A stretch of DNA of 64,000 nt from Octopus sinensis (lineage: Eukaryota): NCBI RefSeq assembly GCF_006345805.1, contig NC_042999.1, positions 5,518,001 through 5,582,000 on the forward strand, read 5' to 3'. The notes below the pieces were generated by a model. That model saw nothing but the letters and a program-made list of their open reading frames with translations, was not told where the DNA came from and searched no databases. A program made the translations under genes and the position numbers. Positions 1 through 64,000 of this stretch are shown here, piece by piece. Each line of letters starts with the position of its first letter. Position 1 is the first letter of the stretch.

Positions 1-244
1 AAATTCAAATCGGACTATGTTAACACCAAAAATTATTTACATCAAAAAGGTGCTTTTTTTCTATGAAAATCCTTATTTTCTACTATTTTTTTACTGCTGT
101 GTCGCCATTGTTCGGTGTATTTCAACCAGAAAAATGCTCACTTAAAGAGAATAACAAGCTACATAATGCAAAATGTTTACTTTTCAAAAATTCCAATTCT
201 AAAGGGTCGAAACAAACCCGAGCAACGCCGGGCGATACTGCTAG
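1..244 (+). mobile_element. Non-autonomous Helitron-type element, 3' part
   Basis: Hairpin CCCGAGCAACGCCGGG (217-232) followed by CTAG|T at 241-245; homologous to 16831-17206. Confidence 0.75.
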
Positions 245-574
245 TATGAAATAATTTCGTTGGACTACAACGTCTGAAGCGCTTAGGACTGGCACGAATG
301 GTAGGTTTGAGAAGATAGGTGCCAAGTTATTTTGTTCTTTTATTCTTTCATTCTTTCACTTGTTTCAGTCATTTGACTGTGGCCATGCTGGAGCACCGCC
401 TTTAGTCGAACGAATCAACCCCAGGACCTATTCTTTGTAAGCCTAGTACTTACTCTATCCGTCTCGTCTGCTGAACCACTAGGTTACGGGCACGTAAACA
501 CACCAACATCGGTTGTCAAGCGATGAGTGGGTGGGGGGGACAAACACAGGCACACACACACATACATACATACA

Positions 575-925
575 TGATGGCTGCCCCCTCGTGATCGAGT
601 ATGGCCATTGCACGAAGCTTAACTGTTACTGGTGCTGTGATCGAATGTGACTAAAGATCTACAATGTCTTGTACAGAATTGGCAACTAAAACCTTTACCG
701 GCAATAACCGACTGTAGTTGTAACTGGGCTTCGTGTACCTTTGCATGTCGTTTAAGTCCTCCTGCCAAATTACACTCTCTTCCACATGCCCGACAGATAT
801 GATTAGTATGGTGTGTTACACCACCACCAGTGGCCAGGTTGTCACTCATCTGTCTCGTTTTATGACTACGAAAATGACTCTTGAGTCCAGCTTTACTGAG
901 GCAGGGTCTTGCACAGACACTGCAT
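575..925 (-). mobile_element. 3' end of an RTE-like LINE carrying C2H2 zinc fingers
   Basis: CSVCARPCLSKAGLKSHFRSH, CRACGRECNLAGGLKRHAKVH, CQFCTRHC; short 3' end followed by a CAT/GTAT tail; no splice signals; bounded by microsatellite. Confidence 0.6.
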
Positions 926-1005
926 ACATACATACATACATACATACATACATACATACATACATACATACATACATACATACATACATAATCATGCCTA
1001 AGAAC

Positions 1006-1168
1006 TATTAGGTTGGTGCATAATTACTGCAGCTTTTTGTCAACAAATTTCATTCAACAGAAACAATAACAATATTTAACAAAAACATCTTTAAACGACA
1101 GTCTGACCGTCTGCCAAGCAAATGGAAAGCAGGAATTGAAGTAGATGGTGAATATGCTCCGGAATAAT
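1006..1168 (+). mobile_element. Internally deleted mariner remnant
   Basis: TA-TTAGGTTGGTGCA mariner-type TIR; RLPSKWKAGIEVDGEY resembles a mariner transposase C-terminus. Confidence 0.7.
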
Positions 1169-1509
1169 CTTTTCAAGATGTTTTTGTTAAATGTTGTTAT
1201 TGTTTTTGTTGAATAGGCTTAGCAGCCCTTTGTGTTTGTGTTACCAATTTTGACCCTCTGCAAAATCCCAAATTTTATTAAATGCTTTGCGGGAGTAACT
1301 ATTTTATCGAAAGCGTATATTGTTGTTAAATGCTCGAAATACGAGAGTAGAAAAACAGTCAACAACTGATGAAGGGTTCGTTTTTTATGTTGTTTGTTTC
1401 GTTTTCCATTTGTGTCTTTCGTTGCTCGAAAGAATAGTTCATGTTCCATGTACACGTGCTTCATACATTTTTGTTGTTAACGTTTCGTGACGTCCTGTGC
1501 CCACATATG

Positions 1510-1537
1510 CATATACATACATACATACATACATACA

Positions 1538-1573
<36 letters not shown>

Positions 1574-1652
1574 TATATTTATATACGTATAGACGTAAGT
1601 ATGTATATATACGTATGTATATATGCATATATATATATATTATATATATATA

Positions 1653-1683
<31 letters not shown>

Positions 1684-1725
1684 ATTATTTATATTATTAT
1701 ATGATTGAATGCCACACAACCTCTT

Positions 1726-1762
<37 letters not shown>
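1510..1762. repeat. Compound (CATA)n/(TA)n microsatellite; others at 921-990, 3617-3658, 8650-8890, 19171-19220, 52840-52958
   Basis: Directly visible. Confidence 0.95.
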
Positions 1763-1763
<1 letters not shown>

Positions 1764-1859
1764 CGGGAAGCTTTATGAAAATAAACAAAAGACGAAGGTA
1801 GGTGGAATACAAACAAACAATTGTATTAGTATGGCGCTCAGGAATATAAATAAAACAAG

Positions 1860-1897
1860 TCTTTTACGTTTCGAGCCTACGCTCTTCAACAGAAAGA
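1860..1897 (-). ncRNA. Hammerhead-like motif of a second repeat family (other copy 59871-59906)
   Basis: UCUUU-CUGUUGA-A-GAGC-GUAG-GCUC-GAAACGU-A-AAAGA; stems perfect, core position 6 is U. Confidence 0.6.
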
Positions 1898-2730
1898 TAC
1901 ACACACGACGGGCCTCTTTCAGTCTCCGTCTACCAAATCCAATCACGAGGCTATAGTAGAAGACACTTGCCTAAGGTGCCACGCAGTGGGACTGAACTCG
2001 GAAGCATGTGGTTGGTAAGCAAGCTTCTTACCATTCAGCCACTCCTGTGCCTCTGAAATAATTTCATTGGACTGTAATGTCTGAAACAGTTATGACTAAC
2101 AGGAACGCTAGGTTTCTAAAGATAAGCACTGGGTCAGGTCGTTGTTAGGTAAAAGAAAGATTGTTCGAAGAGTTATGAACGAGGGAGACGGATATTTCCT
2201 TTTACCGCAACCCAATGAATCATCTCTAATCACTGAGATTTATCACACGAAGACTGGTCTGTTTTTGTTAGCCATTGTTAAATACTAGTGCACCTGTGTC
2301 AAAAAAAAAATGAGTTTTATTCAATGACAGAAAATGACACCTTTGTTGAAAACATGTATAATCGGATGTGCTTTTTACATCTATAGAACACTTCACAGCA
2401 AATCTGTTAATACAAATGTGTGTGTGAGGGGGGAGAGATTAAATATTAAATTATTTTCTTTCGTATAAGTATTCTGTATTTCCTTTTTATACGTATGTCT
2501 GTGTGAAATAAAATATATTCTTTCCTTTTGAGAAAAATCGTCTGCCACTCTGACGAGCGGACAGCAAATTGAGAAATGTCCGTCACGAGACTCCCTCCCT
2601 TTTTTCGCACACAATAGCATAGAATGGATTCGCTATTCACAGCGAGACTTTATGATATTTAAATTCATTTCTGTTCTTCTGATTTACGCTGTGTTGTGCA
2701 TAAACATACACTGTTTAATTATCTTTATTT

Positions 2731-3164
2731 GGATCTTTTCGGTTTGACCGGCAGTTTTTTAAAATAATTTCCACGTAACTAAACACTTTTAAACTTCGTA
2801 TACTGGTAAAATGTGTTAATAAAACATCTTTTTCTCTTGGCTTTATTGAGAAAATTCTATAGTTTGTAAGATATTTGTTGTTTTTTTCTTCAATTTCTGC
2901 AATTTCAACCAATCAGTGACGTCTATTGAGGTGGAAAACATTCTGTGCCGTATGAATATGTCCCTCGTTTAAGAAACAGATTGGGTTTATTTACATTTGT
3001 GAAGAAAAAAAGATACCCTTCCCCCCACCCCTGACCCTAACTCTAACCCTAACACTAACCCTAAAACAGATTGAAATGCAATAGATCGATTCTAGGGTCA
3101 TAATTATGGGTGACAATTTCATATGACACCACTAGAAAAACTGCCGTTCAAACCGAAAAGATCC
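2731..3164. mobile_element. MITE with 29-bp TIRs and an internal TAACCC-like tract
   Basis: GGATCTTTTCGGTTTGACCGGCAGTTTTT versus AAAAACTGCCGTTCAAACCGAAAAGATCC (1 mismatch); flanks ctttattt / ctttatag. Confidence 0.8.
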
Positions 3165-3613
3165 CTTTATAGTTTTAACAGCAGTTATGTTTTATTCTAT
3201 TTTAAAATTCTAATCGTATAAACACAAACCATGTCATATAAATCTGTCCCATTTGTATAGCCAACAATTTCAAACAAAGCTATGACGAAAATTTAGAATT
3301 GGTAATTAATCGTTTTTGGCAATCTTTCGGGGAAAGTATATCAAAACTGAAAGGTTGTTATTTTAGTTGGGATTTTTCCCCCAGCTTAATCGTTTAGGTT
3401 TATGCATTTTTTGTGTGTGTATGTGTTAACGCATACATACACAGGCGTGGTTTTGTGATAAGAAGCTTGCTTCTCAACCACATGGTTCCTGGTTCAGTTC
3501 CACCTTGGGCAAGAGTCTTCTACTACAGTCTCGGGCCGACCAAAAGCCTTCTGAGTGGATTTGGTAGACGGAAACTGAAAGAAGCCCGTCGTATATATAT
3601 ATATATGTATATA

Positions 3614-3660
<47 letters not shown>

Positions 3661-4899
3661 TTATGTCTGTCCCCCGCCGCCACCACGATCGCTTGACAAC
3701 CGATGTAGGCGTATTTACGTCTCCATAACTTAGCGGTTCGGTCAAAGTCACCGCCAGAATAAGTATTAGGCTTATAAGTCGTGGGGTCGATCTGTTCGAC
3801 TAAAAAAATCCGTTAATGCTGTGCTCCAGCGTGGCCGCAGTCAAATGACTGAAACAAGTAAAAAAAAATATAAAGAATAAAAAATACACACAAGCTGGTA
3901 AACACATACATATGTTTACAGACGCAAATATACAAAAACAAAGCGATTCATCTGGAAAAAAAAAATTTTAAATACTTTCAGTTTTGATATACCATCTCCG
4001 AAAGACCGCTGTTTTTTTTTTCTTTCCCTTTTACGATCCCTTTTGATCGAAAACCTACCCCACTTTTTTTTCTCTCCCCCAAAAGATAAGCTTTACTTTA
4101 TAATCTGTCCCGTCTGTGTGCAGCCTTGTGTGGCTAAGAAAGAAACATATATATAAAGTCCCAAACAAGGCGAGAAGCGACTTAGTGTAAGGGACAACGG
4201 AGGAAGGGAAGACGAAAGGAATGAATTTACTTTAGGCTTAAAAGGGTTCAGGTCATAAGAGGAAAATGATGAGAAAAAGGAATGAATTTGAGAAGAATAA
4301 TTTCTAATAAAAAGTCCTTTGTTAAATGCGAAACGCATTTATTTTGTTTATTACAATATTATAAATGAGTGAAGTAGATTCTGGATTCAAATGTTGCTAG
4401 AAAGCCAGTAATTACTAGGAAGGAATAAGTCGATTATTATTATACTGACCCCAATACTCCAACTTGACACCGAAAGGGTGAAAGGCGAAGACGACCTCGT
4501 GAAACAAATATTAAAAATGTGGTCGTGTTTTGGGATGCAGTGATGAAATGGAATTTGTAAAAATAAAATGATTAATCTCAAAATAATTATTTGCAAAGAA
4601 AGGTAACAATTTAAGAAATAAGTTAATTGTAATTTTAAAAAAACCGTTTATTAAAGTTTTTTTCTTTTCGGAATTTGACGAAGAAAACATTAAAAATTTA
4701 ATTATATTTTATTTATGATCAAACTTACAAATATTGATTCTTTCTCTAAATGCGAAACTGTTTAACCCCGACTCTAAGGGAATTTAAGGTGAAAGGCATT
4801 CCATCCATGGCTATCCCGTCTTATTTTTGGACAATGTTATGGGTCCTTTTTAAGACGTAGAATAGGATTTTAAGAATATTTTGGCTGCTATTTTTAGAA

Positions 4900-6100
4900 A
4901 TGTAAGCAGCTCCTATGTCCGTATAAAAACACGAGTGAGACGTCGAAGGTGTCGTTCCATAAAAGTCTTGATTAAAAAAAAAAAGAGAGAGAAAGAGAAA
5001 GAGAGAGAAAGTTGCTATCAGACATGAATTTAGTGGTCGGCCACCACTTTGGTCTCCTCCGTCTCTCCCTCATCGCTTATAATAAAAGTGTTCGGTGTCA
5101 GTTTGACTAATAACAGTTAAGTTGAGTTAGACGGAGGCTAAGTTCTGTTTATTCCTCATAACTATTTGAAATATTGCAAATAATTACGTTTAAATAATCT
5201 ACACCAACACACACACACTCACAAAAACAAGTTCCCTCGACCATTAATTGTTTGTCCTCTCAACAAGTTGGAAGTTTTACAGAATCGCACGGCCAGGAAT
5301 ATATTTCTTTTCAATTAATTAACAAACGATATGTGTGTGTATATATATAATTATAACACTCGTGGACATTAATTTTTTTATAACTCGGCGCACATTACTT
5401 TGATACATAAATCACTAATTGCAATCATTACTTTTTAATTAGTCAGCACTTTCGTGGCTCCATTTCTATTAATTTAATTTCAAACTCTTCGACTTTTATT
5501 GCGGCCAAAGAAGAAGCAGAAATTGTGTTTTGTTATGTTAAACTAAAAGCATCGATGGTCAGCAGATTGACCAGACATTCAGCCACGAAAACTGTTGGTT
5601 GATTCAGTTCAATTAGTTCCTTCCGTTGGTCACCTGTCCATTGTGTGTGAGACGTTATTTCCTTGACCACCACCACTAAACCAAGGCAAGTAGATTTTCT
5701 TTCCTTTCCTCCACTAATTTCATCAAATAACTCTGTAATAACACACACACATACAAAGGAGAAAAAGCAATTTAATTACTTATTTTAATTAATCTAATTA
5801 GTTTTCAGTTGGGTTACTTCTTTCAGTTCTTTTGTGACGTCGTTAAATGACTGAAGAAAAAAAACAAAACTTTCTTTGTTTACCTTCTTTGTTATCACTT
5901 CGTTTCTTTCACTGCTATATTATTCATGTTGTATTATCAGCAAAACACCGTTTAAAAGTGGCATTTACCTTACATTTAATTGTTATTTACCCATTAATTC
6001 ATTCCTTTTATAAAGTGAACTGTATCGCTATACTGCACAGTCGAATGGTTAATGGTAGGGCATAACTACAGTTTGGGGCCTCACAACTTCGTTTCTGCAT
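4900..6100 (+). promoter_or_regulatory. Possible promoter / non-coding first exon region of RNF217
   Basis: Repeat-free stretch with some CpG, TATAAAAA at 4922-4929 and a GAGA tract; the ATG exon at 13202 has an acceptor, so an upstream exon must exist. The location is a guess. Confidence 0.2.
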
Positions 6101-6903
6101 AACTTTCTACTATATACGTATTATTTTTTGTGAAATCTTACAGATATGTTTTCGAGAGTGTAGGTTACAGTTATATTCGTAAATTTTAAATTAAAAGATT
6201 TGGACGAATTTCGTATTGTTCTTTACATCACCACCACTTTGCCTGGTTTTGTTGCCACCAATTTCAGTAACTTTTTGAAACATTAACATTATAAAATCTT
6301 ATATTGAAATATCATTATAACCTACACACCCGAAAGTGTATTTCTGTAAAATTTCATTTAAAAATCTGTACTTTTTAAGAGTTATGAGGAAACAAAGCAA
6401 GGTGGAGTAATTGATTTGAAACTCCTTAACAAGAAATTATTTTAATGCCATTAATATAATCACAATCTACAGCTTCAAGAATGTATTGCTGCAATATTTT
6501 AATTTAAAATATACAATCTTTAGAAAGCTGAGTCATCACAAAATGGGTCGCCAAACTGTAATTATGCCATTTATAATATGGCTTTTATATATATATATAT
6601 AGTACTTAAGTTGAGGCAGCAGAATTTAGTACGGTATTATCCATACAATTTCAAAGTAAGGTGATTAAAATCAAAATAAGCAACAAGGATATCCAGAGGT
6701 AATGCAGTTCGTTGACCCTCACCTCACCCGTGAACGGGTGTTAATGTGTGGCCATGCGGTGATCCCCTGTTAGGGGCCCAATACTGCGTCCACACCTATA
6801 TATATATATATAATATTAATTAAGGGTAGAAATTGATGTTTATCAATTAAAACCAGTGGTCTAGCATATTAAAAGAATCCGAAGATTAAAATATTTATAT
6901 ATA

Positions 6904-7050
6904 CCAATTAAGGACTGAACACGAAAAGTGGACAGTCAACGTGCTAGATATAGACGTCAAATCGCTCATTCCCCACAAAGATTAGAATGGCGATTTGACG
7001 TCTATATCTAGCATGTTGACTGTCCACTTTTCGTGTTCAGTCTTAATTGG
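6904..7050. repeat. Near-perfect inverted repeat (about 61-bp arms, 24-nt spacer)
   Basis: 6904-6965 versus 6990-7050: one mismatch and one 1-nt bulge. Confidence 0.93.
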
Positions 7051-10000
7051 TTAATATATATATATAGTATATATATATATAATATATATATTCCGAGTTC
7101 AAATTCCGCCGAGGTCAACTTTTCCTTTCATCCTTTCGGGGTCGGTATAATCGACTTAATCCCTTTGTCTGTCCTTGTTCGTCCCCTCTGTGCTTAGCCC
7201 CTTGTATAAAGAAATATATATATATCCTATGACAAGGTGGATGGCAGTCGCTATGGGTTAGATATAACTGCTCGCTTCCTAACTGTGCTATTCCTATGGG
7301 TGAAGAGGTTCGAGAGATACCGTTAATAAAAGGGAAGGCTTTTCTCGGTCAATACTCGGGTATCAAAACCAAAATGAGAATAGGCTTACCTACTCTCCTC
7401 TCCCGATTTTGTTTCCTCGTAACTTGAAGGGGAAAAAAAATTTTTTTTGATGACTTTCTTTACAAATATACTTCAGATGGTGTCGATTCTGATTACATAG
7501 AATTTTGCTATGATGAGTTTCCGAAAACCCCTACGAGTCTGCTTTCTTTCAGGAAAATGGGTAATTTGTGACATTTTCTACAAATACCTATAATTAGGAT
7601 TATATCGGAATTTATTATGGAAACAAAAACGGAAGAAAGAAATCTGGTGGGCTTTGAGTCATGACATTCTTACACACGTCACAAATGAAACTTAAAATTT
7701 CGAAAAACAAAATTGTGTCAGAATGTGAGCGCACTCACCATTTTTCTTTGACATAATTGCAATTTGCACACCTTGAAAGGTATTTGTAGAAAATTCCATT
7801 GGAAAAACCCATTTTACTGAAAGATCTGAGGAGTTAAAGACGACTCGTGTGAACGAAACTCCTCTTCCCACCAACAGAAAAAAATGTTTTCACAACAAAT
7901 TCCGATTTAATCGGAATCTACAACTCTGAAGAGGGTTTTTTTTTTTTATTCTTTTACATGTTTCAGCTGTGGTCATGCTGGAGCACCCTAGAAAATCCCA
8001 TTAGAAAATATCCATTTGTCTGGTAATGAAGTCTGGGTGGGGGCATGCGTGTAAGTAAGAGAGGGAATATTTTATTTTCTGTGTACTTCAAGATTCCTTC
8101 ACTAATTTTTAAAATCAATTTATTTCTTATAAAACTTATTAAACGAATCTGGATATAAATTTTGGTAAATTTTGGGGGTTCGATCAAAATGTATTCTGAC
8201 TTGGCATACCTACACAACTGCGCCCCATCGACCGATTTTGTTTCCCCCTAACTTCCAGAAAATGGATATTTTTAATGAAATTTTCTACAAATTCGCTCCA
8301 GTGTAGATCTACCCTCTTTTATTTCACCCCTCGGTGAAAATGTTAGATAGGGAAAATAAACTTTTATCTACTTGAAAGAAAACTAATTGCTTTTATTTGC
8401 ACTTTAATGTTTGCGAAAGGAACAGCGAAATTCCTCAGAAGTGTCTGTCAGATGTGAAGTTTGGGTCACCCCCTTATGTTCTTGGGACACTCCATTTGCA
8501 GGCTCTGGATTCTATAGGAATTTCATCCTCCTCCCTTTTAGCTTTCCTAATCTTTCCTTCTAACAGCTTCACTCTGTTGTCTCTCAGTAACTGCTTCCAC
8601 AACCATGTCGCCTAAGATATACACCAGCACATTATCTATAGAGATAAACCTGTGTGTGTGTACACACACGTATATGTATATGTATTCGTATGTGTGTGTG
8701 AGGGTATTCGTGTGTGTGTACACGCGTAGTGCGCATTGTGTGTGTGAGTTCGCATGTGTGTGTGTTCGCGCGCGCGTGTGTGTGTGTGTTCGCATGTGTG
8801 TGTGTCTGTGTGTGTATCTATGTGTGCGTGTGTATTTGTGTGTATGTGTGTATTTTTGTATGTATATATATATGTGTCTATGTATGTGTACCCTACCTAC
8901 CCCACTCCCCCCCGTCCCGTCTTCCATGCTCTCTCTTCCTACTGAGGTAGACATGTACCTTCTTCACTGCAAGATGTCTGTTTCTGACCTTCCAGTCATA
9001 TTCTCACCTCTCTTGCACAAACCCACCTTCCTCACTACTACTCCCCCCCACCTCGACTGAAGCAGGGGTGGGGTGAGCCTTGTCTTTTAAAGTATTTGGT
9101 GACCTCACTGCTTCTGGTGTCACATAAAAAGTCTCCAGTATATCCTGTAAAGCGTTTGACCTTAGGAAGGGCATCCAGCTCTTGAAACCCTGCCAAAACA
9201 GACGCTAGGGTTTGACGCAGTCTTCTGACTTGCCAGCTCTTGTCAAAGTGTCCAACCCATGCCAGCATGGAAAACAGACATTAAATGATGATGATGATGA
9301 TGATGCTAGTTTCCTTTTTTTCTTCTCTAGTCAACAGAATCGACTTTTATTAGACATCATCATCGTTTAACGTCCGTTTTCCATGCTAGCATGGGTTGGA
9401 CGGTTCAACTGGGTTCTGGGAAGCCAGAAGGCTGCACCAGGCCCAGTTTGATATGGCAGTGTTTCTACAGCTGGATGCCCTTCCTAACGCCAACCACTCC
9501 GAGAGTATAGTGGGTGCTTTTTACGTGCCACCTGCACAGGTGCCAGACGAGGCTGGCAAACGGCCACGATCGGATGGTGCTTTTTACGTGCCACCGGCAT
9601 GGAGGCCAGTTGGAGCGGCGCTGGCAACGGCCACATTCGGACGGTTCTCTTACATGCCACCGGCACTGGTATCTCAGCTACAATTTCCATTGATGTTGAA
9701 AGATTTCGATTTGCTATTTTTTTTAGTGATATATATTAAACAACTGCTATTTATGGCAATACGTATTAGACAACGACTGCTATTTATAGCAACATCCATT
9801 AGACTATTACTATGGTGATATATATTAAAGATTAATGAAATACATTCGACCCTTATCATAGACAGAGACATTACAAATGCAAACCTAAACATTTTTCTGT
9901 TCTGTTTCCACATTGATTAGATTTTGCATAAATATTGAAGAGAACAAATGTACCGAACGACCACTTGAGTTGGCAACTTGTATCCGGTTACAGCAATGTG

Positions 10001-11467
10001 TGTGTGTATGTGAGGGTACACCTAACTGCCTCGTTTGTTTACCTGATCTAATTTAGTAATACAAGTTTTATAATTCATTGCTGTACGTCCTGCAGTAGTT
10101 GTTTATCACAGTGACTCAGCATATTTCATTCACTCCTGTGAATGTAAAAAGCATTAGAAGGGAAATAACATGTGTCTCATCATCGTTTAACATCCGCTTT
10201 CCATGCTGGCATGGGTTGGACGATTTGACTGAGGTCTGGCAAACTAGATGGCTGCACAATCTGATCTGGCAGAGTTTCTACAGCTTGATGCCCTTCCTAA
10301 TGCCAACCACTCCGAGAGTGTAGTGGGTGCTTTTACGTGCCACCAGCATGAGGGCCAGTCAGGCGGTACTGGCAACGGCCACGCTCAAATGGTACTTTTT
10401 ATGTGCCACCTGCACAGGAGCCAGTCCAGCGGCACTGGCAACGACCTCGCTCGAATGTTTTTTCCCCGTGCCACCAGCACAAGTGCTAGTAAGGCGACGC
10501 AGGTAACGATCACACTCGAATGGTGTTTTTTAACGTGCCATTGGCTCGGAGGCCAGCTTGTTGCTCTGGCGACGATCTCACTTGTATGGTACTTTTAGCA
10601 CTCCACTAGCATCGAATGCCAGTCATCGAATTTGATTTCAATTTCACTTGCCTCAACAAGTCTTCGCAAAGTTCACTTTGTAAAATTTAACTGAATTGTT
10701 TAAGCTGCCTATCCAGGGAATAGACAGCTTGTCCTACCACTTCTACAACAAAATAGAAATGGACACCAGCAGTGTGGGTCCTTATTTGGAAATTACCATT
10801 TTGCTTTGATAATGTTCATTAAAGAAAAAACTCGATAACCATTTTAAGAAACCTCTTTGAAATGTATTTTATTCTAAAAAACTGCATTGACAAATATATT
10901 ATGCTTTGTTGGATAATTCTCATTGTATATGAAATACACAATGTTACTATTCTATATTTCTGAGATGAGGAATTATATACAATGTTTACAATGGATGGAT
11001 ATTTGTCCTCATCTTGTTTGTTGTTACCACAACATTTCGGCTGATGTACTCTCCAGCCTTCATCAGGTGTCCTGGTGGAATTTCGAACCCAACCCTTTAT
11101 TTGACTATTGGGATACACTGTTCTCATTCCTAAGGTATTTCTTGCTGATGTTGTTTTTTTTTTGTAGGTATTATTTTCCAAGCCCCTGTCTAGGATTGAA
11201 CTCAGGGTTAGTTTATTCCAGTATTATTTCCATCAGGAAACTGGATGGAAATAATATACTCCAAGAGTATAGTAGGTGCTTTTTACGTGCCACCAGCAGA
11301 GGAACCAGTCAAGCTGGTCTAGCATCAATCACATTTGGATAGTGCTTTTCATGTGCCACCGGCACAGGGGCCAGTCAGAGGGTCACTGGCATCGGCCACA
11401 TTCAGATGGGAGTTGGTTTCAGTTTGGTTATTGCTTTTATTACAAGTGTATATACTTTAATGTGAAA

Positions 11468-11785
11468 GTACGTGGTTTAGTGGTTAGGGCATTCCACTCA
11501 AAATTGTAAGGTCGTGAGTTCAATTCCCAGCTATGCATTGTGTCCTTGAGCAAGACACTTTACTTCACATTGCTCCAGTCCACTCAACTGGCAAAAATGA
11601 GTAGTACCTGTATTTCAAAGGGCCAGCCTTGTCACACTCTGTGCCACGCTGAATCCCCTCGAGAACTATGTTAAGGGTGCACGTGTCGGTGGAGTACTCA
11701 GCCACTTACACGTTAATTTCATGAGCAAGCTGTTCCGTTGGTCATATCAACTGGGACCCTCATCGTTGTAACCGACAGTGCTCTT
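11468..11785 (+). mobile_element. Family-D tRNA-derived SINE
   Basis: TGGTTTAGTGGTTAG...GAGTTCAATTCC head and TTGTGTCCTTGAGCAAGACAC core; partial minus copies at 36080-36280 and 45300-45465. Confidence 0.75.
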
Positions 11786-13203
11786 TTTTATTTACTTTAA
11801 TGATGGGGTTCTACATGACCTTAGTTCATATAACTGACTGGAGGAGATATCAATCCCCTTTTTAGGAAACATTTTAATAAAATTAATCTCCTAATCATGC
11901 CGGTGGCACATAAAAAGCACCATCCGAACGTGGCCGTTGCCAGTGCTGCCTTGGCTGGCTTCTGTGCCGGTGGCACGTTAAAAGCTCCAACCGATCGTGG
12001 CTGATGCCGGACACCCTTGGCACCTGTACAGGTGGCACGTAAAAAGCACCCACTAGACTCTCGGAGTGGTTGGCGTTAGGAAGGGCATCCAGCTGTAGAA
12101 ACTCTGCCAGATCAGACTGGAGCCTGGTGCAGCCCCTGGCTTCCCAGACCCCGGTCGAACCGTCCAACCCGTGCTAGCGTGGAAAACGGACGTTAAACGA
12201 TGATGATGATGATATCTGCCTCTCAGTGTAAAAGTCAGTCATTAACTTGGTTTCTAGCATCTGTTTGTGTTGTATAAATCTGGTTTCTACTTTTGGCACC
12301 AGTTCACATATTTTTTGAAAGAGAAAAATATCCAATTAACCTGGCTAACCCTCTGCTTCTGGTCCTTGATATTTTCTTGGCCTTCACTGAATTTGAACCC
12401 AGAATGTAGAGAAACATCATCATCGTTGTTTAACGTCCGCTTCCCATGCTGGCATGAGTTGGACAGTTCGACCGGGGTCTGGGAAGCCATGGAGGCTGCA
12501 CCAGGCTCCAGTCTGATCTGGCAGTGTTTCTACAGCTGGATGCCCTTCCTAACGCCAACCACTCCGTGAGTGTACTAGGTGTTTTTTATGTGTCACCAGC
12601 ACAGGGGCCAGAGGAGGCTGGTAAACGGCCACAATTGATTGGTGCTTTTACATGTCACCGACACGAAAAATGCACAGCATTTTGTCTAGCTTCTACTGTT
12701 TCTATCTTTTACCATTCTTAACTGTAGAATCTTAATGGTGAAAGTATACCAAGAAGTCTGAGATAAAATTCCATGCTTTTACGCTTTACTCTTTTACTTG
12801 TTTCAGTCATTTGACTGCGGCCATGCTGGAGCACCGCCTTTAGTCGAGCAAATCGACCCCGAGACTTATTCTTTGTAAGCCCAGTACTTATTCTATCGGT
12901 CTCTTTTTGCCGAACCGCTAAGTGACGGGGACGTAAACACACCAGCATCGGTTGTCAAGCAATGCTAGGGGGACAAACATACACACACATATATACGACA
13001 GGCTTCTTTCAGTTTCTGTCTACCAAATCCACTCAAAAGGCATTGGTCGGCCCGGGGCTATAGCAGAAGACACTTGCCAAAGGTTCCACGCAGTGGGACT
13101 GAACCCGGAACCATGTGGTTGGTTAGCAAGCTACTTACCACACAGCCACTCCTGCATATAGTTGTATCTTTTAAATGACATTTTTTTTTATTTTATTACA
13201 GCC

Positions 13204-13830
13204 ATGGCATCAGGAATAACGGAAGAACAGGCCATGCTGAATGACTTCTACCTGAGACAACTTAACCTGCCCGATGCGCTTACATTGGATAATATCATTG
13301 AGAACTTTTCTATGCTAAATTTAGCGTTTCCTTCAGATGTCTGTGAGGTGTGCTGCAGTAATTCTACCTCTGTTCACTACCGGCCATGCTGCAATTACCT
13401 GGTCTGTTCTTCGTGCTTAACACGTTACCTGTCTGAGAAGGTTCAGTTAGGAATTGTCAACATAAAATGTCTTAACACCTGTGAGCATTACATTAACCAG
13501 GACGATATCATGGCTTACTTACCATCATCTCTGAAAGAGAGATTCAACAAGTTTCTTGTTGATGCCAATAAGGATCCTTGTGTGAAAACCTGTCCAAACT
13601 GTTGTTCCATTATCTCGATTGACAAATCTGAAATGAAGCATAAAAAATGGAAAAAAGGTTTAAAGGTCGTTTGTTCCACCTGTTCAACTGCGATATGCTT
13701 CCCTTGTCAAGCACAATGGCACGAAGGAATTACTTGCAAACAATTCCGGAAAGGAGACAAAATGGTCAAATTTTGGGCTAAAAATTACCAAAATGGTCAG
13801 CTTAATGCACAACGATGTCCAAAATGCAAG
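13204..13830 (+). CDS. RNF217: RBR E3 ubiquitin ligase RNF217-like, coding exon 1 (RING1, IBR, start of RING2)
   Basis: Acceptor tttattacag at 13201, then ccATGG. Translation CEVCC...RPCCNYLVCSSCL...VQLGIVNIKC, CPNC...CSTC...CFPCQAQWHEGITC...KGDK...NAQRCPKCK closely matches vertebrate RNF217 as recalled (VQLGQVEIKC, WHEGVNC, KGDK, NAQKCPKCK). Donor aag|gtagga, phase 0. An upstream coding exon cannot be excluded. Confidence 0.93.
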
Positions 13831-14546
13831 GTAGGAAATCTTTGATTTTTTTTATTGACTTCTTCGTTGTTTAAGCATTAACTCCAGGTTCATAAGTCAT
13901 CATCATTTAATGTCCATTTTCCAGGTGAGCATGGATTGGATGGTTTGACAGGCTGTTAGTCTCAGAACTGCACCAGGCTCCAATGTCAGTTTCAGCATGG
14001 TTTCTATAGTTGGATGGCCTTCCTAATACCAACCATTTTATTGTGTGTATTGGGTGCCTTTAACGTGGCACCAGCGCAGGTGTCTTTTACACGGATGCCT
14101 TTCTGTGGCACCTTTTGCGCAGACGCCATTTGCACAGTGCCAGCATAGGTGCTTTATACTTTCTCCTTACTGACAGCATCCTGTACATGACTTGTTACAG
14201 CCCTCACCAACCACTCGGCTATCTCTGACTTCTGCATTGGCCCCCAGATAAGGAGGTGGAAGGTCCTGTCAAAGGCTTTCTCCATGTCAACAAAAGCCAA
14301 CTAGTCAAGAACCCCTAATATTGTCTCTTAGATACATCCTGCCCCAGTTATTACTGGTAAAAGTTTGTTCAAATAATTTTGCCAACAGCTGAAAGGTGGC
14401 AACCTTTTTTTTTTTCCTCTTATTCAACCTTGTCTAAAAAATCTCCGACTTGGGTTTAGTTTTAATTCAACTTCATTTTCTCTCCTTCATTATTCTGGAT
14501 TCTTATCAATTATTTAAATCTTTTCTCTTTCACTTGTTTCAGTCAT

Positions 14547-14728
14547 TAGTTAGTTAGTTAGTTAATTTTTTGGCTCAAAAAGCAAAAAGCAAGGCCATGT
14601 AGGGGGACATGGAGTTATGTACAGAGTGGTGTTCATGTAAAGAGTTCAGGCCACTTGTGATCAAGGGAGACTTTGAACCGAGCGGTCATCGGCATCTTCA
14701 CCATCTCCTCTGGCAGCTTATTCCACGG
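14547..14728 (-). mobile_element. CR1-type LINE 3' end with (TAAC)n tail, nested in a SINE
   Basis: Minus strand reads WNKLPEEMVKMPMTARFKVSLDHKWPELFT*; flanks are the two halves of a family-B SINE. Confidence 0.75.
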
Positions 14729-16564
14729 ACTGTGGCCATGCTGGGGCACTACCTTGAAGCAATTTTTTAGTCAAATGAATCAATACCATTGCCTGATTTA
14801 AAAAAAATTTTTTTTAATTTTTTTTTTTCTTTTCTTTTTTTTTATTTTTTTGTTTTAGTCTGGTACTTTTTCTGTCAGTCTCTTTTACTGAACTGCTAAG
14901 TTACAGGGGACATAAACACACCAATACTAATTGTCAAGCAGTAGTGGGGAACAAGCACACATATACATGCAGCAGGCTTCTTTCAGTTTCCGTCTACCAA
15001 ATCCACTCACATGGGTCTGGTCAACCCAAGGCACTTGGGTAAAAGACACTTTCCAAAGGTTCCACGCAATGGAACTGAACCTGGGACCATGTGGTTCAGA
15101 AGCAAGCTTCTTACCACACAGCCCTGTCTGTGCCTCTGATAACATTAACTTCAGTTTGAATATTACTTTAGAGAGGAAAAACAATTGTTTTGATGGAATT
15201 CTTTTCCATTTCACAACCCACATCTCTTTCGTCTTGGCTTTCACTGATTCTCAACATTCCCCGCCTGCGATTCTGCTCTCTCTTATAAACTCCTGCTTTC
15301 TTTGTGTGTTCCATTTTAAGTTTGTTTCAATCAGTGAAATATTAGAGGACTGTTTAAAAAAATACAAAATGTGTTAAACAAAACTTGTTTATTCAAACTG
15401 TATCTTACAATTCTGTATTTGTCATCATCATTTAATGTTCGCTTTCCATGCTTGCATGGGTTGGACGATTTGACTGAGGGCTGGCGAACCAGACGGCCGC
15501 ACCAGGCTCCAATCTTGATCTGGCAGAGTTTCTACAGCTGGATGCCCTTCCTAACGCCAACCACTCCGAGAGTGTAGTGGGTGCTTTTACATGCCAAATT
15601 AACTAACTAACATGCCACTGGCACAGGAGCCAGTCAGGCGGCACTGGCAACGACCACGCTCGAATCTCTTACACATGCCACCAGCACAAATGCCAGTAAG
15701 GTCAAGCTGGTAACGATCACGCTCGAATGCTACCCTTTTACATGCCACAGCACGGGGGCCAGTTAGCCGCTCTGTCAACAATCACGCTCATATGGTGCTC
15801 TTTGCACCCCACTAGAATGGACGCCCCGCTAAGATTTTGTATAATGTATATACTGTTTACTTTAGTTTGATTGGTGTCCTCATCTCCACTGCTGTTTTCA
15901 CTTCATTCCAGCTGTTGTATGCTCCAACCTTCTTGAAGTGTCTTGCCTTGAACTCAATTGTATCGGAATTTCAAACCTAACACTTTATTTGATCCACGGA
16001 GTTTGTGCTGTTTTCATTCCACTCTCTGCATTTCATGACATTATTTTTCTTTTTTTCTTTTGTGAATTACCTTGGTGCCTGAGGTTGAACTCTGGACATC
16101 TAGGTGACTACACTGCATTGACCAACATCCTTATCCACTATACTATGCCTGTAGGCAGTGACAGGGTGAATTATGGAAATCCCTCACCCATCACGGGTGA
16201 TACATTCCAAAACCCTCCACGATAGGTGAAAATCCACAAAGTAGAAACAGTACTATACTGTATATATTTTTTTATTATTTTTATAATTTGTATTTATTTT
16301 ATTATAATTGCAAAACAACACCATGGAGGAATCGATGTAAGCTTAAATAATAAACCGCGATAGGTGAACTGCAATATGGTGAGGAATTACTGTATTTTTA
16401 ATCCCTTCTGCAGATAAGTACTAGGCTTACAAAGAATAAGTCCTGGGGTCGATTTGCTCAACTAAAGGCAGTGCTTCAGCATGGCTGCAGTTAAATGATT
16501 GAAACACGAAAAAGAAAAAAAGGATATGATATTCACCACTCCCCTTTTTTTCTTTCTTTTTCAG

Positions 16565-16766
16565 ATTTTCATCCAACGTTCCACTGGCTGTGATCAAATG
16601 TCTTGTAAGAAGTGTGATACCAATTTCTGCTATCTTTGTGGAGATAAATTTCGTGGAATTAAATTTTTTGGTGATCATTTTAGCAAATTAAGTGTATTTG
16701 GTTGCAAATACCATTTCCTTCCACAGAAAAATATTGCCAGGAAATTGATTCGAGGAACTTTATTTG
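16565..16766 (+). CDS. RNF217: RNF217-like coding exon 2 (RING2)
   Basis: ttttttcag|ATT; IFIQRSTGCDQMSCKKCDTNFCYLCGDKFRGIKFFGDHFSKLSVFGCKY...IRGTLF; donor g|gtaagt; 202 nt, phase 0 to 1. Confidence 0.95.
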
Positions 16767-16830
16767 GTAAGTAAAACCCATGATTATTCCTTAACATAAA
16801 CTTTAGAATCAAATCATTTATTGGAATTTA

Positions 16831-17206
16831 TCAGAACAACTATCGCCCGGCGTTGCTCGGGTTTGTTTTGACCCTTTAGAATTGGAATTTTTGAAAAGTA
16901 AAAATTTTGCATTATGTAGCTTGTTATTCTCTTTAAGTGAACTTAAAAATGGCAACACAGCGGTCAAAAAATTGTTTAAAAAATATGGATTTTCATAGAA
17001 AAAAAGCACGTTTTTAATGTAAGTAATTTTTGGTGTTAACATGGTCCAATTTGAATTTTTTCTTCTATGGAAGGAAGAACAAGACTTCTTCTATCATACT
17101 CTCAATTTTGGTCAACTTGCACCGCAAGGTCTCGGAGGAGATAGTGTTAGTTGAAGGCTACCAAACCTGCCGGACACAGACAACTTCAGCTTTATATAGA
17201 GAGAGA
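16831..17206 (-). mobile_element. Complete non-autonomous Helitron-type element
   Basis: A|TC 5' end, same subterminal hairpin, CTGA|T (CTRR) 3' end, no TSD. Confidence 0.75.
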
Positions 17207-18074
17207 TTAGCAGCACATTTTGATTTCATTTTTTTTCCACTCTAACAAAGGTAATTCTTGTAGGGAAACCCATACAATTGTTAAAACAAATTGAGGAAAA
17301 GATTAATTCTTATTTTATCCAGAAAGAATAAAAGATTCAACTTAGAATGATTTAGATGCAAAACAATGCAGCTAGTTGTGGTAAAATAGCTGGCCCAGTG
17401 AATGAACAATTTCTACAGTTCTTTGGATATTTTTCTTAGATTCCGATATTATTTTCAACTATTGGTTATGCAGATTCCTCATTGTCATCCGTCTCAACAA
17501 ACAGAAGATGGGCAGAAAATTATTGTTTTCTGAGCTGTCAAGACTTAAACTAAGATTTTTATGGATCCATAGTTTATATTTTGGCATTGAGGTGTCACTG
17601 CTGTTTGTTGGTTTGGTCCACATTAAAAGACACATCTCATATTACTAGCTTCAAAGATTGAGTTCAAGGGCTCCTTAGAGAGTGAAGAGAGATTTGCAAC
17701 CCCAGGAAGGCAAAGTTTTTCATGATAAACAAAGGCCCCAATAATAAGGGATCTAATCACTTGTTTAACCGATATTTCAGTGGAAATGGTAGAAGACCCA
17801 AAGATTCAAAGTTGCAGTTATAAATTCTATAACTCCATGAGAGTGATGAAAATTTAATCTGCTCTGTCAGTCACGATTAAACCCATTTTGTACCATCTTC
17901 CAATAAATACTTGAAGCAAACATTTGGTAATGCTTCCCAACTGGTGTTGGTGCCGTGTAAAAGGCACCCAGCACACTCTGTAAAATGGTTGGTGTTAGGA
18001 AAGGCATCCAGCTGTAGAAATCAAGCTGAAACAGACCATGAAACCTAGAGTGGTTCCTGTCCATCGTGACCTGA

Positions 18075-18280
18075 CTTTTTGTCCGATGTCACTTTGTCCA
18101 ATGGCTCCTTGTCCACGTCTTTTGGTCCGACGTCTTTTTGTCTGATGATTTTAAATAAACTCTTTAAAAAACAAGGTAAACATCAAAATCGAATAACCAT
18201 TGAGAATTTTGAATCAAAAGATGTGGACAGAAAGACATTTGAGAAAAAAAGCATTTGATGAAGTGACATCGGACAAAAAG
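18075..18280. mobile_element. MITE with perfect 20-bp inverted repeats, nested in a SINE
   Basis: CTTTTTGTCCGATGTCACTT / AAGTGACATCGGACAAAAAG with internal TTGTCC subrepeats. Confidence 0.7.
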
Positions 18281-18332
18281 ACATAGCACCCATGTCCATC
18301 TGTCCGACCCATGCCAGCATGGAAAACAGACG

Positions 18333-18813
18333 TTAAACCTTTCGTTACTGTATTTATTTTGCGATGCTCTGTTTCTTTCAATTAATTTTAAATATAACAA
18401 AGAATTTAGTAAGATAACTTAGTTATCATTCAGCTAGTGTTAGGAACATAAATTGTGACTCAGGTTTGGTGGAAGATTTTAATACAAAACTTATAAAAAC
18501 AAGACATTTGTACTACGGAGCGAAAGACTGTTTCAGGTAGGCTGGTAAGAACAGGGTTAAGAATTGTTTCTCTATTATATATTTTAACCCTTTTCTTACC
18601 ATATTTCTGTTGAGATTCTCTTTGTTTCTTTCAATTAATTTTAAATATAACAAAGAATTTAGTAAAATAACTTAGTTATCATTAAGCTAGTGTTAGGAAC
18701 ATAAATTGTGACTAAGGTTTGGTGGAAGATTTTAATGCAAAATTTATGGAAACAAGACATTTATACTACAGAGCCAGAACTGGTTTCAGCCGGATTGGTA
18801 TCAAAAAGGTTAA
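18333..18813. mobile_element. Tandem pair of piggyBac-type MITEs (about 230 bp each); further copies at 29410-29610 (partial), 32994-33201, 50760-50988, 63077-63305
   Basis: TTAA-CCCTTT...AAAGGG-TTAA ends and a conserved internal sequence. Confidence 0.85.
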
Positions 18814-18913
18814 ATGTTGATGGTGATGAAACACGATGAAAGTATAAACTATAAAATAATTTTCCCAGTTCTACAAGTCAATATTATAAGAATTTGTTCT
18901 TCTTTGTCTGCAG

Positions 18914-19075
18914 GTGGAAAGTTGCTGGCTTCAGTTATGCTCGGTGGCTTGGCTGTCGGGGTTGGTGGCGCTCTTGTAGGATTGGGCTCTGTCTTCCTCC
19001 CAATTTACGGAAGTGTCTGCCTCTATCGACGCTTGAAGTATCGAAGAAAGGACTTAAACAGATTCAGAACCAACT
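18914..19075 (+). CDS. RNF217: RNF217-like coding exon 3 (transmembrane segment and basic stretch); runs on to TAG at 19081-19083 if the donor is not used
   Basis: tctgcag|gt; GKLLASVMLGGLAVGVGGALVGLGSVFLPIYGSVCLYRRLKYRRK hydrophobic helix then basic cluster; donor t|gtaagt, phase 1. Confidence 0.9.
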
Positions 19076-19165
19076 GTAAGTAGACTGATTGATTTGATTG
19101 TTGTTATATCCTTATCCCTTGTGAATATTCCTGGCACTTTGCTACCATTTCTATCCTGTTGTCTC

Positions 19166-19220
<55 letters not shown>

Positions 19221-19242
<22 letters not shown>

Positions 19243-20283
19243 GTGTAGTGTTGGCGAATGTCAGGAAGCATGGAAGTTTTGAAGGATGCAGTGCTCCGAC
19301 AACTAACAACTGATGCTGGCAGTTTGTTCCATGCTTCAGCAACTCTTAGCGTGAAAAAAATGTTTCCGAAAGTCATGGAAGGAGCTGTGCTGTTTTCTGA
19401 CTTTGTAAACATGTCCACGGGTGTTAGACAGGTGGAGTTTGAAAAGGTGCTCAGAGTTATTGTTTGTAAGATGGTTAATAATTTTATGGGTGTCTGCCAA
19501 GTCAGCTGCCAGATGTCGGAGTTTCAATGTATCCATGCCCAAGGAAGCAAGGCGTTCAGAATATGGCAAATGCCTGATGGAGGGTATTCTCTTGGTTGCA
19601 CATCGCTGAACAGCTTCCAGATGATTAATATCCTGGGCAAGATAGGGGTTCCAGACCGGTGATACAAATTCCAGGTGAGGTCGCACCATAGCCATATAAA
19701 ACCTCAGATAGATAGCCGGAGAGCAACTCACAAAGGATTTGGTGAGTGATGCCAAGACACCCTCAGCCTTCTTGACAATTTTAGCGATGTGTTTTGTCCA
19801 ACGCAAATCACTATCGACAATAACACCCAGGTCACGTTCACATGAAGACTTTTTGAGACTAGTGTTGTGGAGGGAGTAGGTGGACGCTGGGTTTCTCCTC
19901 CCAAAATGCATGGTGGTACATTTGTCCACAGCCAGCTTGAGTTGCCAGTCCATGATCCACTGCTGCATTGCGTCCAGGTCTGCTTGCAATAGAGATCTAT
20001 AGTGTACAGGATCTGACCTCTTTATTTCGAGGTACAGCTTGATGTCATCTGCATATTTCAGCACTGTGGCATTCTTTAAGTTGGCATCTATGTCATTAAC
20101 ATATGCAACAAATAAAAGGGGGCCAAGAACAGATCCCTGTGGTACACCAGCACCAGATGTCATCTCATAGGGTGAAGAGTGCTGTCCTAGAACTGTGACA
20201 ACCTCTTTTCGGCCGATAATAAAGGACTTCAACCAGTTATAGAGATCGTCTCTTACACCCAACGCAGAGAGTTTTCACCATAA
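19221..20283 (-). mobile_element. 5'-truncated CR1/Jockey-group LINE reverse transcriptase fragment in the last RNF217 intron
   Basis: 308-aa ORF with GVPQGSVLGPLLF and YADD motifs; one extra T in a homopolymer shifts the final VAEAWNKLP...RQHYT* segment. Confidence 0.93.
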
Positions 20284-20509
20284 GTCATCATCATCATCCA
20301 GTTTAAATGCTAATGGTTTAAGAATTCTATGGATGGTTCTTTGTGTTTGTTTTATGTCTATTTTACCACATTCCTCCATGTTAAACAAATACATGGATTA
20401 AACAAATACAAAAAGTGAAATCTTTTTTTTTTTAATAACACTTTTTATATTAGATTTATTAATTTTTTTTTTCATTATTTAATTTTATTCTTTTATTTTT
20501 TTCCCACAG

Positions 20510-20844
20510 ATTCCAACAACAGTTTCGACGACCTCCAACTCTACTTTTCCAGAACGCACAAACTAATATTAGACGAAAACATGGACTTTATCCACAATTA
20601 CTCTTCAAAAGAAACAGATAATTCTTCAGACATAAAACTCGAAGGAATGTATAACCTGCCAGGCAGTTTGTCTCAGCTCCAAGATGATTCTGATTTTGGT
20701 CATCATATTACCCTGTCCGTCTCCGACAGTTGTGAGTCAATAGCATCAAATCCTAACACATATTTTCCTTCTGACTCTGATGACAGTTCCATTTATTCAG
20801 CCTCGTCTAGTAGAGGTCGTTTAGACTTGCCGACTAATATTTAA
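20510..20844 (+). CDS. RNF217: RNF217-like putative terminal exon 4 (Ser/Asp-rich tail)
   Basis: Long pyrimidine tract then cccacag|at; phase matches the exon 3 donor (T+AT=Tyr); open for 111 codons (YSNNSFDDLQ...GRLDLPTNI*), in frame with listed ORF 20581-20844. Confidence 0.75.
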
Positions 20845-22231
20845 ACCAAAAAATTTATTCCTCAAATCTTTTGAGTGAAAAAAAAACATTGTGATAAGAC
20901 TTGTCTTCGTTAATTTCTATAATTGTTTCAATAACTTATTGAACCAACTTCCTAAGAAAACACTTCATCATTACAGAAAATATTTTACAATTTTTGTTTT
21001 ATTTTTTCATGAATTAATTAATATTTAATTAATTGAAGGTGTTTTATTTATTATTTTGTGACAAACGATTATTTTTCCATAAATTCCTACGAGATAAAAA
21101 AAAGTAAAAACTTTTTATTTCTTTTGTAGGAATGGTTCAATACAACATGCATTGTTTTATTGTCAGAATTCTTTTATTGTTTAATACAAGACAACCATTC
21201 CACTCTTTGTTACCTTATTCAAATGGAATATTGTGTCTGGTCATAGAATTGGAAGCATTTTAATATTTTCTTTTCTCTTCCTTTCTATTTATGAATCCTC
21301 ATTGCTGACTGAACGTCCCCATGGGGATGTTCCCAATCTTTATAAACTAATTTATATTTTATCCATCTTAATGCGGGTTCCCCATTTATTCTGGGGCAAG
21401 GAATTTTTTTTACCAATGCTAAACTTAAAAGATCATGATTCTACATTAATATTAAAAATTTCTTAATTTTATTTCTCTTCTGGGACCAAGCAAAATACCA
21501 TTCCCAACACATGTATCAGCTTTTCTTATTCCTTTTTAAAATATTTCTCTGGGCCTGAAAGCTCTAGTGTAGCTTATTATTTTCGGTACAGTTGACTTTT
21601 TGGTGCCTTCTAACAAAATGAAGTAATTTCAGGTAAAGAATTTCTGAATTTCAATTTGCCAAACTTATAGGAGCTGCTAAAATATTGAGGTTTATCTTTA
21701 ATAAATCCATTTCTAAAGCAAGTTAAATCTTTAAGGAATTGTTCCTCGTAAACCAGTCCATATCCAATATACTCCCAGCCAATAACATTTTTTGCATTTT
21801 TTGTCCAAATGAAAGTAACCACCAAAATCTATTTTGTTTTCGTATCATTTTCTTGGACAAATTGTCCAATACTTTCCAACCAGTGAAAGACATTCAAATA
21901 TTTTATATTAAATGTTATAGAAAAGTTAATAATCCAGAACTCGCCTTCTTAAAAGAACCCTTCTAATAATGTTTCAGTTTTAGATACATCATAGGAACAT
22001 TATTTACATTTGACGGATATTTGTCCTCATCTTGTTTGTTGTTGACGCAATGTTTCGGCTGATATACCCTCTAGCCTTCATCAGGTGTCTTGGAGAAATT
22101 TCGAACCTGGGTTCTCATTCCTAAGGTATTTTTCGATGTTGATATTATTATTATTATTATTATCATTCAGGTCACTGCCTGGAATCGAAAAATACCTTAG
22201 GAATGAGAACCCAGGTTTGAAATTTCCCCAA

Positions 22232-22277
22232 GACACCTGATGAAGGCTTCAGGGTATATCAGCCGAAATGTTGTGTT
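22232..22277 (+). ncRNA. Minimal type I hammerhead ribozyme motif (least degraded copy)
   Basis: GACAC-CUGAUGA-A-GGCU..AGCC-GAAA-UGU-U-GUGUU; stems I and II pair; the family consensus has palindromic ACGU in helix III. Confidence 0.75.
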
Positions 22278-22550
22278 AACAACAAACAAGATGAGGACAA
22301 ATATCTGTCAAATGTAAATAATGTACATAATTCCTCATCTCTTAAATATAGAACTGTAACATCATAGGAAGTTGAGGTATGACTGGGATAAATCTTTAAG
22401 CAAGGATATTGACAAGGCAGCAGCTCTTTTAACATTTTCAGGATGATCCAACGGTTGATTGTGATGTTTAGAATCTCAGTTTGGCTTCTTCTCAACTTGA
22501 ACTTTCAACTCTTTTATTTATATCATCATTAAGTCTGAATTTTATTTATT

Positions 22551-22588
<38 letters not shown>

Positions 22589-25500
22589 GAAAATGGAATT
22601 CTCTTTTACTCTTTTCTCTTTTACTTGTTTCAGTCATTTGACTGCGGCCATGCTGGAGCACCGCCTTTAGTCGACCAAATTGACCCCGGGACTTATTCTT
22701 TGTAAGCCCAGTACTTATTCTATTGGTCTCTTTTGCCGAACCGCTAAGTGACGGGGACGTAAACACACCAGCATCGGTTGTCAAGCAATGCTAGGGGGAC
22801 AAACACACACACGCATATATATATATATATATATATACACACGACAGGCTTCTTTCAGTTTCCGTCTACCAAATCCACTCACAAGGCATTGGTTGGCCCG
22901 GGGCTATAGCAGAAGACACTTGCCCAAGATGCCACGCAGTGGGACTGAACCCGGAACCATGTGGTTGGTTAGCAAGCTACTTACCACACAGCCTAATGAC
23001 ATTCTTTATTCAAAATCACTAGAATTGTTTCTACACATTCTCACACCTGTAATTCATAGGCGAGATGTTATTATTTATCATTTGGCTATTTATGTAAACT
23101 CTACAGATACAGAATTCCTGATGTATATCCAGTTGCGGGAGTATTTCCACTGTATGATGACACCAGGTAGCCAATAACTGGGGACAAGCTTTGCATAGCA
23201 TTCTGCAGGGCTTTTGCTTGAATCTCAATATAATCTGTATATATTCTCACTACCCACAAAATCCCTCAAAGCTATGTCCTGACACCCCTTTGCCATCTCT
23301 CTCTCTCTGCTTTCCCTTCCAATTGAGTAATCCATGTATCTATAGCAAGACCCTTATCTCTGTCTCTTTATATCTTTAACCTCTCAATTGGCACAAAGCT
23401 GCTCCATCAATTCTTCTCCCCACTCCCATTTCAAGAGTTGGCATTTACATAAGAGAGAAAGAAAGCCATAAAAAAAAAGGAATGAAAATTATAGAGGTGA
23501 TAATAAGGTGGTGGTGGTGGTGTCGGTGGTGACGGCATTGATCAACGACAGGTGTAGAAAAGTGCATGCATTAACCTTTGTCACACTGGGGGTGAATTAT
23601 GTCACAATACTAGTTTTCTCCCCTGTACCTGCAAGTGTATTTGTGTTGCATTGAAAAGGGAGAAAACTTTTACAGGGATATGATTCACCTACAGTGTGCT
23701 AAAGGTTAAATTGTACAGTTTTTTGGGGTTTTTTTTTTTCAGCCAATAAAAATAGTTTGCTGTCAACTCCTTACAGACACCCACACCCCAATGATTATGG
23801 CCTTACCAACACCATCACCACAACAAACTATTATAGTTTTCAGTGTATTTGTGTATGATTCATTTCCATTTCATTTTTGCCCCCTCTTATCTTTCACCCC
23901 CTCAACCAACACTTGTCACAACTTCCTCTGCCATGTTTCCCTTCCTCCCTTGCCATTCCCACCACACAATAACTATAGACGTCTACAGTTCTCAGTTTTT
24001 CATTTGCAATTTCACTGGTTGAAATTATCCCCGCTTTCAGAACAATTGCTTTGTGGCAAAGACAATCTGATCATTTGAAAACAAGAGAACTGCCTGCCTT
24101 CTACAGTTCTTTCTGCCTCAACAAGCATCATCAGCACAGCATTTGACCTACCTTGTCCCCAGCAGAACAAAATACCTGTCCTGCTCCTGCTAGAAATTGA
24201 TCTCATTTTGCTGTCTCAAATCTCTCACGAAGTGGAAATAATTTTTATAAATGAAGAACTTATCTTAAGCATTGGCAGTTGACATGGATGTATAAATCAT
24301 ACACGCAAATGTATATCTTGTATGTTTTTTGTTTTTTCTTTATATATGTCTTTGTTCAAATACATACCACTGACCAATTTGTCTTGCTTTTTTTAATTCA
24401 TTTCATTTCTGAAAACTACCTTTGACATAAATGTCTTCTACCTTGTATGTGTGTGTGTGTGTGTGTGTGTGTATTGTACTTCTGTTTTCACCATTTATAT
24501 TGACTATAGAAAATGTAAAAGATTCGAGCGAGGTCGTTGCCAGTACTGCCTGACTGGCACATAAAAGCACCCACTACACTCTCGGAGTGGTTGGACATTA
24601 GGAAAGGCATCCAGCTGTAGAAACTCTGCCAGATCAAGATTGGAGCCTGGTGCAGCCATCTGGTTCGCCAGTCCTCAGTCAAGATCGTCCAACCCATGCT
24701 AGCATGGAAAGTGGACATTAAATGATGATGATGAGGCATAAAAAAAAAAAAAAGACCGAAAAAAATGGCTATTAGTACCCATTTTTCTATTTCGGCTTTA
24801 CATACCCCAATATTAGACAGTTTTCTGTAGTCGGGGTATGTGGTGAAAACTTGTGTACAAAATTTCACTCATTTGAGAAGTTAAGGAATTGAAGAGGTAA
24901 AGCACAGAATATGATCGTCTCATGCTAAACCATGAGTTGTATGGTGACTGTCAGCTTACCAAAATTTCCTTTGATTTCAATATGGGACAAAGTGTACTTC
25001 TTACAATGTTGATAAACTCTCTTATTTGTATATTGTCCACATTTTGTCATCTAAACTAGCTACAAACATTCTTGAAGCTTACTAACTTCCTACACTTGGA
25101 TTGTACTTACCTATTACTTATATATGTGTGTGTGTGTGTCATCATTTACCATCTACCTTCCATGCTGGCATGAGTTGGAAATATATATATAATCTGTTAT
25201 AAGACTGTGGTCATGCTGGGGCACCACCTTGAATTTCACTCGTGAATCCATCATCATCATCATCGTTTAGCATCCGTTCTCCATGCTAGCATGGGTTGGA
25301 CGGTTTGACCGGGGATCTGGGAAGCCTGCACCAGGCTCCAGTCTTATCTGGCAATGTTTCTACAGCTGGATGCCCTTCCTAACGCCAACCACTCCGTGAG
25401 TGTAGTGGGTGCTTTTTACGTGCCATCTGCACAGGTGCCAGGCGAGGCTGGCAACGGCCACGGTCGGATTGGTGTATTTTACGTGCCACCGGCACGGAAG

Positions 25501-27499
25501 CCAGTCGAGGCGGCGCTGGCATCGGCCACGAGTCGGATAGTGCTTTTTACGTACCACCAGACCAGGGATCCTGGCTGGTTCAATTCGATTTTGATTTCGC
25601 TTGCTCCAACATGTCTTCGCAAGCAAAGGAGGTTAGCACTCCATACTTATTCTTTTTAAGCCTGGTACTTATTTTGTTGGTCTCTTTTGCTGAACCACTA
25701 AGTTACAGGGATGTAAACACACCAACACTGCTTGTCAGTATAGCCTCCAATTTCCTGGATATACAAGGGTCTGCTGAAAGGTTCCTGGCTTTGGGTAAAA
25801 GAAAATACAGGAGGATCAGTGAATTAATTCTATCCAACATATTCCCCTCTCAGATTCACACACTTATTGCAGCGGTCCTTCAGTTTTTCTGGGCCCTGAA
25901 AAAGAACCCAGAAGGTTGAACCTCCAACCAAGCCTTTCACAATACCCTTAAAACCAGGAACTTTTCAGCACCTGCTCATATATGAATTTAGCCCACCACA
26001 AAAATTGACGACCTAGGGTTCAGCTCTACTGTGATATCCATTACTTAAAAACTCTACTCAGGTCTCATGTAATCTATATGGCAACAGATGAAAAAATTAT
26101 AGATAGCCTAATCCCTCCCCTGATATTTACAATTGAACAGGTAAAGCACAGAATATGATGATGATGATCTAGACACTGACAACTTTATGGTTCAGCTGTA
26201 CTGAAATAACTCAAAGTGATTACCTCAAACCTCTATTAATATTGACACACTAGGGTCTCCCTTCAGTATAGATGGCCTAAACCCTCCAGTGCCATTAACA
26301 GAGCAGGACCTAGCTCTGACAACATATAAGCTTTAAGATCTCAACTAACTCAGGTGCCAATGTCACCCATATACATTGCCTAAGCCATCCACCAATCTTC
26401 CTAACTTGTGGTTCAATTACACTGATGGTGATGGCTTAAGCCCTTGACTGATATTGATGATGCAGCTGCTAAGAATTCCAATAAAACTCGCAAACAAGAA
26501 CCTGCTGCAACATCACAGATGACCTAAACCAGTGATTCTCAACTTTTTTTAATATCCAAAACCTAAGTCTTTTGGTGGGATCGGCAACAAAAAAACGTAA
26601 AGCACAATTCAATTAAAGGAAGTTGTATTTATAGAGGGAAAACCATTAAGGGCTGCTATAACCACTGGCCTAAACTCTCCACTGATTATCATCATCATTG
26701 TTTCACGTAAATTTTCCATGCTAGCATGGGTTGGACTGTTTGACTGAGGTCTGGAGAGACAGCAGCTGCACCAATCTGATCTGGGAGTGTTTCTACAGTT
26801 GGATACCCTTCCTAATGCCACCAGCACAGGAAGCCGGTCAGCGGGTACTGGCATCGGCCACGTTCCGATGGTGCATTTTATGTGCCACAGCCATGGGAGC
26901 CAGTCAGGTGGACTGGACCTGGCATCAACCACATTCAGATGGTGCTTTTTTACGTGCCACATATGTTTACAAATATACACACAAACACATAAATACATAC
27001 ATATATACACACATATACATATATACACATATGTACATATACACACATGCATCATAATCATCATCATCGTTTAACGTCCACTTTCCATGCTAGCATGGGT
27101 TGGACGGTTCAACTGGGGTCTGGGAAGCCAGGAGGCTGCACCAGGCCCAGTCAGATCTGGCAGTGTTTCTACAGCTGGATGCCCTTCCTAACGGCAACCA
27201 CTCAGTGGGTGCTTTTTATGTGCCACCGACACAGGGGCCAGGCGAGGCTGGCAACGGCCACATCAATATATCTATATACCTCTTAACCCTTATACCTTTG
27301 AATGTATATACATACACATATGCATACCAACATACATGCATGTGCATATATAATATAATATATATGTGTGTGTGTGTATATATATATATATATGCATACA
27401 CACACACACACAAACAATTCTCCATTTATATAAAAAAAAAAGTGGAAATGGTATCCAGATGACTGCTTCATATTCAGGACAAAAAAAAAAAAAAAAAAG

Positions 27500-27965
27500 G
27501 GACTTTGGAATCTTTCACTCACTTTTAAATAATTTACATACCTCAATAAAAATTCGCCATGGAACAACACACAAAGGAATTACCATTTTTAGACATACTT
27601 CTAATTAAAGAAAATAACAACCATAAAAACAGATTTCTTCTACAAACCTACAGACACACACCAATATTTGAACTTTCATTCCCTTCTCCCATACCAAAAG
27701 AAACGTACCCTTTGATATGGCAAAATGAATTGGAAATATTTCTAAAGAAATACAAGAATAGCCCAGTAGTTTAATTAACACAGCAATCACCAAAGCAGAA
27801 AACATCCCAGCTACAGACCTCAGAGGAGAACGAACACACAGAAATAAAAATAAACTCATAAACATTCCTTTTGCCATCACCCACAACCCAAGAAATCATG
27901 TCGTCATCAATACTGCAAAAAGATACCTCCCAATTCTTCAACAATCATCAAGAATGAACAAATTA
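27500..27965 (+). mobile_element. Penelope-like element RT C-terminal/thumb fragment, frameshifted
   Basis: Across frameshifts: FHSLLNNLHTSIK..MEQHTKELPFLDILL..TIKTDFFYKPTDTHQYLNFHS, matching the PLE motif LN..HP.IKFT.E..LPFLD...Y.KPT...YL...S.HP. Confidence 0.85.
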
Positions 27966-28117
27966 ATAACACATTATTTACATTTGATGGATATTTGTCC
28001 TCATCTTGTTTGTTGTTAACACAACGGTTCAGCTGATACACCCTCCAGCCTTCAACAGGTGTTTTGGGGAAATTTCTAACCTGGGTTCTCATTCCTAAGG
28101 TATTTTTCGATGTTATT

Positions 28118-28362
28118 AGTGATTAACAGTGTGGTCTGCTAACCCCAAGATTCTGAGTTCAATTCCAGGCAGTGACCTGAATAATAATAATAACATCAAA
28201 AAATACCTAAGGAATGAGAACCCAGGTTCGAAATTTCCCCAAGATACCTGAAGAAGGCTGGAGAGTATATCAGCCAAAACGGTGTGTTAATAAACAAGAT
28301 GAGACCAAATATCCATCAAATGTAAATAATGTACATAATTCCTAATCTCTTAAATACAGGAC
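28118..28362 (+). mobile_element. tRNA-head SINE with (AAT)n linker and hammerhead-bearing PLE-type body; family copies at about 10965-11205(-), 21995-22190(-), 22187-22336(+), 27967-28112(-), 35440-36010(-), 58690-59100(-), 59100-59165(+)
   Basis: Shared head with A-box TGGCGTAGTGG (pieced together from copies) and B-box GAGTTCRATTCC, a shared linker, and a shared body of about 170 bp. Confidence 0.8.
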
Positions 28363-30066
28363 TAAATTAATAACGGATTCAAAAATAATTTGTAGCAGAC
28401 ATCAAACACCCAACCTAAAACGAAATCAAGGTTCAAGCACCATTGATATAGAAGACTTCTGCTATCCACTGACATAGGCAATCTAGGGCCCAGCGCCATC
28501 ATTATATGTGACCTAAACTCTCTACTTACATTAAAATCTAGAAACTAGCTCCATAATATAAGGATGGCAGAAGTGCTCTTCTGACAACTTTTGAACCAGC
28601 TCCACCGATATAGTTCACCAATCCCCCAAAAGATGGCCTAAGGCTTCCACTATCATAGGCAATCTAGCCCCTACCTGCACTTAAGCTCTTGACTGTCTTT
28701 AACAACCTGGTCCCCAGCTCCATAGCTATATATATATATGACTTAAGCCCCTCAACTAACAGTGATAAATTGAGCCTCAGCTCCAGCTGATAAGGATGAC
28801 CTGAGCCCTTCCCTATCATTGTTATCATAGGCCCTAATTCCACTGATAAAGTTGTCCCAAACCCTCTTCTGACACTGACATCTTAGGTCCCAGCTGCACT
28901 GGTTTTGTAAATGAAATTCTTCTGCTTACATCGAGAAACTAGGCCTTAGATCCATGATAGATGAGCAAAGACCTTCACCTCACTTTCATATTCAAAGCCA
29001 CAGCTCCAATGACGTTGATAGCCTAAGCCTTCCTCTGGTGTTATCAACCAGGTATTTGCACCACCAACACAGATATGGATGGCATTGTAAATAGTCTTGG
29101 CAACTATACCTTGTCTCAAAGACAGAGAGTATGTTGTAGACATTTTGGGGCAACTGCTGTTGATGTGGATATCTTCCAAACCTGGTAGAGCAGAACTGAC
29201 ATGGAGATGTGTTGGTATCTTTGTCTCTTTTCTTTATCAGGTATTTAGTAGTTATCTCTTGTTCCTGGTTAGTAAAGGGCATATTTTAGGTGTGGTGTAT
29301 CTATCACAGGGCCAGGAGAGGTTACTCTTCTTGCCAATACTGTTATTCTCTAGTTTATGCTTTGCTTTTTTGCTGCTGTGATGCATGTTTCTCCTCCAAG
29401 TTTCTGTCTAACCCTTTCCTTACTGTATTTATTCTGAGATGCTTTGTGTTTCTTTCAATTAAAGAATTTAGTAAAATAACTCAGTTATTATTAAGCTAGT
29501 GTTAGGAACATAAATTGTGACTAAGGTTTGGTGGAAGATTTTAATTCAAAATTTATGAAAACAAGACATTTTTACTACAGAGCCAGAGGCAGTTTCAGCT
29601 GGGTTGGTATCGATACCAACCCAGCTGATTCTTTTGCACTCAGTCACTCACTTTCTCTCTCACTCAATCCCTCTCTCACCGATTCTTTTGCACTCACTCC
29701 CTCTCTCACCTACCCTCACTTAACCACTTCCTCAAACAAACTCTCAGACATTAAATAATGATGGTATTTGTTCACCCTCTTAATAATGCCATTCATTAGC
29801 TGAAGTCATCATCATCGTTTAACGTCCGTTTTCCGCGCTTGCACGGGTTGGACAGTTCGACCGGGGTCTGGGAAGCCAGGAGGCTGCACCAGGCTCCAGT
29901 CTGATCTGGCAGTGTTTCTACAGCTGGATGCCCTTCCTAATGCCAACCACTCCGTGAGTGTAGTGGGTGCTTTTTACGTGCCACCGGCACGGAAGCCAGT
30001 CGAGGTGGCGCTGGCATCAGCCATGTACAGATGGTGGATTTTACATGCCACCGGCACAGGTATCGC

Positions 30067-30752
30067 AACAACAATCAAATCAATCAGTCTACTTACAGTT
30101 GGTTCTGAATCTATTTAAGTCCTTTCTTCGATACTTCAAGCGTCGATAGAGGCAGACACTTCTGTAAATTGGGAGAAAGACAGAGTCCAATCCTACAAGA
30201 GCGCCACCAACCCCGACAGCCAAGCTACCGAGCATAACTGACATTCATAAGATCTGGTCATCAAATCTAAGTAGAGACTTCAAATTTGAAATCTTCAAAG
30301 CCACAGTCAAACCAATTCTACTATATGGCTCAGAAACCTGGACGTTATCAAAGAAGCTTGAGGGGCGGTTGGATGGAACCTACACTCGCCTGCTTATGAG
30401 AGCTCAAAATCTCTCGTGGAAGCGCCATCCAACCAAAATGCAAATATATGGGAAACTACCACCTGTGTCATCTCTTGTGAAAGGTAGAAGAGTCCAGTTT
30501 GCTGGAAATTGTTGTAGAGCTGAAAAAGAGGTAATTTCTACTGTTCTCCTCTGGAAGCCATCTGCTCACGATACCAGAGGGCGCACACTCTCCTACCCTG
30601 ATGTAATCTCCAGGGATACAGGCATCCAGCAACAGGACCTCCGTAATGCCATGATGGACCATGAAGTCTGGCGTAACATAGTAAATTCCATTGTCTCGAC
30701 CACGGTCGAACAATGATGATGATGAAGCATAACTGAAGCCAGCAACTTTCCA
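30067..30752 (-). pseudogene. Inverted partial duplicate of RNF217 exon 3 plus about 30 nt of downstream sequence, interrupted by an RTE LINE
   Basis: 30067-30241 is the reverse complement of 18931-19105 with 5 transitions; 30737-30752 is the reverse complement of 18915-18930. Confidence 0.95.
30242..30725 (+). mobile_element. 5'-truncated RTE-type LINE (ORF C-terminus) with (TGA)n tail and 11-bp TSD
   Basis: Reads IHKIWSSNLSRDFKFEIFKATVKPILLYGSETWTLSK...VWRNIVNSIVSTTVEQ*; TSD AGCATAACTGA at 30231-30241 and 30726-30736. Confidence 0.9.
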
Positions 30753-31475
30753 AACAATTAGAAGCAGGAAACAAAACAACAATTATAATGCATTTTTTTT
30801 TTCGTTTTTTTTTCAGAAAGATTTTCATTTGATAAACTTTATATTTACATTAATTTCTTCATTCGGCTACAGAGTCTTCTAATTAGTCATAGTTTCCCTC
30901 CCAGATATCAGAGAAAATATATCTAAATGTATTAAAATTTAATCTCAGATCTACATATAGATCAGATACACATGTATCAGACCTACATATATGTATATCA
31001 GATATCACAAAGATTTTGAAATATATGTATATATATGTATATATATATTTGAAAATGGACCTGTTGGACTGACTCTAGAAGATCAGTCCAACTTGTTTCG
31101 ACAAGCAAGGAACCGAGAATGTTTTCTAAATGAATTGACAAATGTCAGGTTTTAAATGGATAGCAAAATTAGTAAAAGCATATGTGGTCTGTCCTACTGC
31201 ACATAATCACCCAGAACATCATTAAAAGATGTAACGATCCTACAATGTTCCAATAATTCAAGTCCTTTTCTGTGTCCCTTTTTTTTTCTTTTGTCTTTCC
31301 ATTTCAATATATTTGAGGTTTTATAAAAATAGCTATATGTCTTCTTAAGCGATTCGATGACCTGGCCCAAGCAGGTGGCTCTGGAATGATACTTGCTGAC
31401 CCTTGCGGGTTACCAAGGAAGATTAGAATGATAGGAAACTGGAATCTCGGCTGATGCCTAGGCAATCGTGAAGAA

Positions 31476-31580
31476 TCAGAGATCGTCATCCCCTATTTCT
31501 TCGAATGCGTTATTTTCCAAAACACTTTGGATGTTTTGACCATCTCGTGATGCCTTGAATGAAACGTTGGCAAATTTGTC
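31476..31580 (-). CDS. SNX17: SNX17 terminal coding exon
   Basis: ttgtttcag|; DKFANVSFKASRDGQNIQSVLENNAFEEIGDDDL*, matching the conserved SNX17 C-terminus (human NFAFEGIGDEDL). Confidence 0.95.
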   Translation of the reverse strand, partial: DKFANVSFKASRDGQNIQSVLENNAFEEIGDDDL

Positions 31581-32219
31581 CTGAAACAAGATTAAAAGAA
31601 ACAAAGATGTAACCAATGATCAACAAAAGGGTGCAACATGATTTCTAACATGAAACACAAGAAAACTGTCATTGGGGAATAATAAGACAATTATTTGACG
31701 ACTGGCTCCCATGCCAACCTCCCTTCATTGGACACTAAACTCTGCTTGCGAAGACCTGTTGGGGCAAGTGAAATCGAAATTGAACCAAATCCTATGACTG
31801 GCACCCGGCCGTTGGACTGACGCCTGTGCAAGTGGCAAGTAAAAAAAACACTGTTTCAACCCTGTGCTTAAGGAGACCTATTGAGTCAAGTACATCAACA
31901 TCAAAAATCAATGGAAATTGTAGTTGTGATCCCTGTGCCGGTGGCACGTAAAAAGCACCAACCGATTGTGGCTGTTGCCAGCCTCACCTGGCACCTGTGC
32001 CGGTGGAACGTAAAAAGCACCCACTACACTCATAGAATGGTTGGCGTTAGAAATGGCATCCAGCTGTAGAAACACTGCCAGATCAGACTGGAGCCTGGTG
32101 CAGCCTCCTGGCTTCCCAGACCCCAGTTGAACCATCCAACCCATGCTAGCATGGAGAACGGACGATGATGATGATGATTTGACTGAAAAACATCATTAGT
32201 TGACTAACGAGTGATACAA

Positions 32220-32443
32220 GTAACCCTTTAGCATTTAAACCGTCCACATCCAACCCAAATATTCTGTTTTATGTTCATACTGGCCAGATGTGGCCTCTCA
32301 GACCTACCCTGCTATGTCATTCTAAAAACAAATAATCACATCATGGAAACCTCAAAATTTGAGATAATTCATGATTAATTCAAAACAATGTGAATAAACA
32401 AACATTACATTTGACAGAGTAATCTGAATGCTGAAGAGTTAAA
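32220..32443. mobile_element. Second piggyBac-type MITE family; also 36985-37140, 47450-47676, 51085-51160
   Basis: TAACCCTTTAGCATT...AATGCTGAAGAGTTAA ends and a shared body. Confidence 0.7.
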
Positions 32444-33394
32444 TGACATCCAGTTATTGGATCAAAACAGGAAACTCTAGGATATAGCAAAGGGAGGATG
32501 GTACGGTCAGATCTGAAAGCCTCACAGTTGTGCAAACCTCTCCAACCCACATGGATGCTAAAACAATGATAACTGGAAGCTAAACTAACCTCTCTGTGTT
32601 TTTCACATCATAAAGGGTATCCAACTGTAGAAACCTCGCTAGATCAGATTGGAGCCTGGTGCAACCTCCTGGCTCGCCAGTCCTCAGTCAAACCGTCCAA
32701 CCCATGCCAGCATGGAAAGTGGAAGTTAAACAATGATGATGATGATGATGATGATGATGAAGGCAACAAGCTGGCAGACTCATTAGCATGCTGGGCAAAA
32801 TGTTTAGCTGCAGTTTGTCTGTCTTCATGCTTTGAGGTTGACTTTTGCCTTTCATCCTTTCAGAGTTGATAAAATGAGTGCCAGTCGAGTGCTGGGGCTG
32901 ATACTATCAACTCACACCCTTCCCCAAATTGCTGGCTTTGAGCCAAAATCTGACACCATCATTAACTTTGTTGTTATTATCAACATGGCTTTCTTAACCC
33001 TTTCGTTACCATATTTCTGTTGAGATGTTTCTTTCAATTAATTTTAAATATAACAAAGAATTTAGTAAAATAACTTAGTTATCATTAAGCTAGTGTTGGG
33101 AACATTAATTGTGGCTAAGGTTTGGTGGAAGATTTTAATTCAAAACATTTGCACAACAGAGCCAGAGCTGGTTCCAGCCGGGTTGGTGTCAAAAGGGTTA
33201 AGATAGTTTTATAAATATTGCTTTTAATCCAAACTCAGTTGTCTATTATTTTTTGTGATTTGTGATGAAGTCTTGTTACAATACTCAAGCGATGTCTGTT
33301 TGTTTTTTTATCATTGTTATATAACCAGAGAGTAGCAATAGTAGTTAATATTTACATAAACATGAACACAGCACATTTGTTCTTTCTTATAGAA

Positions 33395-33596
33395 CAGTGG
33401 TTCTCAGCCATTTTTGGCCTATGGACCCCTTTGATTGTCAATTTACTTGGATGTACCCTCCAGGCCATTCAGTGCTTAAAAATAATCCTATTCAATTTTT
33501 ATAATTAAATATTATAACCAATTTATTGCAGATGAATTTTAACAAAATCTTATATGGACCGCTAAAGGTCATATGAACCCCAGTTGAGAACCCTTG
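33395..33596. mobile_element. hAT-type MITE
   Basis: CAGTGGTTCTCA / TGAGAACCCTTG termini; imperfect 8-bp TSD (ttatagaa / ttatacag). Confidence 0.7.
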
Positions 33597-33643
33597 TTAT
33601 ACAGAGAGAAGGGAAAACTATATAAAGTGTGGCAACTACTTAC

Positions 33644-33700
33644 AGATATCTTTTTCACAGAATCCACAGCTTTGTTGATGGCGCTCTGTTGGTAGTCATT
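33644..33700 (-). CDS. SNX17: SNX17 exon (tail)
   Basis: ttatttttccag|; NDYQQSAINKAVDSVKKIS; donor gtaagt; 57 nt, phase 0. Confidence 0.8.
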
Positions 33701-35577
33701 CTGGAAAAATAAGAAAATAAGATTAATCCAAACATAATAATGAAGGAATGGAAAGATTCTTAAAAACAGAGGAAAATCTCTCAAATTGGAAAATGGTACC
33801 AATGAGTTATTAGTATCAACATTATAGGATATGGAATATAATTCAAGAATGCATGTGAAAACATAATGGCTGAGAGAGAATGGGGTTATGATGATGTAGT
33901 GTGACAGGGAGAAAAGTTTGTTAAACCAGCGCATGTGTGAGTGCAACAGTTGTCGTTAATGATCTGAATAGGAGTTCTGAAATGTTGAAGACAAATGTCA
34001 GAGTTTTGTTTGATACAAGAGAAAACAGTGGCAAGGAATGGTAAAGAAAATGGAAAATTTTGCGTTTGCACAGAGGAGCTTGTAATAAAAGAAATCTAAG
34101 ACAGATACTAATTCAGGGAACCAAAGGAATGAATAGACAAGAAGAAAATCAAAAATCAAAATCAAAATCAAATTCGATGACTGGCATCCGTGCTAGCGGG
34201 GTGCGATGAGCACCATACGAGTGTCTTCATTGACAGAGCAGTTAACTGGCTTCCGTGCCAGTGGCACTTAAAAGGCACCATTCAAGCGTGATCATTACCA
34301 GCATCGCCTTACTGGCCCCCGTGCCGGTGGCATGTGTAAAAGATTCGAGCGAGGTTGTTGCCAGTACCGTGTGACTGGCCTCCGTACCGGTGGCACGTAA
34401 AAGCACCCACTACACTCTCGGAGTGGTTGGCGTTAGGAAGGGCATCCAGTTGTAGAAACTCTGCCAGATCAGATTGGAGTCTGGTGCAGCCATCTGGTTC
34501 GCTAGTCTTCAGTCAAATCATCTAACCCATGCCAGAATGGAAAGCGGATGTTAAACATCCAAAAAAATGGCACTCAATACACTCTTTTTCTACTCTAGGC
34601 ATAAGGCTTGAAATTTTTGGGGAAGGAGCCAGTTGATTAAATCAACACCAGTATGCAACTGGTACTTTTAATTTATCAACCCCAAAAGGGAGAAAGGCAA
34701 AGCTGACCTCGACAGAATTTGAACACAAAACATATAGCTTTTAACCTTTTACTGGCTTCAGACTTTGGACTGCATTGAAGAAGGATTTTGTTGATTAAAT
34801 TCATGGCAGAAGTCATGTCTTATTTCAGCTGAATTGCTAAGTTACAGGAATGTAAACAAACCAACACAGATTCCTAAGCCCTGTGAGACAAACACAAACA
34901 CATATGTGCAGTGTGTGTGTGTGTGTGTAATTGCTATTGTTTTAATTTTTTTATTCTTTTACTTGTTTCAGTCATTTGAATGCAGCCATGCTGGAGCACC
35001 GCCTTTAATCGAGTAAATCGACCCCAAGACTTATTTTTTGTAAGCCTAGTACTTATTCTATCAGTCTCTTTTGCCAAACCACTAAGCTACGGGGACATAA
35101 ACACACTGGCATCGGTTGTCAAGCGACACATTGGGGGGACAAACATAGACACACAAACATATACATACATACATACATATAACAGTCTTCCTTCAGTTTC
35201 CGTCTACCAAATCCACTCACAAGGCTTTGATCAGCCCGTGGCAATAGTAGAAGACACTTGCCCAAGGTGCCACACAGTGGGACTGAACACAGAACCATGT
35301 GGTTGGTAAGCAAGCTACAGTCACTCCTGCAATCTACTTTTCATTAATTTACTCCTGAATTTTAAATGTAGGGCCTGTGCAGACTGGTGGGTTTATGTGG
35401 AGAATAGAATTATTGCAATAAGAAGTTGATTACGTTATTTACATTATTTACATTTGATGGATATTTGTCCTCATCTTGTTTGTAGTTAACACGTTTCAGC
35501 TGTTATACCCTCCAGCCTTCATCAGGTGTCTTGGGGAAATTTCGAACCTGGATTCTCATTCCTAAGGTATTTTTCGA

Positions 35578-35614
<37 letters not shown>

Positions 35615-38139
35615 GCATGTGAGAGAGCAGTACATGCCATCAAAGTGACACTAGGGTAAAATATACGAAACCCAGTATACTCATCATGACTACCTGTCTG
35701 ATAAGGGTACACCAGGCACATGCATCACAACCATATGTGTGTGACATGGTGATCTCATATCAAGATAAACAGCACATGACCTTGCAGGTGGGGCCCAGTT
35801 AGAATTTTCTTCTGGTCAAGTAGCCCATCCCATTAAAAAGGTCCCTGAATAAGAGTTGTTTAAGGACGTTGAAAGAAATACTTATGTTTCCAAGGGTGAA
35901 TTATTCAAACCCCAAAGAATCCCTCTCAACACATGGCTATTATTATTATTATTATTATTATTATCCAGGTCACTGCTTGGAATCGAACTCGAAATCTTGG
36001 GCATATGGCAAGACACTTGAGGCTGATAAGTCCACATCCCTCCATAAGGAGCATAGGACCAGTTAGTTGGTTTCTTGGTGCTTATATTCCTCCTCCTGGA
36101 CAGGATGCTGGTCCGTCACAGGATTATTCCTTTTTTTGCCACCTGAGTGGACTGGAGCAACGTGAAATGAAGTGTTTTGCTCAAGAACCCAACGCATCAC
36201 CCAGTCCAGGAATCAAAACCACAATCTTACAATCATGAGTCCAGCTACCTAGCCACTAAGCCATGTGCCCACCACAACAGGTGGAAATATTTTTAATTTG
36301 TTGAGCCTTACAAAGTCTTTGAATGGAAGAAATGAAGATATGTCTTGGAATTCTTATTCTAATGGGAGATGTGCAGCTTCAAATTGAAGGAGACACCTGA
36401 GGCACAAGTTCACCCAGGATATAGGAAACCAATGCTCAGGAATAAATATCTTGTAAATATAAGTGAAAACATCTATATGTAATAAACTTACCTGTGTTCA
36501 ACCTACCTGGGCAGGTGAAAGTGATAAAGACAACAGGTAAAAAAAAAATCAACAACAAATGTAAAAACCACATTCACAATATACACCAATGATTGTTATT
36601 ATACTGTATCAGCAAATTCCATCCAAATTCATGCAAAAACTTACATTTCTCTGATTCAATTCTTTTACACTGACCTAACTGCCATTTCATCAAAACTGAT
36701 TCTAACAGAATTGGGAAATTTAAAGAAAGTAGCACAAAACTTAAGAGTTTGGTTCAGAAAAGGTAACTTCTGCTTTGTGTAGGATTATTTTAGCATTATA
36801 TGACTGTTTCTGTATGTGTGGTGGACCTCACTTCATTTCATTGGTTTCTAGCCTAATAAAACTATTCAGCTTAGAAATACAGCTATGGCTTACTTTTAGA
36901 TTAATTCTATCAAATATTGTGGTAGCTGACTGGGAAATGTTAAACTATTAGGCTTTAAGAAGTTTTTAATATTAAAATTAATGTTTAACCATTTAGCATT
37001 CAAACTGGCTATATCTGGCCCAATTATTTGAGACGTTTCATGATAAAACTGACCAGATCCAACCTCTTGAATCTACCCTACAATGTCATTCTAAAAACAA
37101 AGTCACATCATCAAAGTGATACAGGATCAATTCAAAAACAATTCTTATTCTTTTCTTTTACTTGTTTCAGTCATTTGACTGCGGCCATGCTGGACCATCA
37201 CCTTTAGTCGAACAAACTGACCCCAAGACTTATTCTTTGTAAGCCTAGTACTTATACTTTTGCTGAACTGCTAAGTTAAGGGGACGTAAACACACTAACA
37301 TGAGTTGGCAAGTGATGGTGGGGGAGCAAACAGACAGACACACACACACATATGAAAGGCTTCTTTCAGTTTCCATCTACAAAATCCACTTACAAAGCTT
37401 TGGTCGGCCCAAGGCTATACAAATTTTACCGGTGAGTGTGTTGAATTATAAGGCACAAAAAGAAAATGACTCTCCCCAGACACAACAGAATATGAAAAAT
37501 GTCCCCTCTCTTCACTTTTCACTCTTCAATAAGAATTTTCAACACGAGACAAGAGAAAAAAAAACTTAGTAGTGATTCCCTCCCTTTAAGCACTCTCCAC
37601 TGCCAATATGTACCAGCTTCCAGCAAAACAGAGCAATTCTATTATAGTCATAATTATGAACTGAGAAACATTTTGATGGGTTAAAAATACAGATAAAATA
37701 AGGAAAGCTTAGAGTATTATTGCTTTTGATGATAGCAGAGATTCTCTGTCTCATTACGAAAGAAAAGTCAATGGTAAGGAAGACAGACAAGAAGCAAAAG
37801 AATGTTAAATGGCAAAGAAAGAGGGGTCTTAAGAAGAAGATGTCATGATTACTGAAGAAGAGAGAGTAAATGAGGATGAACGCAAGTAATTTGACCAGGT
37901 AACCAAGTATTATCAGGGTTCAGGTGAGTTTAATGTTAAGAAAATGTTAATAACGGCGGTCAATTAGAATGGAAAAATCTCAAGAAACCAAGTATTGTTT
38001 GAAGTAAAGTTGAATATTTGATCATACAGTGTGTAGAATAGGGAGGGACACGACTAAAGGTATGTATATTTATTCATTCAAGAAATGTAGCATGGAAAAA
38101 GAGATCATTGCTTTTGATATGGAGTGACAGCGCTAAGCA

Positions 38140-38540
38140 GTGAGGTGTATAGATCGTCATCATCATCATCATCGTTTAACATCCGCTTTCCATGCTAGCA
38201 TGGGTTGGACGATTTGACTGAGGACTGGCAAACCAGATGGCTGCACCAGGCTTCAATCTGATGCAGCCATCTGGTTCGCCAGTCCTCAGTCAAATCGTCC
38301 AACCCATGCTAGCATAGAAAGCGGACGTTAAACGTCTGCACCAGGCTTCAATCTGATGCAGCCATCTGGTTCACCAGTCCTCAGTCAAATCGTCCAACCC
38401 ATGCTAGCATGGAAAGCAGACATTAAACGTCTGCACCAGGCTCCAATCCCATGCAGCCATCTGGTTCACCAGTCCTCCATGCTAGCATGGAAAGCGGACA
38501 TTAAGCGATGATGATGATGATGATGATCTATGCACCTCAC
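38140..38540. repeat. Fold-back SINE palindrome with a tandemly repeated arm
   Basis: 73-bp stem (38173-38245 / 38262-38334, 3 mismatches), then two further tandem copies of the 95-bp unit; 16-bp flanks are also inverted. Confidence 0.9.
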
Positions 38541-40414
38541 ATAATATAAACTTGTTACCAGTTCAAATCTGTTTGAGACATATTCAAACCTGTAAAAAAA
38601 AAGGCTATTCACTGTATTTTGTCATGGAGAAAATTTCTCTCCTGTACACAAATAGGTGTAAGTACAGTGAGTCAGTTTGCAGCATGACCTGACCAGACTA
38701 TCTCCTCTACAGCAACAAGAGACTAGAAAGACAGATGCTGGGAAGTGACATGGAGGGACAGGTCCCTCTTGTGTTTTGGTCCACACTGTTAAGTGGTTGG
38801 CATTTGAAAGGGCGTCCAGCTGTAAAAACCATGCCAAAACTGACCTCGCTTGTGCTCGTGCCATGTAAAAAGCACTAAATCCACTCTACTGAGCAAATTC
38901 ACTCTACCAAAACAGTCACAGAAGACTGGTGTAGGCTTCTGCCAGGCTGGTTCTTGTCAAACCATCCCACCCATGGTAGCTTGGAAGGCAGACATTAAAC
39001 GACAAGCGAAAGGATTTAAGACAGGGAGATGGTAGTTTTGTAGTAAGGAAAGGGTATAAATGGGTTCTAACTGAAATCTTCTTCCTCCTTCGACTGTCTG
39101 TCATAGATCGATATTAGCTGATCTTGTACAGAAATCATCCCTGGCAGGTTCACATGCGGGCTACAAGGCCTGCTCTTAATCTGCAGCAGCAAGGATATAT
39201 GCGGCAGGTGAAACTACTTGACAATATGAAATGTCTAAAATGAACAATCAAAAATTGGATTAGGACATTGTGTCCACTGAGCTGATAGGATATTAGAAAA
39301 CAAATCACTGGCTGAGTCTACTTAGCTGTAATTAAGCACCACACAATAACAGTCTAATTGATACCAAAAATGGTCATTTCAGTCTTGACAAGAGTTCTGT
39401 TGGTTTTACAGTGAAGGGTTCAGTTTTTGTTTTCCCAAGAGATGTTGGGCCCCCAAGATCTCACCTGCTCAAGTCTACTTACAGCAGTCACCCACACGGA
39501 CCTGATGACAGAAGGACTTTCATCGTTTTATTCTTAGATTTTATGAAAATTTTCAACTTTACTGGCCCCGACTGGCCTCGTGCCGGTGACACATAAAAAG
39601 CACCATCCCGACTGGCCTCGTGCCGGTGGCACGTAAAAAGCACCATCCGTTCATGGCCGTTGCCAGCCTCGCCTGGCCCCCGTGCCGGTGGCACATAAAA
39701 AGCACCCACTACACTCATGGAGTGGTTGGCGTTAGGAAGGGCATCCAGCCATAGAAACATTGCCAGATCAGACTTGGTCTGGTGCAGCCTTCTGGCTTCC
39801 CAGACCCCAGTTGCACCGTCCAACCCATGCCAGCATGGAAAGCGGACGCTAAATGATGATGATGATGATATAAACTAAAGTTCTATTCGTTCTGCTTTCA
39901 GGATATGAGATTTCAGTAACAATAGTTTCATGTTAGGTGAAGTAAAATGCTGCTGAGTTTAGCATTTGTGAAAACAAACATGGAATAATACTGGCTGTTA
40001 TATAATAATAATAATAATAATAATAATTCTTTCTACTGGAAGCACAAGGCCTCAAATTTGCATAACTGGTACTTGTTTAATCGATCCCGAAAGGATGAAA
40101 GGCAAAGTCGACCCCGGCGGAATTTGAACTCAGAACGTAGCGGCAGACGAAATACCACTAAGCATTTCACCCAGCATGCTAATGATTCTACCAGCTCACC
40201 ACCTTAATAATAATAATCCTTTCTACTCAAGGCACAAGGCCTGAAATTTGGGGGCGAGGGGTTAAGTTGATGAGATCAATCTCAGTACTCAACCGGTACT
40301 TAATTTATCAAGGCAAAATCAACCCTAGCCGAACTTGAACTCAGAATGTAGCAACAGGAGAAATACCGCCAAGCATTTCACCAGGTATGCTAACAATTCT
40401 GCTAGCTCACCACC

Positions 40415-40450
<36 letters not shown>

Positions 40451-40646
40451 TCTATGTAATCTCAAGTTTTAAAACAAACAATTTTCGTATGTTTTTTTTT
40501 AGACATTCACTAGTACAACACTAAGTACATGGCACCCTAGGCATAACACCAACATGAACTTCCAACTTGTTGTCTCTTGAGGTCTATGGGTGAGACTTGG
40601 AGCCAGCTTGTGCAAATGTAAAGCAAAAGTCAAACATAGAATGATG

Positions 40647-40678
<32 letters not shown>

Positions 40679-41689
40679 CCTTTCTACTAAAGGCTTGAAA
40701 TTCACAAGTCCTTTTAGAGTTAGCTGCCCTTAACATTAATTGGTCTTCTTTGAATAAAGAAAAACTTATTGAGTCAAGCAGATTAAGGCAAGCATAACAA
40801 CAGTGGAAGGGCATAAAATACTGGCTAGCATTAAGTTTAAGACTCAGCACATAGACTCTATGACCACTTCATTACTACTACTACTACTGCTACTACTACT
40901 ACATAAAATAACAACAAAAATGCTATTTATAACACTGTGCTAAACTGGCATAATAAATAAAATATTGAAGATATTTGTAAATCCATGCTGTTATTAGACT
41001 GCAAAACAAGTAAGGCAGGTGATAAATAAAATAAAAATAATAATGTAAACCAAATAATGAAAGCAAAATATAAGATCCCTAGATTAAAATGCCACTTGCT
41101 TCAACACAAAAAAAACTGACTGAATTAAAAACCTTTTCTGAAATAAAAACATTTAAATTTATTTTAAAGCCATTTTATTTCTTCACATTCTAAACCAAAA
41201 TTAAAATTTAAAAAAAAAAGTTTTCTTCTACAGAAAGAAAAAGTTAAAATACCACTTGTCCATGCAGAAAATAAAAATATCAAAAGGCAGCTATAAAAAA
41301 CAACAAAAAACGGCTGAGGAGAGAGAAAGGAAAAGATGACATGCTAACACAATGAGGATCGCACATACTTCCAAAAGTTCAGAGTATAAATATAATCCAG
41401 CTGGCTGCAGGGAAAGAAAAAAACAAACAAAACAGTCTTGTTATTTACATAAAGTTAACGATTATTTCTACAGTGATTTCATTAAGATAAAAATTTTAAT
41501 AATTGCAGCGTGGATGGTGTTTATAAGCCATTTAAGAAACACACAAAAACCGTTAGATTCACTTCAACATTTAAATTTAATCTAAATTTGTCAAAATATT
41601 TTCGTTGCGTGAGAAGACCCGGCAAGACTAGTGAGACTATAACCCGTGGCCTCTACCTGGTATGTACCCACTCGACTTATACATACCTT

Positions 41690-42215
41690 TCCTTCTTGGG
41701 ACACAAAACTCCACTTGTGAAGACCCTTTGAGGCAAGTGAAAATCAAAATCAAACCAAATCAAATCAGATATCAGAAAGCAGAACCAAAATCGAAGTCGA
41801 TCAACGTCAATGGAAATTGCAGCTGTGATACCAGTGCTGGTGACAAGTAAGCGAACCATCCGATCGGGGCCGTTGCCAGCGCTGCCCCAACTGGCCTCCG
41901 TGCCGGTGGCACGTAAATAGCACCATCCGTTCGTGGCCGTTTCCAGCCTCGCCTGGCCCCCGTGCCGGTGGCACGTAAAAAGCACCATCCGTCCGTGGCC
42001 GTTTGCTAGCTCCGTCTGGCACCTGTGCGGGTGGCACGTAAAAAGCACCCACTACACTCACGGAGTGGTTGGTGTTAGGAAGGGCATCCAGCCGTAGAAA
42101 CACTGCCAGATCAGACTGGGCCTGATGCAGCCTTCTGACTTCACAGACCCCAGTTGAACCGTCCAACCCATGCTAGCATGGAAAGCGGACGCTAAATGAT
42201 GATGATGATGATGAG
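41690..42215 (+). mobile_element. Family-A SINE-like retroposon with (GAT)n tail and a variable internal array of about 60-bp subrepeats; about 35 copies or fragments in the window, both orientations
   Basis: Shared end ...CCATGCTAGCATGGAAAGCGGACGTTAAACGATGATGAT. Other copies include 9130-9305, 9355-9710, 10177-10670, 11895-12212, 12415-12670, 15421-15815, 24520-24735, 25250-25630, 29806-30066, 31720-32180, 34170-34560, 39560-39870, 54350-54860, 57610-58140, 60705-60990, 62340-62675. Confidence 0.9.
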
Positions 42216-44376
42216 ACAGCAACATCTTTTAATTTTGACTCTAAATCTTCAGGAGAAGTTACCTCAATCCTTTATATATTAATAATAATAATAATCCTTT
42301 CTACTAAAGGCTTGAAATTTACAAGTCCTTTTAGAGTTAGTGATGAAAATATTTTGACAAATTAAATTTAGATTAAATTTAAATGTTGAAGTGAATCTAA
42401 CGGTTTTTTGTGTGTTTCTTAAATGGCTTATAAACACCTTCCACGCTGCAATTGTTTTCGTTCCAAAACACGATCTCAGATCAAGTCACTTGCTATGCAA
42501 GTACATCTCCAAAAATTTTACTGTAATCATAAAAGTGAGTCTGTCATTAATCTGTAGAGAAATTAATCAAAGATATTTTCTAAATTTGGTCATCCCATAC
42601 TCTATCACTCTGGCACTGCTGCAATATATGTTGACACTGAAGTAAGATGAAGGGGGTTTCAGCAGAGTGACCCTTGAATGCAATTCTTCCCAGAGAGACA
42701 AATATGTTCCACCACAGGCAAGACAATGTCTCTTGGTTAACACTGAGAGAGCCAGAAAAAAAAAAGGCTCCAACACCCTTCACTTCCAGTACCAAACACG
42801 TCGAGGACAATCTCTCTCTCCTCGTGTGTGTAGACACAGGAGTGGTAAAATGCCTGCTTCCAAACCACATGGTTCCAGGTTCAGTCTCACGGCATGGCAC
42901 CTTGGGCAAGCGTCTTCTACTATAGCCTCAGGCTGACCAAAGCCTTATGAGTGGATTTGGTAGACAGAAACTGAAAGAAGTTTGTCATGTGTGTAAAATT
43001 GTGGGAATATACAGTGACAGACCCTGCTCATTAACCAACAGAAATCTATCTCTGAGCTAACAATATTATCGATATTTTCATTTTGCAATATGGGGATTAA
43101 ATCAGAAAATACTTGAACATAGCCTCAAAGCTAATGACTTCATTTATCTTAAATCAAAAAAAATCCTTGCTTCTGAACCTTATATTTTATTTCAGGGTTG
43201 TTCATTTTAAGCTTCTCTAAGCATAACACTTTGGATGTTAACGAGAGACAATACTGACAACAAGAATATGATCAGTAAATTGAGAGAAATTGTAAAGTGT
43301 CGAAGTAAGTGTTTGGAAATATTATTTTGTCTATGTTCTGAGTTCAAATCACAGCAGGGTCAACCATACCTTTCACTTTCCAGATTGAGAAAATAAGCTT
43401 TACTAATATTTTGGAATCAAGTCAATTAAGAAGCCCCTATTCGAATTGACTTTTTTTCCTACACCAGCATCCGACTAAACTAAATCCTGATACTAATTTC
43501 AGTGAGAAATTTAATATAAATTTGCGAATAACTAAGCAGCACTTCTCTTTGATATATATCCTGTGTTATTTGTAGAGTAAAACCACACATCATCATCGTC
43601 CCCGCTTTCCATGCTAGCATGGGTTGGATGATTTTGACTGAGGACTGGCAAACCAGATGGCTGCACCAGGCTCCAATCTTGATCTGGCAGAGTTTCTACA
43701 GCTGGATGCCCTTTCTAATGCCATCCACTCTGAGAGTGTAGTGGATGCTTTTTACGTGCCACCGGCACAGGGCCAGTCAGGCGGTACTGGCAATGACCTC
43801 GCTCGAATCTTTTTACACATGTCACCGGCACAGGTGCCAGTAAGGCAACGTTGGTAACGATGGCGACATTGGTCTGGAATCAATTCTGTTGAAATTCTAT
43901 ATATCATAGCAATGAGGTTTTACTGTCATACAGCGACCAGTCTTCTACACTGCTGAGTTCCAATAGAACGAAATCCAGTGACATGGACATCCTGACACCC
44001 ATGGCAGACGAATTTCAATTGGCTTCGATCTATACGTGTGATTTTATGCATCAAATGCCTACAGGATCTCTCAAGGCTAAAAACGCAGTATTCGGTATTC
44101 TAACAAGGCATCCATGTTAAGTTGGATACAAAGACTACCTTTTGATATTAATACCACTTGTGTTGTAAATAATTAACTGAAATTTAAGTAAACGAACATC
44201 ACTGTAAATGATGATTAAGAGATGCCTAATGACCTCTCATTTACAACTAAGTTAATTTGTCATACAAACTTAAAATTCTTTATCACTTTATCAAAACTTT
44301 TAGAGAGTTCCCAGATTTCTTCATCTTTATACTTTGGGAAAGACAGACAGAAAATCAAACCCCTCAAACCACTCAC

Positions 44377-44475
44377 CTCACTGAAGGTTCGACTCATATT
44401 TTGGTTGGAAATAATTGGTGACGTAGTGTCTCTGTTCAAGTAATCTCCCCTTGTATAATGCATTCGGTCTTGAGG
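44377..44475 (-). CDS. SNX17: SNX17 exon (C-terminal tail)
   Basis: cttctag|; PQDRMHYTRGDYLNRDTTSPIISNQNMSRTFSE; donor gtgagt; 99 nt, phase 0. Confidence 0.82.
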
Positions 44476-44851
44476 CTAGAAGTGGCGGGGAACAAAAGAT
44501 ATTACATCTTAAAACTTGAATAATATGCAGCATTATATTCTATATTAAAACAATGACACACAACATGCATTGTGCAAAGCCCGTGTAACCCCACATGGGA
44601 TTTTTGTGCAGCTTTTGATAAATCTACAAGTAATAACCATCCTGAAAAATAATTAATGGATAACTTGCTAGAAACAATGAAGAATAAAGGCATTCTATGG
44701 ATGAATACAAATTTGAAAATTCCTCTCCTCTATCCCTTAGTCAAGATGTGTTATTAATTAAAGGCAAAAAGTCGGAGTTGGAAGGGATGGTCTACTGACA
44801 CAGACCATATCTAGTTGTAAATTTACCAACAGAAAACAAGGTTGAACTTAC

Positions 44852-44929
44852 TTTTTTAATTTTTTTCCCTTTTTTCTTTCTTACTAATTCATCCACCATT
44901 CCTTCCAAACACATGCTAATTAGGATTGC
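44852..44929 (-). CDS. SNX17: SNX17 exon (end of FERM-like domain)
   Basis: AILISMCLEGMVDELVRKKKGKKIKK; donor gtaagt; 78 nt. Confidence 0.95.
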
Positions 44930-45068
44930 CTGGAAACAAAAAAAGGAAAGAAAAGGCATGCATCAATAAGAACCAAATAGCGAAAGTTCAACGGAAATAG
45001 TTTATGGTTGTAGTTAGTCCACATTATTCCCTGAGAAACGTAAGGCTGGTTTTTTGGTTTCTCTGGTG

Positions 45069-45286
45069 CAGTGGTTTTCAACCAGGGTTCCGCGGAACCT
45101 TAGGGTTCCGCCAGTACAGTCCAGGGGTTCCGCAAGAAGTTACAAAACTGCTAAAATCGGCAGTAATTTTTAATTCTCCTGTGCAGATATGTGTGCATAA
45201 GACTATTAAATTATTGCACAGGGGTTCCCCGAGCCAGTGGAATGTTTCCTTGGGTTCCGCTCCAGCAAAAAGTTTGAAAAGCACTG
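45069..45286. mobile_element. hAT-type MITE with perfect 8-bp TSD
   Basis: CAGTGGTTTTCAA / TTGAAAAGCACTG termini; TSD CTCTGGTG at 45061-45068 and 45287-45294. Confidence 0.9.
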
Positions 45287-45781
45287 CTCTGGTGTATATA
45301 TACCTTCTTGGATGCTGATCCATTGCAGGATTACTCATTTTTGCCAGCTGAGTGGACTGGAGCAATGTGAAATGAAGTGTTTTGCTCAAGAACACAATGC
45401 TTCACCTGGTCCAGGAATTGAAACCACAATCTTACAATCATGAGTGCAACAGCCGTAACCACAAAACCCTACTCACTTCTGATAATCGGTTAGGGTATAA
45501 GGATATACACAAAAAGGCTAAAGAAATTGAATGGAGTCAGGATTGAAACTGAGGATTGTAGAGTTTTGGTATTTGGGAATAAGAAAAGTAGGTTCAGTTT
45601 GAATTCTAAAGAATTTGGTAAAAATAATGAAGTTAACATTGAAGGAAGATTTGACAATAAAACTGACAATTAACTCTAAAATAGTAAAAACTAATAATAT
45701 TGCTTCCTAAATACTAAGCCATATGCCTTCACAAAACAAAACAAAAAAAAACTTAATGAAATATTAAATCAAGTGTGTTAC

Positions 45782-45895
45782 CTGATCACTTTTGATGTTA
45801 ATCCATTGAAGCTTATCTCTGGATAGCTGATACTCAAACGATATTTCCAATTGTGGCTTCAGGTCCTTTTTACTACAATTATCTCTGTCAGCATA
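45782..45895 (-). CDS. SNX17: SNX17 exon (F3)
   Basis: YADRDNCSKKDLKPQLEISFEYQLSRDKLQWINIKSDQ; AG/GT boundaries; 114 nt. Confidence 0.94.
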
Positions 45896-46216
45896 CTAAA
45901 ATAGAAACAGAACCAATATGATGGAACATTGGAATACATTTCGCCACCATTGCTTGCCACCCACCGACCTGTCTCACAGCTCTGTTTCGACTTAATAAAT
46001 CAAGCCTTTCTTAGCAGAATACACAACCCAACAAACAATGACAAAGTTAAATCATACCAATTCCTTTTTAGGTCTATTTGCCATGCTGACAAACAATGGA
46101 TGCTATGATGATGGTCTGAGAATATAACCCAACAGAAATCAGAACCATTCCCCAGGAACAAGCGATGAAATCTACAATGCATCATGTCAGTTTGTTGGTT
46201 TCAAATTGTCTACAAC

Positions 46217-46610
46217 AGGCGCAGGAGTGGCTGTGTGGTAAGTAGCTTGCTAACCAACCTCATGGTTCCGGGTTCAGTCCCACTGCGTGGCATCTTGGGC
46301 AAGTGTCTTCTGCTATAGCCCCAGGCCGACCAATGCCTTGTGAGTGGATTTGGTAGACGGAAACTGAAAGAAGCTTGTCGTATATATGTATATATATATA
46401 TATGTGTGTGTGTGTTTGTCCCCCTAGCATTGCTTGACAACCGAAGCTGGTGTGTTTACGTCCCCGTCACTTAGCGGTTCGGCAAAAGAGACCGGTAGAA
46501 TAAGTACTGGGCTTACAAAGAATAAGTCCCGGGGTCGATTTGCTCGACTAAAGGCGGTGCTCCAGCATGGCCGCAGTCAAATGACTGAAACAAGTAAAAG
46601 AGTAAAAAAA
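46217..46610 (+). mobile_element. Family-B tRNA-derived SINE (about 400 bp, central TA/TG microsatellite); about 17 copies
   Basis: A-box TGGCTGTGTGG, B-box GGTTCAGTCC. Copies at about 345-575, 1900-2050, 3440-3880, 12775-13158, 14520-15130, 22605-22995, 34820-35330, 53515-53880, 55905-56310, 59495-60335, 63920-64000. Confidence 0.9.
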
Positions 46611-46717
46611 GAGAGAGAGTAACACAAACTAACAACACAAGCTACTGCAATAATTAAATAAACATAGATGTGATTAAGTCCTACTTTAATTTAAAGATAT
46701 AGAAGAGATCATCTTAC

Positions 46718-46780
46718 TATTGTCGTGATTCTCCAGCATCTCATTCGGGTGATTTTGAAAGAGCCTTCTTTGTATTGGTC
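46718..46780 (-). CDS. SNX17: SNX17 exon (F3)
   Basis: DQYKEGSFKITRMRCWRITTI, matching the EGSFRVTRMRCWRVT motif; donor gtaaga; 63 nt. Confidence 0.95.
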
Positions 46781-48518
46781 CTAGAATTCAAGAAAATAGT
46801 ATAGAAAGAAATAAGAAACAGTTCCTATTGCATAGGAAATATCGTTCATAAAACATATATGAAAAGGTTTATTCATCAGATGACTTTGTAAATTATCACT
46901 TCCTAACAGCTCTTGTACTATTAACTTCCAAGTTTGACAGGAGCTGGCAAGGAGCTGGCAAAGCAAGGAGCTGGGCAAAGCCAGGAGCTGCACAAGGTTC
47001 CACTGTCTGTTTTGGAATGATTTCTACAAGTGGACGCTCTTCCTAATGCCAACCACTTTACAGAGTGTAACGGCTGCTATTTACACAACACCAGCACCAG
47101 TGCTTTTCCCATGGCACCAGCACCAGCAGGGTCACCAAGTATCTTGCAAGACAAAAGCCTCTCAGCTGGGAGATGGAGAGAGGGGAGAGTAATACTGAAC
47201 AGGTGTGGCTTTGTGCCAGTTGAGCTATCTAAAGTATAGAAGGGACAGAGGTAGGTGCCTTGCTGGAGAGTAGATTCATGGATACCCCAGTTGGAAAGCA
47301 AAGGAGAGATGGAGAAGTAAGATAATGAGAATACTAGTAAGAGAGAGATGAGGGTGGAGCTGAAAATATATGTACATTTAGTACATCGGGACAAAAATAA
47401 ATAACATCAGTTTAATAACATTTTATTCATTATTCCCATTTCTGAACACTTAACCATTTTGCAGTTAGACCAGCCATATCAGAGCCAAATATTCTACCCG
47501 TTTTATGTCCAAACTGGTCAGATCTGGTCTCTCACACCTTCCCTACAATGTTACTCTAGGAATAAACAATAACAGTATCAAAATTTCAAAGCTAAAATGC
47601 ATGATTAATTCAAAACAATATGAATAGATAAGCCATACCTTTAACAGAGTAATTATGCACACAAAAGAGTTTAACATATTCCTCCAAAATCCAGCACAAT
47701 TCATCATCCATCACCCAGTGTTTTAAATCCGGGTTTTGTCCCCGTTAATAGGGATGGACAGATCTACCTCAATGCCCCAGCAACTGAGGTAGGCAGATGC
47801 AGTCCACTCCAAACTTTGGGCTGGTTGGTGCCCATTCTCTTTTGCTATCATGAGGCTTTTTTGGAGTTGGATTTTCTATGGGGAGCATGCCCTTGATTAC
47901 CCACCAACCTCAGTTTCTAGACATGAATGGTCCCGAGACCAAGGCCCCTACTACAATTTTTAAGAAGTGTGGTGGGGAAACTAGCTCAGGAAGGTAGGGA
48001 CATCCTCTTTCCCTGGGTTTATTGGCTTGCGAGCCACATGGTGTCCTCAGTAGTGCCAATGACACAAAGAGAGCACAGGAGGGGACTCCAGCCATAGAAA
48101 CCATGCCAAAGCAAATATTGGAGCATGATGCAGTCCTTCAGCTCATCAGATCCTGTCAAACTGTCCAACCCAAGCCAGCATGAATAATTGATGTTAAATA
48201 ATGATGATGATGATGAAGACCAACGTCCATAATGATGAATTTGATGGGGGAAACCCTGTCTAAAGCAGGACTCAATGATGCATGAAACCAAAGTTGAATC
48301 AAAGACAACAGGTTTATGTCACAAACATTGGAGCTGAACAAAGAGTGATGTCCAGCTCACATAGATGAACGGTCACCAAATGTAATGCTATCACCAAATT
48401 TGTAAATACTTCAAATTAAATGAACTCTACTCTAAAAAACTCTAATAAATAAAATTAACGAATTACAAGAAACACACAGCGATAGATATGAAAGATGATA
48501 ATATTGAATTCAACAAAC

Positions 48519-48659
48519 CTTGCCTGTCTGGATTCTGAAATTTAACTCTTCATTTCCCACAGCAATCAAAACATTGGTTTTCTTTTCAGGGTAATCTGTT
48601 ATGCATGGCCGGAAGTGCATGTAACCATAGTATTTTAGGGTGCGGACAAACTGTAAATA
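48519..48659 (-). CDS. SNX17: SNX17 exon (F3, PTB-like)
   Basis: YLQFVRTLKYYGYMHFRPCITDYPEKKTNVLIAVGNEELNFRIQTGK; donor gtttgt; 141 nt. Confidence 0.94.
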
Positions 48660-48901
48660 CTGCAAACAGGAATTAAAGAGTGATCACTTTGCAATATAGA
48701 AAATACCGACAGAGTAAGAATGATTTTTTTTTTTTAGTTTAGTGAAAATTAGTAAACAGAAAATTGTAGAAATGTTCGAAATGACAATGTTAGAGATCAG
48801 ATGCATCCAGCTAAAAGGCAAAACAATTCTGTAAAAATATATTTATGACAGACATGGCTTTGTGGATCAGCTGCAAAAGTTTAGGGAAGATACGATAGCT
48901 T

Positions 48902-49176
48902 GGAAGACAAGCATGACGGCCTGGTGGACAGGCATGACAGCCTGGTGGACAGGCATAGCGGACTGGTGGACAGGCATAGCGGCCTAGTGGACAGGCATGA
49001 TGGCCTGGTGGACAGGCATGACGGCCAGGTGGACAGGCATGACGGTCTGGTGGACAGGCATGAGGGCCTGGTGGACAGACATGATGGCCTGGTCAACAGA
49101 CATGATGGCCTGGTGGACAGGCATGATGGTCTGGTGGACAGGCACGACGGCCTGGTGGACAGGCATGACGGCCTGA
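48902..49176 (+). repeat. 21-bp minisatellite, 13 units (GTGGACAGGCATGACGGCCTG)
   Basis: Directly visible tandem array; no indels between units. Confidence 0.95.
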
Positions 49177-49554
49177 TGGAATGCTACAGATGGCTGATGG
49201 TGGGTGTTGTTGTAGAGAGGAGCTGAAAAAACATGGAGACTGACTGAGGAACAACACTTTAGTGGTGAAAAACTAGGTACGAGTGGGTTTCATCAAATTC
49301 GGCAAAGTTGGGGGAAATCTTCGGGACAGATGAGAATGCAGGGGTGCAATATGAAGTGGTGAAATTCATGGACTGTGAGTTGCACAAAGGTAGTTTTTGC
49401 CACCAAAATGTTCTCTTGTATAAATTGCATTTCCAATTAAATTTAACCCTGATGGTATCAGCCAACAACAAAATCCTCTCTGTCTCATCACAAACTGTGG
49501 CAGGGATTGTACAGCAGCAGCAGTAGTACCATCAATGAGAAATTATTAAAAAAA

Positions 49555-50400
49555 ATAATAATAATAATAATAATAAATAAAATTATTGTGTATAGTGCTC
49601 AGGTGTACTACAACTCATCAAAGGTGCATAGAATTACAGAGTACATAGAATTATGTACAAAAGTCAGGAAAGTGGCCAGTGTATGAGGAGTCATGATATA
49701 CATGTCTGCATGTGTATGGAGGTGGGGGGATATCAGGTGTAGTGTTGGTGAATTTCATGAAGCATGGAGGGTTTTAAAGGATGCAATGTTTTGGCAACTA
49801 ACAACTGACACAGGTAGTTTATTCCATATTTCAGCAACTCTGAGTTTGAAAAAATGTTTCTGAAAGTCATGGGGGCTGAGCTGTTTACTGACTTTGTAGA
49901 CATGCCCATGTGTGTTAGACACCTTGTTGTGGCGGACACTCCCAAGTGAGAAGTGAGCTGTTCCACTACTGATAAATAGTGGACAGACACAACAAACAGT
50001 GTCAGTTGGCGAGGTACACCGTATGGGCCAATCATGCAGACGATGATTATGTCATCATAATATGAAACATATCACACCTGGAATTCAAAAAGGTGGTTGT
50101 TGGCACATCATCATCATCGTTTAACGTCCGTTTTCCATGCTAGCATGGGTTGGATGGTTCGACCAGGGTCTGGGAAGCCAGGAGGCTGCACCAGGCTCCA
50201 GTCTGATCTGGCAGTGTTTCTGGATGCCCTTCCTAATGCCAACCACTCCGTGAGTGTAGTGGGTGCTTTTTACGTGCCACCGGCACAGGTGCCAGGCGAG
50301 ACTTGCAACAGCCACGATTGGTTGGTGCTTTTTACGTGCCACCGGCACAATGGTTAATAATTTTGTGGGTGTTTACCAAGTCAGTTGCCAGACATTCCGT
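49555..50400 (-). mobile_element. Older 3' fragment of the same CR1-type family with 3'UTR and (TAT)n tail, interrupted by an unrelated segment and a SINE (50105-50350)
   Basis: 49733-49920 aligns to 19219-19430; 50352-50393 aligns to 19471-19513. Confidence 0.8.
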
Positions 50401-50569
50401 AACCAATATGATGTAGAAGATCATGTCTAGATGGAGTGTTACCAGCATTTCTGACTGTCCACGGCATCAGAAATCAAACAGAGGCTATGGAACAAATAAA
50501 AATGTACTCACTCATCGCAATGATAATAGGGTTGAATTTTTTTAATTTAGTAAGTGTATGGAAACTTAC

Positions 50570-50662
50570 ATCTTTTTTTGATCCTTTTTGCTGTAATGCT
50601 GATAGTTGTAAAAATTGGTCTTTTGTGGCTATAATCCATTGCTGTTCAATATCGTTTACTGC
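50570..50662 (-). CDS. SNX17: SNX17 exon
   Basis: ttttcag|; AVNDIEQQWIIATKDQFLQLSALQQKGSKKD; donor gtaagt; 93 nt. Confidence 0.94.
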
Positions 50663-51243
50663 CTGAAAATATTTCCCAACAAAAATATTTTGAAAACAAT
50701 AATACCTGTCAAAAAATGTTATCTAAAAATATTATTCTGTCAAATGTAATAATGCTTGTTTAACCCTTTTGTTACTGTATTTATTTTGAGATGCTCTGTG
50801 TTTCTTTCAATTACTTTAAGTATAACAAAGAATTTAGTAAAATAACTTAGTCATCATTAAGCTAGTCTTAGGAACATGAATTGTGACTAAGGTTCGGTGG
50901 AAGATTTTAATTCAAAACTTATGAAAACGAGACATTTGTACTAAAGAGCCAGAGCCAGTTTTGGCCGGGTTGGTAACGAAAGAGTTAATCACATTGTTTT
51001 GAATTAATCAGGCCTCATCTTGGAGCTTTAAAATTTTGATGATGTCATTGATTACTTTTAGAGTGACATTGTAGGATTAGTGCGAGAGCTGGATCTGGTT
51101 AGTCTGAACATAAAACAGGTGGAATTTTTGACCAGATACAGACGGTTTAAAGGGTTAAGATTCAATTTCAGAAAAGAAAGCTCTACAAGTCTGAATGTAA
51201 AGTACAAAAAAAAAAAAAAAAAAGGAGCAGTTTTCCAACTCAC

Positions 51244-51313
51244 CTGTGTGTAGAGCAAAGACAGGGTCACTCGGTTATTGAGGAGGTCGTTATCATACTG
51301 CATGTCCCAGTAG
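51244..51313 (-). CDS. SNX17: SNX17 exon (F2)
   Basis: SYWDMQYDNDLLNNRVTLSLLYTQ; donor gtgagt; 70 nt, phase 2 to 0. Confidence 0.95.
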
Positions 51314-52600
51314 CTTGACAAAAAAGAGGGCAAATCATCAAAATTGAAAAAGAATAAAAGTTTAGAAGAAAATCTTCACAGATATATCAAATGCTTACAA
51401 AAGTATTAAATTAAAGAAGGCAATTGAAAAACGGAAAAAAAAGCTGCCCATTTTAATGATATCTAGTGAAAGATTATATGTGTATGTTTGTCCCCCCAAC
51501 CGATGCTGGTGTGTTTACGTCTCCATAACTTAGCAGTTTCTCAACAGAGACCGATAGAATAAGTACTAGGCTTACAAAGAATAAGTCCTGGGGTTGATTT
51601 GCTCGATTAAAAGCGGTGCTCCAGCATGGCCACAGTCAAAATGACTGAAACACGTAAAAGAGTAATGGTTTAAAGACTTGGCACAAATCAAACTCGTTAT
51701 TGAATACTGTTCTCAAATCTCAGACGGTGTCACTAACAAAAAGGTCAACCATCTGATTTAGCTGAAGTCTTTGACCAACATAGTCCAATTTCTGGACCAC
51801 AGATATGACTATACTCCTCTAGCAATCCTACCACGGCCTTCACTCTTCAACACTAGCTGATCTCATGCCTCAACAACCACTCTTATCGCCCACATTATAT
51901 CCCTCTACTCAGGGCCCCACTCAACCCTCTACAATTCCTTGCCACTGTTCAAGAGGAATCAATCTGAATGGTCTTGGAAGTCCCATAAAGACCATGGGAA
52001 CAGCCTCTTTTTCCAGATCAAACCATCAAAAGAAAAATCAAAATCCTACACTCGTGGAAGTACACTTTGGTAAGGAGCTAATTATTATCATCATCATCGT
52101 CATCGTTTAATGTCTGCTCTCCATGCTGGCACGGGTTGGACGATTTGACTGAGGACTGGCGAACCAGATGGCTGCACCAAATTCCAATCTGATCTGGCAG
52201 AGTTTCTACAGCTGGATGCCCTTCCTAACACCAACCACTCCAAGAGTGTAGTGGGTGCTTTTATATGCCACTGGCAGCGGCCATGTTCAAATGGTGCTTT
52301 TTATGTGCCACCTGCACAGGAGCCAGTCCAGCGGAAATGGCAACGACCTTGTTCGAATGTTTATTCACGTGCCACCAGCACATGTGCCAGTAAGGCAAGG
52401 CTGGTAACAATCACGCTCGAATGGCACTTTTTACATGCCATTGGCACAGGCCAGCTTGTTGCTCTGGCAACGAACACGCTCATACAGTACTCTTAGAGCT
52501 CCAAAAGAGAATTTAGAAAGAGACCTATTCTTAAAACTGGGTTGGGGTTTTTCAGATAAAAGCCTATTTTGCAAAATGATTAAAAAATCTGGAATTTTAC

Positions 52601-52691
52601 CTTTTCCGGAGCACAATACAATGAGGTCCATCTTTGTTTAATGATTTTAAAGAGATGTAGGGGGATTCGAAATCTTGAAGTTTACGAATTA
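52601..52691 (-). CDS. SNX17: SNX17 exon
   Basis: cttttccag|; IRKLQDFESPYISLKSLNKDGPHCIVLRK; donor gtaaaa; 91 nt, phase 1 to 2. Confidence 0.94.
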
Positions 52692-53922
52692 CTGGAAAAG
52701 AAACAGAAAAAAGCAGAATGAGATAAAACATAGGGGATAAATACAAAGGATGTGGGCATGCACAACAAGGACTTGCACGTATACACACATACACACACAC
52801 ACAAGGAATAGAAAAAAAGAGGAATGACAAAAACACAAGGGACACACACACACACAGACAGACAGACACACAGACAGACAGACACACAGACAGACAGACA
52901 CACAGACAGACAGACACACAGACAGACAGAAGACAGACAGACACACACACACACACACAATGATGATTGTCTTCATCGTTTTATGTCCATTTTCCATGCT
53001 AGCATGGGTCAGATGGTTTGACCAGAGCTCCAGGCACCAGTTGTCTGCTTTGGTATGGTCTCTAAGGCTGGATGCCTTTCCTAATATGCCTACAACTTGA
53101 CAGAGTGTATTGGGTGTCTTTTTAACATGTTACCAGAACAGGTTCCCCGTTACGTGTCACTGGCACAAGTGCCTTTTATGTGTCATCAGCATATAGATAT
53201 ACAGACAGGTAGATGACAATTTGAAAAGAAACATACCAACATTACGACTATGTTACCTAATTAATATGATCCATGTTTAAGAGTATGATATGGAGAGGGC
53301 CAAGGCCAGAAATATATATTATACCAAAATGATGGAACTAGGGTCAAAGCCATCTTGTTAATTAAGTGCCTCTATGGTCACAGGTCTTCTTAAATTAAAA
53401 CAAATTGTTTCATTACATCAAGACTCTTAACGACTTTGTCCATTAGCAACATTATAATCTGAACAATAAGACATCTAACAGGCTTCACCCCATGAAGGCA
53501 AAACTTCAACAAAGGCACGGGTGTGGCTGTGTGATAAGAAGTTTGCTTCCCAACCATATGGTTCCGGGTTCAGTCCCACTGTGTGGCACCTTGGGCAAGT
53601 GTCTACTACTATAGCCTAGGGTTGACAAAAGCCTCTTGAATGGATTTGGTAGACAAAAACTAAAAGTTCATCATCGTGTGTGTGTGTTCACCACCACTGC
53701 TTCACAACCAGTGTTGGTCTGTTTACATCCCATAACCTAGCAGTTTAGCAAAAGACTGATAAAATAAGTATGAGGCTTTAAAAAAATGTACCAGGGTCAT
53801 TTCATTTGACTAAAAATTCTTTAAGGCATGCTCCAGCATGACGAAAGTCTAATGACTGAAACAAGTAAAAGATTAAAAAATCAACAGCAAAAAAAAGGCA
53901 GGGAAAATATAATTCAACTTAC

Positions 53923-54010
53923 TACAGCAGTGATCATCTTCCCTCTTGACGAGATAAAGGGCAAAATAGTAAGTGTGTTCTTCAGGAATTTCAATCTGAG
54001 CTGCAACAGC
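53923..54010 (-). CDS. SNX17: SNX17 exon
   Basis: tttatag|; AVAAQIEIPEEHTYYFALYLVKREDDHCC; donor gtaagt; 88 nt, phase 0 to 1. Confidence 0.92.
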
Positions 54011-54898
54011 CTATAAAAAGAAAATGGTCAAAATATTTTGGGACCAGAAGACAATAACTATGACAGAGAGGGGAAAAAATTCCCAGAATAAAGAAAAATT
54101 TAAAAGGAAAAAAACTGTTTCAAAATTACCCAAATTTTAAAAAATTATTTCAAATACTTTATATATGTCCCTCAGGTTATATTGTCTGTTTTTGGCTTGG
54201 TTTCTACAGCTGGATGCCTTACCTAATGCCAACCACTTTACAGAGTGTACTGGGTGCTTCATACATGGAACCAACACTAGTGCTTCTTACACGACACCAT
54301 CAGCAGTGCTTTTTAAATGGCAGCTTGGTTATTACTTAAAGTTATTTCTTATAAAACAATCATCATCATCATCATCATCGCTTTCCATGCTAGCATGGGT
54401 TGGACGATTTTGACTGAGGGCTGGTGAACCAGATGGCTGCACCAGGCTCCAATCTTGATCTGGCAGAGTTTCTACAGCTGGATGCCCTTCCTAATGCCAA
54501 CCACTCCAAGAGTGTGGTGGGCGCTTTTTACGTGCCACCGGTACGGGGGCCAGTCAGGCGGTACTGGCAACGACCTCTCTCGAATCCTTTTACACATGCC
54601 ACCAGCACAGGTGTCAGAAAGGTGACTTTGGTAACGATCACGCTCAAATGGTGCCCTTTTACGTGCCACTGTCACGGAAGCCAGTTGGCTGCTCTGGCAA
54701 CGATCACGCTCGGATAGTGCTCTTGGCACCTTACTAGCAGAGGCATAAGTGCCAGTAAGGTGATGCTGGTAACGATCACGCTCGAATGGTGCCCTTTAAG
54801 TACCACTGGCACGAAAGCCAGTTAGCCGCTCTGTCAATGATCATGCTCGTATGGTGCTCTTTTAGAAAAGGGAAATTTAAAGGACCCTGCAAACCTAC

Positions 54899-55009
54899 CT
54901 CTAACACGTCTTCTGTTTGGTCTGTTGATGTAATATTTACAGTTAATTTGTGGTCGTTCATCAGGTATACTTCTAAATTCACGGATTCTTCTATTTGCTG
55001 CATACTTTC
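54899..55009 (-). CDS. SNX17: SNX17 exon (FERM-like F1/RA)
   Basis: ESMQQIEESVNLEVYLMNDHKLTVNITSTDQTEDVLE; AG/GT boundaries; 111 nt. Confidence 0.95.
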
Positions 55010-56988
55010 CTGTTTAAAGGTAAAATGAAATGCATTAAAGATGGTAACTAAAATTTAAAAACAGGATAGAATACGTAAGGAAACTTTCAGACCTTATTTG
55101 TTATTTTTTTTTAAATATTCATTTATTGTTTTTACTGATGTTGTCTGTATAAAATGAAACAGTATTTTAACTAGTTGTCCCAGTAAAACATATACCTATT
55201 TCTTTACTACCCACAAGGGGCGAAACACAGAGAGGGCAAACAAGGGCAGACAAACGGATTAAGTCGATTACATCGACCCCAGTGCGTAACTGGTACTTAA
55301 TTTATCGACCCCAAAAGGATGAAAGGCAAAGTCGACCTCGGCGGAATTTGAACTCAGAACGTAACGGCAGAAGAAATACCTATTTCTTTACTACCCAGGC
55401 AAAGTCGACCTTAGCGAAATTTGAACTCAGAATGTAGTGGCAGACGAAATACCGCTAAGCATTTCGCCTGGTGTGCTAACGATTCTGCCACGTTGCCACC
55501 TTAAAAACATATACCTGTGAGGTATGGGAGTAAATGCCAAGACAAATAAGGTTTTTATAAGTTTAGATATGGAATACATCCAAAGACAATAACAGCAATT
55601 ACGGCAATGATGCCAATCTATCAACTGATGAAGAATTCAAAGACTTAAATACCGAACTGTGCAAAGTTATGTTTATTGAAATGACATTCTAAATGAGATA
55701 TTTTTTAAGATGCTATTTCTTTTATTTAAGGAACCAGTTGATGTTCAAATTTACTTCAACATCCAAATAGAAAACAGAATCTTTCAGGTACTTGAGAGGG
55801 GAATGGAGCTTTATGCCAGATGATGTTGAAAGACTAAAATATGATAGAGGACAAGCACAGGCATCTTGCTATAGAGGAGATACATGGCTATCTTGCATTA
55901 TATATAAGGGCTGTGTGGTAAGTAGCTTGCTTACCAACCACATGGTTCCAGGTTCAGTCCCACTGTGTAGCACCTTGGGCAAGTGTCTTCTACTATAGCC
56001 TCGGGCCAACCAAAGCCTTGTGAGTAGATTTGGAAACTGAAAGAAGCCCATCGTATATGTGTGTGTGTATGTGTGTGTGTCTGTGTGTGTGTGTGTGTGT
56101 GTGTATGTGTGTGTGTGTATTTTTGTGTGTCTGTGTTTGTCCCCCACCCAACATTACTTGACAACCAATGTTGGTGTGTTTACATCACCGTAACTTACCA
56201 GTTCAGCAAAAGAACCCAATAGAATAAGTACTAAGCTTACAAAGAATAAGTCCTGGGGTCGATTTGCTCAATTAAAGGCAGTACTCCAGTATGGCCACAG
56301 TCAAATGAGTAAAGGGTGTGTGGGAGTCACTGGAGAGGAGATAAAAGGAAGGTGGTGATGGAGTGCCAGAGCAAACTCTTAAGGTATAAGAAGATGATTA
56401 TAAGAAAGGATGTGGACAGTGGATCGTGGGAGGGGAAGAAAGAGTAAATATTTTGATAAGAGTGTGAGGGGAAGGAGGAATAATGGATGGAGTAGAGATG
56501 GATGGAGTGAGTGATGAACAGGGGTGGGGGTGCAGATGATAAGAAATGCCAGGATGGAGTGGTGTAAGATAAGAAAAAATAGGAATGGTTCAGGAAGGAG
56601 AATAGATCAGAAAATAGCAGAATGATGGGCAAGGTATAGGAGCTGTGGAGGGGGAGATATAGAGAGGTACATTGGGGTGGAGGTGAGGTGATGATAAATG
56701 AGAGGGTGTTGAGAATGATAGCAGATAAGGGAAGTGTTGATGAATGAAGTGTAGGGCTGTGGTTGAAGGCACAGAAAGGAGGGAATTGGTAGAAATAGTG
56801 TGGGCAAGAATGATAATGAGGAAGGGGGTTCCGAGGGAAGAAGGGAGGGAGGCTGGAATCATGTTTGGAATTATGTACACATCCAGAAATAAAGAGACAC
56901 TTGAAGGAAATTAGAGGAAGAACTGATTAAAATCATTATCATCATTCCCATTTAACATTGATGTTGGTATGGATTGGATGGGTTGAGA

Positions 56989-57218
56989 GGCAAGCTGGCA
57001 GAATCGTTAGCACACCGGGCAAAATGCTTAGCGGTATTTCGTCTGCCATTACGTTCTGAGTTCAAATTCCGCCGAGGTCGACTTTGCCTTTCATCCTTTC
57101 GGGGTCAGTAAATTAAGTACCAGTTACGCACTGGGGTCGATGCAATCGACTTAATCCATTTGTCTGAACTTGTTTGTCCTCTCTGTGTTTAGCCCCTTGT
57201 GGGTAGTAAAGAAATAGG
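56989..57218 (+). mobile_element. Family-C tRNA-derived SINE with Nin/Deu-like core
   Basis: Head GAGCTGGCAGAATCGTTAG...GAGTTCAAATTCC; core GCCTTTCATCCTTTCGGGGTC..TAAA..AGTACC. Copies at about 7090-7210, 32760-32900, 40030-40420, 55200-55500. Confidence 0.8.
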
Positions 57219-58555
57219 TTTGAGAAGATCTGACAAGTCTGAATGTTGTATCATGCTCCAATGCCTGCTTTGGCCATGGTCTCCATGGCTGGATGACAAT
57301 TCCAAATGCCAAACATTTAACAGAATGTACCGAGAGCTTTTTTTGTAACACCAGTGAGGTTGCCATGTAGGTCACATGACCAAAATCTTCTTTGATTGAA
57401 TGGGGCTAGAGTGAAAAGAGGAGTTAAATTGAGAGAGAAGGGGCCAGAACAAGACAGGTTTCTTGTTGTATGGGAACTACATGGCCACTCATTATCAAAG
57501 AGAGGGTGGTAGTGGTTAGGGTGGAGCTAGAAAGAGAGATGAAATGGTAAAAATGAGGTGTTAATGTTGACTCTCAAAGAACAAAAAGGTGAATAGAGTT
57601 AATACCACTATCATCATCATAATCGTTGTCGTTTAGCATCTGCTTTCCCATGCAGGCATGGGTTGGACGGTTTGACTGAGGACTGGCAAGCCAGGAGGCT
57701 GCACAAAGTTCCAATCTGATTTGGCAGGGTTTCTACAGCTGGATGCCCTTCCTAACGCCAACCATTCCGAGAGTGTAGTGGGTGATTTTTACATGCCACC
57801 GGCACAGGAGCCAGTCAGGCAGCACTAGCATCAGTCACACTCGAATGGTGCTTTTTACATGCCATCAGCACAGGGGGCAGCCAGGCGGCACTGGCATCAG
57901 CCACACTTGAATGATGCTTTTTACATGCCACTGGCAGGGGTATCAGTTAGGTGGCACTGGCATCAGCCATGCTTGAATGGTGCATTTTATGTGCCACCAG
58001 TACAGTTACCAGTCAGATGGCACTGGCATTGGCTTGACTGCCACAGGCCACAACCACAATTTCACTTGGGTCAACAGGTCTTCACAAGCACAGCATATTA
58101 TCCAATGACTGAAAGGTATTTTTAAATGGGCCAATTATGTGAGACTGGCAAAAAAGATATTTCATCTGTTAAGACAGAATTAACATTTTGAAAAGTTGTG
58201 ATTTTGTAAAAATAACATAAAAAGCACGTAAAAAGCACTATTTGAGTGGCCCTCATGCTGGTGGCACGTACAAGCACCCACTACACTCTCAGAGTGGTTG
58301 GTGTTAGGAAGGGCATCCAGCTGTAGAAACTTTGCCAGATCAGATTGGAGTCTGGTGCAGCCATCTGGCTTACCGTCCAATCCATACCAACAGTCAAACC
58401 GTCCAATCCATACCAACATGGAAAGCGGAAGTTAAATGATGATAATGGTGATGATGATGATGAACAGTTATTAAATAGACTTTACAAAAGCTACCTCAAT
58501 GCCTTATTATGGAAGTTAAAGAATATTTGTTTTGCAAACCAAAGAAGATACTCAC

Positions 58556-58620
58556 CTGTTGAGCATTTAACAAGAAGCTGTTGAATATACTGCATGAGGC
58601 TATGTCAGGGACTTGGCTCA
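58556..58620 (-). CDS. SNX17: SNX17 exon (end of PX domain)
   Basis: tatccag|tg; VSQVPDIASCSIFNSFLLNAQQ; donor gtgagt; 65 nt, phase 1 to 0. Confidence 0.92.
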
Positions 58621-58923
58621 CTGGATAGAAAGTAAAATGGCACATTTATTCAAACTGACAAAAACTGAAATTAAAAACTAGACATAAGTGTTGAATGACT
58701 CAATTGTATATTTAAGAGATGAGAAATTATGTACATTATTTACATTTGACAAATATTTGTCCTCATCTTGTTTGTTAACACAACGTTTTGGCTGATATAC
58801 CCTCCAGCCTTCTTTAGGTGTCTTGGGGGAAATTTCGAACCTGGGTTCTCATTCCTAAGGTATTTCTCATTGTTGTTGTTGTTTCTGCTGCTGTTGGTAT
58901 TATTATTGTTATTATTATTATTA

Positions 58924-58988
58924 TTTGCGCAGAGGCAGTACCATGGCCAATGAGGTAAATCCGAGGAGTAGTTATTGCTAGTTGAAAA
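58924..58988 (+). pseudogene. 3'-truncated U4 snRNA copy (nt about 4-68)
   Basis: TTTGCGCAGAGGCAGTACCATGGCCAATGAGGTAAATCCGAGGAGTAGTTATTGCTAGTTGAAAA aligns without gaps to the U4 5' end as recalled (about 11 mismatches to human); embedded in (ATT)n; no Sm site. Confidence 0.88.
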
Positions 58989-61900
58989 TTATTATTATTA
59001 TTATTATTATTATTGTTATTATTGTTATCATTATTATTCAGGTCACTGCATGGAATTGAACTCGGAACCTTGGGGTTAGTAGCCCGCGCTCTTAACCACG
59101 GGCATATGGTGTAGTGTTAACAACAAACAAGCTGAGGGCAAATATCTGTTGAATGTAAATAATGTGTTGAACGACTGTTTAAAAAAACTTTAGTTCCCCA
59201 TTCAATGAATTCATCTGAGTATGTCTTCCAACAGAAAATAAAATATTGACAGTTAAGAAATTAGGGGGAAGGGGCTATCATTCAATATTTGCAGTGAAGA
59301 TTTATTTTCACACAACCTTCTTGTGTGAATCCAGAAACCAACAGAGTTACAGAGGCATTCAGATTGAGAAAAGGAATGCTTGACTAAAGGATCCGTTTCT
59401 TTTGTTATTTGTTTAAGTCCCATGAAGCAGGCGAGAGAATTTGCGGGCCACAAGGGACCCCACACTAACCGAGATGGCACTAAAAACAACGTGTGTTCTT
59501 TTACTTGTTTCAGTCATTTGACTACAGCCATGCTGGAGCACCACCTTTTAGTTGAACAAATCGACCCCAGGACTTATTCTTTGTAAGTCTAGTACTTAGT
59601 TTATCGATCTCTTCTGCCAAACCACTAAGTTACAGGGACGTAAACACACCAACATTAGTTGTCAAATGACAGTGGGGGAGGGGACAAACACAGACACACA
59701 AATACACACACACACATATATGTCCAACCCATGCTAGCATGGAAAGCGGACGCTAAACAATGTTGATGATGATGATGATAGAGAAAATTCACAAAAAAAA
59801 CAAAAGACGAAGATAGGTGGTGTAGACAACAAACAGATGTATTAGTATAACGCTCAGGAAGTGAAAAAGTCTTTAATGTTTCGAGCCTACGCTCTTCTAC
59901 AGAAAGGGACACAGAAAGAAACAAAGAGAGAAAATAAAGATTGCGTAGTGGCTAGCGATCTATCATATATATATATATATATATACTATGGGCTTCTTTC
60001 AGTTTCCATCTACCAAATCCACTCAAAAGGCTTTGGTCAACCTGAGGCTATAGTAGAAGACACTTGTCCAAGGTGCCATGCAGTGGGACTGAACCCAGAA
60101 CCATGTGGTTGGGAAGCAAGCTTTTTTACTTCATTACATTTACCATAAAGGCATAATGGAGATGAAGCTTTGCGGGCTGAACACAGACACAATGATGATG
60201 ATGGAATGAAAAAGAGAGATGGTTGGTGGAGGAAGCAGCCAACACTTGCCGATTGTTACTTCCCGATAACATTGTTCTTTTTTTAAAAACACAAATGAGG
60301 TGTTGAACCTCTTACCACACAGCCACTCCTGCGCCCGTATAAGTAATCAAATTTTATTTTAATAATATTTCTGCTTGAAATTTCATGAATTAGTACACTA
60401 CTACTTGTCACGTTGGCTACTGAGTGTTGACAAAGCGGAAGAGACAAGAGATTGTGAAGGTCTCAAGTGGACAGCACTTTTAAATTTATATTGGTTACAA
60501 ACAACAGAAAGTTCAGAGTTTGAAGTTCAAGACATCACAGTTTTAATCTCTCCAATAATTTAACAGAAACTGTGCAGACGTTTGTCGTGTGGGGGAAACA
60601 CAGAGACAAATGTAAGAGTACAACTTTTACTAACATACATCAGCAAAGAATATAAAAGACATTGGTGAGAAAGTGGGAAAAAACTGATTGTCTTCAAAGG
60701 AAGTCATCATCATCATCATCATCATCGTTTAATGTCTGCTTTCCATGCTAGCATGGGTTGGACGGTTCAACCGGGATCTGGGAAGCCAGGAGGCTGCACC
60801 AGGCTCCAGTCTGATCTGGCAGTGTTTCTACAGCTGGATGCCCTTCCTAACACCAACCACTCTGCGAGTGTAGTGGGTGCTTTTTACCTGCCGCCGGCAC
60901 AGGGGCCAGAGGAGGCTGGCAAATGGCCACAATCAGTTGGCGCTTTTATGTGTCACCGACACAGACGCCAGTCATCAGGCTCTGCCATGTCACTCTAGCA
61001 GCCAGAAGTGCAGTGAAATAATAATCAACCCACGACAATCATGTAAACAAATAAACTCTTATTTTTTTTACATTTCAGCTCAGAGCTGCGGCCATGCTGA
61101 TGCACCGCCATTGTTCATTAATTGCAATCATCTTCATTTAATGAGCATTTTCCATGCTTAGCATAGGCAGGACAGTTTTATGGGGGACTGGTGGGCTGAA
61201 GGTCTGAGCTGAACTCCAATGTTATCTTTGGCTTGGTTTCTACGGCTGGATGCCTTTCCTAATGCCAACCACTCTACAGAAAGGACTGGGTGCTTTTTTC
61301 ATGCCACTGGCACTAATGAAGTGGTCATGAAATTTGCGAGGAATTAGAATGGCAGGATCTTGAGAGGGAAAAGATGGAGAAAAGTTCCCACTACTAAGAA
61401 GTAGTTGGGAGGGGAAGGTGGAGATGAGTGATTGCATGCCAGGTGTTAAAAGGTTAAAGACAGGGGGACAAGCACAGGCGTCTTGCTATACAGATATATG
61501 GCTGAAGGAGACAAGGGGAAGGTAGTGATGGGGGGGTGCTAGAACAAAGTTTCAAAGAATTCTCTCACACCTCATCTTCCTAACAAGCCCATCCCTCCAC
61601 CCATGTTTACCACTCGCTGCATTCCCCTCCTCTCCACCGCCTGCCTACCCACGTACCCTACCCACTTATCTGTACCATTTCACTTATAATTCACCTCCCA
61701 GTAACATTAGGGTATAGACCCTAACACATCTCCACCAGCTTCTTTCACTTTCTCCTCTCTCTCTTAATTCAGCTGAGGTGGCCATGTGTCTCTCCTACAG
61801 CAACACACCTGTTTCTGTCTCTCTATCACACTCCAACCTCCTCATCACCTGGCACAAAGCCACCTCTCTCAATGCCGCTACCCCTTCAGTTCAAGGTTCT

Positions 61901-63605
61901 TGTCTTGTGAGGTACTTAGCAACCTCACTACTGCTGGTGCCACATTAAAAGCACCCAGTACACTCTGTAAAGTGGTTGGTATCAGGAAGAGCATCCAGCT
62001 GTAGAGACCACACCAAAGTAGATAGAACTGGATACAGCCAGCTAGCTCATTGGTTGCTGTCAAACTGTCCAATCTATGCCAGCATGGAAGATGGATGATA
62101 AATGATGATGATTATACACACAAACACACAGGATGGTGTATAAATTCTATAAATTTTCTTCAGCTTTCTTTCAGCAATATTTCAATTCTAATCATAGCCA
62201 CCATCATTATACAGTACAATGGAATTGGTGCTAATTTTCCAACATATAATGCCTTGTGTTAATTAGACAGAGAAATATGCCTGGCTCAGAGGCATGAAAT
62301 TCCTAGTAACATTTGCGGCTATCAGAGCAGCCAACAGAGCGGCTATCTGGCCTCCGTGCCGGTGGCACATAAAAGACTCCATTCGAGCATGATCATTACC
62401 ATCATCGCCTTACTGGCACCTGTGCCGGTGGCATGTGTAAAAGGTTCAAGCAAGGTCGTTGCCAGTACCGCCTGACTGGCCCCCATGCCGGTGGCACGTA
62501 AAAGCATCCACTACACTCTCAGAGTGGTTGGCGTTAGGAAGGGCATCCAGCTGTAGAAACTCTGCCAGATCAAGATTGGAGCCTGGTGCGGCCGTCTGGT
62601 TCGCCAGCTCTCAGTCAAATCATCCAACCCATGCTAGCATGGAAAGCGGACGTTAAATGATGATGATGATGATGATTTGAATCTCTGACCATTAGAGCAA
62701 TAATCTGACACTTTAATCAGTGCCACCACATCATCGATACCAAATTTTAATTCTATTCTATGAGACAGAAATGTTTTACACAAAGAAATACCTTTCTGGT
62801 TAGACTCTAACTTCCATACCTGAAACATAATTATGTTGAAATTCGTTGTCAATAAAATTGCAAAATCTTTTGCGTGAGTATTTGGCAAGGAATTTCATTT
62901 GAAATCAAGGCCCAAATCATATTTCGCAAGGAACTTCATTGAAATCAGGGAATACAACATTCTGACAGACTCAGTTTAAACATTAAAATCATTAATTCAT
63001 TATTTTATTCTCTTCACACCTGATAACAACAAGGTCCCTCAAAGCACATAAGGTGAAAAAATATCCATAAGGTTTCTTAACCATTTCGTTACTGTATTTC
63101 TTTTGGGATGCTCTGTGTTTCTTCCAATTATTTTAAATATAAGAAAGAATTTAGTAAAATAACATCGTTATCATTGAGCTAGTGTTAGGAACATAAATTG
63201 TGACTAAGATTTGGTGGAAATTTTGAATTCAAAACTTATGAAAACGAGACATTTATACTAAAGAGCCAGAGCCGGTTTCAGCCGGGTTGGTAACGAAAGG
63301 GTTAAATCATTTCTATTGATCAGGCACAAAGCCAATTGTCATAAAACCAATCGAAATCAGTTGGTATCAATCATATACACAAGGAAGAGTTCAAAGGTGA
63401 AATCAATCCTGATTGATTTTTGAGAATCAATACAATAAAATACATTGTTTGCAAGATGACCAGAAGTTCATGAACCAGCTTCTTCATCAATGATATCGAT
63501 AGCAGCAACGTTAAATTACAAAACAAAAGACAATAGACAACAATGACCGTCTATGTAAATATCGAAAGCCATTCAACACTGATTTTATAAACAAACTGTA
63601 CCGAC

Positions 63606-63723
63606 CCGTCTGAATGTAACGCTCCAGGCTGATTCGCCGCTCATCCAATTGTGCTTGAGACAGAGACAGTAGTCGTTTCGGTGGGAATGGAGGTAAGGTA
63701 CTCGCTCCAAACTGTTTTTTTAA
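63606..63723 (-). CDS. SNX17: Sorting nexin-17, first exon in window (PX domain); upstream exons lie beyond position 64000
   Basis: ttttgcag|TTA; LKKQFGASTLPPFPPKRLLSLSQAQLDERRISLERYIQT; donor g|gtcggt; 118 nt. Confidence 0.93.
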
Positions 63724-64000
63724 CTGCAAAAAAACAAAAAAAAAACAAAAAAAAAATAGAGCAAATCGTTTCCTATTTAAACATTCAATAGTGCAGAACT
63801 AAATGCCAAACAATACCATTTTGAGGAAGTTATAGTAGAACTAGTATTTAGAAGCTAATTAGGATAGTTTCATTAAGTGAATTTCACACAAAAAACAACA
63901 AAAAAGAAAAACACATTTCATACTCTTTTACTCTTTTACTTGTTTCAGTCATTTGACTGCGGCCATGCTGGAGCACCACCTTTAGTCGAGCAAATCGACC

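What the first reader, a model, noticed from the sequence alone, without database searches (positions are those of the whole stretch)
30067..30752. Inverted duplicate of the RNF217 transmembrane exon 11 kb downstream, split by an RTE LINE
Seen: 191 bp of RNF217 (18915-19105) is copied in reverse orientation with 5 transitions (3 non-synonymous, 2 silent). The copy starts 1 nt into the exon, so it lacks the acceptor, and runs through the donor and TAG. A later RTE insertion with an 11-bp TSD splits it. Its other end joins a family-A SINE at a short microhomology (CAAC-ACAAT). It lies about 720 nt past the SNX17 stop, in SNX17 sense orientation. Inference: it is either a local template-switch duplication or a truncated retrocopy of a short RNF217 isoform. 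It may sit in the SNX17 3'UTR, or pair with exon 3 in RNF217 read-through RNA and mask its splice donor.
Basis: partly seen in the sequence, partly recalled or inferred. Interest (0 to 1): 0.75.

Follow-up and report, generated by a model that had tools for sequence, protein, structure and literature searches.

The report
Exon fragment co-inserted with a SINE
A 191-base piece of an octopus RNF217 gene was copied backwards 11 kb downstream, apparently in the same event that inserted a SINE there; it is a real but probably functionless by-product of retrotransposition.

Summary
Window 18915-19105 (RNF217 transmembrane exon minus its first base, plus 30 nt of the next intron) recurs inverted at 30067-30241 and 30737-30752. 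There are five differences, all transitions. A 484-nt LINE 3' fragment with an 11-bp target-site duplication splits the copy.

The new evidence is the orthologous Octopus bimaculoides locus, which is an empty site. The SINE (29810-30066), the exon copy and the LINE fragment are all missing there, and the flanks abut with no target-site duplication and about 2 nt lost.

The SINE is 5'-truncated and has the same orientation as the copy. It joins the copy across a 9-nt microhomology. No near-identical SINE donor lies in the window.

The best reading is one aberrant SINE retrotransposition event. The growing cDNA switched at the microhomology onto the sense strand of RNF217, either unspliced RNA or DNA, copied 191 nt, and was end-joined to the target.

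With the outgroup, three changes fall in the copy and two in the gene itself, one of them Ser-to-Gly. The event happened about a fifth to a quarter of the way back to the O. bimaculoides split.

It is not a processed retrocopy. A role in the SNX17 3'UTR or as a dsRNA partner is untested and unlikely. Interest is low to moderate.

The parts
18914..19075 (+). RNF217 exon 3 (transmembrane helix exon), the source gene segment
   Evidence: Acceptor AG at 18912-13, donor GT at 19076-77. The translation GKLLASVMLGGLAVGVGGALVGLGSVFLPIYGSVCLYRRLKYRRKDLNRFRTN matches O. bimaculoides RNF217 aa 278-332.
18915..19105 (+). Exact source interval that was copied: exon 3 minus its first base, plus 30 nt of intron 3 including the donor and the in-frame TAG
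29810..30066 (-). 5'-truncated SINE with its (TCA)n tail at the left end. Tail and flank overlap in TCAT at 29806-29809.
   Evidence: About 25 family copies lie in the window. Four other copies in the window and L001 carry at least 35-60 nt more 5' head. The element is absent from the O. bimaculoides empty site. The best paralogue in the window is only 89% identical.
30067..30075 (-). Junction microhomology ATTGTTGTT, shared by RNF217 intron 3 (9/9) and the SINE head (ATTGTAGTT, 8/9)
   Evidence: The chance of 8/9 or better at a fixed register is about 1e-4.
30067..30241 (-). Inverted copy, arm 1 (= source 19105-18931)
   Evidence: 175 nt, 97%.
30231..30241 (.). Left copy of the 11-bp target-site duplication AGCATAACTGA of the later LINE insertion
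30242..30725 (+). Later insertion: 484-nt 3' fragment of a non-LTR retrotransposon (RTE-like), tail GATGATGATGA, with an open 157-codon C-terminal ORF (30243-30713)
   Evidence: It has no other copy in the window or in L001.
30726..30736 (.). Right copy of the 11-bp TSD
30737..30752 (-). Inverted copy, arm 2 (= source 18930-18915). The far junction to target DNA shares 1 nt (A).
30753..31475 (-). Pre-existing DNA downstream of the SNX17 stop, orthologous to O. bimaculoides L001 28460 onward (about 90-96% identical). It contains a conserved ATTAAA at 30943-30938.
31476..31619 (-). SNX17 last coding exon and TGA stop (31476-31478)
   Evidence: The L001 gene call carries PX and SNX17 FERM domains. 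The best named hit is sorting nexin-17-like.

Best explanation
A single aberrant retrotransposition event in this octopus lineage, after its split from O. bimaculoides, produced a two-part insertion.

Proposed steps:
1. A LINE (RTE-type) enzyme nicked the plus strand after ...GCTGAAGTCAT and primed reverse transcription on the (GAUGA)n tail of a SINE RNA.
2. About 257 nt into the SINE, inside its 5' head, the 3' end of the growing cDNA left the SINE template. It re-annealed through a 9-nt microhomology (ATTGTTGTT) to the sense strand of RNF217, 30 nt into intron 3 and only 11 kb away.
3. It was extended for 191 nt, through the donor and back to the second base of exon 3.
4. It was then end-joined to the other side of the break with 1 nt of overlap, no target-site duplication and about 2 nt of target lost.
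5. Later, an RTE-like LINE fragment inserted into the copy with a normal 11-bp TSD.

Shown: the anatomy, the empty site, the junction sequences and the relative age. Inferred: that it was one event, and the nature of the second template. That template was either unspliced or nascent RNF217 RNA, or the displaced sense DNA strand. I lean slightly to RNA. The copy itself most likely does nothing.
For: - Empty site in O. bimaculoides: window 29659-29809 = L001 28307-28457 and window 30752-31693 = L001 28460-29384. SINE, copy and LINE fragment are all absent, and the flanks read GCTGAAGTCAT-TT-AAACAATTAG.
- Neither the SINE alone nor the whole block has a TSD.
- SINE and copy have the same orientation and are fused directly. 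The SINE is 5'-truncated within its head.
- The junction has 9 nt of microhomology.
- The SINE tail abuts a TCAT in the target. No near-identical SINE donor lies within 64 kb (best 89%). So the SINE part came from RNA made elsewhere, not from local DNA copying.
- The template was the sense strand. An RNA template requires this; a DNA template would give it only half the time.
- The 30 nt of intron and the intact donor fit unspliced RNA or DNA.
- Age: 19 sites have source = copy but differ from O. bimaculoides, against 3 copy-derived and 2 source-derived changes. The event is therefore much younger than the species split.
- Precedents: LINE template-switch chimeras (PMC2104539) and class-2 templated sequence insertions with no TSD, no poly(A), microhomology and microdeletion (PMC5110952).
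Against: - There is only one outgroup, so 'one event' is a parsimony argument and was not observed.
- Classical template-switch chimeras carry a full-length 5' RNA and a TSD (PMC2104539). Both are absent here.
- RNA templates would normally come from anywhere in the genome. An 11-kb cis donor favours a DNA template or requires tethered nascent RNA.
- The copy's end 1-2 nt inside the exon boundary is explained by neither template.
- The partnership between the SINE and an RTE-type LINE rests only on the shared GATGA tail.
Confidence: 0.62

Rival explanations
1. Two independent events at one site. Either a SINE inserted first and a later break at its 5' end was patched with a locally templated inverted copy of exon 3, or the patch came first and the SINE landed exactly at its edge.
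For: The single outgroup cannot order the events. Break repair with templated patches is known (PMC5110952).
Against: This needs two rare events at the same nucleotide. It also needs loss of the SINE's own TSD and truncation of the SINE exactly at a 9-nt match to the donor.
Confidence: 0.15
2. 5' transduction. A now-lost, polymorphic SINE once sat in RNF217 intron 3 at 19105/19106. Read-through RNF217 pre-mRNA carrying exon 3, 30 nt of intron and the SINE was then reverse transcribed from the SINE tail and inserted here.
For: The parts have the same orientation and are fused directly. Intron sequence is retained. Microhomology at the 5' junction is usual for truncated insertions (reference list of PMC2912911).
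Against: The source locus is colinear with O. bimaculoides through 19105, with no trace of a SINE. The model requires a lost allele. It does not explain the 11-kb proximity or the missing TSD.
Confidence: 0.07
3. The copy is a maintained functional element. It could be part of the SNX17 3'UTR, bringing a strong 5' splice site. Or it could be a dsRNA partner for exon 3 in RNF217 read-through RNA, driving ADAR editing or masking the donor.
For: - In a plus-strand RNA the 175-nt arms would pair at -335 kcal/mol, and 3 of the 5 mismatches become G.U pairs.
- The flanks downstream of SNX17 are about 90-96% identical to O. bimaculoides, against about 85-90% for most aligned non-coding stretches.
- The gene itself has acquired an A>G (Ser>Gly) change since the duplication.
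Against: - Three of three copy-derived changes are unconstrained: two are non-synonymous in the old frame.
- The copy tolerated a 484-nt insertion.
- A conserved ATTAAA precedes it on the SNX17 strand, and 16 poly(A) hexamers separate it from the RNF217 stop.
- The copy shows no excess of A>G changes.
- No transcript data could be reached. The 51-aa ORF in the copy is not on record in the gene-position collection.
Confidence: 0.05
4. An assembly artefact: a mis-join or a collapsed read.
For: None specific. The repeat-rich context invites caution.
Against: The copy differs from the source at 5 sites, two of which keep the ancestral state. A later insertion with a perfect TSD interrupts it. Both flanks are orthologous to one contiguous O. 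bimaculoides site.
Confidence: 0.01

Closest known systems
LINE-mediated template-switch chimeric retrogenes (U6-L1 in mammals, WEIRD-MGL / Mg-SINE in Magnaporthe; PMC2104539)
   Same: There are two unrelated sequences fused directly in the same transcriptional orientation. The 3' part is a 5'-truncated retroelement ending in its tail at the target nick. The 5' part was copied after a switch of template during first-strand synthesis.
   Different: The 5' part is a 191-nt internal fragment (exon plus intron), not a full-length RNA. There are no flanking direct repeats. The switch used a 9-nt microhomology. The donor lies 11 kb away in cis. The enzyme is presumably RTE-type rather than L1 or MGL.
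Class 2 templated sequence insertions at double-strand breaks (Onozawa & Aplan; PMC5110952)
   Same: No TSD, no poly(A), microhomology and microdeletion at the junctions, and an intact donor locus. Intronic sequence is allowed.
   Different: Those patches come from distant loci and stand alone. Here the patch is fused to a SINE that shows the marks of target-primed insertion, and the donor is a neighbour.
Replication-based microhomology-mediated template switching (FoSTeS/MMBIR) giving short inverted local duplications (from general knowledge)
   Same: The template lies within about 10 kb in cis. The orientation is inverted. There is microhomology at the switch point. The segment is short.
   Different: One flank of the templated piece is a retrotransposed SINE with no local donor. 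So the invading 3' end was a cDNA, not a stalled replication strand.
Processed retrocopy (retropseudogene) of RNF217
   Same: It is a gene fragment copied elsewhere while the parent stays intact.
   Different: It retains intron sequence, and has no splice junction, no poly(A) and no TSD.

Membership tests
Template-switch chimeric retrogene (features as listed in PMC2104539) | The 5' part is a full-length copy of a cellular RNA | tested here: not met
   The copy covers only 18915-19105: exon 3 minus 1 nt, plus 30 nt of intron 3. There is no exon 2 sequence and no other exon.
Template-switch chimeric retrogene (features as listed in PMC2104539) | The 3' part is a 5'-truncated retroelement | tested here: met
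   The SINE lacks at least 35-60 nt of the head that four other copies carry.
Template-switch chimeric retrogene (features as listed in PMC2104539) | Both parts are joined directly in the same transcriptional orientation | tested here: met
   Both are sense on the minus strand, with no filler and a 9-nt overlap.
Template-switch chimeric retrogene (features as listed in PMC2104539) | The chimera is flanked by short direct repeats (TSD) | tested here: not met
   The empty site GCTGAAGTCAT-TT-AAACAATTAG shows no duplication and about 2 nt lost.
Class 2 templated sequence insertion (PMC5110952) | No TSD, no poly(A) tract, no cryptic poly(A) signal at the end of the insert | tested here: met
Class 2 templated sequence insertion (PMC5110952) | End-joining marks at the junctions (microhomology, microdeletion) | tested here: met
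   9-nt and 1-nt overlaps, and about 2 nt lost.
Class 2 templated sequence insertion (PMC5110952) | The donor is intact and the insert is derived from RNA of a distant region | tested here: inconclusive
   The donor is intact but lies only 11 kb away. RNA versus DNA origin cannot be read from the sequence.
Processed retrocopy | Introns removed, poly(A) tail, TSD | tested here: not met
   The intron 3 donor and 30 nt of intron are retained. There is no poly(A) and no TSD.
MMBIR/FoSTeS local inverted duplication | Microhomology at the breakpoints and a nearby cis template | tested here: met
MMBIR/FoSTeS local inverted duplication | All templated pieces are copied from DNA by a replicative or repair polymerase | not testable with these tools
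   The SINE piece has no donor of 90% identity or better in the window, which argues against an all-DNA origin. The polymerase and the template type cannot be determined.
RNF217 (RBR E3 ligase with a C-terminal TM helix): identity of the source gene | RING1-IBR-RING2 architecture followed by a TM segment, and orthology to annotated RNF217 | tested here: met
   91% identity over 100% of the query to O. bimaculoides RNF217 (IBR, IBR_1 Pfam). The arthropod RNF217 hits listed are 45-50% identical.
RTE-clade LINE: the 484-nt insert | RTE-type apurinic endonuclease and RT domains; short-repeat 3' tail | tested here: inconclusive
   Only the C-terminal 157 codons are present. Pfam gives a sub-threshold DUF6451 hit. 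The tail is GATGATGATGA. The clade was not shown.

The most novel reading that the evidence does not exclude
During SINE integration, the LINE reverse transcriptase captured nascent, unspliced RNA of the neighbouring gene. This would be a cis-proximal, RNA-mediated route. It would move an exon together with its splice donor into a neighbour's 3' region. If it is common in SINE-rich cephalopod genomes, it would be an unrecognised source of exon shuffling and of long inverted exon duplexes that ADAR could act on.
Probability: 0.2. Interest if true: 0.55.

Novelty: new member of a known kind. Interest (0 to 1): 0.3.

Why it matters
This is a clean, datable example, with its empty site in hand. 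It shows that retrotransposition intermediates in an octopus can pick up a piece of a neighbouring gene: a coding exon with its splice donor. The junctions are well enough preserved to read the mechanism: a microhomology switch, no TSD and a small target deletion.

If a genome-wide census showed many such SINE-linked patches, it would bear on two questions. One is how TE-rich cephalopod genomes shuffle exons. The other is how they create inverted exon repeats that could feed their heavy RNA editing.

As a single locus with no sign of constraint, it is mainly a mechanistic curiosity and a caution about read mis-mapping between the two copies.

Tried and rejected
- Homology beyond the ends. The left flank of the SINE does not continue RNF217 intron 3, so the SINE did not split a longer copy. 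The right flank is not exon 2 or intron 2; it is orthologous target DNA.
- TSD for the SINE alone or for the whole block: none.
- Local DNA donor for the SINE part: the best paralogue is 89% identical.
- ADAR footprint in the copy (excess A>G): none. The copy-derived changes are G>A, C>T and G>A.
- More octopus species. Two SNX17 protein searches returned no octopus SNX17. The exon 1 read-through ORF and the 51-aa ORF in the copy are not on record.
- One metagenome scan with a conserved 19-mer gave six contigs with no further similarity, so these are chance matches.
- Pfam on the LINE fragment gave no clade.
- Other high-identity two-copy repeats in the window. Only a pair around 40.6-42.5 kb turned up. 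It looks like inverted ends of an element around a SINE and was not pursued.
- Species of the window: not identified. It is an Octopus relative, about 84-92% identical in nucleotides to O. bimaculoides across the long aligned stretches of this locus.

Full report
**1. What is there**

The window carries two convergent genes.

RNF217 is on the plus strand:
- Exon 1 is 13204-13830, exon 2 is 16565-16766, exon 3 is 18914-19075, and the last exon runs from 20510 to the TAA at 20842.
- The spliced product of the first three exons is 91% identical over its full length to O. bimaculoides RNF217 (P0001).

SNX17 is on the minus strand:
- Its last coding exon ends ...EEIGDDDL, followed by TGA at 31476-31478.
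- The orthologous O. bimaculoides gene call carries PX and SNX17 FERM domains. The best named protein hit is sorting nexin-17-like.

Exon 3 encodes the transmembrane helix. It has a consensus donor (ACT|GTAAGT). If the donor is not used, the frame reads CK and stops at TAG 19081-83.

**2. The observation**

- The repeat finder gives 18931-19105 against 30067-30241: 175 nt, 97% complementary.
- BLAST adds 18915-18941 against 30752-30726 at 100%.
- Between the two arms lies a 484-nt insert (30242-30725). It ends in GATGATGATGA and is flanked by a perfect 11-bp duplication, AGCATAACTGA (30231-41 and 30726-36).
- The insert keeps an open 157-codon C-terminal ORF. Pfam does not place it in a clade, so 'RTE' remains a reasonable label only.
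- With the insert removed, the copy is 191 nt, gapless, and has five transitions.
- It is the highest-identity two-copy repeat in the window.
- It starts at the second base of exon 3 and runs 30 nt into intron 3.

**3. The key new evidence: an empty site**

The O. bimaculoides locus (L001, CM046603.1) covers RNF217, the intergenic region and the 3' end of SNX17.
- Window 29659-29809 aligns to L001 28307-28457 at 94%.
- Window 30752-31693 aligns to L001 28460-29384 at 92%.
- At the nucleotide level, O. bimaculoides reads ...GCTGAAGTCAT TT AAACAATTAGAAG...
- The window reads ...GCTGAAGTCAT | CATCATCG...[SINE][exon copy with LINE insert]...CAACTTTCC | AAACAATTAGAAG....

So the SINE, the exon fragment and the LINE fragment are all lineage-specific. 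They sit in one gap. There is no target-site duplication around the SINE or around the whole block, and about 2 nt of target are missing.

**4. Anatomy of the block**

- The SINE belongs to a family with about 25 copies in the window.
- Here it lies on the minus strand. Its (GATGA)n tail is at the left edge, overlapping a TCAT in the target.
- It is 5'-truncated. Four other copies carry a further head...TCAATGGAAATTGTAG(T/C)TG(T/A)GAT(C/A)CC....
- Read on the minus strand, the junction is RNF217 ...GATTTGATTGTTGTT|GCGATACCTGTGCCGG... SINE.
- ATTGTTGTT matches intron 3 at 9 of 9 positions and the SINE head at 8 of 9. By chance that happens about 1 time in 10,000 at a fixed register.
- The exon fragment and the SINE have the same orientation.
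- No SINE copy in the 64 kb is more than 89% identical to this one. The SINE part was therefore not copied from nearby DNA; it came in as a retrotransposed RNA.

**5. Mechanism**

The simplest account is one target-primed reverse transcription event that went wrong at its 5' end.
- The plus-strand 3'-OH at ...GTCAT primed on the SINE tail.
- After about 257 nt, the cDNA end left the SINE RNA inside its head.
- It annealed by the 9-nt match to the sense strand of RNF217 at 19097-19105 and was extended to 18915.
- It was then joined to the other side of the break with a 1-nt overlap and a small target loss.

A Y-shaped or broken intermediate healed by microhomology-mediated joining is a recognised fate of LINE intermediates (PMC2912911). 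Template-switch chimeras (PMC2104539) and TSD-less, poly(A)-less 'class 2' templated patches (PMC5110952) are both documented.

This case sits between those two kinds.
- Like a chimera, it has a 5'-truncated retroelement at the 3' side, and the parts share orientation and are fused directly.
- Unlike a chimera, it lacks the full-length 5' RNA and the TSD.
- Like a class-2 patch, it has end-joining junctions. Unlike one, it is fused to a SINE and comes from a neighbour.

**6. RNA or DNA as the second template**

The sequence cannot decide.
- For RNA: a reverse transcriptase was extending that very 3' end. The templated strand is the sense strand, which RNA requires and DNA gives only half the time. 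Intron retention fits nascent pre-mRNA.
- For DNA: the donor is 11 kb away in cis, which a random cellular RNA would almost never be. Tethered nascent RNA of the neighbouring gene would also be local.
- The end point 1-2 nt inside the exon boundary is unexplained by either template. The right flank is orthologous target DNA, not exon 2 or intron 2.

I lean slightly to RNA.

**7. Age and direction of change**

In the three-way alignment, 19 sites have gene = copy but differ from O. bimaculoides. Three changes are copy-derived (18986 G>A, 18996 C>T, 19009 G>A at a CpG). Two are gene-derived (18946 A>G, which gives Ser>Gly, and 19059 T>C, silent).

So the event is about a fifth to a quarter as old as the split from O. 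bimaculoides. There is no excess of A>G in the copy, so no editing footprint. All-transition differences are not remarkable with five sites.

**8. Function**

There is no sign of constraint: two of the three copy-derived changes would be non-synonymous, and a 484-nt insertion was tolerated.
- On the SNX17 strand, a conserved ATTAAA (30943-30938) comes before the copy. The next AATAAA is at 29433-29428.
- Flank identity to O. bimaculoides is somewhat raised, about 90-96% against about 85-90% for most aligned non-coding stretches. A long 3'UTR that includes the copy is therefore possible but unproven.
- On the RNF217 strand, 16 poly(A) hexamers lie between the stop and the copy.
- If one RNA did span both arms, they would pair at -335 kcal/mol, with 3 of the 5 mismatches as G.U pairs.
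- In SNX17 RNA the copy is in the sense orientation, so it could not pair with RNF217 mRNA.

No transcript data could be reached.

**9. Rivals**

- Two separate events at one nucleotide: possible, but unparsimonious.
- 5' transduction from a lost SINE in intron 3: there is no trace at the source locus in either species.
- A maintained regulatory element: untested, and weak.
- An assembly artefact: excluded in practice by the five differences, the nested TSD-bearing insert and the orthologous flanks.

**10. Verdict**

This is a real, lineage-specific, SINE-linked templated copy of an exon fragment. It is a new example of a known kind of retrotransposition accident and is probably neutral. Interest is low to moderate. 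It would rise if a census showed that such cis-proximal captures are common in cephalopods.

Noticed in passing
window 19230-20298, compared with L001 16937-19347: O. bimaculoides RNF217 exon 4 (L001 17729-17806, PMELREVDFDFAQMDALSVTNPHLFQ) has no counterpart in the window. About 2.4 kb of O. bimaculoides sequence is replaced by a (CT)n tract plus a LINE reverse-transcriptase fragment on the minus strand (RVT_1, E = 8e-18). Splicing exon 3 to the last exon keeps the frame and gives a 441-aa product.
   Followed up: partly
window 18946: Since the duplication, the functional RNF217 gene itself changed A>G (Ser>Gly) in the TM helix. The pseudo-copy and O. bimaculoides keep Ser.
   Followed up: partly
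window 18334-18547, 18585-18813, 29409-29611, 32994-33201: An unnamed repeat family of about 220 nt. Two tandem copies lie just upstream of RNF217 exon 3, and further direct copies lie near the insertion site and inside SNX17. It is not part of the inverted duplication.
   Followed up: partly
window 30092-30244 (minus strand): The copy carries a 51-codon ORF (MSVMLGS...TNCK*). Its ATG is created by the 5' junction of the later LINE insertion. No gene with this product is on record in the gene-position collection.
   Followed up: yes
window 41498-41603 / 42345-42456 and 40659-40723 / 42276-42340: A 93% inverted pair flanks a SINE (41816-42215), and a 97% direct 65-nt pair lies nearby. These may be terminal inverted repeats of a DNA element or another local patchwork.
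   Followed up: partly
window 48906-49180: A 21-nt minisatellite (13 copies, 87% matches, unit GACAGGCATGACGGCCTGGTG) lies inside an SNX17 intron. It reads as long Pro/His/Cys-rich pseudo-ORFs on both strands.
   Followed up: partly
window 29613-29659, compared with L001 26052-28307: O. bimaculoides carries about 2.2 kb of extra sequence here, including SINE copies, about 150 nt to the left of the insertion site. The SNX17 downstream region has therefore been hit repeatedly in both lineages.
   Followed up: no
window 56000-58000: Strong GC skew (+0.32) and a 199-codon low-complexity Ser/Pro/Leu-rich ORF on the minus strand (56330-56926).
   Followed up: no
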